Source of the DNA: Bacillota bacterium
GTDB lineage: Bacteria; Bacillota; Dehalobacteriia; UBA4068
Length of the DNA stretch: 43,760 nucleotides
Reading direction: 5' to 3'
Assembly: GCA_017440145.1 (NCBI GenBank)
Contig: JAFSHU010000110.1
Span: 1-43,760, forward strand
In this document: positions 1 to 43,760 of the stretch, piece after piece
Numbering within the stretch: the stretch's first letter is position 1
Layout of the letters: each line of letters begins with the position of its first letter
Program-made: the position numbers and the translations under genes
The notes under the pieces: model-generated
Seen by the model: only the letters and a program-made list of their open reading frames with translations
The model's database searches: none
Told to the model about the DNA's origin: nothing

Positions 1-2
1 GC

Positions 3-314
3 ATCATCAAAGACGGTGAATACACCGACATGAACGCCATCGCTACCCGCGCACAGTTCGCCTCTATCTTCGCAGCAGCTCTGCCCGCAGAAGCTCTGGC
101 TGCGATCAACGCCGTTGAAGATGGCAAGATCCCGGATGTGAAGATGGCAGACAGCTACGGCGCAGCAGTCTACAAGCTGTACAACGCCGGCATCCTGACC
201 GGTAACGATGCAGTTGGCACCTTCGCTCCCATGAGCAACATCAAACGTAGTGAAGTTGCAGCCATCGTCAACCGCATGATGCATGCAGAAAACAGAAAGA
301 CCGTTGCTCTGTAA
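3..314 (+). CDS. S-layer homology (SLH) domain protein, C-terminal fragment (5' end outside window)
   Basis: SLH motifs ATRAQFA and 'LYNAGILTG...FAPMSNIKRSEVAAIVNR'; the frame is open to the window edge. Confidence 0.85.
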   Translation: MIKDGEYTDMNAIATRAQFASIFAAALPAEALAAINAVEDGKIPDVKMADSYGAAVYKLYNAGILTGNDAVGTFAPMSNIKRSEVAAIVNRMMHAENRKTVAL

Positions 315-353
315 TTGAGCAAGGCTTGATCTGAAAGCTCCATAAAATGAGCT

Positions 354-385
354 AAAGGGCACGGACGAAAGTCCGTGCCCTTTTT
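354..385. terminator. Bidirectional intrinsic terminator
   Basis: AAAGGGCACGGAC-GAAA-GTCCGTGCCCTTT then further T residues, between convergent genes. Confidence 0.9.
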
Positions 386-396
386 GCTGCGTTTAT

Positions 397-1482
397 TTAT
401 TCCTGAATAATGAATTTTTCTATTTCATCGCTGGCTGTTGCGAACAGCATGCTTTTGTAGTGCAGCTGAAAATCCAAAACGTCCCCAAGGTGGTAGATAT
501 TTTTGCTATCCTGAATATCTACAATCAAATGGTCGCTGCTGGCTCCCAGAATACGCACGCCGGGATCCATGGGGATCAGCTTGCTTTCATCACCGATATC
601 AGCAACGCCCAAAGCCAGAAGTGCACGTTTTCGGCAGCCGAGATCCTCGTAAAGCGTTTCGCTCCCAAAGGCGTTTCTGGCCTTTTTTCCTATGGGCATG
701 GTGGGCTTTTCGCCGATCTCAATGATTTCGGCCTGGAGAATGAGACCTGTATTGCTCAGCCCTTCCAAAGGGCTTTGCCAGTAATCAATCAAGTCACAGG
801 GCACCGTCAGCGCTTCCCCCAGGCGCAATTGGTTGATTCCTTTTGGCATTCCTCCGTGGATAAGCAGGGGCAGGGAAGAGGTGCTGCCTCCGGAAACCAC
901 CTCCAGCTTACGCCCGATGCGGCTTTCGATCCTAAGCGCATCTTCAGCCAATTCCCCCAGGTTTTCCGGGCCGGGAATGATGGATCCGTAGCAAGTCAGG
1001 TTTGTACCAATTCCCAGCAAATGCAGGTTCGGCAGCTTTTCTGCCTGAAGGGCCAACTGATAGAAGCTTTCTCTGTCCAGCTGCCCCTCTCTCAGGTCCC
1101 CAAGATCCCGCATGAGGATCACCTGGTGTTTGCGTTTCTGCCGGCCGGCTTCTTTATTCAGAGCTTCCAAAACAGCCGGTTCGGAGTTCAGGCTGATATC
1201 CGCAATCTTTACCAGTTCCCCCAGTTCAGAGAGCATAGGAATTCGCAGCATCATGCTTTGGACTTCCGGGAAGAGCTTTTTTGCTTCCACCAGCTGCTTG
1301 AGGCGGGAGCTGCAGAAGCAGCGGTATCCGGCATCGAAAAGCGCCTGCAGGATGACGGGCTGCGCGTTGAAGCCTTTTATGACTGCAACAGGCTCGATGC
1401 CTGCCCGGATACAGGTTTCCCGTAGGATCATAGCATTTTTACGGATTTTTTGTGGATAGATTAATAAACGGGGATATCCCAT
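397..1482 (-). CDS. PLP-dependent alanine/ornithine racemase family enzyme (Orr-like)
   Basis: MGYPRL start with AGAGG RBS; VAVIKGF (PLP Lys), DLGDLREG, NLTCYG, SGGSTSS, GASSDH motifs. Confidence 0.8.
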   Translation of the reverse strand: MGYPRLLIYPQKIRKNAMILRETCIRAGIEPVAVIKGFNAQPVILQALFDAGYRCFCSSRLKQLVEAKKLFPEVQSMMLRIPMLSELGELVKIADISLNSEPAVLEALNKEAGRQKRKHQVILMRDLGDLREGQLDRESFYQLALQAEKLPNLHLLGIGTNLTCYGSIIPGPENLGELAEDALRIESRIGRKLEVVSGGSTSSLPLLIHGGMPKGINQLRLGEALTVPCDLIDYWQSPLEGLSNTGLILQAEIIEIGEKPTMPIGKKARNAFGSETLYEDLGCRKRALLALGVADIGDESKLIPMDPGVRILGASSDHLIVDIQDSKNIYHLGDVLDFQLHYKSMLFATASDEIEKFIIQE

Positions 1483-1806
1483 GCGGTACCTCTTTCCTGG
1501 AATTCCAGCATTACTTTCTTGATGAAAATTTATGCTAGGAAATGAAAATTTTTTATTGCAGCCTAAGATTTCCACATAGAACGCAGGATTCCTCTTCGGT
1601 GAGAATCCTCTTTCCAATGAATCCATTTTTTATTTAAAGCTTCCGGTTCAGGCCATATTCTAAAATAGAAACCGCTTCCTTTTTAATTTTGTACAGGAAC
1701 AGTCTAAAAGAAGCGAAGAAAGGCGAAAAACCCTGGGATTTATTGGCTTCTGCCGGGTTTAGCTGGATTTTCACGAAAGATTCAGGGCAAAAGCCCAGCA
1801 TTCTGC

Positions 1807-1835
1807 TTGACTTTTCCTCGTTTTCATGGTAAATT
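1807..1835 (+). promoter_or_regulatory. sigma-A promoter for tRNA-Gly
   Basis: TTGACT-N17-TAAATT with TGn extended -10, 10 nt upstream of the tRNA. Confidence 0.65.
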
Positions 1836-1845
1836 ACTTACTGAT

Positions 1846-1919
1846 GCGGGTGTAGCTCAATGGCAGAGCGTCGGCTTCCCAAGCCGATAACGTGGGTTCG
1901 ATTCCCATCACCCGCTCCA
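1846..1919 (+). tRNA. tRNA-Gly (anticodon CCC)
   Basis: 74-nt cloverleaf: acceptor GCGGGTG/CACCCGC, anticodon arm TCGGC-TTCCCAA-GCCGA, T-loop GGTTCGATTCC, encoded CCA end. Confidence 0.97.
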
Positions 1920-1974
1920 TTTTATTTTATCTGCTCTGCGAGCACTGGCGGCAGGGTCGACCCCTAAGAAAGGT

Positions 1975-3312
1975 ATGATCAAATTGGTGCAAAATCGACA
2001 TGTACATGAAGCTACATATATCAAAGCACAAAAAAACAAGGAAAAAGCCCATTCTAAGCGTACGCAGCGCATCGTTTCTTCAGTAGTTGTTTTGCTCTGC
2101 TTCGCTTTTTTGGTCATTGGCGGCTTTAACGTGATTTCCGCCACTTCCAATGCCTACGTTTTGGTTGTGGATGGGGAGGAGGTTGCCACTTTAGTCAGTT
2201 GGAATGAGGCTGAAGCTGCAATCACCCAGTGTATGGAGAATCAGTCCCTGGCTTTTTTGGACGAGTATTCTTACGATGTCTCCTATACAAATGATTTGGT
2301 CATTGAAACCATCCCTGCGATCAACGTGGTTTATAACGATGTGGCAGAAGCTGCTGTAATTTTAGGTGATAAGCTTCATTTACAGGCAAATGCTACAGCC
2401 GTGATGATTAATGACCAGAAGGCTTTCTGTGTTGCAAATGAAACGGCGGCTTTGGAAGCAGTTAAAAATGCCAAAAATTATTATGCGGATCCCACGGATC
2501 CGGCTGTATCTTCTGTTTATACCACAGAAAAAATTACACTTACCGGTGTAACGGTGGAGTGCTCTTCCGTATTATCCCTGAACCAGGCCACCAATATGCT
2601 GCTGTTTGGCCAAACGGAGAAGCCGGAGGATCCGAAAGTCGCAGATACCCTGATCACGGTCAATGTAGAGCGTTATGAGGTAGAGACGATTCCTTTGCCT
2701 TATAAAACCATTCGCAACGAAAACAATACTTTGGCGCGCGGTACGGAAGAAATCACTTCTGTCGGCGTGGACGGTCTTCAGGAAGTCACGAATAAGATCA
2801 CCGAGGTGAATGGTGTTCCCCATTCGAATGTTTTCGTCAGCAGTGTTGTGATCGAAGAGGCTGTGGATGAGATTATTGAGGTGGGGACCTATATCACCTA
2901 CGCCAGCCGCGGGCAGAATGGCAGTGGTGAGTATGGCTGGCCCCTTGCAGAAGGAACCGGAACCATTAGCTCCCGCTTTGGTTGGCGATCCATGGGCTGG
3001 CACAGTGGTGTTGATATTGCGGATCCTGTAGGAACAGTGCTTTATGCTGCTGAGGCTGGCACGGTTATTTATGCAGATTATATCAGCGGCGGTTATGGCA
3101 ACCTGGTTACGATTGACCATGGGGACGGTGTGGAAACCCGCTACGCGCATTGTGATGAGTTCCTCGTCGAAGAAGGCGATTATGTGGAGCGTGGTACAGC
3201 CATTGGCACGATTGGCATGACTGGGCGTACCACCGGTCCGCATGTGCATTTTGAGATTCGTTTTGATGATAACCCGGTTGATCCTTTGCTTTACTTAGAC
3301 TATGGTGAGTAA
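1975..3312 (+). CDS. Membrane-anchored M23 family peptidoglycan DD-endopeptidase with G5 domain
   Basis: N-terminal TM segment; G5-like segment 'ETIPLPYKTIRNENN...GVDG...EIIEVGT'; HSGVD, YAH and TTGPHVHFE zinc motifs. Confidence 0.9.
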   Translation: MIKLVQNRHVHEATYIKAQKNKEKAHSKRTQRIVSSVVVLLCFAFLVIGGFNVISATSNAYVLVVDGEEVATLVSWNEAEAAITQCMENQSLAFLDEYSYDVSYTNDLVIETIPAINVVYNDVAEAAVILGDKLHLQANATAVMINDQKAFCVANETAALEAVKNAKNYYADPTDPAVSSVYTTEKITLTGVTVECSSVLSLNQATNMLLFGQTEKPEDPKVADTLITVNVERYEVETIPLPYKTIRNENNTLARGTEEITSVGVDGLQEVTNKITEVNGVPHSNVFVSSVVIEEAVDEIIEVGTYITYASRGQNGSGEYGWPLAEGTGTISSRFGWRSMGWHSGVDIADPVGTVLYAAEAGTVIYADYISGGYGNLVTIDHGDGVETRYAHCDEFLVEEGDYVERGTAIGTIGMTGRTTGPHVHFEIRFDDNPVDPLLYLDYGE

Positions 3313-3328
3313 AGTTAACCCGATATTG

Positions 3329-3359
3329 ACCCCGCTCTGTTTTATGAGCGGGGTTTTTT
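3329..3359 (+). terminator. Intrinsic terminator
   Basis: ACCCCGCTC-loop-GAGCGGGGT followed by a T-run. Confidence 0.85.
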
Positions 3360-3370
3360 ATGGCCTTTTC

Positions 3371-3399
3371 TTGCTCTGCCTAAATGTCTGTGCTAGAAT
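3371..3399 (+). promoter_or_regulatory. sigma-A promoter
   Basis: TTGCTC-N17-TAGAAT with TGn extension. Confidence 0.55.
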
Positions 3400-3435
3400 A
3401 AGTGGGGTTTTGATTACGATTCAGGATGGACTTCT

Positions 3436-4212
3436 ATGAGATTTGCTTCAATTTGTTCCGGCAGCTCCGGGAACTGCATTTACGTTAATGGTGGTAAAAC
3501 GCATATTTTGGTTGATGGCGGCTGCTCTTTGAAGGCCTTAAATGCTGCTTTGGCTCAGTTTTCAGTAACAGAAGGCGGGCTGAAAGCGATTCTGATTACT
3601 CATGAGCACAGCGATCATGTGAATGGCGCAGCCCGAATCGCCAAACGCTTTGGGATTCCGATCTTTGCCAGTGCCCTGACTTGGGAAAAACTGCCTTTTC
3701 GGGAGGACTTTTTGCCTTGGCAGCGGCATACCTTTGAATATGGCATGGAAATCGGCGATCTGGGGCTGGATTTCTTTCGCCTTTCTCATGATGCGGTGCA
3801 GCCCGTAGGCGTTTTATTTGAACATAATGGAAAACGGGTGGCTGTAGCAACGGACACCGGCCTTGTTACCCCCTCTATGTGTAAAATGCTTAGCAATATT
3901 GAGGGTCTTGTTTTTGAGGCAAACCACTGCACGGATTTGCTGCGCTGCGGGCCCTACCCTTATTATTTGAAGCAGCGGATTCTTTCTGCTCATGGGCATT
4001 TATCCAACATACAGTCCGGTATGGCTCTGGCCAGTCTGATAGGAGAACGAACGCAGGCTGTTTTGCTGGCCCACCTGTCTCACATAAACAATCGCCCGGA
4101 GCTGGCCATGGAGCAGGTTTGTAGCCAGCTTTGCGATTGCCCCCACATGGAGCATGTGCAAATATCCGTAGCGCCCAGAAGTACCCCGCACCCCCTGATT
4201 GAAATCTATTGA
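3436..4212 (+). CDS. walJ: MBL-fold metallo-hydrolase (YycJ/WalJ-like exonuclease)
   Basis: SGSSGN, THEHSDH, SHDA, TDTG, EANH, GHLSN, HLS motifs; followed by an htrA-like gene as in Bacillus. Confidence 0.8.
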   Translation: MRFASICSGSSGNCIYVNGGKTHILVDGGCSLKALNAALAQFSVTEGGLKAILITHEHSDHVNGAARIAKRFGIPIFASALTWEKLPFREDFLPWQRHTFEYGMEIGDLGLDFFRLSHDAVQPVGVLFEHNGKRVAVATDTGLVTPSMCKMLSNIEGLVFEANHCTDLLRCGPYPYYLKQRILSAHGHLSNIQSGMALASLIGERTQAVLLAHLSHINNRPELAMEQVCSQLCDCPHMEHVQISVAPRSTPHPLIEIY

Positions 4213-4232
4213 TCCGGAACAGAGGTGTTATC

Positions 4233-5027
4233 GTGAAAAAAAGAAAAGCATTTACGAAAGCGAAAACTATATTTTTTTCAAAAAAGCTGCTGTATTCGAC
4301 AGCGGCTTTTTTCGTAGTCTTCGGACTTGCCCTCTCCGGGGGGATAGCGGAAATCAGAGCAGAGCTGTCAGCCAGAGAAAGCAAAAATGAACAGGCTTTT
4401 TCTTTTATTCAGGATGTCTTTTCTCAGGCCTCGCCGGCTGTTGCTTATATCAGCTGTGCCAGCCTGCAGAAGGATGAGACCCAGAAAGAAGTTTTGACCC
4501 TGGGCAGTGGTTCCGGCGTAATTATATCGGAGGATGGTTATATTGTTACGAATTATCATGTGATCGCAAATGCCCTGGAAGTAGAGGTGATTTTGGCGGA
4601 TGGCAGGCGCGCAGATGCCGCCATTATAGCAGAAGCTCCTATGGATGATTTGGCTTTGCTGAAAATTGAGCTTGAGGCACTTTCTGTGGCAGTGTTGGGC
4701 GATAGTGAGGAGGTTCGGGTGGGGCAGCTTGTTTTTCCCATTGGGAATCCGGGGGGCGCTCAGTTTTCCCGCTCCATGACAATGGGGGTCATCTCCGGCG
4801 TGGATCGGGAGGTGGAATTGAGCGCAGGGCGCCTGGCGCATCTGCTTCAGACCGATGCCGCCATCAATCCGGGGAACAGCGGCGGGCCTTTGGTGGATTG
4901 CTCCGGATGTGTGATTGGGATCAACAGCATTAAAATTGTGGATCCGGAATTCGAAAGCATGGGCTTCGCTATACCGATCAACCGGGTGGTTGAAATTTTG
5001 CAGCCTATGTGTCCGGCTGCCTTTTGA
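4233..5027 (+). CDS. HtrA/S1C-like serine protease lacking a PDZ domain
   Basis: GSGSGVI, TNYHV, DLA, QTDAAINPGNSGGPL; ends right after GFAIP; GTG start with AGAGGTG RBS. Confidence 0.85.
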   Translation: MKKRKAFTKAKTIFFSKKLLYSTAAFFVVFGLALSGGIAEIRAELSARESKNEQAFSFIQDVFSQASPAVAYISCASLQKDETQKEVLTLGSGSGVIISEDGYIVTNYHVIANALEVEVILADGRRADAAIIAEAPMDDLALLKIELEALSVAVLGDSEEVRVGQLVFPIGNPGGAQFSRSMTMGVISGVDREVELSAGRLAHLLQTDAAINPGNSGGPLVDCSGCVIGINSIKIVDPEFESMGFAIPINRVVEILQPMCPAAF

Positions 5028-5093
5028 TTTTGGAAAAAAGCCAAAGCGGGATGCAGGAAAGAGATATATTATGAAGAAATTAGAAATGTTTGG

Positions 5094-5924
5094 TTGAAAA
5101 TGAGAAGGAAATACGGAACGATGAGCCGTTTATTTCGATTATTTTTATATGCATCCCTGGCCATTCTGCTTTGGTTGGCGGATTCTCTGATTATGAGTTT
5201 TCTGGGGCAGACTGCCTTTCCGGAGGCTCTGTGGAGCTCTGTCCCGCCGAATCGGCTTCTCTTTCGTTTGCTGGGCTGCAGCGCTGTTTTGTTGTGCGGC
5301 TTCATGCATGCGATTCGCGGGGAGTTGATCAACCGGCATTATCGCCGCCTGTCTCCCAGTTATCAGCTGCTGCTTTTTGGCGATCGAAACAGCCCTCGGT
5401 CAGCTGTTCGCATGCATTATCATTGCTTGCGGCTTGCTGCCGTGATGCATGTTCGCCCGGCTGACCAGGAGTGCCTGCGCTTGCTGTGCTATTGCCATGA
5501 TATTGGCTTGGTGGGTGTTCCGGATGCGGTGTTGAATAAAACAGAGCCCCTGACACGGGAGGAACAGAATCTTTTGGATACCCATATTGCGCTGGGGGCG
5601 AAGATTGCTTCTAATATTCCGCAGCTGCGCCGGGTGGCCCCGCTGATTCTGGCGCATGAGGAAAATTACGATGGAAGCGGCGCCCGGGCTATGTACGGGA
5701 GAAGCATTCCTTTGACCTGCCGTATTTTTAAGCTGGTGCAGATGTATGATTATTTTACGCACCCCCATGATGGTGGGCGTGTTTTGGATGAGCGGGAGGC
5801 TCTGGATGAATTAAGCTTCTACTGCGGGCATGTTCTGGATCCGGATGTGATGGATGCCTTCCGGCGTTTGATGACCGACCACCGTTTGGCAAACACGGTT
5901 ACGCAGTATATTTTTTCTTCCTGA
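5094..5924 (+). CDS. Membrane-anchored, degenerate HD-GYP domain protein
   Basis: Two N-terminal hydrophobic helices; HDIG...PDAVLNK..PLT.EE, DGSG, IP...RI, LDP; start uncertain (5094, 5100 or 5121). Confidence 0.75.
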   Translation: MKMRRKYGTMSRLFRLFLYASLAILLWLADSLIMSFLGQTAFPEALWSSVPPNRLLFRLLGCSAVLLCGFMHAIRGELINRHYRRLSPSYQLLLFGDRNSPRSAVRMHYHCLRLAAVMHVRPADQECLRLLCYCHDIGLVGVPDAVLNKTEPLTREEQNLLDTHIALGAKIASNIPQLRRVAPLILAHEENYDGSGARAMYGRSIPLTCRIFKLVQMYDYFTHPHDGGRVLDEREALDELSFYCGHVLDPDVMDAFRRLMTDHRLANTVTQYIFSS

Positions 5925-5944
5925 AATCAAAACGATGCGCAAAA

Positions 5945-5990
5945 AAAGCCATCAGTTCGTGGCAATGGGCCCATACTGATGGCTTTCTCT
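5945..5990. terminator. Bidirectional terminator
   Basis: AAAGCCATCAGT...ACTGATGGCTTT 12-bp stem between convergent genes, flanked by A-rich and T-rich runs. Confidence 0.75.
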
Positions 5991-6016
5991 TTTGGATTTT
6001 GTTCACGTGGGGCATT

Positions 6017-6445
6017 TTATATGTCCCGATGAACGATGCTGTCCTTTTCCAGCTCATGAAGAATGCTTTCTATGTCCTCCCGGGCGTTTTCCGGAGCCTG
6101 CATAATATAGAGCTCAGTGCCGTAATGGCTGCTTTCCATTGTATCACCAAATTGTATTGTAAAGAATGGCGTCATTTTGTTATAGATTTCCCTATCCTGC
6201 GGCTTGGGCAGATCGCAGAGAAAAGAGAGGAACTCCGGGCTGATCCGACCCTGAAAGACTGTGCCATGCTTCCAATCGAAGTCGATTTTTGAGGCAAAAG
6301 AAGAGAGCAACTCCATTTCTGCCAGCTCATCTGACCAGCAATGCACCTGAAACATGTCTCCGATTTTTGCGCAGAGTCGAACCAAATCCCGCCACCAGGT
6401 ATTTGTAGGCTGCCGATTATTTATAAGAATGTGGTAAGAAAACAA
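6017..6445 (-). CDS. Hypothetical protein (~142 aa)
   Basis: Fills the gap between the terminator and a divergent promoter; TTG start after AAGGTG; globular composition with HCW and HYGTE segments. Confidence 0.65.
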   Translation of the reverse strand: MFSYHILINNRQPTNTWWRDLVRLCAKIGDMFQVHCWSDELAEMELLSSFASKIDFDWKHGTVFQGRISPEFLSFLCDLPKPQDREIYNKMTPFFTIQFGDTMESSHYGTELYIMQAPENAREDIESILHELEKDSIVHRDI

Positions 6446-6489
6446 TCTCAAACACCTTCTTTCCAAAAAGGCCCCCTTGCCTGCTCGCG

Positions 6490-6518
6490 TTGACAGGGGA
6501 GATAGAAAATAATATAAT
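6490..6518 (+). promoter_or_regulatory. Consensus sigma-A promoter for yfbR
   Basis: Perfect TTGACA-N17-TATAAT. Confidence 0.85.
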
Positions 6519-6546
6519 TAAAGGTAAGTTTGTATTGGAGGAGCAC

Positions 6547-7125
6547 ATGTATAATTTTTTTGCTTATCTTTCCCGGATGAAATTGATTCGCCGCTGGAGC
6601 CTGATGCGCAGTGTGCAGCCGGAAAACATACAGGAACATAGTCACCAGGTGGCTGTAATCGCTCATGCCCTGGCTGAAATAGATAATTTGCGTTTTGGTG
6701 CCAGTCATAATTGCGGAGAAGTGGTTTTGCTGGCTCTTTACCATGACGTAGGAGAGGTCATCATCGGGGATCTGCCGACACCGGTCAAATATTTTAACCC
6801 GGAAATCAAAGGCAGTTATGGAAAAATCGAGAACATTGCCAAAGAGAAATTGCTCTCCATGCTGCCTGCTGATTTGCGAGCTGTTTATCGGCCATATGTT
6901 TCTGCCGACGAGATGCAGCCTGAGTACCGTTTGGTAAAAGCGGCGGATAAGCTCTCCGCTTACCTGAAGTGCCTGGAGGAGCTAACGGTTGGCAATGGAG
7001 AGTTTCGCTTGGCTGAAAAGACCATTGCAGAGGATTTGAAGCAGTATATGGACATGCCGGCTGTTTGCTGGTTTTGGGAAGAATGCGTTCCCGCTTTCCG
7101 TCAAACCCTGGATGAATTGGGTTAA
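6547..7125 (+). CDS. yfbR: 5'-deoxynucleotidase (HD superfamily)
   Basis: SRMKLIRRWSLM, ENIQEHS, YHD..E...GDLPTPVKY, KAADKL; GGAGGAG RBS. Confidence 0.92.
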   Translation: MYNFFAYLSRMKLIRRWSLMRSVQPENIQEHSHQVAVIAHALAEIDNLRFGASHNCGEVVLLALYHDVGEVIIGDLPTPVKYFNPEIKGSYGKIENIAKEKLLSMLPADLRAVYRPYVSADEMQPEYRLVKAADKLSAYLKCLEELTVGNGEFRLAEKTIAEDLKQYMDMPAVCWFWEECVPAFRQTLDELG

Positions 7126-7790
7126 AGCAGATATTTCCCAATCAGATACAGTGCAGGAATATGCAGGCAATAGAAGATATAGAAAGACCATTTGTTCCCG
7201 CGTCCTTTTTGCTGATTGTACATGAAGAGCAGAGGAATGGACAGCAGGCAATAGGCTTGGATCCACATGGGCCAGTGGGTGTAAACGTAAAGCCCGGTCA
7301 GCAGCAGCCAGGATAAGATCAGACCGCTGGGCTGCTGGAAAAAAAGATAAGCAGCAAGGATCAAAGCTACTCCGTAGGCGCCGTAATCGATCGGCAAAAG
7401 CTCTGCCAGCGCAAGAAGAACAAAGCTTGGCAGAATGGCCAGGATTCTGCTGGAAAAACGCTTCAGCAGCACCTGGTATACATATATTCCGGAAGCGCCC
7501 AAAAACAGAGTGGCAAAAATATTGATGTGATTCCCCATGCAAAGCTGATAAACAGGCTGATAGCAAAGCGCAAAAATCAGCAGCCGCAGAAGATAAAGGC
7601 CAATATTGCGGCTGTGATAACAGGCGTTTGCCGTCATAAAAGCAAAAATCGGGAAGGCCAGGCGGCCGATCCCGCGCAGAAGCATATTCTGGGGAAAAAG
7701 CAGCACGCCGATATGATCCACCAGCATGAAAATGCAGGCCATCCATTTTAGCTGTGTTGCTGTCAGGGAAAGAATGCTTTTGTTTTTCAT
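7122..7790 (-). CDS. TraX family membrane (acyltransferase-like) protein
   Basis: LKWMACIFMLVDHIG, GRLAFPIFAF, NIFATL, DYG, MYNQQKG, FYIFY..H; GGAGG RBS. Confidence 0.85.
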   Translation of the reverse strand: MKNKSILSLTATQLKWMACIFMLVDHIGVLLFPQNMLLRGIGRLAFPIFAFMTANACYHSRNIGLYLLRLLIFALCYQPVYQLCMGNHINIFATLFLGASGIYVYQVLLKRFSSRILAILPSFVLLALAELLPIDYGAYGVALILAAYLFFQQPSGLILSWLLLTGLYVYTHWPMWIQAYCLLSIPLLFMYNQQKGRGNKWSFYIFYCLHIPALYLIGKYLL

Positions 7791-7814
7791 AGTACCTCCG
7801 AAGGAGAGATTTTT

Positions 7815-8774
7815 ATGCCAAAGCTGCATAGCAAAAAGTATTATTTGTTTTTGGTTATTTTGGTGGCGATTTTTTGGGGGAGCGCTTACCCGATCGTTCG
7901 TTATTTGGTGGCTGGTGGTGTAGATCCTTACTTGGTTGTCAGCATGCGGATTTGGCTGACTTTTTTGTTTTCCGCTGCTTTATTACTATTTTCGCGGCAG
8001 GGCCTGCATTTTCCCCTGTACCGGAAAAATTTTCTGCCCTTTTTTCTCATGAGCCTGACAGGAACCATCGGTTTTTCTTTCTTTATGACTTATGGTCTGG
8101 AATTCTCCACTGCCACAAAATCTTCCATTGTGATTGGCAGCAATCCGATATTGGTCGTGCTTTTTGCGCATCTTTTTCTTCGGGAATCTTTGGGGCTGCG
8201 GAAAGTCCTTGGGGTCTGCGTTGCCATTGCCGGGGTGTTTTTGGCAGTTGGCGGAGGGGATTTTCTTTCCGGGCGTGGGCTGCAGTTTACCCGCTATGAC
8301 CTGATTTTGCTTGCCGGTGCGATATTCTGGGCGGCTCATACCTTACTGAGCCGACATTATGGACATGCTCTGCCTTATCAGGAAGGGCTGTTCTGGATTT
8401 TTGGCCTGGGGGCTATCCTGGCCCTGCCTCTTCTGATCCCACGCGTGCATTTATTGGCGGAGCTCAGCGCGCAGCAGTGGTTCTGGCTACTGTTTTGCGG
8501 GGTCGTCCCCGGTGGGATCTGCTATTTCCTCTGGAACCGTTGCCTTAGTGTATTGGGTGCCTCAACCTGCAGCATTTGTGCCAGCTTTATGCCGGCTTCC
8601 TCCGGGATTCTGGCGGTTCTTTTCCTGGGGGAACCACTGCTTTGGACGCAGGTTGCCGGAACGCTGCTGGTGATCTTTGGTGTGCTTTTGGGTGTGATCC
8701 GCAGTCAATTACCGGTAAATTATGAAACGGGACGCAGTCTTTCTGCGGAGGAAGCAAGGCAGGAGGAAAAATGA
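7815..8774 (+). CDS. DMT/EamA family transporter
   Basis: About 10 TM helices, FWG, two EamA repeats (LFLRE / LFLGE). Confidence 0.9.
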   Translation: MPKLHSKKYYLFLVILVAIFWGSAYPIVRYLVAGGVDPYLVVSMRIWLTFLFSAALLLFSRQGLHFPLYRKNFLPFFLMSLTGTIGFSFFMTYGLEFSTATKSSIVIGSNPILVVLFAHLFLRESLGLRKVLGVCVAIAGVFLAVGGGDFLSGRGLQFTRYDLILLAGAIFWAAHTLLSRHYGHALPYQEGLFWIFGLGAILALPLLIPRVHLLAELSAQQWFWLLFCGVVPGGICYFLWNRCLSVLGASTCSICASFMPASSGILAVLFLGEPLLWTQVAGTLLVIFGVLLGVIRSQLPVNYETGRSLSAEEARQEEK

Positions 8775-9424
8775 AAGAGCATCTGATCATTTTTGATATG
8801 GATAACACGCTGTTGCAGTCCCATATCGATTTTCCATTGATGAAACAGACCGTCCATGCTTTGCTGGAAAGCCATGGGCTGGAACGATATAAGCGATTCT
8901 CCACTGCCAACACCATTTTGGCATTTACGGATTCGCCGGATTATGATGCGGATTTGGCAAAGCAAATGTGGCATGAGGTTGCCCTGCTGGAAAATGAGGG
9001 ACTGAAGCAGTCGGTTTTGGAACCCCTTGCAACGGAGGCCCTGGCCTATCTGGGAAAATATGCGGAATTGGCGGTTTTAACAAACAATACAGATTACAAT
9101 CTGGAGGAAAATTTGGGTAAGCTGGGCTTGCTGCCGTATCTGAGCTGCGTGGCGGGCCGTGACAGCGTACCCCGTTTGAAACCGGCTCCGGATGGCATGC
9201 TTTGGGTGGCTGCACAGTATCCGCAGATACCCTTGTCCAATGTGATTGCGGTAGGGGATGCCATCAACGATGCCCAGGCGGCTCATGCGGCAGGAATTCC
9301 TTTTGTGGCCTACAACCGCAGCCGCATGGAGGATTGGACAAAGTGGGAGTTTCCTCCCCGGCTGCAGCTTCATGGCTGGGATCGGAGCTCTTGCGACAGA
9401 TTGTTAGCCATGTGGAGGGCTTGA
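8771..9424 (+). CDS. HAD family hydrolase/phosphatase
   Basis: FDMDNTL, LTNN, KPAPDG, VGDAIND motifs; ATGA overlap with the upstream gene. Confidence 0.9.
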   Translation: MKEHLIIFDMDNTLLQSHIDFPLMKQTVHALLESHGLERYKRFSTANTILAFTDSPDYDADLAKQMWHEVALLENEGLKQSVLEPLATEALAYLGKYAELAVLTNNTDYNLEENLGKLGLLPYLSCVAGRDSVPRLKPAPDGMLWVAAQYPQIPLSNVIAVGDAINDAQAAHAAGIPFVAYNRSRMEDWTKWEFPPRLQLHGWDRSSCDRLLAMWRA

Positions 9425-9425
9425 T

Positions 9426-10301
9426 ATGGCGATGTACCGTATCAAAAAATTTGAGGATGCGGAGCCTGCTTCTATTTATCCGGAAGCTGAATACTGGCGG
9501 GAAACCCGTCCCGGGCAAGAGCGGGATCTGGATTTTGAGGAAATTGCAGACTTGAATGCTGCCAGCGAAGGGGTGGAGGAAGAGGAGCTTGAGCCCATTC
9601 GCTCCTTCCGTTCCAGAGTTTTGACTGCAGGTATTGCCGCTGTTTTGATCCTGGCTTTTGCCGTTTGGATCGGCTATTCTCTTTTTCCGCAGCGCTTTGA
9701 TTTCTCTCACTTGATCCGCTCTGCGCAGTTATCTCAGGATGAATCGCTCTCTGCATTGCAAAAGGCAGTGGTGGTAATCGAATCCACTGCCGGCAGCGGA
9801 ACGGGTTTTAATATCAGCCCGGATGGGATGATCGTCACAAATGCACATGTGGTTAAGGATGGCGGCATTCTGACGATTTCTTTCAGCCGGGAGGCTGGGG
9901 GGCAGGTTTTTTCTACGCGGGAGTATAAGCGAATCGAAGGTGTGGATCTGGCGCTCATTCCCATAGAAGGGGAGGATTTGCCGGCAGTGGCCCTGGCAGA
10001 GCAGCCAATAGAAAGTTTGGATCCCCGGGAAGAGAATTTGATTTTTATCGGAAGCCCTTTGGGCTACGACTGGACAATTTCAGAAGGGCAGCTGTGGGGA
10101 ATCGTCCCCATGGACGGCAGCGCTGCGATCTATTTCCATGGCCCGGTTCACCCAGGTTCCAGCGGTTCTCCGCTGTTTAATGAGCAGGCTCAGGTGATCG
10201 GCGTGGTTTACGCGATGCTGGGCAGGAAAGAAGACCAGCAAGGGCTGGCAGTTCCCATTTCATATTTGATTGAGGCTATGGAGGAAATGAAGAGTGAATA
10301 G
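9426..10301 (+). CDS. Membrane-anchored trypsin-like serine protease (no PDZ)
   Basis: Acidic N-terminus plus TM; GTGF, TNAHV, DLA, HPGSSGSPL. Confidence 0.85.
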   Translation: MAMYRIKKFEDAEPASIYPEAEYWRETRPGQERDLDFEEIADLNAASEGVEEEELEPIRSFRSRVLTAGIAAVLILAFAVWIGYSLFPQRFDFSHLIRSAQLSQDESLSALQKAVVVIESTAGSGTGFNISPDGMIVTNAHVVKDGGILTISFSREAGGQVFSTREYKRIEGVDLALIPIEGEDLPAVALAEQPIESLDPREENLIFIGSPLGYDWTISEGQLWGIVPMDGSAAIYFHGPVHPGSSGSPLFNEQAQVIGVVYAMLGRKEDQQGLAVPISYLIEAMEEMKSE

Positions 10302-11550
10302 CAAAAGATTGCCCTGTAGTGGGGATAAATTAGAATTGTTGGCAAGTGAATTTGGTACGCCTTTTCACATTTATGATGAAGCTGCGATCCGCAGCAATGC
10401 CCGGAAGCTGCTGAAAGCCTTCTCCTGGGCACCCAGATTCAAGGAGTATTATGCGGTGAAGGCTTTACCCAATCCCTATATTCTGGAAATATTGGCAGAG
10501 GAAGGCTGTGGAGCGGACTGCAGCTCCCTTGCAGAGCTTATGCTGGCGAAGGCAGTTGGCTTGGCCGGGAGTGATGTATGCCTGACCTCCAATGATACCC
10601 CATTGGTTGAGTTCCAGACAGCTCTGGAAATGAACAGCATCATCAACCTGGATGATATCACGCATATTGATTACCTGCTCAGCAAGGCCCGTTTGCCGGA
10701 ATTGGTATCTTTCCGCTATAATCCGGGCCCGCTTCGAAAAGGTGGCAACGAAATTATTGGCTACCCGGAGCAGGCGAAATACGGAATGACCGGTACGCAG
10801 CTTTTGGAGGCCATCGCCATCTGCCGCGATCTGGGTGTGGAGCGTTTTGGCATTCACACTATGATCGTATCCAATGAATTGCAAGCAGACTATTTCCGGG
10901 ATACGGCTGTGATGATGTTTGATATGGCCACGAAGATCAAAAAAATCATGGGCATATCCGTGGAATTCATCAATCTGGGCGGCGGCATCGGCATCCCCTA
11001 TACACAGGAAGAGGCTCCCGTGGATCTGCTGGGGCTGGGGAATAAGATCCGTTTGGCTTATGAAGAAATTATGCTTCCTGCCGGGCTGGGAAATGTGGCC
11101 CTTTGCATGGAGAGTGGACGTATGATGACCGGCCCTTACGGCTGGCTTGTCAGCCGGGCGATCCATAGAAAGGAAATTTATAAAAACTACATCGGACTGG
11201 ATGCCAGCATGGCAGATCTGATGAGACCCGCGCTTTATGGGGCCTACCATCATATTACGGTTGTTGGCAAGGAAGATCTTCCGAAGGATCATATTTACGA
11301 TATTACCGGTTCTCTTTGTGAGAATAACGATAAGTTTGCCATTGATCGAGAACTGCCAAAGGTTGACGTGGGGGACCTTCTGGTTATCCATGATACGGGT
11401 GCCCATGGCCATGCAATGGGATTTAACTATAACGGAAAATTGCGCTCCAAGGAGCTGCTTTTGAAAACAGACGGCAGCGTAAAGTTGATTCGCAGAGCAG
11501 AAACGATTGACGATTACTTTGCAACTCTGGATTACCCCGGCTTGGTTTAG
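10294..11550 (+). CDS. lysA: Diaminopimelate decarboxylase
   Basis: TPFHIYDE, YYAVKA, NLGGG, ESGR, LMRPALYG, GSLCENND, MGFNYN. Confidence 0.95.
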   Translation: MNSKRLPCSGDKLELLASEFGTPFHIYDEAAIRSNARKLLKAFSWAPRFKEYYAVKALPNPYILEILAEEGCGADCSSLAELMLAKAVGLAGSDVCLTSNDTPLVEFQTALEMNSIINLDDITHIDYLLSKARLPELVSFRYNPGPLRKGGNEIIGYPEQAKYGMTGTQLLEAIAICRDLGVERFGIHTMIVSNELQADYFRDTAVMMFDMATKIKKIMGISVEFINLGGGIGIPYTQEEAPVDLLGLGNKIRLAYEEIMLPAGLGNVALCMESGRMMTGPYGWLVSRAIHRKEIYKNYIGLDASMADLMRPALYGAYHHITVVGKEDLPKDHIYDITGSLCENNDKFAIDRELPKVDVGDLLVIHDTGAHGHAMGFNYNGKLRSKELLLKTDGSVKLIRRAETIDDYFATLDYPGLV

Positions 11551-11647
11551 CTATTCTCCCGGCAAAGAAGAAACAAACAGAAGGGGAAAGCCTGGTTTAT
11601 GGCGAAAATTTAAGTGCTTTTTACTCTCTATTTTTGGTGAGGCTGCT

Positions 11648-12268
11648 ATGAGAAGAGGAAAGCTTATTACGTTTGAAGGTATCGATGGCTGCGGAAAGAG
11701 CCTGATGGTGAAAAAGCTGAGCCACTGGCTTCGTAAGCGGGGCTGCGAGGTGGAAACCACTCTGGAACCCGGCTGGGGAGAGATGGGAAAATCCATCCGC
11801 AAGCTTTTGCTGAACAGCGCCTTCGGCTCTATGGATGATCGGACGGAGGCTCTGCTTTATGCAGCGGATCGCGCCAACCATTGCGCCGCTTTTATCTTAC
11901 CGCAGCTGGAGGCGGGGAAGATCGTTCTTTGCGATCGTTTCTTTGATTCCACCCTGGCCTATCAGGGCTATGGGCGGGGCTTGGATCTGGATGCTTTAGG
12001 GGCTTTGCAGCAGTTTGCCATAGGCGATGTATATCCGGATTTAACAGTTTTTCTTCGTGTCCCCGTAGAAGTTTCTTTTTCCCGGATGCATGGAAAAAAG
12101 GATCGCCTTGAGCAGGAAGACCAGGCCTTCTTTGAGCGGGTTTTGGCGGGCTATGATGCTTTGGCTGCCCGGGAACCCCAGCGTTTCCGGGTGATTGATT
12201 CCAGCCGCCCCATCGATAAAGTTTTTTCCAATGTGATACAGGCAGTTTTGCCTTTGGTAAAGGAATAA
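11648..12268 (+). CDS. tmk: Thymidylate kinase
   Basis: FEGIDGCGKS, EALLYAADR, CDRF..ST.AYQG. Confidence 0.95.
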   Translation: MRRGKLITFEGIDGCGKSLMVKKLSHWLRKRGCEVETTLEPGWGEMGKSIRKLLLNSAFGSMDDRTEALLYAADRANHCAAFILPQLEAGKIVLCDRFFDSTLAYQGYGRGLDLDALGALQQFAIGDVYPDLTVFLRVPVEVSFSRMHGKKDRLEQEDQAFFERVLAGYDALAAREPQRFRVIDSSRPIDKVFSNVIQAVLPLVKE

Positions 12269-12270
12269 TT

Positions 12271-13077
12271 ATGTCTGCGTTCACTGTTTTACATCCATAT
12301 TTGCGCCAGCAGCTTAGGGCGAAGCATTTGTTTCATGCCTATATTTTTAGCGGCAGCGAAGCTGCAGAACAGGCAAAGGCCCTATCTGCGGCGCTGGAAT
12401 GCCTGAAGCCCCGGGAGGATGGCGAGGCCTGCGGCAGCTGCCATTCCTGCCGGAATATTACGCTGAATGTGCATCCCGATGTGCGCTGGCTGGAGCCCCA
12501 GGGGGCTCAGCATAAGGTAGAGGCTATCCGGGAACTGGTAGCCAATGCGGGATTAAGCCGAATGGCGGGCGCATTTAAAGTGTATATCCTGAACCAAGCG
12601 GAAAACATCACCCTGGAAGGGGCAAACACCCTGCTGAAGCTTTTGGAGGAGCCGGTTCCCAATACGGTTTTGATTCTGATCGCGGAGCAGCCGGATCAGC
12701 TGCTGCCAACCATTATCAGCCGTTGCCAGCAGTTTTCTTTTGGTGCTGAGCGAGCAGCGGCAGCCCCGGATGCGGCCCTGACAGAAGCGGCTTTTTCTTT
12801 TCTTTCTGTTTTGCCGCAGCTTCCCCTGTATCAGGTTTTGCAGCGCGCCAGGGATTATGAGAAGGATCGCCCCGGGCAAAGCGCATTCCTTTTTGCTATG
12901 CTGGAATGCCTGCATGAGCGGGCGAAGGGTAAAAACAGCCTGGATTGGAGTCGTTCTGCAGCCTTGGCTGCTGCGGATATGCTGGAAGAAAGCATTGACC
13001 AGCTGAACCGTGGAATGAATCAAAAATTGCTGATGGATGTTACCTACCTGCACCTGCGGCAAATTTGTATGCAATAA
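12271..13077 (+). CDS. holB: DNA polymerase III delta' subunit (short)
   Basis: HAYIF, CGSCHSC zinc module, HPD, NTLLKLLEEP, LLPTIISRC; conserved position after tmk. Confidence 0.88.
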   Translation: MSAFTVLHPYLRQQLRAKHLFHAYIFSGSEAAEQAKALSAALECLKPREDGEACGSCHSCRNITLNVHPDVRWLEPQGAQHKVEAIRELVANAGLSRMAGAFKVYILNQAENITLEGANTLLKLLEEPVPNTVLILIAEQPDQLLPTIISRCQQFSFGAERAAAAPDAALTEAAFSFLSVLPQLPLYQVLQRARDYEKDRPGQSAFLFAMLECLHERAKGKNSLDWSRSAALAAADMLEESIDQLNRGMNQKLLMDVTYLHLRQICMQ

Positions 13078-13106
13078 TTGCTAATTTCCGTGAAATGCGG
13101 TATAAT
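13078..13106 (+). promoter_or_regulatory. sigma-A promoter for yaaT-yabA-methyltransferase-rsmI
   Basis: TTGCTA-N17-TATAAT. Confidence 0.7.
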
Positions 13107-13138
13107 ATATTTGGTAAGAATTTCTTTTAGGAGGAACA

Positions 13139-13855
13139 ATGACCAATATTGTAGGTGTCCGTTTTAAAAAGAACGGTAAGATATATTATTTTCACCCCCA
13201 GAATCTGCCGATTCAGCTCCACGATCATGTGATCGTGGAAACCGCCCGTGGTTTGGAATTTGGGGAGGTTGTTCTGGGTCCAAAGGATGTCCCGGAGGAG
13301 GAGCTGGTCAGCCCGCTGAAAGACGTATTGCGCATCGCGACAGAAGAGGATCGGCAAAAGCATGAGAGCAATCTGGCTGCAGAAAAAGAAGCCTTTGATA
13401 TCTGCCAGAAGAAAATTGCTCTGCATAAACTGCCAATTAATTTGGTTGAGGTATCCTATACCTTTGATGTAAGTAAAATTGTTTTTTATTTTACTGCAGA
13501 AGGCCGCGTGGATTTTCGGGAGCTGGTGAAGGATTTGGCAGCTGTGTTCCGGACCCGCATTGAGCTGCGGCAGATCGGTGTGCGCGATCAGGCAAAGGTG
13601 GTCGGCGGGATCGGTAGCTGCGGACGTGTCCTTTGCTGCCACAGTGTTTTGGGCGAATTCCAGCCGGTTTCTATCAAGATGGCAAAAAAGCAAAATCTTT
13701 CTTTGAATCCGGCGAAGATTTCCGGCGTTTGTGGCCGTCTTATGTGCTGCCTGAAATTTGAAAACTATGATGATCTGCCTTGCAAAAAGAAAGCCAAGGT
13801 TTATGATATCCCGCCGGAGGATGATGATATGATCATAATCGAGGACGAGGATTAA
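13139..13855 (+). CDS. yaaT: PSP1 domain / stage 0 sporulation protein YaaT (RicT)
   Basis: FTAEGRVDFRELVKDLA, RQIGVRD, GSCGRVLCC, SGVCGRLMCCL. Confidence 0.93.
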   Translation: MTNIVGVRFKKNGKIYYFHPQNLPIQLHDHVIVETARGLEFGEVVLGPKDVPEEELVSPLKDVLRIATEEDRQKHESNLAAEKEAFDICQKKIALHKLPINLVEVSYTFDVSKIVFYFTAEGRVDFRELVKDLAAVFRTRIELRQIGVRDQAKVVGGIGSCGRVLCCHSVLGEFQPVSIKMAKKQNLSLNPAKISGVCGRLMCCLKFENYDDLPCKKKAKVYDIPPEDDDMIIIEDED

Positions 13856-13858
13856 AGT

Positions 13859-14137
13859 ATGAGCTTGTATCAGGAATTGATGCAATGGCAGGAAGAGCTG
13901 AATGATCTTCTCCGGCGGGGAGATGAATTGACCCAGAGGGTCGCGGAGCTGGAAAGACAAAATGCCAACCTGCAAAAACGTCTGGTGGAAGGAAGCTATC
14001 AAAGCAACGGCTTTGATGCCCTGGCAAACCTTTATGATGAAGGCTTTCATATCTGCCCGGGAAGTTTTGGCCAGAGCCGGGAAGAAGATTGCCTGTTTTG
14101 CCTTAATTTTTTGCTGCATAAAGGGAAAAAAGCATGA
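13859..14137 (+). CDS. yabA: Replication initiation control protein YabA
   Basis: N-terminal coiled coil; LYDEGFHIC...CLFC zinc motif. Confidence 0.9.
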
Positions 14138-14883
14138 GTCTGCCTTTATTGGGAAATGAAGAACGAATTGATGATTTATATTGCCAGGGGCTGAAAGTGA
14201 TCCAAAGTGCTTCCGCCCCTGGTTTTAGTATTGATGCGGTTCTGCTGGCTGATTTTGCGAAAGTGAAAGTCGGGGAGCAGCTTATTGATCTGGGGACGGG
14301 TACAGCTGTGATTGCCCTTCTTCTGGCAGGGAAGCAGCCTCAATGCCAGGTGCATGGTCTGGAGCTGATGGCGGATATGGCAGATATGGCTTCCCGCAGT
14401 GTGGCTCTGAATGGGCTGGCAGAACGGGTTCATATTCGGCAGGGAGATATCCGTGATGCACAGGAGCTGTATGGCCGCTCTGTTTTCGATGTGGTGGTCT
14501 CCAACCCACCTTATTATAAAGTTGGGGCCGGGAAAATCAGCAGTGATCCTTTGCGGGCAGCTGCCCGGTCAGAGCATTACTGCTCTTTGGATGCACTTCT
14601 GGATAGCGTGGCAGCACTCCTGAAGCCTTTGGGGCGTTTCTACATTGTACACAGAGCAGAGCGTTTGGGCGAATTGCTGGTCTCTGCCGAAAAAAGGCAG
14701 CTTCACTGTGTTCGTTTGCGTATGGTGCAGCCCAAAGCCGAACGCCCCGCCAATCTTCTGCTGGCGCAGTTTTCTTTGGGTGGAAGAGAGCAGCTTTCTG
14801 TCGAAGCGCCATTGGTCGTTTATCAGGCAGAAAATATTTATTCCGAGGAAATGAAGCAGATTTACCAGGGCAGGGAGGGCTAA
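14134..14883 (+). CDS. tRNA1(Val) A37 N6-methyltransferase (YabB/TrmN6-like)
   Basis: [19 protein letters not shown]; conserved position after yabA. Confidence 0.85.
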
Positions 14884-14884
14884 G

Positions 14885-15715
14885 ATGAGCGGCACTTTAT
14901 ATATCGTGGCAACACCGATTGGAAACCTGGAAGATATTAGCTTTCGGGCTTTGCGCATCCTTCGGGAAGTGGATATCATCGCTGCGGAGGATACCAGAGT
15001 CAGCCGAAAGCTGCTCAATCATTTTGAGATCAAAAAGCCGCTGATCAGCTATTATGAACATAACAAGACCCTGCGGGAACAAGCTTTGATGGAGCTTTTG
15101 CTGGAAGGAAAGGATCTGGCCTTGATTTCAGATGCGGGAACACCGGCGATTTCTGATCCGGGGCAGGATCTGGTACAGGCTGCAGCTGCCCGGAATATCC
15201 CGGTGGTTGTTCTCCCCGGCGCCAGTGCTATGCTGACGGCTTTGGTGGGAAGCGCTCTTGATACCGGGCGTTTTTGTTTTGAGGGCTTTCTGCCGCGGGA
15301 TAAAAAGGAACGCAGGGAGCGTTTGCAGGAATTGCGGGCAGAGAAACGCACCATGATTTTTTATGAGGCACCGCATCGTTTGAAGACGATTCTCGCGGAT
15401 ATGCAGGAGGCCTGGGGGGCTGAGAGAAGAATCAGCGCCGGCCGGGAGCTGACCAAGCTCCATGAGGAGATGCTGCGCGGCACCATCGGGGAGCTGTGCC
15501 AGCTATATGCCCAACAGGAACCCCGGGGGGAATATGTTTTGGTCGTTGCCGGGGCAGAGGAGGAGGCTCCGGAGGAGATTGATCCGGAGCTGATTGCCGG
15601 GGAGCTGGATTCTCTGCTGGAATCCGGGATGCCGAGAAAAGAGGCCGCGCGGATTTTGGCGGATCGTTATGGTATGAAGGTGCGGGATATCTATCAAATG
15701 GGCTTAAAGAATTGA
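14885..15715 (+). CDS. rsmI: 16S rRNA C1402 2'-O-methyltransferase
   Basis: LYIVATPIGNLEDIS, AEDTR, SDAGTPAISDPG, RELTKLHEE. Confidence 0.96.
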   Translation: MSGTLYIVATPIGNLEDISFRALRILREVDIIAAEDTRVSRKLLNHFEIKKPLISYYEHNKTLREQALMELLLEGKDLALISDAGTPAISDPGQDLVQAAAARNIPVVVLPGASAMLTALVGSALDTGRFCFEGFLPRDKKERRERLQELRAEKRTMIFYEAPHRLKTILADMQEAWGAERRISAGRELTKLHEEMLRGTIGELCQLYAQQEPRGEYVLVVAGAEEEAPEEIDPELIAGELDSLLESGMPRKEAARILADRYGMKVRDIYQMGLKN

Positions 15716-15740
15716 CATCCCGCAGTGAAATTGCTAAAAT
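15712..15740 (+). promoter_or_regulatory. sigma-A promoter for metG-tatD
   Basis: TTGACA-N17-TAAAAT with TGn extension. Confidence 0.8.
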
Positions 15741-15777
15741 TAAATGGTTATACTAAATATGTTCGGAGGCAGCTAAA

Positions 15778-17724
15778 ATGAGTGATAAACCTACTTTTTA
15801 TATCACTACACCGATTTATTATCCCAGTGACAATCTGCACATCGGCCATGCTTATACCACTGTGGCTGCGGATACCATGGCTCGCTACAAAAAGATGCGC
15901 GGCTATGATGCCTATTTTCTGACCGGATCCGATGAACACGGACAGAAGATTCAGCGCCGGGCCGCTGCCGCCAACATGCAGCCCAAGGAATTCGTAGATC
16001 AGATCATCAAGAGCTTCAAGGAGCTCTGGAAAATCCTGCAGGTGGAAAATGATGATTTCATCCGCACCACGGATGCCCACCACGAAAAATACGCCCAGGA
16101 ATTGTTCCAGCAGATTTATGAGCAGGGCGATATTTATAAATCCGAATATGAGGGCTGGTATTGCACCAGCTGTGAAACCTTCTTTACGGAACTGCAGGTG
16201 GGTGAGGAGCATGTCTGCCCGGATTGCGGTAAGCCTGCAGAACTGATGAAGGAAGAAAGCTATTTCTTCCGCATGAGCAAATATGCGGATCGCTGGCTGA
16301 AATTTATTGAAGAGAATCCGGATTTTATTCAGCCGGAGAGCCGCCGCAATGAAATGGTCAATTTTGTTAAGCAGGGTCTGGAGGATCTCTGCGTTTCCCG
16401 CACGACCTTTGATTGGGGTATCAAGGTTCCCTTTGATGAAAAGCATGTGATTTATGTTTGGTTTGATGCCCTCATCAATTATATTTCTGCTCTGAAAAAG
16501 GACGATAACAGCCTTTATGAAAAATTCTGGCCCGCAGATGTGCACCTGGTGGGTAAGGATATCATTCGTTTCCACACGATCATCTGGCCGATCATGCTGA
16601 TGGCTGCTGGTCTGCCTTTGCCCAAACACGTTCTGGGGCACGGCTGGGTTCTGCTGGGTGATGGCAAAATGAGCAAGTCCAAAGGCAATGTGGTTGACCC
16701 TGTCATTCTCTGTGATCGTTACGGTTCCGATGCGATTCGTTATTTCCAGAAGCGTGAGATGCAATATGGTCAGGATTGCACCTATTCTGAAGCCAACCTG
16801 GCTTTGCGGATCAACAATGATCTGGCCAATGATTACGGCAATCTGCTTTCCCGGACTACCGGTATGCTGGAGAAATTCCAGGAGGGCCTGGTTCTGGCTC
16901 CCAGTGCCGGTACGGATTTTGATGCGGATTTGATTCAGCTGGCGAAGGATACCCCTGCTGCCTTTGCTGCCCTCATGGATAAGATGGAATGGGCAAATGC
17001 CCTGGCTGAGCTGTGGAAGCTGGTGGGTAAGGCCAACAAATATATTGATGATGTTGCCCCCTGGGCCTTAAATAAAGAAGGCAAAAAGGAAGAGCTTGCC
17101 ACCGTTTTGTATAACATGGTGGAAGTGCTGCGCATGGTAACGGTCATGGTAGCCCCCGTTATGCCCTCTCTGCTGCCGAAAGTATGGGCACAGCTGGGTA
17201 TTTCCGAGAGGGATGATCTGGCCTCTTGGGAAAGCCTGAAATGGGGACTGTTCCCGGCCGGCACGAAGATCAACCGCGGAGAACCCCTTTTCCCCCGCAT
17301 TGATATTGATGCGATCAAAGCACAGATGGAAGCTGCAGCGGCAGAAGCTGCTCAGGAAGAAGCAGCCCCTGCTGAGCCGGAGCCGGAAATCGAGCCTCTG
17401 GCGGAAGAATGCGTATATGATGATTTCGCGAAAGTGGATTTGCGCGTGGTGAAGGTTCTGGAGTGCATTAAGGTTCCGAAAGCAGATAAGCTCCTGCAAT
17501 TTAAGCTGGAAATGGGAGGCGAGGAACGCACTGTTCTTTCTGGCATTGCAAAATTCTACCAGCCGGAAGAGCTGGTCGGGAAGAAGCTCATTCTTGTTGC
17601 CAATCTGGCGCCCCGAAAGATTCGCGGCATTGAGTCCAAGGGCATGCTGCTTTCCGCTGCCATCGGAGATAAGCTTCAGGTAATTGAGGCACCGGATATG
17701 CCCACAGGCAGCCGGGTTTGCTAA
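15778..17724 (+). CDS. metG: Methionine--tRNA ligase with C-terminal tRNA-binding domain
   Basis: FYITTPIYY, HIGH, CxxC knuckles, KMSKS, C-terminal Trbp111/EMAP-like domain. Confidence 0.97.
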   Translation: MSDKPTFYITTPIYYPSDNLHIGHAYTTVAADTMARYKKMRGYDAYFLTGSDEHGQKIQRRAAAANMQPKEFVDQIIKSFKELWKILQVENDDFIRTTDAHHEKYAQELFQQIYEQGDIYKSEYEGWYCTSCETFFTELQVGEEHVCPDCGKPAELMKEESYFFRMSKYADRWLKFIEENPDFIQPESRRNEMVNFVKQGLEDLCVSRTTFDWGIKVPFDEKHVIYVWFDALINYISALKKDDNSLYEKFWPADVHLVGKDIIRFHTIIWPIMLMAAGLPLPKHVLGHGWVLLGDGKMSKSKGNVVDPVILCDRYGSDAIRYFQKREMQYGQDCTYSEANLALRINNDLANDYGNLLSRTTGMLEKFQEGLVLAPSAGTDFDADLIQLAKDTPAAFAALMDKMEWANALAELWKLVGKANKYIDDVAPWALNKEGKKEELATVLYNMVEVLRMVTVMVAPVMPSLLPKVWAQLGISERDDLASWESLKWGLFPAGTKINRGEPLFPRIDIDAIKAQMEAAAAEAAQEEAAPAEPEPEIEPLAEECVYDDFAKVDLRVVKVLECIKVPKADKLLQFKLEMGGEERTVLSGIAKFYQPEELVGKKLILVANLAPRKIRGIESKGMLLSAAIGDKLQVIEAPDMPTGSRVC

Positions 17725-17728
17725 GGCT

Positions 17729-18508
17729 ATGAAGGTACAATTATACGATACCCATGCACATCTGGATGATCGGAAGATTTTTCCCGAGCTGGAGGATGTT
17801 TTGCAGCGCGCCCGTGAGGCCGGTGTGAATTTGATTAACACTGTTGGCTGCGATTGGCGTTCCTCTTTGATGTCTGTGCGTATCGCGGAAAAGCATCCGG
17901 ATCAGGTACGGGCTATCATTGGGGTGCACCCCAGTGAGATTCGGGATTGGAATGAAGAGCTTCTGGCCCGGCTTATGGACCTGACCAGCAGCCCCTTTGT
18001 GGTAGGCTGGGGGGAGATTGGTTTGGATTACCACTATGAAGATGGCCCTCCTCACGATCAGCAGCGCCGCGTGTTTCGGGCGCAGATCGCCGCTGCGAAA
18101 GAAGCCGGCTTGCCGATTATTATTCATGATCGGGATGCGCATCAGGATACGATTGATATTTTGAAGCAGGAAAAGGCCGGTGTGAACGGCGGTATTCTCC
18201 ACTGCTTTTCCGGCAGCTGGGAAATGGCAAAGGAATGCCTGCGTCTGGGCTTCCATATCTCTTTTGCCGGGCCCCTGACTTATGCCAATGCCAAAACCTC
18301 TGTGGATGTAGCAGGAAAAGTTCCGGAAGATATGCTTCTGATCGAAACAGATTGCCCTTATTTGACCCCGCATCCTATGCGTGGGAAAATCAATGAACCC
18401 GCCCGTGTAAGCTATACGGCAGCAAAGCTCGCTGAGATCCGGGGTTTGGATTATGAACGTATCGCAGAAATTACAACGAATAATGCCAAACGCCTGTTTA
18501 AGCTATAG
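17729..18508 (+). CDS. tatD: TatD family hydrolase
   Basis: DTHAHL, GVHP, GEIGLDY, HCFSG, ETDCPY. Confidence 0.93.
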   Translation: MKVQLYDTHAHLDDRKIFPELEDVLQRAREAGVNLINTVGCDWRSSLMSVRIAEKHPDQVRAIIGVHPSEIRDWNEELLARLMDLTSSPFVVGWGEIGLDYHYEDGPPHDQQRRVFRAQIAAAKEAGLPIIIHDRDAHQDTIDILKQEKAGVNGGILHCFSGSWEMAKECLRLGFHISFAGPLTYANAKTSVDVAGKVPEDMLLIETDCPYLTPHPMRGKINEPARVSYTAAKLAEIRGLDYERIAEITTNNAKRLFKL

Positions 18509-18574
18509 CTTGAGCATCAATATGATCAGGCAGAGCATCAGGGTTTGGAATTTCAGATGAATTGATGAGCTACA

Positions 18575-18605
18575 AAAGGCCAGCGTCAAAACGACGCTGG
18601 CCTTT
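18575..18605. terminator. Bidirectional terminator
   Basis: AAAGGCCAGCGTC-AAAAC-GACGCTGGCCTTT between convergent genes. Confidence 0.85.
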
Positions 18606-18639
18606 GTCATAGGCATTATAAATTGTGTTTGCCGATGTT

Positions 18640-19716
18640 TTATTCCATCGGGAGCAGGCGAACGGAGTCACTGAGCAAGCTCTGGGGATCCGCTTCTATT
18701 TCAAAAGCATTTTTGATTTCATATTCTCCATTGTGCAGTCGCTCCAGCAGAAGCAAATAGTCTTCCTGCGTGAAGTGCAGCAAGCGGGAAGTTTCTATGG
18801 AGAGGGAGACCCCACTCTCTGCAAGGCCATAAGAACGGATTTGCCCGGCGGGAAAGGTATTTCGGCCATAGGCCTCTATAAGATCGGCCACCGCTTCTTT
18901 TATATTTTTGACCGCAGAAAGCACGAAGACATCTGATGCCCTATGCTGATCGGTATCGGAGCCAATCACAGCAGCACAGCTTGCCTCTGCAGCGGGCAGC
19001 ACCGCCTGGCTTATCTGCGCGCCGCAGGCAAAAATAAGTTCTGTTCCATCGATATACCAAGGATACACCATGGATAAAACGGAGCGCTCAGCCGGAAGAT
19101 CATCTGCATAGCCGTAGCGTACTTCAATCGTTGATCCACGCTCGGAAGCAGCAGCATTCAGCCCCTGCAGGAAGCCTATCCCATAGGCGGCATCTTTCCT
19201 TTGAGCAACAAAGCCCAATTTGTTGTAGCCATCCGCTGCGGCTGCATACCCAGCCAGAAAACCGGCTTCCTCTTCGGAAAATAGAATCGCACAGCTATTT
19301 GCGGCGAGAGTCGCTTCCTCAGAATCGCCTGATGCAGGCAGATAATCTACGGTAAGAAAGAACAAATCCGGATATTCTTCCTGGGCCTGCAAGATGGCAA
19401 AGTCTTGCTGACCCGAAGGGCAAATAATCAGCTTCGCACCTGCCTGCACCGCCAAACGGATGGCAGAAAGATAGTCATTTCCCTCCGGTTGATACCATTG
19501 ATAGCTGATTCCTGCTGCATCAGCAGCGGTCTGCAGGCCTTCCCACGCTGCGAGGACGATTCCATCCTCAAGACCCTTTGGACTGGTAATCAGGGCAATT
19601 TCATAGCTGGGCGGTGGAAGCGGCGCTGTATTTTTCTGCTCGATTGTTGCTTTTCGCCCGCAGGCAGGGAGCAGAAGAAGCAGCAGGCATAGAATTGAAA
19701 TAAACAGGCGTCTCAT
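18640..19716 (-). CDS. BMP family (PnrA/TmpC-like) substrate-binding lipoprotein
   Basis: Lipobox LPAC; AWEGL, FSEEEAGFLAGYAAA, IFACG, IGSDTDQ, SAVK. Confidence 0.85.
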   Translation of the reverse strand: MRRLFISILCLLLLLLPACGRKATIEQKNTAPLPPPSYEIALITSPKGLEDGIVLAAWEGLQTAADAAGISYQWYQPEGNDYLSAIRLAVQAGAKLIICPSGQQDFAILQAQEEYPDLFFLTVDYLPASGDSEEATLAANSCAILFSEEEAGFLAGYAAAADGYNKLGFVAQRKDAAYGIGFLQGLNAAASERGSTIEVRYGYADDLPAERSVLSMVYPWYIDGTELIFACGAQISQAVLPAAEASCAAVIGSDTDQHRASDVFVLSAVKNIKEAVADLIEAYGRNTFPAGQIRSYGLAESGVSLSIETSRLLHFTQEDYLLLLERLHNGEYEIKNAFEIEADPQSLLSDSVRLLPME

Positions 19717-19742
19717 AAAAACTCCTAGCTTGCCGAAGGAAA

Positions 19743-20165
19743 TTACAGCATATGTGGGGAGAAACTATGGGGCAGCAATTCCGCGCAGGTGTAGCTTTGG
19801 TATTCTTCCATGCTTTTAGCCAGAAAAACCGGCATATCTGCGGAACAAAACTCCGCCAGCCACTGACGACAAACACCGCAGGGCGGAATAAAATCTACAG
19901 GAGCTTGTCCCTGGGGCCCACCGACGACCGCCAGAGCTTTAAAATGCCTTTGGCCTTCGCTTATCGCTTTTGCGAAGGCGGTTCGTTCCGCACAAAGGGT
20001 AGGGGAATAGGCTGCATTTTCGATATTGCAGCCGCCGAAAATGCTTCCATCCTGTGTGAGAAGAGCAGCTCCCACGCTGAAGCCGGAATAGGGGGCGTAG
20101 GCTTTTTCCCGATAGAGAAATGCAGCTTCCAGCAGCGCAGTGATATCAAAATTATGTTTTTCCAT
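19743..20165 (-). CDS. cdd: Cytidine deaminase
   Basis: AYAPYSGFSVGAAL, GCNIENAAY, CAER, PCGVCRQ. Confidence 0.96.
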   Translation of the reverse strand: MEKHNFDITALLEAAFLYREKAYAPYSGFSVGAALLTQDGSIFGGCNIENAAYSPTLCAERTAFAKAISEGQRHFKALAVVGGPQGQAPVDFIPPCGVCRQWLAEFCSADMPVFLAKSMEEYQSYTCAELLPHSFSPHML

Positions 20166-20317
20166 GAAGCCAAATCTCTTTCATCTTATTTTGTGTTTTG
20201 TGGGTAAATATACGGTATCGTATCTTTTTTGTGTAAATCCATAAAAAGGACAACGGGGCTTGGCATAATTGCATGGTTTTGATGCGACAGCTTATCTTTT
20301 TGAAGCAAAGTCGCTTT

Positions 20318-20752
20318 TTATTTGATTTGCTCCAGCAATAGCAGCAAGGCCTCCCGGTATCCGGAAAATCCTTTTCCGCAAATGCTGGCTAAGCATGCGG
20401 ATGAGATATAAGAGTGTCGGCGAAAGCTTTCCCGCTCGTGAATATTACTCAAATGAACCTCTACAGTGGGCAGAGCGACGGCTTTTAAGGCATCCAGAAT
20501 CGCAATGCTGGTATGGGTATAGGCGGCAGGATTGATTACAATCCCAGCTGCTTTTCCGTAAGCCTCCTGGATCGCATCCACGATCGCACCTTCATGGTTG
20601 GATTGGAAAACCTGAAGCTCAATGCCCAGGTCTTCTCCGCAGCTGTGAAGATAGGAGAGTAGATCCTGATAGCTTTGTTCCCCATAAATTTGGGGTTCCC
20701 GAAGGCCCAGCAAATTTAAATTTGGGCCATTAATTACCAAAATGCGCATCAA
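20318..20752 (-). CDS. aroQ: Type II 3-dehydroquinate dehydratase
   Basis: NGPNLNLLGLREP.IYG, QSNHEG, NPAAYTHTS, EVHLSN. Confidence 0.96.
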   Translation of the reverse strand: MMRILVINGPNLNLLGLREPQIYGEQSYQDLLSYLHSCGEDLGIELQVFQSNHEGAIVDAIQEAYGKAAGIVINPAAYTHTSIAILDALKAVALPTVEVHLSNIHERESFRRHSYISSACLASICGKGFSGYREALLLLLEQIK

Positions 20753-21968
20753 AATCCTCCTTTATCCGCTCTGCTGCTTTCCGGCTCTCCTGGTCGTTCC
20801 ACACCTTTACATCTGCCAGAGCTTCATAGATCGGCTTTCGATCCCGAGCCAGCTGCTGCAGTGCCTCCCAGGATGCAGACAGCGGCCTTCCTTCTCGATC
20901 CAGCTTGCTGAGATCGCTTTCCAAGAGGTAGATTCTTCCGTTCTGCCGCAGCAATTTTCGATTTTCCTCCGCAAGGACAGCACCGCCGCCGCAGGCGATA
21001 ACCTGAGCATGTGTATCCGCCAGCTCCCGCAGAACAGCGCTTTCCAGCCTGCGAAAGGCAGCTTCCCCCTCTTCCTGAAAAATCTGAGGGATCGTGCGCC
21101 CACTTCTTTCCGTAATGATCCTATCCACATCTACCAGGCTTCGTCCGGTCAATTCAGCCACTTGCTGTGCCACTGTGCTTTTTCCGCAGCCGGGCATTCC
21201 GATGAGCGCAATATTTGTCATCTCTTTTTCCAGAATCTTTGTTGCCCGGAAGCTGCTGCTGTCCGGAATGCTTTTCCCAAGGAAAAGCTCTTCTGCCAAT
21301 TTCGCCTGGTGAGCCAGCATCAGCAGGCCGTTTGCATTCTCCAGGCCCAGGGCATCTGCTTCCAGCAGCAAACGGCTGCGCAGGGGGTTATAAATCAAAT
21401 CCAACACAGCTTCCAGCTGCGGAAAACGGGAAAGACAGATGGGAGAATCCTCCAAACGAGGGGACATTCCCACCGGGGTGGCATTGATCAAAATCTGTGT
21501 ATTCCGGAAGGAATAAATGTTTTCATAGTCAATGGGGCCGCGCCGGGAAACCATCTGAATGCTTTCCGCTCCGTGGTCCTTTGCCACATTCCAGGCAGTC
21601 AGGGCCGCTCCTCCAGTCCCAAAAATGACTACATGCTTTTTGGAAAAGGAGATGCCTGCATGCTGTGCCAAAAGCTCCAGACCGGCATAGTCTGTGTTAT
21701 ATCCACACAGCTGGCCCTGCTCATCGTGGATCAGCGTATTTACGCTGCCTATAGCCTGAGCCTGGGGAGAAAGAAAATCGCAGTAAGGAAGAACGGCTTT
21801 CTTGTAGGGGATGGTGACATTTACACCTTTGAACTCAGCTTTCCGAAGAAAGCCCTCCAGATCCTCCGGGGGCAAAGGATGCAGCTCATAATCGGGGATT
21901 TCCAGCAAAGCATGAATCTGCGGGGACATGCTGTGCCCCAGGGGGTAACCAATCAATCCATAATCCAT
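20730..21968 (-). CDS. aroE: Fused shikimate dehydrogenase / shikimate kinase (AroE-AroK)
   Basis: HSMSP, NVTIPYK, NTDY, NATPVGM, then LIGMPGCGKST, GEAAFR, CGGG. Confidence 0.92.
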   Translation of the reverse strand: MDYGLIGYPLGHSMSPQIHALLEIPDYELHPLPPEDLEGFLRKAEFKGVNVTIPYKKAVLPYCDFLSPQAQAIGSVNTLIHDEQGQLCGYNTDYAGLELLAQHAGISFSKKHVVIFGTGGAALTAWNVAKDHGAESIQMVSRRGPIDYENIYSFRNTQILINATPVGMSPRLEDSPICLSRFPQLEAVLDLIYNPLRSRLLLEADALGLENANGLLMLAHQAKLAEELFLGKSIPDSSSFRATKILEKEMTNIALIGMPGCGKSTVAQQVAELTGRSLVDVDRIITERSGRTIPQIFQEEGEAAFRRLESAVLRELADTHAQVIACGGGAVLAEENRKLLRQNGRIYLLESDLSKLDREGRPLSASWEALQQLARDRKPIYEALADVKVWNDQESRKAAERIKEDFDAHFGN

Positions 21969-22014
21969 AGAAGGGCTCCTTTAAATTTTCTGCTAAGCGC
22001 CCGGAAAATCCAAT

Positions 22015-22299
22015 TTATTTAGAAGTTGTGCCATTCGTGGCTGCATTGTTCTTTTGATAGGAGCGGCTCAGCTCAAAAAGAGTAGAGAATAACAGTTCGG
22101 CGTAGGACGATAGCTCCTTCGGTGCCGTTTCTCGAACCTTAGCTAAAATTTCCTGCTCACGCGCCGGATTGTATATTTCCAGGCCAGCCTCCTCTTTCAG
22201 CTTCCCGATTTGTCGGGCCAGCTCCATGCGCTTTAAAAACAAGGCCAGCAATTCGGCATCAATGCTATCGATTTCTCTTCTGATTTCAGGAATCTGCAT
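22015..22299 (-). CDS. Monofunctional chorismate mutase (type II)
   Basis: IRREIDSID..LL.LFLKRM......K......IYNPARE. Confidence 0.9.
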   Translation of the reverse strand: MQIPEIRREIDSIDAELLALFLKRMELARQIGKLKEEAGLEIYNPAREQEILAKVRETAPKELSSYAELLFSTLFELSRSYQKNNAATNGTTSK

Positions 22300-22316
22300 A
22301 TTTCATATTCCTCTCA

Positions 22317-23387
22317 TTAAAAAACAAACTGAGACAGGGCGATCGCTGCAGCTGCTTCTACGCAGGGGACTGCACGTATTGCGATGCAGGGGTCGTGCCG
22401 GCCACTCAGCTGCAATTCCCGCTCCTCTAAAAGACGCATGCTCACAGAACGCTGCTTCTGTGCGATGGATGAGGTCGGTTTAAATGCTGCACGAAAAATG
22501 AGAGGCATCCCGCTGCTTAATCCACCTAAAATACCTCCGTGGTGGTTGGAAGCAGTGCAGATTCGATCCTCTTGAATTTGATAAGGGTCGTTGTTTTCGG
22601 AGCCTTTGGCGCCGGCGCAGGCAAAGCCGCTGCCAAACTCCAGGCCCTTTATCCCGGGGATAGAGAAAACTACATGGCTGATGCAGCTTTCCAGGCTATC
22701 GAAAAAAGGCTCCCCCATCCCGACAGGGAGACCCTGCACACAGCATTCTACCTGGCCGCCAAGGGAATCACCAGCCTGAGCTGCCTCCTGAATGCATCCG
22801 GCCATAGCTGCTGCTGCTTTTGCATCGAAAACAGGAAGCCCCCATTCGTTTTCCTGCGGAGAAGGCCAAAAAGATTGTTTTGCATCCCAGCTTTCATCTT
22901 TGATTTCTCCCACAGAAAAAAGACGAGCTGAAATTTGAATGCCCCGCTGCTCAAGCAGCTGCAAAAGAATTCCTCCCGCTACGCAAAAGGGTGCTGTGAG
23001 CCTTGCCGAAAAATGCCCTCCACCGCGATAATCGTTGCAGCCGTGATGCTTTACCCAGGCAGGCCAGTCTGCATGACCGGGCCGGGGAATATCTGCCAGC
23101 TGCTCGTAATCTGCAGAGCGGGCATCGGTATTTTCTATTATGGCACAGAGCGGAGCGCCGCAGGTTTTGCCTTCCCACAGGCCGGATAGAAAGCGGGGCC
23201 GATCTGCTTCTTTACGGGACGTCGTCAGGCGGCTGCGGCCGGGAGCGCGACGGTCGAGAAAATTCTGCAAATGCTCCAGATCGATGCTTTCCCCGGCGGG
23301 CAGGCCATCCAGGATCATACCAACCGCTTCTCCATGGGATTGGCCGAATAAACTTAGCCGAATCCGTTCTCCATAACTAGATGACAT
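22317..23387 (-). CDS. aroC: Chorismate synthase
   Basis: GQSHG, RPGHAD, GGGHFSARLT, GDSLGG, GGILGG, KPTSSI, GRHDPC. Confidence 0.96.
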   Translation of the reverse strand: MSSSYGERIRLSLFGQSHGEAVGMILDGLPAGESIDLEHLQNFLDRRAPGRSRLTTSRKEADRPRFLSGLWEGKTCGAPLCAIIENTDARSADYEQLADIPRPGHADWPAWVKHHGCNDYRGGGHFSARLTAPFCVAGGILLQLLEQRGIQISARLFSVGEIKDESWDAKQSFWPSPQENEWGLPVFDAKAAAAMAGCIQEAAQAGDSLGGQVECCVQGLPVGMGEPFFDSLESCISHVVFSIPGIKGLEFGSGFACAGAKGSENNDPYQIQEDRICTASNHHGGILGGLSSGMPLIFRAAFKPTSSIAQKQRSVSMRLLEERELQLSGRHDPCIAIRAVPCVEAAAAIALSQFVF

Positions 23388-24639
23388 GGGGTTTCCCTCC
23401 TAAAGCTATATAATCCTGCCAAAAATGCGGATAGGATTTTTCCACAGCCTCGCTGTTTTCCAGCAAAATTTCCCCGGTGCAGCGGCTGGCTGCAATCGCC
23501 GCTGTCATAGCGATTCGATGGTCTTTGTAGGACTGCACTCTCCCGCCATGCAGCTGCTTTGCTCCTGCAATTCGAATCTGATCCTCTTGCAGCTCAATCT
23601 CCCCACCAAGGGATTTAATCAGCTGAGCTGTGCTTTCCAAACGGTCACTTTCCTTTAGGCGGAGACGGCTTACATGCTGAATGTTCGTTTCGCCCTCCGC
23701 AAAGGTGGCAAGCAGGGATAAGATCGGAACCAGATCAGGAATATCTGCCGCATCTATGTTGATGCTGTGCAGTGGGCGCGGACCGTTTATGCACAGGAGA
23801 TCGCCTTTCCAATGGGCGTTTGCACCCATCTGAAGCAAAAGTGAAAGAATTTTTCGATCCCCCTGCGCAGAATCGGAACGCAGCCCGTTCAGACGAATAC
23901 CTTTTTCGGAAAGAGCCCCTGCCGCCAACCAAAAAGCAGCATTTGACCAATCTCCTTCAATCTTAAATTTTCCCGGAGAACGGTATTTTTGCCCGGCTGT
24001 CACCCGGTACCCTTGTTCCGTCTTTTCCACCAGGATGCCAAAGCTTCTCATTGCATTGCAAGTGAGCTCCAGGTAAGAGGCAGATTGCAGCGGAGATGTA
24101 AAATGGATTTCTACATCGTCCGCCAGGATGGGTGCTGCCAGCAAAATACCGGAAGCAAATTGAGAACTCAAATTCCCGGGCAAGTAAAAAATTCCGCCTT
24201 CCTTCCAATGACCGATGGTCAAGGGCAGAGCTGCGGAAGAATAAAGCAATCCATGGGCAGAAAGTGTTTCCAGCAAAGGCAAAATTGGACGCTCCGGCAA
24301 ACGGCCACAGCCCAAAAAGCGGCTTTGCTTTGCCAGAGCGGCTGCCACAGGAATCAGGAAGCGCAGCGTAGAGCCACTTTCCCGGCAATCCAAAACAGGG
24401 GCTTCCGGTATAGCTTTGATGGGAGTGATCCGTAGTCCATGGGCTGTAGCGGTACATTTGGCCCCAAGGCTCTCCAGACAGGCTTGCGTAGCCTGAATAT
24501 CCTGGGAAGTCGCGGATAAATGTAGTTCTGTTTCTTCCCGGCAAAGCGCTGCACAAATCAGGGCTCTATGGGCCCAGGATTTGGAAGGGATTGCATGGAT
24601 TTCTCCCGATAAGCGGCAGGGAAGGAGTACTCTGTCCAT
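23377..24639 (-). CDS. aroA: EPSP synthase
   Basis: PSKSWAHR, ESGSTLRF, SSQF, DLVP, RLKESDR, DHRIAM, KSYP; true start MDRV with GGAGG RBS. Confidence 0.95.
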   Translation of the reverse strand: MDRVLLPCRLSGEIHAIPSKSWAHRALICAALCREETELHLSATSQDIQATQACLESLGAKCTATAHGLRITPIKAIPEAPVLDCRESGSTLRFLIPVAAALAKQSRFLGCGRLPERPILPLLETLSAHGLLYSSAALPLTIGHWKEGGIFYLPGNLSSQFASGILLAAPILADDVEIHFTSPLQSASYLELTCNAMRSFGILVEKTEQGYRVTAGQKYRSPGKFKIEGDWSNAAFWLAAGALSEKGIRLNGLRSDSAQGDRKILSLLLQMGANAHWKGDLLCINGPRPLHSINIDAADIPDLVPILSLLATFAEGETNIQHVSRLRLKESDRLESTAQLIKSLGGEIELQEDQIRIAGAKQLHGGRVQSYKDHRIAMTAAIAASRCTGEILLENSEAVEKSYPHFWQDYIALGGKPHVI

Positions 24640-24641
24640 CT

Positions 24642-25703
24642 CTATTCCTCCAGCCCCAAGGCAATAAAATGTCGAAACTCTGACAGATTTAAAGTGCAGA
24701 GCTGGGCTTTGCCAATTTCCTGAAGGCAGGTAAGCTGAATTTGTTCTCCGCTGCGTTTTTTGTCCCGCAAAGCTGCATTCCAAAGCTCTTCCTCTGTGAA
24801 AGGGATTGAAGTCGGCAAACCGTGTAAGGCAAAAGCAGATTCGATCACCTCTGGCGCTATGGGGCTCATGGACATCCGATACGCGGCTCGTATTTCCGCC
24901 AGTATGCCCATGGCTACAGCCTGCCCATGGGTGATTGCATAGGCACTGCATTTTTCTATGGCATGCCCGATGCTGTGCCCAAAATTCAGGATTTGCCTTG
25001 GCCCGCGATCCTGCTCATCGCAGAGAACGAACTGGCCTTTGATCTCCACATTTCGATAAATCAGCTCAGCGAGGTCCAAATCCCGGAGGGAAAAGCCTTT
25101 CTCCAAACGCTGGAACAGTTCATGGTCTGCGATCAGGCCGTGCTTCAGCATTTCTGCCAAACCATCATGAATCTGTGTCGTCCCCAGACTCTGCAAACAG
25201 CTGCAGTCACACAGCACCAGGCTGGGCTGGTGGAAGGCTCCCGCCAGATTTTTCCCCTCCGGAAGGTTTATGGCAGTTTTTCCACCCACCGAGGCGTCCA
25301 CTGCTGCCAATAAAGTGGTGGGCAGCTGCACCCAGCTTAGCCCCCGCGAATACGTTGCCGCAGCAAAACCGGCTAAATCACCCACAACACCGCCGCCCAG
25401 AGCCAGGATGATGTCACTGCGGCTCAGGCGTTCCCGGGCAAGGAAGGACAGCAGCTGCCCGTAATTTGTTAAGTTCTTATTGCTTTCTCCGGCTGGAAAT
25501 ATAAAGACGGAGCAAGAAAAACCGGCCTCCTCCAAGCCGGAGCGCAGTGCCTGGAGATAAAGGGGTGCCACATTGGAATCCGTTACCAGGCCAATGCGAC
25601 AAGGAGGGAAAAGCCGGCGCAGCAAAGCACCGGCCTGCAGCAAAAGGGATTCCCCGACCAGCACATCATAAGGCTGCTGCGTGGAAACATGGAGCTTATA
25701 CAT
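24642..25703 (-). CDS. aroB: 3-dehydroquinate synthase
   Basis: GGGVVGDLAGF, PTTLLAAVDASVGGKT, LNFGHSIGHAIE, DKK. Confidence 0.96.
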   Translation of the reverse strand: MYKLHVSTQQPYDVLVGESLLLQAGALLRRLFPPCRIGLVTDSNVAPLYLQALRSGLEEAGFSCSVFIFPAGESNKNLTNYGQLLSFLARERLSRSDIILALGGGVVGDLAGFAAATYSRGLSWVQLPTTLLAAVDASVGGKTAINLPEGKNLAGAFHQPSLVLCDCSCLQSLGTTQIHDGLAEMLKHGLIADHELFQRLEKGFSLRDLDLAELIYRNVEIKGQFVLCDEQDRGPRQILNFGHSIGHAIEKCSAYAITHGQAVAMGILAEIRAAYRMSMSPIAPEVIESAFALHGLPTSIPFTEEELWNAALRDKKRSGEQIQLTCLQEIGKAQLCTLNLSEFRHFIALGLEE

Positions 25704-26724
25704 GCGCTTCTCCTGTAGGCTCATTCTGCAGATAGGACACAATGCCCTGAACGCGTTTTGCTAAGGATCTGAATTCATTCAGCGTCAAGGCCTGCTGGCC
25801 GTCGCATAAAGCGTGCTGGGGATCGTGATGAACCTCGATCAACAGCCCATCTGCACCAGCCGCTGCGGCAGCCAGACTCATGGGCGGGACAAGGCTGGCC
25901 TTGCCGGTGGAATGGCTTGGATCAACGATTACAGGAAGATGAGAGAGGGCTTTCAGCGCGGGAACAGCGGAAAGGTCCAGCGTATTCCGGGTATAGCTTT
26001 CGAAAGTACGGATCCCTCGTTCACAGAGAATGACCTCTTCGTTGCCGCCATCCAGAATATATTCTGCGCTAAGAAGCAGCTCCTGCAGGGTGTTGGACAT
26101 CCCACGTTTCAGGAGGATAGGTTTGCGCAGACGCCCCAATTCTTTCAACATTTCAAAATTCTGCATGTTTCGGGCGCCGACCTGAATCACATCCACTTCT
26201 TCAAACAGTGGCAGCTGAGAGATGGCCATGATTTCCGTGACGATGGGCAATCCGGTCAGCTGTTTGGCTTTCAACAAAAGCTGAATCCCCTCTGCCCGCA
26301 TCCCTTGAAAAGAGTAGGGGGATGTTCTGGGTTTAAAAGCGCCCCCCCGCAGCATCGTTGCACCGGCTTCTTTCACAGACTGTGCAATGCTGCAGATCTG
26401 CTCTTCGGATTCAACCGAGCAGGGGCCCGCGATCAGCTGAAAGTCTTTGCCGCCGATTGCAATCCCATTCACCTTGATAACAGTATCCTTCGGATGGGAT
26501 TTGCGGCTCACGCATTTGAAGGGTTCCTGAATTCGTTTTACTTCATCCACAATATCCAATGCACGGATCAAATCAATATCCAGTTCTGTCGTATCTCCGA
26601 CCAGGCTCAGAATGGTTTGGTGAATTCCTTCTGTTTTATGCACTTCCAGGTTCATATTTTTCAGCCATTGCAGCAGATTTTCCAGCTGCGCAGGATTGGA
26701 GTTTTCTTTTAAGACAACGATCAT
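25696..26724 (-). CDS. aroF: DAHP synthase type I-beta with N-terminal regulatory (ACT-like) domain
   Basis: [43 protein letters not shown]. Confidence 0.95.
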
Positions 26725-26763
26725 TTTGCAGCCTCCGCTTCCTTCTGCTTCACTCTTGTTTGT

Positions 26764-26796
26764 AAAAACATCCCGCAGTGTGACACTGCGGGATGT
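26764..26796 (-). terminator. Premature (leader) terminator of the aro operon
   Basis: Minus strand ACATCCCGCAGTG-TCA-CACTGCGGGATGT-TTTT, 40 nt before the aroF start and downstream of its promoter. Confidence 0.85.
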
Positions 26797-26899
26797 GGAT
26801 TAACACGTATCCATAAAGGGCTTTGGTTCTGTGAAGAGCCAAAGCCTGCCCATCAGTGAAACATAAATAAGCTTTATCAGCAAAAAATAGCTGATAAAG

Positions 26900-26926
26900 C
26901 TACCAAAGCCAAAAAAGAAAGATCAC
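26900..26926 (-). CDS. Putative aromatic leader peptide MIFLFWLW
   Basis: GTG ATC TTT CTT TTT TGG CTT TGG TAG within the aro leader; no strong SD. Confidence 0.35.
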   Translation of the reverse strand: MIFLFWLW

Positions 26927-26977
26927 TGTGGTTCTTTTGCTGAAATATAATCAATACTTGATACTGATATTGGGGTC

Positions 26978-27006
26978 ATTGTAACATTGAATCGGGATAA
27001 TGTCAA
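26978..27006 (-). promoter_or_regulatory. sigma-A promoter of the aro operon
   Basis: Minus strand TTGACA-N17-TACAAT with TGn extension. Confidence 0.85.
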
Positions 27007-27060
27007 GCGGGAATTCTGCATGAAAAGGCCAGTACCAATAAAATTTGAACAGCAGAAAGC

Positions 27061-27089
27061 TTGACAAAGCCGGGAAGGATGGGTAAACT
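27061..27089 (+). promoter_or_regulatory. sigma-A promoter of tetR
   Basis: TTGACA-N17-TAAACT. Confidence 0.75.
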
Positions 27090-27100
27090 ATAGCTAGTTG

Positions 27101-27115
27101 GTTATCACTGATAAC
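27101..27115. promoter_or_regulatory. Palindromic operator (probable TetR autoregulatory site)
   Basis: GTTATCA-C-TGATAAC perfect 7-1-7 palindrome just downstream of the predicted TSS. Confidence 0.65.
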
Positions 27116-27132
27116 TTTTCATGAGGTTTTTT

Positions 27133-27714
27133 ATGAAAACGGAAGAAAAAAACGGGCTTTCCGTTAAGGAACAGTTAATTTTGGCTGGGATGAAGGAAAT
27201 TCAAGCCCATGGGGTTACAGATCTTTCGATGCGCCGCGTTGCCGCTGCCTGTAGCCTCTCCTGTGCCGCTCCCTATAAGCATTTCGCGGATAAGCACGAT
27301 TTTATTTTAGCGGTTATTGATTATGTCAATCAACAATGGCTGCTGCGCAGCACCCAGGTGGAGCAGCGTTTTGCGGGGGATACCCGTCGTCAGCTGGTGG
27401 AAGTCAGCATGGATTATATCTATTTCCTGCTGGAAAACCCCCATTTTCGTTCAATTTTGATGCTTCGGGATGATTCCTTGGATGAAGAACAGGCGAAGAG
27501 AAAATCCGAGGTGAGTTCCACAACCAAGCGATTGATCAGTCGATATTGTGCTGAGGTATCCATGCCGAAGGAAGTGGAGATCCGAAAGACCTTTGTTGTC
27601 CGATCTTTGGTGTATGGCGCTTCTTTGATGTTGGACAATGGGCAGCTGCCGAAAGAGGAAAGTAGCTTTCAATTTATTGCGGAAGCAATCAACAGAGAAT
27701 TTGATTTACCTTGA
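27133..27714 (+). CDS. TetR/AcrR family transcriptional regulator
   Basis: HTH 'LSMRRVAAACSLSCAAPYKHFADK'; GAGG RBS. Confidence 0.9.
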   Translation: MKTEEKNGLSVKEQLILAGMKEIQAHGVTDLSMRRVAAACSLSCAAPYKHFADKHDFILAVIDYVNQQWLLRSTQVEQRFAGDTRRQLVEVSMDYIYFLLENPHFRSILMLRDDSLDEEQAKRKSEVSSTTKRLISRYCAEVSMPKEVEIRKTFVVRSLVYGASLMLDNGQLPKEESSFQFIAEAINREFDLP

Positions 27715-27739
27715 TTCTGTTATTTCTTTGCATTATAAT
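27711..27739 (+). promoter_or_regulatory. sigma-A promoter of degV
   Basis: TTGATT-N17-TATAAT. Confidence 0.65.
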
Positions 27740-27787
27740 AGTTCTGCCGCTTTGCATTCAATGGCAGCGAAACAAAAGGAGCTTTCT

Positions 27788-28660
27788 ATGACAAATTTTA
27801 TTTTGATGACCGATTCGGCCTGTGATTTACCGGATTCTCTGGCGAAGGAATTGGGCTTAACTGTATTGCCTCTTTCTATAACGATTGAAGAAAAAAGCTA
27901 TGCCAATTATTTGGATGAACGGGAGCTTCCGGTAAAGGCTTTTTATTCCATGCTGCGGGAAGGTAAAATAGGTTCCACCTCTGCCGTAAATACGGCTACC
28001 TTTATTCAGGCCATGGAGCCTTTCCTGCAGGACGGCCAGGATGTTCTGTATTTGGGCTTTTCTTCTGCGCTGAGCAGTACCTTTGATTCTGCGGCAACGG
28101 CAGCTGCAGAGCTGCGGGAGCGTTATCCGGAACGGAAAATTTATGCGCTGGATACCCTTTGCGCTTCCCTGGGGCAGGGCTTGTTGGTTTATCTGGCTGC
28201 ACAGAAGAAACTCAGCGGTGCTTCTATAGAAGAAGTCGTGGCGTATGTAGAAGAGAATCGCCCCCATCTTTGCCATTGGTTCACTGTTGATGATCTGAAT
28301 CATCTCCACCGCGGCGGGCGTGTATCCGCTACCTCTGCTGTGGTTGGTACCGTGCTGAATATCAAGCCTGTGCTTCATGTAGATGATGAAGGCCGCCTGA
28401 TCAATGTCAGCAAGGTTCGCGGACGCAAAAAGTCTATTTCGGCGCTGTTTGCTGAAATGCAGGCAACAGCCATAAATCCGGATGAACAGATGATCTTCAT
28501 CAGCCATGGGGATTGTCAGGAGGATGCTGATTCTTTGGCAGAGATGATCAAAGCAAAGTATAACGTAAAAGATGTTATCATAAATCATGTCGGCCCGGTG
28601 ATCGGCGCCCATTCCGGTCCGGGGACTTTGGCTCTCTTCTTCCTTGGGGAGCACCGCTAA
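27788..28660 (+). CDS. DegV/FakB family fatty-acid-binding protein
   Basis: TDSACDL, SSALSST, LHRGGR, LNIKPVL, IGAHSGPG; AAGGAG RBS. Confidence 0.93.
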   Translation: MTNFILMTDSACDLPDSLAKELGLTVLPLSITIEEKSYANYLDERELPVKAFYSMLREGKIGSTSAVNTATFIQAMEPFLQDGQDVLYLGFSSALSSTFDSAATAAAELRERYPERKIYALDTLCASLGQGLLVYLAAQKKLSGASIEEVVAYVEENRPHLCHWFTVDDLNHLHRGGRVSATSAVVGTVLNIKPVLHVDDEGRLINVSKVRGRKKSISALFAEMQATAINPDEQMIFISHGDCQEDADSLAEMIKAKYNVKDVIINHVGPVIGAHSGPGTLALFFLGEHR

Positions 28661-28672
28661 ATACTGCTTTTT

Positions 28673-28707
28673 AAAGGTGAGCTGTTGCTGAACGGCTCAC
28701 CTTTTTT
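28673..28707 (+). terminator. Intrinsic terminator
   Basis: AAAGGTGAGCTGTT-GCTG-AACGGCTCACCTTT plus T-run. Confidence 0.85.
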
Positions 28708-28734
28708 GCAGGAGTTTTTTTTTTCATGTGGAAT
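28708..28734 (+). promoter_or_regulatory. Putative sigma-H promoter for dapF
   Basis: GCAGGA-N17-GAAT matches the SigH AGGA...GAAT consensus. Confidence 0.5.
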
Positions 28735-28892
28735 TTAAAAAAGTTATATTTCTATATATATTTCTTGCTATGGCGCATCCGGAAGAACCTGCTTGCGCAT
28801 AGTATTGTTTTGTTGAGGGAATATAGACGAAGTTGCAAATAGAAAACATCTGCCCGTATTTTCATGCGTTTCGGCAGGGAAGAGGAGGAAAC

Positions 28893-29732
28893 ATGCGCTT
28901 TTCAAAAATGCACGGATTGGGCAATGATTTTATCGTTATCAATGGATTTACAGAGCAGCTGCCTGAAGATCTGGGTGAGCTTTCCCGCAGAATGTGCCAC
29001 AGAAGCCTTGGCATCGGTGCGGATGGTCTGATTTTGCTCAGCCCCAGCCAGTCGGATCAGGCTGCTGCGCTGTATCAAATTTTTAATTCTGATGGAACGG
29101 AAGCCGGGATGTGCGGCAATGGTCTGCGCTGTGCTGCTCTTTTTGCCAAGCGGCAGGGGATTGTGGATGAGAATGAGTTCAGTTTTGAGATCCTGACGGG
29201 CCTGGTTCGTCCGCATATCATTGATGAAAAGCAGGGCATTGTCCGCGTGGATATGGACGAGCCGCGTTTGCTGCCGGCAGATATCCCTGCAAAATTTACC
29301 GGCAGCCGGGTCGTATCCGCTCCCCTGGAAGCTTTGGCCAGGAAATTTGATGTCACGCTGGTTTCTATGGGCAATCCGCATTGTGTGGTCTTTGTGGACG
29401 ATGTGGCAAATTATCCTGTCGAAAAGATTGGTCCGGTGATCGAAACCCATGAAGCCTTCCCGGCGCGCACTAACGTGGAATTTATCCAGCTTCTTTCGGA
29501 TGAGAAAATTAAGATGCGCGTTTGGGAAAGAAGCTGCGGGGAGACCAATGCCTGCGGTTCCGGCGCTTGCGCTGCCACGGTTGCTTCAATTTTGAATGGT
29601 TACACGAAGAAAAAAGTAGAAGTTCAGCTTCGATATGGCTCTTTGGAAGTGGAATGGATGGAGGATGGTCATATTTATATGACAGGGCCTGCTACTCTCG
29701 TGGCAGAAGGCGAGTATTTGGATCAGATATAA
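28893..29732 (+). CDS. dapF: Diaminopimelate epimerase
   Basis: KMHGLGNDF, GIGADG, MCGNG, MGNPHCV, TNVEF, WER..GETNACGSG; GGAGG RBS. Confidence 0.96.
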   Translation: MRFSKMHGLGNDFIVINGFTEQLPEDLGELSRRMCHRSLGIGADGLILLSPSQSDQAAALYQIFNSDGTEAGMCGNGLRCAALFAKRQGIVDENEFSFEILTGLVRPHIIDEKQGIVRVDMDEPRLLPADIPAKFTGSRVVSAPLEALARKFDVTLVSMGNPHCVVFVDDVANYPVEKIGPVIETHEAFPARTNVEFIQLLSDEKIKMRVWERSCGETNACGSGACAATVASILNGYTKKKVEVQLRYGSLEVEWMEDGHIYMTGPATLVAEGEYLDQI

Positions 29733-29757
29733 AAATAAGATAAAGCGAAAATCAACA

Positions 29758-29789
29758 AACAAGCAGGGTGCAGCTGCGCCCTGCTTGTT
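29758..29789 (+). terminator. Intergenic hairpin (weak terminator or processing stem)
   Basis: AACAAGCAGGGTGC-AGCT-GCGCCCTGCTTGTT; poor T-tail. Confidence 0.55.
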
Positions 29790-29860
29790 CAACAGTATAT
29801 TCTTCGCAGAAGGTGGAAAACTTGCTTACATTAACCCAAAAGACAGACGAAACAACAACG

Positions 29861-30622
29861 ATGCAAAAAGAGAAAAAGCTGGGGCTTGCTTTTGGCGGCG
29901 GCGCTCTGAAGGGAAGCGCGCATATCGGCGTCTTAAAGGTTCTTTCTGAATATGGGATTTCCGCTGATTTTGTCGCGGGAACCTCTATTGGTGCGGCGAT
30001 TGCCGCGATGTATGCTTCCGGCATGGATTGGCAGGAAATGCATCGGGCTTTTTTTACCAGCGATATTGACAGCTTGTTGAAAGTCCGCCCCAGCCGGATG
30101 GGGATGATCCCTGCAGAGGGATACAGGGATATGATTCGTGCGTTTACCGACGGGCGCAGACTTGAAGAGATGAACATTCCCTGTGGCCTTGTGGCGGTGG
30201 ATCTGATCAGCCGTGAAAAAGTGGTTTTCCGCAGGGGCGATACCGGGCTTGCGGTTCGTGCCAGCTCCGCGATCCCGGGTATTTTCACGCCGGTCTCTCT
30301 GAATGGCATGGTGCTGGTGGATGGATATGTTTTGGATAATTGCCCCGGAGATGTGGCCCGGGAAATGGGAGCGGATGTTGTTGTCGCCATTGATCTGGCC
30401 TTTCCGGAGCAGGAGGCCCCCAGCAATATGCTGGATGTGGTCAGCCGTTCTTTATCCATCTCTGCGGCAGAGTTTCAGAAGATCGACGCAGATATTTTGC
30501 TTCGCCCCATTGATGCACATAAAAAATTCATGGACAAAGATGCCTTGCAGGAGTGCTTTGAACTGGGCGAAGCCTGCGCCCGACAGCATATCGAAGAAAT
30601 CCTGGCATTGTTAGGGAGGTAA
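29861..30622 (+). CDS. Patatin-like phospholipase
   Basis: GGGALKG, GTSIG nucleophile elbow, ASSAIPG, DGY (DGG variant). Confidence 0.9.
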   Translation: MQKEKKLGLAFGGGALKGSAHIGVLKVLSEYGISADFVAGTSIGAAIAAMYASGMDWQEMHRAFFTSDIDSLLKVRPSRMGMIPAEGYRDMIRAFTDGRRLEEMNIPCGLVAVDLISREKVVFRRGDTGLAVRASSAIPGIFTPVSLNGMVLVDGYVLDNCPGDVAREMGADVVVAIDLAFPEQEAPSNMLDVVSRSLSISAAEFQKIDADILLRPIDAHKKFMDKDALQECFELGEACARQHIEEILALLGR

Positions 30623-30624
30623 GC

Positions 30625-32340
30625 ATGCGCATTTTAACAGCACAGATGAATATTATTCCCGGGCAGCCTGCCCAAAATCTGCAGCAGATGCTGGAGTGGA
30701 TCTGCCTGGGCAGGGAACGGGGGGCAGAGCTGATTTTATTCCCGGAGCTGGCTCTGAGCGGGGCTCTTTTAGGTGATCTGCTCTATCGTGACAGTTTTCT
30801 TGAGGAATGCAAATTGGCCGCTGAGAAGCTGGCGGCAGCTGCGGAGGGCATTTCTGTTGTTTTCACCAATCCCTGTCTGGATGCAGAAGGATTGCTGCGT
30901 AATCAGGTTTTCTGGGCTTCTCAGGGGCAGCTGCAAATGGTATCCACACCGCTGGCTCCGGCTTTTCTTCCCGGGGCTTATGATGCTTTCGAAAAAGAGG
31001 CTCCCATGGAGCTGCTTTCCTTATCAATTGATGGGAAAGAGCGCCGTATCGGCTTTTTGCTGGGGGATTATGCGCTGAATGATTTCCCGGCAGAAGCAGA
31101 AAAAGCCGATCTGTTGATTGATTTGAGCCAGCGCCCACTGTTTTTGGATCGTGATTTGACGCCGCCTCTGGCTCTCTCGGCAGAATATATTTCTGTAAAT
31201 GCCTGCGGATTGGTGAACAGTGGCTCAAGCTGCTATCTTTTGGCAGGAAACAGCCGCTATTATGCACAGGGCTCTTTGCTGGCTGCGGCACCTTATTTTC
31301 AGCCCGGTCTGTATGATCGGGAAAGTCGTGCTGCCTTCCCGGAAGAGGGTGAGCTGCTGCGGGATGCTCTGGTGGCGGGTACCTCTGCCTTTTTGCAGCA
31401 GATCAACTGCAAAAAAGCAGTCATCGGCCTCAGCGGCGGAATCGATTCCGCTCTTGCTGCCTGCATTTATACGCAGGCTCTGGGGCCGGAAAATGTTTAT
31501 TTGATCAGCATGCCTACCCAGTATAACAGTGCAACCACAAAAAATCTGGCTGCTGACCTGGCTGCCGCTCTGGGCTGCCCTTTCGCCGTGATTCCGGTGG
31601 AGGAAAGCGCCATTCGTTTGAGAGAGGATATCCAAACAGCAAGCTTCCTGGACGCTGCCGGTAGGGAAAGCCGCCTGCTCATAAGCGACTTGGGCTGGGA
31701 AAATCTGATGGCCAGAGAGCGCGGACGCATTCTGGCTGCTGCTTCCTCGGCAGTGGGGGGCATTTTTACCTGCAATGGGAACAAAGCTGAAATGACAGTA
31801 GGCTATGCAACCTTTTATGGGGATTTGGCCGGTGGTCTTGCTGCCCAGGCGGACCTGTGGAAACATCAGGTATACCAGGCCTGCAGGGCTTTCCAAAAAA
31901 TCTTTCCCACGGCCCCGCTGGATAAAATAGCTGCAATTCGACCTTCCGCAGAATTATCCTGGAAGCAGGCAGTGGATGAGGGGCTTGGGGATCCATTGCA
32001 GTATGATTACCATGATTATTTGTTCCGCTACTGGGTGGAGAAAAATGGCGGTCTTTTGGAAGCGCTGGAGGCTTATGCGGCGGATACGATTGATGCCTTA
32101 TTGGGCTGCAAACCTGGCTTGACAAAGCAATATTTCCCCACGGCCGATCAGTTCGCTTCAGATATGGAGAGATGGTGGAAACAATACCGGGGTATCGGGG
32201 TTGCCAAGCGGATTCAGGCGCCGCCGCTGCTGGCATTGAGTTCCCGGCCTTTTGGGGAGGCCTCCCCCCAGAGTCAGCTTTCTGTGTGGTTTGATGAAGC
32301 CTATTTACAGCGCAAGGAGCAGTTATGTCGGATCGTTTAA
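30625..32340 (+). CDS. nadE: NAD+ synthetase with N-terminal nitrilase-fold domain (glutaminase triad apparently incomplete)
   Basis: FPELALSG; SGGIDS, ENLMARERG, NKAEMTVGYATFYGD, PSAEL. Confidence 0.9.
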   Translation: MRILTAQMNIIPGQPAQNLQQMLEWICLGRERGAELILFPELALSGALLGDLLYRDSFLEECKLAAEKLAAAAEGISVVFTNPCLDAEGLLRNQVFWASQGQLQMVSTPLAPAFLPGAYDAFEKEAPMELLSLSIDGKERRIGFLLGDYALNDFPAEAEKADLLIDLSQRPLFLDRDLTPPLALSAEYISVNACGLVNSGSSCYLLAGNSRYYAQGSLLAAAPYFQPGLYDRESRAAFPEEGELLRDALVAGTSAFLQQINCKKAVIGLSGGIDSALAACIYTQALGPENVYLISMPTQYNSATTKNLAADLAAALGCPFAVIPVEESAIRLREDIQTASFLDAAGRESRLLISDLGWENLMARERGRILAAASSAVGGIFTCNGNKAEMTVGYATFYGDLAGGLAAQADLWKHQVYQACRAFQKIFPTAPLDKIAAIRPSAELSWKQAVDEGLGDPLQYDYHDYLFRYWVEKNGGLLEALEAYAADTIDALLGCKPGLTKQYFPTADQFASDMERWWKQYRGIGVAKRIQAPPLLALSSRPFGEASPQSQLSVWFDEAYLQRKEQLCRIV

Positions 32341-33182
32341 AAATTTTAGCCCCGGCAAAGATCAACTGGAGTCTGGAGATTGTTGGTCAGCGGGAGGATG
32401 GATATCATTTGCTGCGCTCGATCATGCAGCAGATTGCCCTATATGATGAAGTTGAGATCAAGGAGTCTTCCGCGGATCATTGCTTTTGTTCAGGTTTGAT
32501 GGATCAGGAAAACCTGGCTTTTCGCGCCTGGCTGCACCTGAAAGAGCAGCTGTGCCTGAAACAGTGCCTGGAAATTCGCATCGAAAAGAAAATCCCTCTT
32601 GGCGCTGGTCTGGCCGGTGGCAGTACGGATGCCGCTGCAGTTTTACTGGGGGCAAATCGCCTTCTGGCTTTGGGGCTTCCTGAAACGGAGCTTTTGTCCC
32701 TTGCGCTGCCACTGGGGGCAGATATTCCCTTTTGCATTTCCGGGGGTGCATGCCTCGTTGAGGGGATCGGAGAAAAATTAACGCCCCTGCCGGAAGTGCA
32801 AACCTCCTGGCTGGTTCTGGCGAATCCCGGCTTCCCTGTATCCACGCCAATGGTTTATCGGGAATATGACCGGCTCGGCAGCTCTGCCAGGCCGGATCTG
32901 GCTGGGGTGCGGGCTGCATTGGAAACGAACTCGAGCCAGCGCCTGACGGAATGCTGGGGAAATCATCTTTATGATGCAGCCTGCAGTCTTTATCCTGCTT
33001 TAAACAGAATGACAGAGGCTTTTTCTGCTTTGGGGCTGCCTGCTTTAATGAGTGGCTCCGGGGGGACTTTTTTTGCGCCTTGCTCCGGTGAAAAGGAGGC
33101 CAGGGAAGCAGCAGATCGCCTGCGGATGTTTTTCCCCTGGGCTATGGCAGTTTCAACTTTGATGACAGAAAAGCAGATGTAA
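32325..33182 (+). CDS. ispE: 4-diphosphocytidyl-2-C-methyl-D-erythritol kinase
   Basis: APAKIN, DGYH, KKIPLGAGLAGGSTDAA, GADIPF, MSGSG. Confidence 0.95.
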   Translation: MSDRLKILAPAKINWSLEIVGQREDGYHLLRSIMQQIALYDEVEIKESSADHCFCSGLMDQENLAFRAWLHLKEQLCLKQCLEIRIEKKIPLGAGLAGGSTDAAAVLLGANRLLALGLPETELLSLALPLGADIPFCISGGACLVEGIGEKLTPLPEVQTSWLVLANPGFPVSTPMVYREYDRLGSSARPDLAGVRAALETNSSQRLTECWGNHLYDAACSLYPALNRMTEAFSALGLPALMSGSGGTFFAPCSGEKEAREAADRLRMFFPWAMAVSTLMTEKQM

Positions 33183-33196
33183 GGAGAGGAGCTTAT

Positions 33197-35197
33197 ATGG
33201 AAAAAGCTAAGATCAGGAAAACGGCAGGGGAGGCAGAAGCTGCCCGCTCCTCTTTTTCAAATTCAAAATTTTGGCTGCGTGTGCTTTTGTGGCTGGGAGT
33301 CATTTTTTTTCAGGAGCTCTACCTGCATTTTATGATCTATCCGGGGGCTACTGCCGCAGAGAATTATTTCTATCTGGGGATGTTTTCCGTTTCCTATGCC
33401 TTGCTCGGCGCGTTTCTCTGCTCCCTGGCATCAGGCAGATGGAATTATATTCTGAGCCTGCTGCTGTGCGCTTTTGTTTCGATCCTCTACATAGCCCAAT
33501 ATGTATATCATTTGTTTTTTAAAACGCCTTTGCTGGTCTTTTCGATATTTAACAGCGGGCAGGTAACGGAATTTGCCGGGGAAGCGATTCGAATGATCGT
33601 AAGCCATTTGCCGCAAATTCTGGTTTTCCTGCTGCCCTTGATTTTGATTGCTGTTTTTGGCCGCAAAAGCTTTCCCGCCTGTAAATGGAAAGGCAGCTGG
33701 CTGCTGCTCATTTTGTCCATTTTATTTTATTGCGGTGCTTTAGCCGTTTTGCCCATCTCCGGCTCCAGTGCGCCAAACTCCGCATATAACTGTTTCTATA
33801 ATGAGAACAACCCCCTTCCTACTCAGCAGAAGCTGGGCGTGCTGACTTTTATGCAGCTGGATGCCCGCCGAACCCTTTGGGGCTTTGCACCGAAGGATCT
33901 TCCCCTGGCAGTGGAACTTCCGGAAGAGGATGAGCAGACTGATGCAGAGCAGGGAGAGACTCTGCCGGATTATGGCTATAATGCCATGGACATTGATTTC
34001 GAAGCGCTGCTGGCGAACGAAAGCGATGAGACCATCCGAAATATGCATATCTATTTTTCTTCCCTGGAGCCTTCCCGAAAAAATGAATATACCGGGAAAT
34101 TCGCAGGAAAGAATTTGATCGTGATCACGGCGGAAGGATTCTATTATCCCCTGTTGGAAACGGGTATGTTTCCTTCTGTAAAACGTCTGGCAACGGAAGG
34201 CTTTGAGTTTGCCAATGCCTATACGCCATTGTGGAATGTTTCCACCAGCGATGGGGAATACGCTGTCATGAGCTCTTTGCTCCCGGCCAGTGGGGTGTGG
34301 AGCTTTGCCCGCTCTGCGGAAAACTACATGCCCTTTGCCTTTGGTAATCAGTTTTCTGCTTTGGGCTATGAAAGCGTATATGCTTTTCATAACCACAGCT
34401 TTGATTATTATGACCGGCAGCTGTCTCATCCGAATCTGGGCTATACTTACCTGGGGCGGGGAAATGGCCTGGATATTACAGAGCAGTGGCCGGAAAGCGA
34501 TATTGAGCTTATGGAGGCATCCATACCCTATTACATAAATAGTGACAGCTTTCATGTTTATGATTTGACGGTATCCGGTCACCTGGAATACAATTTCAGC
34601 GGAAACATGATGGCGGCAAAGCATAGGGGAGAGGTCGAGCACCTGAATTATTCCGAGGAAGTAAAAGCCTATATTGCCTGCAATCTGGAGCTGGAATACG
34701 CAGTTCAATATCTTTTCGAGCAGCTGGAGGCAAGCGGCAAGCTGGATGATACGGTGATCGTTCTTTCTGCCGATCATTATCCCTATGGCTTATCGGATGC
34801 AGCCATTGATGAATTGGTGGGGCATCCGGTAGAACGAAATTTTGAGCTGTATCGGAACACCATTGCGATTTGGAGTGCGGATCAGGAGCATATGCTGATC
34901 GATACCCCGATCTGCAGCCTGGATATCCTGCCTACGGTCTCCAATCTCTTTGGGCTGGAATATGACTCCCGTTTGCTGATGGGGCGGGATGTTTTCTCTG
35001 ATGCGCTTCCTCTGATTGCCTTTAACAATCGCAGCTGGATTACGGATCAGGCCAGATATGATGCGACAACGGATGTTTTATATGGCGATGTTTCTCAGGA
35101 ATATGTGGATGCGATAAATGAGATCGTGAATGGAAAGTTCCTTTATTCCGCAGATATTTTGTTCAATGATTATTACCGTCTGGTTTTCGGAAAGTAG
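33197..35197 (+). CDS. LTA synthase (LtaS) family / phosphoglycerol transferase
   Basis: About 5 N-terminal TM helices plus a sulfatase-fold domain: GKNLI...E, TSDGE (catalytic Thr), SGH, ADH, DILPT...L.G. Confidence 0.85.
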   Translation: MEKAKIRKTAGEAEAARSSFSNSKFWLRVLLWLGVIFFQELYLHFMIYPGATAAENYFYLGMFSVSYALLGAFLCSLASGRWNYILSLLLCAFVSILYIAQYVYHLFFKTPLLVFSIFNSGQVTEFAGEAIRMIVSHLPQILVFLLPLILIAVFGRKSFPACKWKGSWLLLILSILFYCGALAVLPISGSSAPNSAYNCFYNENNPLPTQQKLGVLTFMQLDARRTLWGFAPKDLPLAVELPEEDEQTDAEQGETLPDYGYNAMDIDFEALLANESDETIRNMHIYFSSLEPSRKNEYTGKFAGKNLIVITAEGFYYPLLETGMFPSVKRLATEGFEFANAYTPLWNVSTSDGEYAVMSSLLPASGVWSFARSAENYMPFAFGNQFSALGYESVYAFHNHSFDYYDRQLSHPNLGYTYLGRGNGLDITEQWPESDIELMEASIPYYINSDSFHVYDLTVSGHLEYNFSGNMMAAKHRGEVEHLNYSEEVKAYIACNLELEYAVQYLFEQLEASGKLDDTVIVLSADHYPYGLSDAAIDELVGHPVERNFELYRNTIAIWSADQEHMLIDTPICSLDILPTVSNLFGLEYDSRLLMGRDVFSDALPLIAFNNRSWITDQARYDATTDVLYGDVSQEYVDAINEIVNGKFLYSADILFNDYYRLVFGK

Positions 35198-35208
35198 CGA
35201 GGTCAACT

Positions 35209-35880
35209 ATGCTGAGAATTTTGCTTGCAGAGGATAATACAGAGCTGCGCCACCTGATGAAGATTCGTCTGAATCGTGCTGGCTATGATGTGGTGGAAGC
35301 TGGGGATGGCCTGGAAGCTCTGGATATTCTGGCAAAAACGCAGGTGCATCTTTTGATTGTAGATGTGATGATGCCGAATATGGATGGCTGCGAGTTGACA
35401 GCCGCCCTGCGCAGTGCGAATATCGATACGCCGATTTTGATGGTTACCGCAAAGGGGGGCCTGGATGATAAAAAAACGGGTTTCCATGCTGGAGCCGATG
35501 ATTATCTGGTCAAACCTGTTGATATGGATGAAATGCTTCTGCATATTGAGGCGCTTCTTCGCCGTTCCCGCATCTCAAGGGAAAAGGAAATGGTTATCGG
35601 CTCCACGGTTCTGAATGAGGATCGTTTGAGTGTCACCTGCGGCGCGCAGGAGATTCTTCTGCGCAGAAAGGAGTTCCAGCTGCTGTTTTTGCTGCTCTCT
35701 TATAAAGGGAGGATCTTTACCAGACAAATGCTGATGGACGAGATTTGGGGATATGACAGTGAAACGGACCAGAGAACTGTGGATGTGCATATTAAACGCT
35801 TGCGGGAAAAGTTCAGCGACAATGCAGATTTTTCGATTCAGACGGTACGTGGTCTGGGATATAAGGCGGTGGAAAAATGA
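35209..35880 (+). CDS. OmpR-family response regulator, HssR-like
   Basis: AED, DVMMP, VTAK, GADDYLVKP, DQRTVDVHIKRLREK, TVRGLGY. Confidence 0.93.
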   Translation: MLRILLAEDNTELRHLMKIRLNRAGYDVVEAGDGLEALDILAKTQVHLLIVDVMMPNMDGCELTAALRSANIDTPILMVTAKGGLDDKKTGFHAGADDYLVKPVDMDEMLLHIEALLRRSRISREKEMVIGSTVLNEDRLSVTCGAQEILLRRKEFQLLFLLLSYKGRIFTRQMLMDEIWGYDSETDQRTVDVHIKRLREKFSDNADFSIQTVRGLGYKAVEK

Positions 35881-36935
35881 GGCCTCGTTACCATATCCGC
35901 TGGAAGGTCATTCTTTGGGGTATGATGGTCATTGTGGGCAGCTCAATCTTATGCTGGGCGCTCACGCCATTTATTGAGACGCTTCTGTCAAATTACATCA
36001 GCTCTGCTGAGCGGGGGCGCTTCATCATTTGGATCAGCCAGGGTTTGACGTACATCGTTTTTTTCATCTTCGCCTTGCTCTTGGCGATTATTACCTCCAA
36101 AACGATGGTAAACCGTGTGTTGGAGCTATCTCTGGCAGCGAAAGAAATTGCGCGCGGAAATTTCTCTGTTCGTGTTTCCGATATAGATCGGCACGATGAG
36201 GTTTATCAGCTGGCGCTTGATTTTAACCGCATGGCGGAACAGCTGCAAAGAAATGAATATATGCGGAAAGACTTCATATCCAACGTTTCCCATGAGATTA
36301 AAACACCGTTATCTGTTATCAATGGCTATGTGGATCTTTTGCTGGAGGAGCCCGAAGCGGCTGAAGGGAAGGAATATCTGGAGATCATCAGCCGGGAAAG
36401 CAAGCGCTTGCTGCGGATCAGCCAGAATATGCTGCATATTTCCCAGCTGGATAACGATAGCATCCGGAAAACAAATGAAACCTTTCGTTTGGATGAGCAG
36501 CTGCGGCAGGTAATTCTTCTGCTGGAACCTCATTGGTCTTCGAAAGATATTGAGCTGGATATTAACCTGGATGAATGCTTTTATACCGGCGATCCTGAGC
36601 TGTTGGTGCAGGTATGGGTAAATCTTTTGGATAACGCGATTAAATTTACCCCTGCCTCAGGAAAAATTGCCATTGGATTGCAGGAGCATGACCGCATTCA
36701 GGTTACCGTTGCTGATACCGGCATCGGGATGGATCAGGAGGCGCAGCAGCGGATCTACGAGCAGTTTTATCAGGGGGATCGTTCCCGCAGAAGAGAGGGC
36801 GCTGGCCTGGGCATGTCGATCGTAAAAAGAATTATTGATTTGCACGAAGGAGATATCTCGATTCACAGCGCCTTGGGCGAAGGTACAAAAATTGATGTAT
36901 TTCTGCCAAAGAAAAACAAGCCCTCAGTGCATTAA
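35877..36935 (+). CDS. HAMP-domain sensor histidine kinase with two TM helices and a very short outer loop (HssS-like)
   Basis: FISNVSHEIKTP, NLLDNAIKF, DTGIG, FYQGD.SR, GAGLG; ATGA overlap with the response regulator. Confidence 0.93.
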   Translation: MRPRYHIRWKVILWGMMVIVGSSILCWALTPFIETLLSNYISSAERGRFIIWISQGLTYIVFFIFALLLAIITSKTMVNRVLELSLAAKEIARGNFSVRVSDIDRHDEVYQLALDFNRMAEQLQRNEYMRKDFISNVSHEIKTPLSVINGYVDLLLEEPEAAEGKEYLEIISRESKRLLRISQNMLHISQLDNDSIRKTNETFRLDEQLRQVILLLEPHWSSKDIELDINLDECFYTGDPELLVQVWVNLLDNAIKFTPASGKIAIGLQEHDRIQVTVADTGIGMDQEAQQRIYEQFYQGDRSRRREGAGLGMSIVKRIIDLHEGDISIHSALGEGTKIDVFLPKKNKPSVH

Positions 36936-36952
36936 ACGGAGGGCTTGTTTTT
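36912..36952. terminator. Bidirectional terminator overlapping the kinase stop codon
   Basis: AAAAACAAGCCCTC...GAGGGCTTGTTTTT 14-bp stem. Confidence 0.8.
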
Positions 36953-37001
36953 ATATTGGATATATAATGGCGTTAAACGATAAATTCTCTTTATAAAAGC
37001 C

Positions 37002-37841
37002 TTATTTCATATGGATCTCGCCGCTGAAAGGCGTTTCCAATAATTTGGGGTCACGCAGATATTTCTGCAGGGAGCGGAAAGCAAAAGAGAAATAGTGACC
37101 GGAGCAGATGCGTTCATCCATGACCACACCAACCGGCATGCAGCGCGTCAGCTTCACCTGGCCATCTTTGCCGGCGCTGGGAATTTCACGAAGATTCCCA
37201 AGGGCGCAAAGCACGCTGGTGGTACCAAAATTATAAATGTGATGATAAATATGGTTCGTGCGGATGCTGGCCAGATTTGTAATCGTCATGCTGGAATGGA
37301 AGGGACTCAGATCAATGATGCTTTTGGGTAGAAGACCATGCTTATCCATCCACATGAGCACAGGAACGCCAAAACGGAGCAGGCCGGGGATTTTTGTCAT
37401 GAAGTTCATGAATTTATCCAGAGAATTGGTAATATCTTCTGCTGCGGTGTTGATTTCAATAAATTTATCTACCTTTTTGCAAACGGAGAAAATATCCTCG
37501 CCCGGGGTGAAATAAAGTTTTCCCATCGTGGAATTATCTGCCCCCGGTTTTAAGGTCACCATGGCAATCGCCAGCTCGTTGCGGTCATAAATGGTTCTGT
37601 TTACAACAAAACGATTCAAGAGAGGGAATTCTGCAATGACCTGCACATAAGCTGCCAGGAACAGGCTCAAATGGGAAACATGAAAATTCTCTTTGCGTTT
37701 CTCATTGATATATTTTTGCATTGGCTCCACGGGAATATCCAATGTAATCATGTTCATGGCGTCATTGCGTTCTTTCATGATGTGAGGTACAAAAAGATAC
37801 ATAAGCTCTGCGTTTTTTACTTTCGTACCATCTTTTCGCAT
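37002..37841 (-). CDS. Stand-alone 2-oxoacid dehydrogenase E2/CAT-fold acyltransferase-like protein
   Basis: FPLLNRFV, TITNLAS, DERICSG in place of DHRxxDG; no lipoyl domain; AGGAGG RBS. Confidence 0.7.
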   Translation of the reverse strand: MRKDGTKVKNAELMYLFVPHIMKERNDAMNMITLDIPVEPMQKYINEKRKENFHVSHLSLFLAAYVQVIAEFPLLNRFVVNRTIYDRNELAIAMVTLKPGADNSTMGKLYFTPGEDIFSVCKKVDKFIEINTAAEDITNSLDKFMNFMTKIPGLLRFGVPVLMWMDKHGLLPKSIIDLSPFHSSMTITNLASIRTNHIYHHIYNFGTTSVLCALGNLREIPSAGKDGQVKLTRCMPVGVVMDERICSGHYFSFAFRSLQKYLRDPKLLETPFSGEIHMK

Positions 37842-37921
37842 AATCTACCTCCTATAAAATATACCATAAAAAATATTTCGAGCTTTATCTCAAAAATCCT
37901 ACAGAAGAGTCCAGGTTTTTA

Positions 37922-37976
37922 GTTCATATTTGATTCATATATCGTTCATAAATAGTTAAAGTATCTCACCTATACT
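37922..37976 (+). promoter_or_regulatory. Triple direct repeat (HssR-box-like) with downstream -10; probable activator-dependent promoter of the sulfotransferase operon
   Basis: GTTCATATT-TG-ATTCATATA-TC-GTTCATAAA (11-bp period); TATACT at 37971-37976 with no consensus -35. Confidence 0.7.
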
Positions 37977-38041
37977 AATTAAGATTGTGAAGATTTTTCA
38001 GTAATTATTTTTTGAATATTAACACATTAGGAAGATGTTTT

Positions 38042-39169
38042 ATGGCTAAAAAAACTGTTATTCCTCTGCTGAATTTCAGCCACATAATGCTGGGCTGCCG
38101 CTTTGATATTTGGCTTCATTTATTGATAAAAAATCGTTTCCGGGTTTCTTTGCGAAATATCCCGCAGGCTGTTTTGATTACGCTCGTTACTTTGCTGCTG
38201 TTTCCTTTTGCGATTTTGGAGCGCTTGCTTTTGGCAGCGGCCCTGAAACGGCAAAAGGTGAAGTCCCCATTGTTTATTCTGGGTCACTGGCGCAGCGGCA
38301 CCACATATTTGCAGAACATGCTGAGCAAAGATACGCAGTTCGGGTATTTTGACCCGGTCAGCACGGTGACCTGCCACAATTCCTGGCTGCTTCGCCCTCT
38401 TTTGGCTCTTCTGGAAAAGGGCGCGATTTCAGATGCACGGCCTATGGATAATATGGAATACAGCATGGATCTGCCAATGGAAGAGATGCTGGCTGTAAAT
38501 GCATCCACCCAGGTTTCCATTGCCCATATGCTTTGTTTTGCTGAGGATTACCCCCATTATATCAATCAGGCCTTCGTGGACGAGCTGCCTGAGAAAAGCC
38601 GGGAGAACTGGGATCAGGTTTATCGCTATTTGTTAAAAAAGCAAACTTTTCTCTGCAAAGGGAAATCCCTGCTTTTGAAGTCTCCGGATTCCACCTGCCA
38701 CGCAGCGGAGCTTTACCGGCTTTTTCCGGATGCAAAATTTATCAACATCTACCGCAACCCTTATAAAGTCATCCCTTCCACCATCAATATGTTTAACAAG
38801 CTGTTTGCTTTTCAATCTCTGCAAAATCCTCCGGATCCACAGGTTGTGGAGGATACTGTCCTGCGTCTCTTTAAACGGGCTTATGAAAAGCTATTCGCAG
38901 ATATGAAAATGATTCCTTCCGGGCAGCTGGTGGAAATTCAGTACGAAGAATTTGTGAAGCAGCCCATTGCTTATGCGGAACGAATTTATCAATCTTTGGG
39001 CATTCCCGGCTTTGAAAAAGCCAAACAGAATTTTCAGGCTTATGTAGATTCGCAGATTGGGTATCAGAAAAATAAATTCAATGTGCGGCCCGAACTGGTG
39101 GCACGGATCAATAAAGAGTTAAAATTTTATTTCGAGCATTATGGCTACGAAATGATGCAGGAGGCTTAA
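38042..39169 (+). CDS. PAPS-dependent sulfotransferase (Sulfotransfer_3; Stf3/Bacteroides SULT-like), membrane-anchored
   Basis: 5'-PSB loop ILGHWRSGTT, RPMDNM, LKSP, 3'-PB FINIYRNPYKVIPS, YEEF; N-terminal hydrophobic helix. Confidence 0.9.
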   Translation: MAKKTVIPLLNFSHIMLGCRFDIWLHLLIKNRFRVSLRNIPQAVLITLVTLLLFPFAILERLLLAAALKRQKVKSPLFILGHWRSGTTYLQNMLSKDTQFGYFDPVSTVTCHNSWLLRPLLALLEKGAISDARPMDNMEYSMDLPMEEMLAVNASTQVSIAHMLCFAEDYPHYINQAFVDELPEKSRENWDQVYRYLLKKQTFLCKGKSLLLKSPDSTCHAAELYRLFPDAKFINIYRNPYKVIPSTINMFNKLFAFQSLQNPPDPQVVEDTVLRLFKRAYEKLFADMKMIPSGQLVEIQYEEFVKQPIAYAERIYQSLGIPGFEKAKQNFQAYVDSQIGYQKNKFNVRPELVARINKELKFYFEHYGYEMMQEA

Positions 39170-40051
39170 ATGGATCATTTGGCGAAACTGGAAAGTAAAA
39201 GCATCTATATTTTGCGGGAAGCTTATGCTGCTTTCAATAATTTGTGCATGCTGTGGTCGATCGGAAAGGACAGTACAGTGCTTCTTTGGCTGGCACGCAA
39301 AGCCTTTTTGGGGCATGTACCGTTCCCTTTGGTGCATATTGACACGCATTATAAAATTCCGGAAATGATTGCTTATCGTGATCAGCTGGCAAAGGATTAT
39401 CATCTCTATATGGTATACGGCGAAAACAGGGAGGCTCTGGAAAGCAAGCAAACCTATCCGGATGGGAATACGACCCGTGTGGAATGCTGCCGTTTGCTGA
39501 AGACAGAGGCTCTCACCAATACATTGAACGGCAGCTGGCCGCGTTATCGTCTGAATCTGGAAACCGGCCTTTACGAGCTGGACAGCAACAAAGAGGCTTA
39601 TACCGGTGTTATCGTAGGAGCGCGTTCCGATGAAGAAGGCTCCCGCTCCAAGGAGCGTTATTTTTCTCCCCGGGATTCTCATAACGATTGGGATCTGGAT
39701 GACCAGCCTCCGGAATTCTGGAATCAATTTAAAACGGATTTCGCCCCCAATACTCATGTGCGGATCCATCCTTTGCTGGATTGGACTGAATTGAACATTT
39801 GGGAATATATCGAGCGGGAGAACATCCCCACGGTTTCTTTGTATTACGATCAGGGCGATGGCAAGCGCTATCGTTCTTTGGGCTGTGCGCCCTGCACAGG
39901 CCCCATTGAATCCACATCCAAATGCCCGGCAGATATTATCGAGGAGCTGCGTTCCGGCAAGCTGAGCAATATCGCGGAGCGGAGCGGCCGCGCGCAGGAT
40001 AAAGAGGATGGCGGCGGCTTGGAAACCTTGCGCCGCAACGGCTACATGTAA
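39170..40051 (+). CDS. cysD: Sulfate adenylyltransferase subunit 2
   Basis: [46 protein letters not shown]. Confidence 0.95.
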
Positions 40052-40090
40052 GAGATAATCCTTATTTCTCAGATAAAGGTGATAAAAAAC

Positions 40091-41971
40091 ATGACGAAGG
40101 ATTTACAAAAAAGCGCCTTACCCCAGGAAGAAATGATGAATGTGGTCATGGTTGGCCATGTGGATCACGGAAAAAGTACCGTAATTGGCCGTTTGCTGGC
40201 AGATACAGATAGCTTGCCGGAGGGTAAGCTGGATATGGTTCGGGAGAATTGCAAGCGCAATTCCAAGCCCTTCGAATATGCCTTCCTGCTGGATGCTTTG
40301 AAAAACGAACAGGCACAGGGTATCACCATTGATACAGCCCGCTGCTTTTTCAAGACGCAAAAGCGCCGCTACATTTTGATCGATGCTCCCGGTCACATTG
40401 AATTTCTGAAGAATATGGTGACCGGTGCCAGCCGTGCAGAGGCTGCCATGTTGGTCATCGATGCTGCCCGGGGGGTAGAGGAGAATACCCGGCGGCACGG
40501 TTATTTCCTCTCTATGCTGGGGATTCGCCAGGTCGTGGTTTTGGTAAACAAAATGGATCTGGTGGACTATAAAGAATCCGTATTTCAGGATATCAGCCAG
40601 CAGTATGCAGAGTTTTTACGGAAAATTGATATCCAGCCCCAGGCCTTCATCCCGGTCAGCGGCTACGAAGGGGATAATATTGCAAATCATTCAGATCGTA
40701 TGCCCTGGTTCAAGGGGAAAAATTTGCTGGAGCAGCTGGATGAGTTCCAAAACGCTGTTCCTGCGGATCTTCAGCCGCTTCGTCTGCCGGTGCAGGGTGT
40801 TTATAAATTCACGGAGAACAATGATAGCCGCCGTATCATCGCAGGTACGGTGGAAGCCGGCACCCTGCAGCAGGGGGATCAGATCGTCTTCTATCCTTCC
40901 GGGAAACGCACTGCGGTAAAGACCCTGGAACGCTTCAATGACAGCTGTGAACGTCCCTTTATTTCCCAGGAAGCAGCCGGCTTTACCATGACGGATCAGA
41001 TTTATGTGAAGCGGGGAGAAATTGCCTGCCGGGCAAATGAGCCTGCTCCGCATACGGGGGTACGCCTGCGGGTCAATCTTTTCTGGCTGGGAAAGGCCAG
41101 ATTGGAAAAAAACAAGAATTACCTCTTTAAATGCGGGACCGCCAAGGTTTCCATGCAGCTTGAGCAGGTAGAGCGCGTGGTAAATGCCTCTGACCTTTCC
41201 TGCGTGAACCGCCAATATATCGAAAAAAACGAAGTTGCAGAGTGTACCCTGACGCTGGATAGCCCTATCGCTTTTGATTTAGCCGGATCTTGCGAAGCCA
41301 GCAGCCGTTTTGTTATTGTGGACAGCTACGAAATCGCAGGTGGGGGCATTATTACCGAAGCGCTGGAATCGGAGCATTTTGATAAGCGGAATATTCGCTG
41401 GACAGCCGGCAGCGTTGGCATAAAGGAACGTTGTCAGCTCAATGGCCACAAAGGTTTGATCGTTTGGATGACGGGGCTTTCCGGCTCCGGGAAGAGTTCC
41501 ATTGCGGAGGATGTGGAGCGGCAGCTGGTTGCGGCCGGCATTCATACATATGTTTTGGACGGAGATAAGCTGCGGCATGGGCTGAACAGTGATTTGGGCT
41601 TCAGTCAGCAGGATCGGGAAGAAAATGTCCGCAGAACAGCCGAGCTGGCTGCCCTGCTGGAGGATGCAGGCCTGGTGACCATTGTAACCCTGATTTCTCC
41701 CTTTGCGGAGGGCCGGGCCTTTGCTCGCAGCCGCAGCCGGCAGGAGTTTGTCGAGGTTTACGTGAAGGCACGTTTGGAAACCTGCATCAAGCGTGATCCT
41801 AAGCAGCTTTATCGAAAGGCTCTGGAAGGGCAAATCTCCGATTTTACCGGGATCAGCTCCGCTTACGAAGCACCGACAGAGCCGGATTTGGTTCTGGATA
41901 CGGATATTTGGTCTGAAGAGGAGTGCGTGGAAGTGCTTTTCAATAACATTATGACCAGGGTAGCCGAATAA
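40091..41971 (+). CDS. cysNC: Bifunctional sulfate adenylyltransferase subunit 1 / APS kinase (CysNC, NodQ-like)
   Basis: [24 protein letters not shown] GTPase motifs; C-terminal [32 protein letters not shown]. Confidence 0.95.
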
Positions 41972-42001
41972 AATAGGCCAAAGGCTTTTGGGAGGTGCCC
42001 T

Positions 42002-42733
42002 GTGTCGGAGTTTTTGCTCTATGTTCTGATCGGCTTTTTGGCTCAGTTGGTGGATGGTACGGCAGGGATGGCCTATGGCTTGAGCTGCCGCACCTTCCTG
42101 AAAGTATTCTTTGGGATGCCCGCGAGCATTATCAGTGCTGTGGTGCATTGGGCAGAAGCACCGGTCAGTCTGGTTTCCGGAATCTCCCATTTTTCTTTGG
42201 GCAATGTGGATCGGTCTTTGCTGCTTCGCTTGCTTTTGCCGGGCGTTCTTGGGGGATTGTGCGGCGTCTATCTGGTGGTCCAGATCGGCTCCCATTTTGA
42301 ACATTTGATTTCCGTTTACCTGCTCATCATGGGTCTTCTGATCCTCTGGCGGGCTTTGCGGCCGAGTCGTCCACGGCATACGGTGCCGAAGCGTTTTTTG
42401 ATCCCGCTGGCTCTGATTGGTGGCTTTTTGGACGCAAGCGGCGGTGGAGGATGGGGGCAAATCGTAGGAGGAACCCTGCTTGCCGGTGGAAATGATGCAA
42501 AGAAAACCATTGGCAGCGTGAATGTGGCAGAAGCCTTTGTTACATTGGTTGAGGCTGTGGCTTTCTTTGCTATGCTGGGAGAGATCAAAAGCTATCTTCC
42601 GATTATTGGCGGCCTGGTTACAGGGGGGATTTTATCCGCACCTCTGGCTGCCTGGTGCTGCATGAAGGTTCCCACGCGCCCGCTTCTGATTGCTGTCGGC
42701 GTTTTAATTATTTTGTGTAACCTCTCTTTTTGA
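42002..42733 (+). CDS. TauE/SafE (TSUP) family sulfur-anion transporter
   Basis: AQLVDG..GMAYG and FLDASGGGGWG motifs; multiple TM helices; GTG start with GGAGG RBS. Confidence 0.88.
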   Translation: MSEFLLYVLIGFLAQLVDGTAGMAYGLSCRTFLKVFFGMPASIISAVVHWAEAPVSLVSGISHFSLGNVDRSLLLRLLLPGVLGGLCGVYLVVQIGSHFEHLISVYLLIMGLLILWRALRPSRPRHTVPKRFLIPLALIGGFLDASGGGGWGQIVGGTLLAGGNDAKKTIGSVNVAEAFVTLVEAVAFFAMLGEIKSYLPIIGGLVTGGILSAPLAAWCCMKVPTRPLLIAVGVLIILCNLSF

Positions 42734-42768
42734 GGCAGAGCGGATTTTTATACCAAGGAGTGATTTTT

Positions 42769-43146
42769 ATGATCAAAGGAATCCACCATATTTCCCTGCG
42801 GGCAAATGGTCCTCTTGCTTTTGAGAAGGCGATTGCTTTTTATACAGAACTATTGGCTTGCCGTCCGCTCCGCAGATGGGGTGAGCAGCGCGGGATCATG
42901 CTGGATGCCGGAAACTGCCTTCTGGAGATCCTTTCCACCGGCCCGGAATCGGATCAGGATGGGCATTGGCAGCATCTGGCCTTTGCTGTGGAAGATGTGG
43001 AAGCCATGACAGAAAAAATTCGCCATTCCGGTTATGAGATTACGAAAGAAGTAAAGCGCCTGACTTTGGGGGAGGATTACCCGATCTGCATCTCGTTTTG
43101 CAGAGGGCCGCTGGGTGAAGAAATCGAGTTTTTCCAGGAACTGTAA
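42769..43146 (+). CDS. VOC / glyoxalase family protein
   Basis: IHHISL, FYTELL, LEI, HLAFAVEDV, GP.GEEIEF; AAGGAG RBS. Confidence 0.88.
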   Translation: MIKGIHHISLRANGPLAFEKAIAFYTELLACRPLRRWGEQRGIMLDAGNCLLEILSTGPESDQDGHWQHLAFAVEDVEAMTEKIRHSGYEITKEVKRLTLGEDYPICISFCRGPLGEEIEFFQEL

Positions 43147-43181
43147 GGCTTTTCTAAGCTACGTCGAATAGGGGAAAACAA

Positions 43182-43484
43182 ATGATCACCTGCACATTTT
43201 CTGCTCTGCCTCCTTTGGCATCTTTATCGCTGGTTTGGTTTTTGCTTTTTTCCGGCATCGCTTTGCTTCTGACCTGCTATGATAAGGCAGCTGCACAGAA
43301 AAAAGGTCAATTCCGCATACCGGAAAAGACTTTGCTCTGGGTTGCAGCTTTGGGCGGGGCTTTTGTTATGTATTTGACTATGCGTTTGATCCGTCATAAG
43401 ACTTTGCATAAAAAATTTATGATCGGCCTGCCTCTTTTGTTTGTTCTGCATCTGGGGCTGCTTTCTTTGAGACTCTTTTTCTAA
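43182..43484 (+). CDS. DUF1294 family small membrane protein
   Basis: YDK..A.....RIPEKTL....ALGG......M..IRHKT.H.KF. Confidence 0.88.
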   Translation: MITCTFSALPPLASLSLVWFLLFSGIALLLTCYDKAAAQKKGQFRIPEKTLLWVAALGGAFVMYLTMRLIRHKTLHKKFMIGLPLLFVLHLGLLSLRLFF

Positions 43485-43612
43485 GCTCCAGAGGCGAAAG
43501 AGATTGGGCAATTTTATTTTCATGAAGCCATAACAGATATATAAAATAAAAATCCGATCTTAATTCTGATAGTGTTCATAGGTACATTTTGTGACCTATC
43601 CATTATTAGAAG

Positions 43613-43651
43613 CAGAGGCGGGCGGCGGAAGCCGTCCGCCTCTGTGCTTTT
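43613..43651. terminator. Strong GC-rich terminator hairpin
   Basis: CAGAGGCGGGCGGC-GGAA-GCCGTCCGCCTCTG then TGCTTTT, between convergent genes. Confidence 0.8.
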
Positions 43652-43657
43652 GGGCCG

Positions 43658-43759
43658 TTAGGCCAACATTTTTACAACTTCATCGATGTTTTGAGAGAGA
43701 GTAGCCATATGTACGGGCTGCTCTCCTTTTTCCATGTCGCTGTCCACCATGCCGATGTC
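43658..43759 (-). CDS. C-terminal fragment of an unidentified protein (5' end outside window)
   Basis: Open frame DIGMVDSDMEKGEQPVHMATLSQNIDEVVKMLA-stop ending just before the hairpin. Confidence 0.6.
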   Translation of the reverse strand, partial: DIGMVDSDMEKGEQPVHMATLSQNIDEVVKMLA

Positions 43760-43760
43760 A

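Follow-up and report, generated by a model that had tools for sequence, protein, structure and literature searches.

In Mycobacterium tuberculosis the two-component system PhoPR governs the sulfolipid genes, and in Xanthomonas RaxRH governs the raxST sulfotransferase. Promoters of the Pho type carry direct repeats with a period of one helical turn, which replace the -35 element and leave about 10 nt up to the -10 element; the Pho core sites of Bacillus consist of four repeats, corresponding to two dimers. A paper on RaxST makes no mention of RaxR (PMC4892823). The OmpR-family regulator HssR acts via a direct repeat in its target promoter, as described for Listeria and S. aureus in the accessible part of one source (PMC6305404) and for B. 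anthracis in another (PMC3968170). According to the accessible text of a preprint (bioRxiv 10.1101/2022.11.03.515132), the kinase HssS has two transmembrane helices flanking a 133-residue extracellular domain, and its heme pocket, at the membrane/extracellular interface, uses Arg94 and Arg163. Sulfotransferases of gut bacteria have been recognised only recently, with BtSULT from Bacteroides thetaiotaomicron, which acts on steroids, and, in 2026, ErSULT from Eubacterium ramulus, which acts on hydroxy fatty acids; both belong to the Sulfotransfer_3 family, and STF1 of M. tuberculosis is a structural match of ErSULT (accessible part of PMC13449962, JACS 2026).

We analysed a 43,760-nt stretch of DNA from a member of the Bacillota (contig JAFSHU010000110.1; hereafter the window) that encodes a sulfation operon close to a two-component system. 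The first gene of the operon (38042–39169, plus strand) codes for a 375-aa PAPS-type sulfotransferase of the Sulfotransfer_3 family with an Stf-like fold (PF13469, 122.3 bits against a cut-off of 27); its start is the ATG at 38042 and not position 38012. The protein has a hydrophobic N-terminal helix at about residues 37–63. Its AlphaFold model (pLDDT 90.1) found its best PDB folds by Foldseek in the mycobacterial Stf9 (2z6v, E 3e-10) and Stf1 (2zq5, E 1.4e-9), with TM scores of 0.61–0.65, and a sequence search also matched Stf9 and Stf1. Among 32 homologues the motifs GHWRSGTT and R-x-P-Y...S were invariant or nearly so; the invariant residues (G81, W83, R84, G86, T87 and T88; R238, P240, Y241 and S246) are those which we take to form the 5'-phosphosulfate and 3'-phosphate loops of PAPS binding. 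By family, modelled fold and motifs the protein is a PAPS-dependent Sulfotransfer_3 member of predicted activity. Its likeness to BtSULT and ErSULT lies at the level of the Pfam family, and the Stf9 and Stf1 folds found with its model parallel the STF1 match of ErSULT.

PAPS would be supplied, as for those two enzymes, by CysD/CysN/APS-kinase genes. The gene for CysD, the small subunit of sulfate adenylyltransferase (39170–40051, plus strand; NCBIfam NF003587, 342 bits against a cut-off of 195), follows the sulfotransferase gene directly in all operon-type loci. It is followed on the same strand by a gene for a CysN-CysC fusion of the large subunit with APS kinase (40079–41971; Pfam GTP_EFTU and APS_kinase), assigned to PAPS synthesis by homology; this protein scored 617 bits with PRK05506, under the cut-off of 715, and was above the cut-off for TIGR02034 (CysN). 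A TauE/SafE-family anion permease (42002–42733, plus strand; PF01925) is probably encoded by the last conserved gene of the operon, as tauE also lies 3' of cysNC in L011, L026, L028 and L029. The stop of tauE is overlapped by a plus-strand gene for a glyoxalase/bleomycin-resistance-fold protein (42730–43146; PF00903), which was not seen in the loci of relatives by tblastn and whose membership of the operon is uncertain. No cysH was found in the window genome, an assembly that is 84% complete, and PAPS therefore looks dedicated to sulfation.

On the other side of the box discussed below lie further genes. A divergent gene (37002–37841, minus strand) encodes a 279-aa protein with a 2-oxoacid-dehydrogenase/CAT-like acyltransferase C-terminal domain (PF00198, 36 bits); a CAT-like gene also stands beside the operon in G001, G002 and G021 and 3' of cysNC in the box-less locus L032. 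Further upstream, on the plus strand, is the gene of a 666-aa LtaS/sulfatase-fold membrane protein (33197–35197; Pfam Sulfatase), whose NCBIfam LtaS match was weak and far under the cut-off. Its stop lies 11 nt before the regulator gene, and its transcript probably extends into the two-component genes.

The response regulator (35209–35880, plus strand; 223 aa) is of the OmpR/PhoB family, with a receiver domain and a winged-helix Trans_reg_C domain (PF00072, 99.9 bits; PF00486, 90.6 bits; both above cut-off), and is the putative binder of the box. It reached no NCBIfam equivalog, the best model, PhoB, being far below its cut-off. Orthologues adjoining the same operon in other genera shared 58–69% identity. 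No box that could point to autoregulation was found upstream of the regulator gene in the window. Only four Trans_reg_C matches were found in the window genome; the others are a VanR-like protein, one linked to a kinase whose best model is WalK (below cut-off), and a 436-aa open frame. Other OmpR-family regulators with similar half-sites may cross-bind. The partner histidine kinase (35877–36935, plus strand; 352 aa) has a first transmembrane helix at about residues 9–29, an outer loop of about 19 residues and a second helix at about residues 49–73, followed by HAMP (74–124), HisKA and HATPase_c domains (Pfam). It contains neither a PAS nor an extracellular domain, and the short loop (about 15–20 residues) recurs in all eight aligned orthologues. 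Its best NCBIfam model, PnpS, was far below cut-off.

Between the divergent gene and the sulfation operon, positions 37922–37952 of the plus strand read GTTCATATT TG ATTCATATA TC GTTCATAAA. The copies of TTCATA reported by a first-pass annotation of this DNA at 37923, 37934 and 37945 are exact and in 11-bp phase, and its TATACT is present at 37971–37976. Its three-copy box was incomplete, however, as it missed a degenerate fourth unit in phase, GTTAAAGTATC, at 37955–37965. The box therefore spans 37922–37965 on the plus strand as four tandem 11-bp units, GTTCATATTTG, ATTCATATATC, GTTCATAAATA and GTTAAAGTATC; the heptamer of the fourth, GTTAAAG at 37955, has GTTAAAC as its counterpart in the closest relative. 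TTCATA as such has 31 copies on both strands of the window against a shuffle mean of 21.8, and from this single-copy frequency about 4e-6 exact phased triples would be expected per window. TTCATA-N5-TTCATA with at most one mismatch gave two overlapping matches in the window against a shuffle mean of 0.27, a count reached by one of 100 shuffles. Across the 1.59-Mb assembly, TTCATA-N5-TTCATA had one further copy, in C93, where a coding frame ends, and a scan with RTTCATA-N4-RTTCATA, of the kind proposed in the first-pass annotation, returned the window site only. When both strands of the genome were ranked with a matrix built from 28 units of 11 relatives' loci, the window being excluded, the site took first and second place (24.1 and 22.2 bits; next-best match 18.8 bits). 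The units of the matrix and the proximal unit of the spacing test given below were chosen by eye from the same alignments, so both tests are partly post hoc. By this ranking the sulfation operon is the best, and probably the only strong, target of such repeats in the genome.

The repeats proved to be conserved in relatives. Fifteen loci that span several lineages of Clostridia have repeats of (G/T)TTCA(T/C)A in 11-bp phase upstream of their orthologous sulfotransferase-cysD-cysNC(-tauE) operon; three of these loci (the window, L013 and L027) have distinct boxes and were left out of matrix building. Scoring of the 300 nt upstream of 83 sulfotransferase loci separated these 15, at 14.5 or above, from the other 68, at 8.7 or below, with a median of 2.6 for the lowest 67. 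In the 250 nt upstream a relaxed dyad pattern reached 3.5 per kb; in the remainder of the same 16 loci its density was 0.0087 per kb-strand.

The geometry relative to the -10 element is equally constant. In the window TATACT (37971–37976, plus strand) begins 5 nt after the end of the box, and a consensus scan called no sigma-70 promoter with a -35 element at this hexamer, as the first-pass annotation had stated; nor was a recognisable -35 seen among the aligned box promoters. Counted from the first base of the proximal unit, which is a weak match in the window and in G001, TAnnnT stood at an offset of exactly 16 nt in each of 13 loci; its background in the same regions was 93 of 3185 positions (2.9%). 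It was found at the same offset in L013 and L027 as well. With respect to the -10, the repeats point the same way in all 15 loci. Direct repeats of about 11 bp, a replaced -35 and a fixed distance to the -10 are among the features of activator-dependent promoters of the OmpR/PhoB type, and all three are found here. The activated-promoter layout put forward in the first-pass annotation is thus upheld as far as the fusion of a conserved box to the -10 at fixed spacing goes, by evidence that is comparative in kind.

The regulator follows the box. It was found at 54–100% identity in all 15 box-bearing genomes and in one of six box-less ones (one-sided Fisher about 3e-4 by our own arithmetic, which ignores relatedness). 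These counts overstate independence, because the genomes are, for the most part, interrelated and incomplete metagenome bins. The best matches in the box-less genomes shared 38–44% identity in five cases and 55% in the sixth, G054, which has a sulfotransferase and the regulator subfamily without the box. The regulator gene adjoins the operon in nine of the 15. Gene order takes four forms: the two-component genes stand immediately 5' of the operon in the same orientation (L018, L025, L026, L028 and L029), directly divergent (G004), separated from the operon by a CAT-like gene (the window and G021) or downstream and reversed (L024 and G041). G001 probably shares the arrangement with the intervening CAT-like gene; its sulfotransferase contig starts inside a kinase gene, and its regulator lies on another contig. 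The closest sulfotransferase homologues of Lachnospiraceae and Eubacterium (46–49% identity) are solitary, with no adjacent cysDN, box or regulator genes.

Taken together, we propose, at a probability of roughly 0.78, that the box is the operator of an activator-dependent promoter for sulfotransferase-cysD-cysNC-tauE and is bound by the adjacent two-component regulator. The short-loop membrane kinase would phosphorylate the regulator, which would then bind the four 11-bp units head-to-tail as two dimers. As 9 nt separate the conserved heptamer of the fourth unit from TATACT, the regulator would occupy the place of the missing -35 and would recruit RNA polymerase, as PhoB does at the pho box. 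Transcription would start near 37983, and the operon would make PAPS and spend it on the sulfotransferase with the N-terminal hydrophobic helix. That the regulator binds, that it activates and does not repress, where transcription starts, that the signal is membrane-borne and what is sulfated are all predictions from sequence. No RNA run was found to cover the locus. The scheme resembles PhoPR and RaxRH in that an OmpR-family two-component system is predicted to govern a sulfation pathway. Those systems belong to unrelated lineages with different sulfotransferases and substrates, whereas here a dedicated sensor and operon, with a fixed box/-10 architecture, travel together.

The first-pass annotation had viewed the system as HssRS-like, and its strongest form, that this is a true HssRS-HrtAB orthologue through which heme induces sulfation, must be weighed against our proposal. 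An OmpR-family regulator with a direct-repeat box, to which it putatively binds, and a kinase with a HAMP-HisKA-HATPase cytoplasmic part are common to this locus and to the HssRS systems of Staphylococcus aureus, Bacillus anthracis and Listeria. The first unit is identical to the 9-mer that the first-pass annotation gives for HssR, the ESM-Atlas clusters nearest to the regulator and to the kinase (about 355 aa) carry the automatic names HssR and HssS, and in relatives the subfamily appears to face MacB/FtsX-type exporters, the class of HrtB, as HssRS faces HrtBA. Such automatic names are not orthology, however, and the 133-residue extracellular domain of HssS contrasts with the short loop of the window kinase and its eight orthologues. 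The recognition-helix motif DQRTVDVHIKRLR, claimed as HssR-like, is present yet generic to the family, as RTVDVHI-x-x-LR also occurs in Pho-type regulators of two related genomes (37–42% identity overall). The box has four units against two in the presumed HssR box, the output is a PAPS-synthesis and sulfotransferase operon and not a pump, no hrtAB-like target with a box was found in the window genome, and the host, unlike those of HssRS, is an anaerobic gut member of the Clostridia. The label HssRS-like is thus backed by the cluster names but not by the sensor or the recognition helix, and we consider heme induction unlikely.

Much the same improbability attaches to a second alternative, in which the adjacent regulator binds the repeats as a repressor or roadblock and the operon is on by default and off upon signalling. 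The units cover the -35 region and the spacer to within 5 nt of the -10 and could occlude RNA polymerase. The aligned promoters, however, have no recognisable -35, and the scan called no promoter here. The spacing to the -10, moreover, is invariant to the base, as expected of a protein that would have to contact polymerase, and the orientation of the repeats is constant in the 15 loci; both favour the activator.

Slightly less probable still is that the box is a Pho box and that phosphate starvation induces sulfation, with sulfate replacing, for instance, phosphate-based anionic groups. Four repeats abutting a -10 in place of the -35 are presumably the classical layout of PhoB/PhoP promoters in E. 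coli and Bacillus subtilis, and the units GTTCACA and GTTAACA resemble what we take to be Bacillus-type Pho half-sites. PhoB and PnpS are the best NCBIfam models of regulator and kinase, but at scores far under their cut-offs, and the window kinase lacks a PAS domain. G004 and G041, which carry box and operon, have a separate canonical pstCAB-phoU-phoB-phoR locus, whose regulator is only 37–42% identical and whose kinase is of 549–562 aa; the best regulators of the box-less operon genomes stand at this same Pho-type level of about 40%. The target, too, is not a phosphate-scavenging gene.

A role of the repeats at the divergent CAT-like gene, or their origin by chance in AT-rich DNA, is very improbable. 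The box does lie 81–124 nt from the start of that gene in an AT-rich intergenic region. In seven box-bearing loci, however, the CAT-like gene is absent and the box stands between the sulfotransferase gene and that of the kinase or regulator; orientation and spacing are fixed relative to the plus-strand -10, and conservation together with the genome-wide matrix ranking excludes a chance origin. The CAT-like gene is probably not a target of the box.

The sulfation operon would be one of several outputs of the same regulator subfamily. This subfamily is broad, with at least 120 proteins at 61–69% identity, and was also found in 14 relatives without the sulfotransferase; presence of the regulator alone does not imply control of the operon, since the subfamily is far wider than the sulfation module. 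Among these relatives, the same box with the same spacing precedes the regulator's own operon in G003 and G014 and MacB/FtsX-type ABC exporters in G019, G025 and G048. The two-component system thus appears to belong to a Clostridia-wide subfamily whose output varies by lineage between its own operon, MacB/FtsX exporters and sulfation. On these comparative grounds the earlier view of a modification module in place of an efflux pump is strengthened. The locus offers a natural example of output swapping, in which one regulator subfamily, with one type of box and one promoter geometry, is joined to an exporter or to a chemical-modification operon, depending on the lineage.

Since the repeats have the appearance of a binding site for the neighbouring regulator, sulfation in this gut bacterium is probably regulated, and probably switched on by a signal at the membrane. 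As to the substrate, our guess is a lipophilic compound with a hydroxyl group (for instance a hydroxy fatty acid, sterol or bile acid) or a lipid of the bacterium's own envelope. More tentatively, the whole could be a portable sense-and-sulfate cassette, in which a relative of HssRS devoid of the sensor domain detects a lipophilic host or dietary compound in the membrane (again a hydroxy fatty acid, bile acid or sterol, for example) and induces PAPS synthesis, sulfotransferase and TauE in place of a MacB-type pump, so that the intruder is made charged and membrane-impermeant. For BtSULT and ErSULT, the accessible part of PMC13449962 describes no regulator, inducer or timing of expression, and substrates of gut sulfotransferases have so far been found via laborious metabolomics. 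With a dedicated sensor-regulator-operator cassette, the search for substrates can be run as a reporter screen, in which the inducer of the promoter is the prime candidate for substrate or trigger. Should the cassette prove true, chemical expulsion would replace efflux, the inducer would be the natural substrate of the enzyme, and the locus would give first access, through regulation, to the question of when gut Clostridia use sulfation and on which compounds.

The two-component genes belong to a plus-strand series in which ispE precedes a gene for a 666-aa multi-TM protein of LtaS/sulfatase fold (33197-35197, + strand), followed by the genes for the OmpR-family response regulator (35209-35880, +) and the 352-aa histidine kinase (35877-36935, +). 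The stop codon of the LtaS/sulfatase-fold gene lies 11 nt before the regulator gene, a gap short enough to suggest co-transcription with the two-component genes; in the other loci examined, no counterpart of it was detected next to the regulator and kinase genes. In the genome of one relative, G021, the gene upstream of the two-component genes has a GC-rich hairpin and T-run after it, and then a 300-nt gap. On the other side of the kinase gene, and divergent from the sulfation genes, lies a gene for a 279-aa CAT/2-oxoacid-dehydrogenase-like protein (37002-37841, − strand). A hairpin between these two convergent genes (36911-36981) is probably a bidirectional terminator; its Rfam match to Thr_leader, at 29 bits, is below the gathering score of 55, and a simple terminator scan did not pick it out. 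The CAT-like protein also adjoins sulfation genes in loci with and without the box (relatives' loci L006 598-1437, L010 3843-4679 and L032 11155-11991), and its aligned copies share an invariant GVVMDERI(C/A)SG and an invariant HIYHH. In the first of these, Glu stands where the DHRxxDG motif has its catalytic His; the protein matched no NCBIfam model, and sequence searches of the PDB gave nothing useful. Downstream of the box, all on the plus strand, are genes coding for a sulfotransferase of the Sulfotransfer_3 family, CysD, a fusion of CysN with APS kinase, a permease of TauE/SafE type and a protein of glyoxalase fold, the first of these starting at an ATG at 38042 with AGGAAG in front of it.

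The box sits inside the 200-nt intergenic region between the CAT-like gene and the sulfotransferase gene. The window sequence bears out the repeat and the −10 element described in the first-pass annotation: 37922-37952 reads GTTCATATT-TG-ATTCATATA-TC-GTTCATAAA, with TTCATA at 37923, 37934 and 37945, and TATACT occupies 37971-37976. A promoter scan agreed that this hexamer has no consensus −35. A fourth unit, GTTAAAGTATC (37955-37965), continues in phase and fills the space between the box and the −10. When one mismatch was allowed, a phased TTCATA pair was found at a single site in the window (two matches that overlap, where shuffled sequence gave 0.27 on average), and from the frequency of the single hexamer (31 in 87,520 positions, counting both strands of the window) we calculated that about 4e-6 exact phased triples would be expected per window. 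Scanning of the whole source assembly, G000 (168 contigs, 1.59 Mb, 54.7% G+C, 84% complete), restricted the purine-extended pair RTTCATA-N4-RTTCATA to the window site. Contigs from four DNA runs contained eight variable places across 37600-38250, none of them within 37922-37976; with about 0.7 expected there and one run not covering part of the box, this says nothing for or against constraint on the box. An Rfam scan of 36900-38200 gave no match at the box, and no RNA run containing the locus was found. A T-rich (A/G)GATTTTT motif recurs 3-22 nt 3′ of the −10 hexamer in leaders of several lineages (window, 37977-38041, AAGATTGTGAAGATTTTTCAG; L017, TTAAGATTTTTGG; L026 and L028, CCAGATTTTTATATG; also L006) and could be a mark of the start region or a second control element.

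The box was then compared across 16 loci that have the sulfotransferase-cysD-cysNC arrangement or whose contig ends before the arrangement becomes visible. Units of the form (G/T)TTCA(T/C)A in 11-bp phase precede the sulfotransferase gene in 13 of them, and none was found upstream of the sulfotransferase in L032, L036 and L037. The box is thus conserved before orthologous operons, the point on which the proposal had been set beforehand to stand or fall. Some loci have two units, L030 has three and G001, G021 and L018 have four; the density of a relaxed dyad pattern is 3.5 per kb within the 250 nt upstream and 0.0087 per kb-strand in the remainder of these loci. All 13 have a TAnnnT hexamer placed exactly 16 nt downstream of the first base of the promoter-proximal unit, against a background of 2.9% per position (93/3185) in the same regions, and the same offset was found in L013 and L027. 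The order at the promoter is an 11-nt unit, 5 nt and the −10, so that the conserved heptamer ends 9 nt before the −10; in the window and in G001 this proximal unit is a degenerate one, GTTAAAG or GTTAAAC. Overall the units span the −35 and spacer positions, where a −35 consensus is missing. At PhoB/PhoP-type activated promoters, repeats likewise cover the −35 and spacer and abut the −10, and the window promoter has this same layout. On its sequence we class the locus as a predicted activator-dependent OmpR-family promoter whose conserved target is the sulfation operon.

A position matrix was assembled from 28 units of 11 relatives' loci, with the window excluded and with training units picked by eye from the same sequences. 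Using this matrix, the window site ranked first and second in the whole of G000 (24.1 and 22.2 bits), and the next-best match, at 18.8 bits, fell at the end of a coding frame. Contigs C93, C133, C120 and C79 of the same assembly were considered as carrying further targets and rejected, their matches scoring no more than 18.8 bits and being placed where a gene ends, within a leader or in surroundings that are hard to interpret. The matrix also split 83 sulfotransferase loci into 15 scoring at least 14.5 and 68 scoring at most 8.7; three of the 15 (the window, L013 and L027) have boxes that played no part in training, and none of the 15 is from a cultured strain.

Next to the operon in eight further loci, in four arrangements, are genes for regulators 56-69% identical to that of the window and for kinases built like the window kinase. 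In G004 the regulator and sulfotransferase genes point directly away from each other, and their common intergenic region carries the box. The box-bearing loci of G041 and G042 have no regulator in the flank examined and their regulators are encoded elsewhere in the genome, that of G041 (62% identical) some 10 kb off along the contig that carries the operon and that of G042 being 57% identical. The genomes of L013 and L027 encode regulators 58% and 69% identical, and the regulators of G001 and G002 (83% and 68%) are found on other short contigs. Altogether, the regulator subfamily is present in 15 of 15 box-bearing genomes; of the six genomes with a box-less sulfotransferase, five have a best regulator of 38-44% identity and one has a best regulator of 55%. 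On these comparisons a regulatory link between the two-component system and the box and operon is well supported. Trans_reg_C gave only four matches in G000, the three besides this regulator being a VanR-like one, one linked to a kinase whose best model, below its cut-off, is WalK, and a 436-aa open frame. Cross-binding of the box by another regulator retains some probability. A Pho identity of the system, for which PhoB and PnpS are the best NCBIfam models, is rejected because both scores fall far below their cut-offs and because a pstCAB-phoU-phoB-phoR locus, whose kinase has 549-562 aa, is present separately in G004 and G041. PstS (TIGR00975) and classical PhoU were not found in the 84%-complete G000, where the sole PhoU domains detected lie at C71:1882-2442 (−), inside a 668-aa open frame.

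We also examined the proposed likeness to the heme-responsive HssRS system. The nearest ESM-Atlas clusters bear the automatic names HssR for the regulator and HssS for the kinase, a lead rather than orthology. Unit 1 equals the 9-mer that the first-pass annotation quotes for the HssR box. The letters of that box were not found among the papers listed by full-text searches or by term searches inside PMC3968170, PMC5238366, PMC12153329 and PMC6305404, the last of which places the sequence in a supplementary figure; no paper naming YclJ together with TTCATA was found. The recognition helix described as HssR-like contains RTVDVHI-x-x-LR, which is common to Pho-type regulators 37-42% identical overall, and is not distinctive of HssR. 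As described in a preprint (bioRxiv 10.1101/2022.11.03.515132), HrtB is a MacB-like permease, and in HssS a 133-residue extracellular domain, whose heme pocket is at the membrane interface, lies between two TM helices. The sister systems in relatives face exporters of this MacB class. In contrast, the window kinase and eight of eight aligned orthologues have a loop of only about 15-20 residues, followed directly by TM2 and HAMP. What survives of the HssRS comparison is therefore a nearest named relative with a swapped output, as judged from automatic cluster names, and not its sensor. The wider idea of a sense-and-sulfate circuit keeps its regulatory link, through comparative genomics, and loses the HssS-type sensor on account of the short kinase loop.

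In the predicted model of the sulfotransferase (pLDDT 90.1), residues 37-63 form a long N-terminal helix of hydrophobic character, and its best matches by model and sequence are mycobacterial Stf9 and Stf1. Across 32 homologues the loops GHWRSGTT and R-x-P-Y...S vary little or not at all. A search of G000 (84% complete) for a PAPS/APS reductase gave none, cysD alone passing the PAPS_reduct cut-off, and sulfation therefore looks to be the use to which this PAPS is put. Orthologues of the sulfotransferase were present in 4 of 40 relatives searched, and a species-level genome collection gave 594 relatives, of which the best 80 were used. Family members 31-36% identical (L038-L089) occur in Thermoplasmatota, Asgard archaea, Planctomycetota, Bacteroidota and cyanobacteria and keep an N-terminal RFDxW motif and the hydrophobic helix; most of these are solitary, with no adjacent cysDN. 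Names among the protein matches listed are generic ('response regulator transcription factor', 'sulfotransferase'). According to PMC13449962, ErSULT of Eubacterium ramulus is a Sulfotransfer_3 protein with a Stf1-like model that sulfonates 3- and 16-hydroxyhexadecanoic acid, which makes hydroxylated lipids a reasonable first guess for the substrate of the window enzyme. The closest Eubacterium/Lachnospiraceae homologues differ in being solitary, with no cysDN, box or regulator genes adjacent, and no E. ramulus entry appeared among the best 120 protein matches.

We propose, from sequence comparison, that signalling from kinase to regulator to an activated sulfation promoter is the most likely mechanism. 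A stimulus at the membrane would activate the short-loop kinase and the phosphorylated regulator would bind the four units as two tandem dimers, recruiting polymerase to the −35-less promoter for transcription from near 37983. The output would be PAPS, the sulfotransferase with its N-terminal hydrophobic helix and the TauE permease. We infer regulator binding, whether it raises or lowers transcription, the start site, the signal and the substrate, and a detoxification role for the operon is plausible but unproven.

The regulator subfamily extends beyond the sulfation operon. Relatives 61-69% identical number at least 120 proteins, and of 41 genomes searched, 19 (G000 included) have the subfamily, 14 of the 19 being without the sulfotransferase; an order-level regulator search at completeness of at least 90 (33 genomes) added nothing to this result. 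In sulfotransferase-less relatives the same kind of box, with the +16 hexamer, stands at several gene fronts: before the regulator's own gene in G003, at a distance of about 640 nt on the upstream side of that gene in G014 (four units and TATACT), before a divergent fused ABC-ATPase/FtsX protein in G019, and before a divergent operon of HlyD, ABC-ATPase and MacB-type permease in G025 and G048, where the proximal hexamer is TCTAAT, not TAnnnT. Several genomes of the G025/G048 genus have a weaker TTAAT-type pair, with TAnAAT at +16, before the regulator gene. A conserved weaker dyad (15.7 bits) was also seen on the minus strand upstream of the regulator gene in L028 (5012-5076), L026 (~3154) and L029 (~4611); it faces a PUA/SAM-methyltransferase gene about 310 nt away and is possibly a second target or an autoregulatory site in that lineage. 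Sister two-component systems are adjoined by a small RelA/SpoT-domain alarmone synthetase-like gene and a TetR gene in G003 (L136 10891-11598, −) and by a DUF362/4Fe-4S protein in G019 (L141 5797-6942). The box precedes different gene sets across relatives; the regulator and box thus form the conserved core, and their output depends on the lineage.

Follow-up and report, generated by a model that had tools for sequence, protein, structure and literature searches.

A sulfotransferase operon with its own PAPS supply in a Bacillota genome and its possible lipid-like acceptors

The locus studied here raises the question of why a clostridial genome would hold a sulfotransferase gene directly joined to the genes for synthesis of the sulfo donor PAPS, and which compound would receive the sulfo group. 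We addressed it in the window, the whole analysed stretch of 43,760 nucleotides of contig JAFSHU010000110.1 (GenBank assembly GCA_017440145.1). An earlier note on this DNA had proposed a self-contained sulfoconjugation operon without sulfate reduction, and its overall interpretation is partly supported. The operon probably serves an inducible, self-supplied and dedicated sulfation of a lipid hydroxyl, possibly that of a sphingoid or N-acyl lipid. This reading is based on the gene identities, the motifs, the linkage, the co-occurrence of the genes as a unit, the lack of a CysH-type reductase in the linked genomes checked, and the homology to the sulfotransferase ErSULT of Eubacterium ramulus.

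The operon and its enzymes

The sulfotransferase-cysD-cysNC-TauE-VOC-DUF1294 block was confirmed in this gut-type Clostridia genome. The ORF check and profile matches placed the five genes named in the earlier note at the positions and in the families claimed, all on the forward strand: the sulfotransferase (38042-39169; Sulfotransfer_3, PF13469), cysD for the small subunit of sulfate adenylyltransferase (39170-40051; NF003587), a cysN-cysC fusion for the GTPase subunit and APS kinase (40079-41971; TIGR02034, TIGR00455), a TauE/TSUP permease proposed as a sulfate importer (42002-42733; PF01925) and a VOC/glyoxalase-fold protein (42769-43146; PF00903). The sixth gene of the block, encoding a small DUF1294 membrane protein according to its Pfam domain and hydrophobicity (43182-43484, forward strand), precedes the single strong terminator-like site of the operon, a G+C-rich hairpin with a T-run called by the terminator scan at the 3′ end (43615-43650, forward strand), which likely marks the operon end. 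The intergenic gaps measure 0-35 bases and every start is preceded by a ribosome site. As had been claimed, the sulfotransferase TAA (39167-39169) abuts the cysD ATG at 39170, and the cysD ribosome site AGGAGG is found within the 3′ end of the sulfotransferase gene. The cysNC start could be ATG 40091 in place of GTG 40079, while for the VOC gene ATG 42769, with an AAGGAG site, is likelier than TTG 42730, and the 4-base overlap of tauE and VOC is for that reason doubtful. The VOC product matched PF00903 with 47 bits (cut-off 20.6), but its proposed place in the operon has to be narrowed, as both VOC and DUF1294 are kept within the genus only and are peripheral to the core.

The sulfotransferase matched PF13469 with 122.4 bits (cut-off 27) over profile positions 1-214 of 216. 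The motifs GHWRSGTT, RPMDNM and RNPY..S, listed earlier, are present in its translation, and an alignment of 20 homologues shows little or no variation in them. Across this alignment, residues G81, W83, R84, G86, T87, T88, R238, P240, Y241 and S246 are invariant, which we take to be the phosphosulfate-binding loop and the Arg/Ser pair that binds the 3′-phosphate. The AlphaFold model (pLDDT 88.8) shows a sulfotransferase fold. The hydrophobic N-terminal segment, also noted before, was found at residues 39-69 with Kyte-Doolittle values up to 2.21; since ErSULT was purified without detergent according to the available text of PMC13449962, such a helix is not necessarily a membrane anchor.

All three activities of PAPS synthesis are encoded, with family scores over the cut-offs. 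CysD reached 342 bits against NF003587 (cut-off 195), the CysN part 342.9 bits against TIGR02034 (cut-off 336.1), and the APS kinase domain, described as intact, proved so with 218.3 bits against TIGR00455 (cut-off 138.7); the fused-protein model NF004035 was matched with 617 bits, under its cut-off of 715. CysD together with the CysN part would form APS, which the CysC part would convert to PAPS, and an enzyme of the ErSULT family would then transfer the sulfo group of PAPS to the hydroxyl of a lipid-like acceptor.

The permease scored 102.2 bits against PF01925 (cut-off 32.6), and a TauE gene directly follows cysNC in nine other loci. Anion transporters at the block belong to three families, namely TauE (at least 10 loci), SulP-STAS (three loci) and a ChrA-type transporter (one locus), the last two taking the place that TauE has elsewhere. 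By analogy with a TauE-family sulfate importer demonstrated by complementation (as given in the accessible part of PMC11535334), the permease of the window may be the one that takes up sulfate.

Conserved linkage and the fate of PAPS

In the neighbourhood survey, the linkage of sulfotransferase, cysD, cysN and cysC was conserved in 20 of the 40 assessable Bacillota loci, and in none of the 29 assessable loci from other phyla. The cysD next to the sulfotransferase in relatives can be 78-95% identical to that of the window; across the linked loci, identity was 78-87% in 16 of 20 and merely 35% in the remaining 4, two types which indicate that the linkage arose with two cysD lineages. Within the family of the window's genome, matches for the sulfotransferase (103-123 bits), the CysD type (136-141 bits) and a strong APS kinase (202-206 bits) occurred in the same 5 of 25 genomes. 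In four of these the three matches share one contig, and in the fifth the APS kinase match is on another, short contig. Likewise, the cysD-cysNC pair of the window's type was found in 5/5 sulfotransferase-bearing genomes of the family vs 0/20 others.

Sulfate assimilation classically begins with CysD, CysN and CysC, and it could be proposed that the two genes supply cysteine synthesis by way of a reductase that was missed in incomplete assemblies or is of an unknown type, with the sulfotransferase as a side user of the PAPS pool. In agreement with this, four of ten linked genomes searched for NIR_SIR, one of them of the same genus, have AsrC-like genes of this family on contigs other than that of the block, and the window's genome is just 84% complete. 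However, NIR_SIR was also found in 2 of the 20 family genomes without the block, and within the family the cysD-cysNC type of the window accompanies the sulfotransferase exclusively. Furthermore, in 10 linked genomes, including the assembly of a cultured isolate, there was no second full-length PAPS_reduct (PF01507) match that would indicate a CysH-type reductase, cysD being the only one; weak partial second matches were 19.6 bits in the window's genome and 28.1 bits in another. In the window's genome (168 contigs), where absences are provisional given its completeness, a second PAPS_reduct gene, NIR_SIR sulfite reductase and cysK were not found; aprA was found neither there nor in a second genome inspected for it (G003). 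The window yielded no riboswitch, of the S-box type or any other. We therefore consider a role in assimilation very improbable, with a small chance left for an unrecognised route from PAPS to sulfite.

The claim that sulfate reduction is missing stands in part: the absence of APS/PAPS reductase is consistent among relatives, whereas that of sulfite reductase is not secure, because a genome of the same genus has an AsrC-like NIR_SIR. The related proposal, that PAPS is reserved for the sulfotransferase and does not enter assimilation, gains support from the conserved linkage, the co-occurrence as a unit and the lack of a CysH-type gene in 10/10 linked genomes, and PAPS from the operon would not be reduced for cysteine synthesis. 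In the search for a PAP phosphatase no Inositol_P family match was obtained, and DHHA1 was matched only in frames of 597 and 739 residues, so that such an enzyme was not identified.

Upstream genes and candidate acceptors

Upstream of the operon, the forward strand encodes a response regulator of the OmpR/PhoB family with Response_reg and Trans_reg_C domains (35209-35880), for which no NCBIfam equivalog attains its cut-off, and a sensor histidine kinase with the Pfam order HAMP-HisKA-HATPase (35877-36935), whose two hydrophobic segments (residues 9-30 and 48-79) are separated by a short loop. An association of this OmpR-type system, and of TTCATA repeats at the promoter, with a sulfation operon is apparently new. 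In half of the linked loci (10 of 20), and in L097, a homologue of the regulator (45-69% identity) is found next to the sulfotransferase block, and homologues of the kinase (43-65% identity) adjoin it in relatives. A hairpin with a T-run at about 36920-36952 was noted by eye and was not called by the terminator scan. The earlier note mentioned neither the two-component system and the promoter repeats nor the divergent acyltransferase homologue described below.

Three direct TTCATA repeats (37923-37950, forward strand) with an 11-base period overlap the −35 position, and a −10-like hexamer, TATACT, follows downstream at 37971-37976. The pattern of TTCATA pairs occurs three times in the window at no more than one mismatch (twice exactly) vs 0.58 expected, and the triple at 37923-37950 is the only one scoring at least 16/18 in the whole 1.59-Mb genome. 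Upstream of the operon, pairs with 11 or more of 12 positions in agreement were found in 11/23 loci vs 36/3474 background windows; the motif used had been defined on the window and, in part, through inspection of the very loci later counted. These patterns suggest that the two-component system regulates the operon through the candidate TTCATA sites: the kinase, with its very short extracellular loop, would phosphorylate the OmpR-type regulator, which would then bind the repeats and activate the operon, and perhaps the divergent acyltransferase gene as well.

That gene (37002-37841, reverse strand) encodes a stand-alone, single-domain protein of 279 residues, which we describe as an E2-fold acyltransferase homologue. 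Its C-terminal part matches PF00198 (6e-9) and the protein matches E2 cores in Foldseek (E 2e-13). Assignment as a true E2 enzyme was rejected, given DERICSG in place of the catalytic DHRxxDG and the lack of lipoyl and subunit-binding domains; DERICSG, in which Glu replaces the catalytic His of E2, is invariant in 7/7 full-length copies. A conserved homologue of this kind, transcribed divergently from a sulfation operon, is apparently new. In seven loci, L032 and L034 among them, a homologue is no more than about 3 kb away from the sulfotransferase block, and in L005, another of the seven, the gene is inside the operon. Orthologues with 56-85% identity were found, within the family, in the five sulfotransferase-bearing genomes only. 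Two points weigh against its part in the preferred reading, namely the Glu at the catalytic position and the breadth of its family. The acyltransferase family as such is much wider than that of the sulfotransferase (5161 matches), and distant copies are present in 11 of the 20 family genomes without sulfotransferase.

Regarding the acceptor, the closest characterised enzyme is ErSULT of E. ramulus, for which PAPS-dependent sulfonation of 3- and 16-hydroxyhexadecanoic acid is described in the available text of PMC13449962 (JACS, July 2026). We equate it with locus L017 of our survey, the sole PF13469 gene in the genome of E. ramulus ATCC 29099. The window's sulfotransferase and the product of this gene share 47% identity over 367 residues (E 4e-123), above the 40% identity to ErSULT used in the same source to define the family. 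Both enzymes belong to one clade of 33 rows (support 96) in a tree built with a quick method and SH-aLRT support only, in which the ErSULT clade itself (16 rows, support 100) is nested among PAPS-linked sequences and retains the linkage in its two basal members. A hydrophobic, lipid-like acceptor, as first proposed, fits this relationship, while the statement that such chemistry was uncharacterised in Clostridia has been overtaken by the ErSULT work, as far as its available text goes.

A second group of clues comes from gene context, which apparently for the first time links a sulfation operon to a pair of serine-palmitoyltransferase-like (Spt-like) and ketosphinganine-reductase-like (KdsR-like) genes. 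Such genes are adjacent on contig C117 of the window's genome, with NF047600 (558 bits) and NF049977 (215 bits) as their best-scoring models, yet under the cut-offs of 640 and 400. At L034, a same-strand run consists of the response regulator, histidine kinase, ACP, sulfotransferase, cysD, cysNC, TauE, Spt-like, KdsR-like and acyltransferase genes. In another genome a TauE gene is found within the Spt-like cluster, and an archaeal sulfotransferase homologue is located 2 kb from an Spt-like/KdsR-like pair. The pair was adjacent in 12/12 loci examined, but Spt-like genes (at least 508 bits) are present in just 9 of the 20 linked genomes and were not found in the genomes of E. ramulus or E. oxidoreducens. 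The amino-acid substrate of the Spt-like enzyme could differ from serine.

These structures could also be viewed as an inducible system for detoxifying or modifying exogenous hydroxylated lipids, such as hydroxy fatty acids, sterols or bile acids, in analogy to phase-II reactions. The kinase would then sense membrane-active host or dietary lipids, sulfation would make them soluble and exportable, and the acyltransferase and Spt-like genes would be unrelated neighbours. The short kinase loop is compatible with this, as are the 11 linked genomes and E. ramulus in which the Spt-like gene is missing, and the loci where cysNC is followed by an SDR (L011, L013) or an esterase (L032) gene. In the available texts, ErSULT and two of six fecal cultures sulfonated added hydroxy fatty acids (PMC13449962), and Bacteroides BT_0416 sulfates dietary cholesterol, its genes being cholesterol-responsive (PMC9417993). 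On the other hand, the acyltransferase homologue within the L005 operon and the ACP, Spt-like and KdsR-like genes within that of L034 point to a substrate that is built, not scavenged, and no lipid uptake system is conserved at the locus. Such a detoxifying or modifying role seems less likely than the preferred reading, at roughly one chance in four.

For the preferred dedicated sulfation of a lipid hydroxyl, two kinds of acceptor appear possible, each at somewhat less than even chances: a long-chain amino-alcohol or N-acyl lipid made by the C117 Spt-like/KdsR-like pair and the E2-fold acyltransferase, or hydroxy fatty acids, free or bound, by analogy with ErSULT. Other hydrophobic hydroxyl compounds account for the rest. 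A more specific and rather doubtful proposal is that a sulfate-bearing lipid of sphingoid or ceramide-like type is produced in some Clostridia; its base would be built by the Spt-like enzyme with a dedicated ACP and by the KdsR-like enzyme, and N-acylated by the E2-fold protein; the ErSULT-family enzyme would add sulfate from PAPS, and a membrane-sensing two-component system would switch the pathway on.

Comparison with known systems

The likeness to ErSULT comprises the Pfam family, the length, the N-terminal region and the invariant motifs, and models of both enzymes resemble mycobacterial STF1, that of the window in Foldseek and that of ErSULT according to the accessible part of PMC13449962. 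Unlike in the window, the ErSULT gene is not beside PAPS genes, and cysD of E. ramulus is on another contig; around the ErSULT gene are found a transglutaminase-like gene, a phasin-like gene and a gene for an ABC1 kinase, and E. ramulus is without an Spt-like gene such as that of the window's genome. The words 'operon', 'gene cluster', 'neighbor' and 'transmembrane' are absent from the available text of PMC13449962. The genes neighbouring the sulfotransferase of the window offer a hint at the true substrate of this enzyme family.

Among solved structures, STF1 (2zq5) and STF9 (2z6v) are the best sequence and structure matches to the window's sulfotransferase (phmmer 2.7e-6; Foldseek 7.9e-11, TM 0.60-0.65), with only 17% identity. 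The likeness to Stf3 and BT0416 suggested in the earlier note is at most tentative. Tyrosylprotein sulfotransferases follow at ranks 3-7 with E of about 1e-6. If the acceptor were a tyrosine in a peptide or protein, or else a polysaccharide, the overall logic would recall the Xanthomonas RaxST system, where a two-component system likewise accompanies PAPS genes. But these fold matches are far weaker than those to STF1 and STF9, hydroxy fatty acids are the substrates of the nearest relative with a known activity, and no genes for a precursor peptide, peptidase-exporter or glycosyltransferase are conserved at the locus, which leaves such a function only a very slight chance.

Sulfotransferase domains of CurM and an olefin synthase (4gbm, 4gox), which sulfate a 3-hydroxyacyl-ACP, are fold matches as well (E 3e-6 and 4.5e-5). 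This activity echoes that of ErSULT on a 3-hydroxy acid and the ACP gene at L034. In contrast to the present locus, the domains are parts of polyketide megasynthases and their sulfate is a leaving group, and no sign of decarboxylative elimination was seen here.

The substrate of STF1 is stated as unknown in the accessible part of PMC13449962, where the E. ramulus enzyme is also termed 'nonhomologous' to homologues of BtSULT (BT_0416). In B. thetaiotaomicron, the BT_0411-BT_0416 cluster follows the same logic as the window, a proposed sulfate importer and PAPS genes adjoining a lipid-sulfating Sulfotransfer_3 enzyme (available text of PMC9417993). It belongs to another phylum, and that text reports no two-component system or acyltransferase there.

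Finally, bacterial sphingolipid and sulfonolipid pathways (capnine, sulfobacins) share the adjacent Spt-like/KdsR-like pair, accompanied by ACP and acyltransferase genes in the L034 cluster, and the end product here would likewise be an anionic, sulfur-bearing sphingoid lipid. A 2023 review of these lipids gives a table of producers without Clostridia (PMC10626005, in its available part). If the sulfated-sphingoid proposal is true, it would reveal which class of compounds the ErSULT family natively sulfates, and the E2-fold protein, with Glu for the catalytic His, would be a new kind of bacterial ceramide synthase, different in fold from the known type. The product would be a sulfate-ester counterpart of the sulfonolipids of Bacteroidota: their sulfonate comes from cysteate, whereas here the sulfur would derive from PAPS and be present in a sulfate ester.

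Organization and predicted control of the operon

The window makes up contig C45 in full; its source is a metagenome-assembled genome, G000 (1.59 Mb, 168 contigs, 84% complete). On its forward strand, according to the ORF list and family scans, a sulfotransferase gene (38042-39169) is followed by cysD (39170-40051), cysN-cysC (40079-41971), a TauE/TSUP permease gene (42002-42733), a VOC protein gene with a likely start at ATG 42769, and a gene for a DUF1294 membrane protein (43182-43484). The earlier note had described the run from the sulfotransferase to VOC, and this description proved sound, every family name being confirmed by the family scans. The TAA of the sulfotransferase lies directly against the cysD ATG, with AGGAGG shortly 5′ of that ATG, and tauE is preceded by GGGAGG; for VOC, the likeliest start codon is ATG 42769, behind AAGGAG, and not the overlapping TTG. 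As read from the sequence, the junctions from the sulfotransferase to DUF1294 are compatible with a single transcript. The promoter/terminator scan of the window stayed close to chance (11 matches for 11.0 expected, and 12 for 10.8), and only the terminal hairpin was retained from it as evidence, the sole strong terminator-like structure, at about 43615-43650, 3′ of DUF1294. The Rfam scan of the whole window gave no riboswitch, its sole match being a tRNA gene (1846-1916, +). VOC and DUF1294 are genus-level passengers of the operon.

Regarding the surroundings, upstream genes (30625-33182, +) encode an NAD synthase, nitrilase-like at its N-terminus, and a GHMP kinase; such housekeeping genes place the block in an ordinary chromosomal context. 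The G+C content drops to 0.42-0.45 across 37001-39000. At 33197-35197 (+) lies the gene of a 666-residue LtaS-like protein, which combines a sulfatase-fold domain (PF00884, 1e-16) with five hydrophobic segments; the stop of this gene lies 12 bases 5′ of the response-regulator gene, with which it may be co-transcribed. In the other loci this gene was not found adjoining the sulfotransferase block.

Just upstream of the block, an OmpR-type regulator and a HAMP-HisKA-HATPase kinase are encoded, the latter with two hydrophobic segments separated by a loop of about 20 residues; NCBIfam typing returned no equivalog for either. Of the 20 loci where cysD, cysN and cysC stand alongside the sulfotransferase (hereafter linked loci), 10 have a homologous pair next to the sulfotransferase block, and so does the further locus L097. 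In the 200-base gap between the sulfotransferase and a divergent acyltransferase homologue (37002-37841, -), an exact TTCATA hexamer occurs three times with a period of 11 bases (37923-37950), and a TATACT hexamer comes 20 bases past this repeat. With at most one mismatch, the two-hexamer pattern occurs three times in the window (two exact, both at 37923-37950) against 0.58 expected; exact matches in the whole genome number only three, and triples scoring at least 16 of 18 are confined to 37923-37950 in the entire 1.59 Mb. One exact match, C93:10732, falls where two same-strand ORFs meet and was treated as a chance occurrence. In 11 of 23 loci, the 220 bases 5′ of the operon contain a pair with 11 or more of 12 positions matching, compared with 36 of 3474 background windows from the same loci; this test was not blind, since the window itself had supplied the motif and these upstream regions had already been inspected. 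Almost all of the matches belong to loci with the two-component system. From these sequence patterns we strongly infer that the operon would be activated by this regulator via the TTCATA repeats. The presence of a dedicated sensor and regulator means that an inducing signal exists to be sought.

PAPS supply, sulfate import and sulfate reduction

The survey of gene neighbourhoods in Bacillota, set beforehand, covered the best 80 loci of 592 relatives (45 from Bacillota and 35 from elsewhere), with locus content determined by tblastn and Pfam on chosen ORFs; automatic ORF clustering was dropped on account of long antisense ORFs. In 20 of the 40 Bacillota loci with enough flanking sequence, cysD, cysN and cysC are found immediately 3′ of the sulfotransferase, whereas the same linkage occurs in none of the 29 assessable loci of other phyla, mostly Thermoplasmatota. 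The Thermoplasmatota are rich in this sulfotransferase family and contribute the majority of the 35 loci kept from outside Bacillota. Linked cysD genes are 78-87% identical to that of the window in 16 loci and merely 35% in 4, therefore two cysD lineages have been recruited. Furthermore, 41 related genomes were searched, 25 of them from the same family; in these 25, the distributions of the sulfotransferase, the high-scoring CysD type and the high-scoring APS kinase coincide exactly, each being present in an identical set of five. All three matches share one contig in four of these, and the APS-kinase match of the fifth (G004) is on another short contig.

In regard to the transporter, a TauE gene is located 3′ of cysNC in the window and in nine other loci (L096, L097, L027, L029, L034, L036, L031, L043 and L044), and an equally long ORF occupies this position in L045. 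A SulP-STAS permease lies 5′ of the sulfotransferase in L020, L023 and L026, with an NMT1-type ABC system 3′ of cysC; L005 carries a ChrA-type protein 3′ of cysC. A TauE-family protein is reported to have restored sulfate uptake in E. coli without cysA (PMC11535334), and TSUP proteins are discussed as sulfate transporters (PMC5840216). Considering these positions together with the TauE-family precedent, we infer that the TauE/TSUP protein of the window probably imports sulfate, in preference to the annotation 'sulfite exporter'. A SulP homologue is also present elsewhere in the genome of the window.

The earlier note had further proposed that no sulfate reduction accompanies the operon. In all 10 linked genomes examined, one of them the assembly of an isolate, cysD is the sole full-length PAPS_reduct match, next to weak partial second matches in G000 (19.6 bits) and in another compared genome, G023 (28.1 bits). 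Neither cysK nor NIR_SIR was found in the rest of the 84% complete G000, and aprA was not found in G000 or G003. On the other hand, AsrC-like NIR_SIR genes are located on other contigs in 4 of the 10 linked genomes, so the proposal stands as regards the absence of a second full-length PAPS_reduct gene but not as a clean picture of 'no reduction', against which these genes weigh and cannot be ignored. They are also present in 2 of 20 family genomes without the block, and are therefore apparently independent of it. Two block carriers have such genes at G003:C7:7449-8036 (same genus) and G006:C60:16871-17458 (same family). A PAP phosphatase was not identified. Dedication of PAPS to sulfoconjugation, as originally suggested, is well supported by the linkage, the co-occurrence and the lack of a second full-length PAPS_reduct, and the unit can be regarded as a well-supported dedicated sulfoconjugation module. 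The block flags genomes whose cysD/cysNC annotations should not be taken as sulfate assimilation.

Candidates for the acceptor pathway

Host immunity and metabolism are influenced by sulfated lipids of microbial origin, among them cholesterol sulfate, sulfonolipids and sulfated hydroxy fatty acids. Testable candidates for the acceptor pathway are provided by the gene context, namely an ACP, a pair of serine-palmitoyltransferase-like (Spt-like) and ketosphinganine-reductase-like (KdsR-like) genes, and the dedicated acyltransferase homologue. All of them occur in a single same-strand run in L034, an Oscillospiraceae assembly, in the order regulator, kinase, ACP, sulfotransferase, cysD, cysNC, TauE, Spt-like, KdsR-like and acyltransferase homologue. 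The ACP has 83 residues, and its stop overlaps the sulfotransferase start. Among NCBIfam models, the alpha-oxoamine synthase of this run scores best with serine palmitoyltransferase (526 bits, below the cut-off of 640), and the SDR with 3-ketodihydrosphingosine reductase (235 bits, below the cut-off of 400). The genome of the window likewise has adjacent Spt-like (558 bits) and KdsR-like (215 bits) genes on contig C117, scoring below the curated cut-offs, with no repeat motif near this contig. The two genes are adjacent in all 12 loci fetched.

Directly 5′ of the pair on C117 (L101 6152-9421, -) lie two half-size ChrA-family genes, an arrangement also seen in G003, G005, G016 and G022. The ChrA-type pair was rejected as the sulfate importer of the system, since it also precedes Spt-like/KdsR-like genes where the sulfotransferase is missing (G005, G016, G022); possibly its role is in lipid or anion transport.

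Related structures are found elsewhere. In G046 (L103 3996-10292, +), an aminotransferase I/II, TauE, an unknown 252-residue protein, an aminotransferase III and the Spt-like and KdsR-like genes follow one another on the same strand. The product of this cluster may be a long-chain base that is modified or carries sulfur, and, given the extra aminotransferases, the amino-acid substrate of the pair could differ from serine. A Thermoplasmatales locus (L076 5967-11071) carries a sulfotransferase homologue (33% identity), and a pair of Spt-like (47%) and KdsR-like (37%) genes lies at a distance of 2 kb. In L011 (9995-10759) and L013 (13806-14651), an SDR and not a permease is found immediately 3′ of cysNC, 31% and 27% identical to the KdsR-like SDR of L034, respectively, and this SDR could supply the hydroxyl to be sulfated. 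Universal coupling of the sulfotransferase to Spt-like genes was rejected, as a high-scoring Spt-like gene was found in only 9 of 20 linked genomes, and none in E. ramulus or E. oxidoreducens. In six family genomes the pair occurs where the sulfotransferase is missing. These distributions, the scores below cut-off, the lack of a repeat motif near C117 and the possible use of another amino acid count against the lead, which is real, not general.

Similarity of the acyltransferase homologue to the 2-oxoacid dehydrogenase E2 catalytic domain is limited to the C-terminal part of this domain, and the model of the protein (pLDDT 74) has the fold of E2 cores. All seven full-length copies aligned have DER in place of the DHR of E2 enzymes. 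The gene adjoins the sulfotransferase block in the window, L096, L099 and L004, lies between the sulfotransferase and cysD in L005, and is found up to about 3 kb downstream in L032, L034 and L035. Orthologues at 56-85% identity are restricted to the five sulfotransferase-bearing family genomes, distant copies (27-39%) occur in 11 of 20 other family genomes, and every one of the 10 family genomes where an Spt-like gene scores high also has a homologue. Its family comprises 5161 matches with generic annotation, and Atlas and PDB sequence searches gave nothing beyond generic E2 labels.

The sulfotransferase and its characterized relatives

For the sulfotransferase, over 2,300 homologues of comparable length were found, and in the alignment its PAPS-binding loops hold the invariant residues. 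A confident AlphaFold model built from 20 sequences (pLDDT 88.8) matches mycobacterial STF1 and STF9 best, then tyrosylprotein sulfotransferases and, after them, the CurM and olefin-synthase sulfotransferase domains; the top two are also those of a sequence search among solved structures. A Sulfotransfer_2 search of the genome was uninformative, as control genomes gave no match either. Residues 39-69, within a 34-residue helix of the model, exceed the classical hydrophobicity threshold for membrane segments, yet this segment need not be a membrane anchor, as the related ErSULT is described as purified without detergent (PMC13449962).

[quoted passage not shown] The genome of this strain has one PF13469 gene, which was therefore taken as ErSULT, and the window sulfotransferase is 47% identical to it across 367 residues. 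In a quick-method tree of 82 homologues, a clade of 33 rows (support 96) unites the window sequence with the ErSULT clade. The latter is nested among cysD/cysNC-linked sequences, with its two basal members (L022, L024) still linked, therefore the unlinked state in Lachnospiraceae and Eubacterium looks derived. A transglutaminase-like gene lies upstream of the presumed ErSULT gene (L017 8789-13208), and a phasin-like gene and an ABC1/UbiB-type kinase gene, both lipid-associated, lie downstream.

The view that such chemistry was uncharacterised in Clostridia thus has to be abandoned, and the finding is less novel than the earlier note held, because a close enzyme relative and an analogous cluster design have already been published. 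In the literature searched there was no account of this operon, its two-component control or the acyltransferase link, and the terms 'operon', 'gene cluster', 'neighbor' and 'transmembrane' are absent from the text of the ErSULT report (PMC13449962). Likewise, the table of sphingolipid-producing bacteria in a 2023 review includes no Clostridia (PMC10626005), and by title and abstract no publication on sulfated ceramides or sphingoid bases in gut Clostridia was found. In many Oscillospirales-type Clostridia, the sulfotransferase travels with its own PAPS supply. The cluster BT_0411-BT_0416 of Bacteroides already places PAPS genes and a lipid sulfotransferase together with a putative sulfate importer, as described in PMC9417993, and the new content here is a regulated, self-supplied clostridial variant, together with context clues to its native acceptor.
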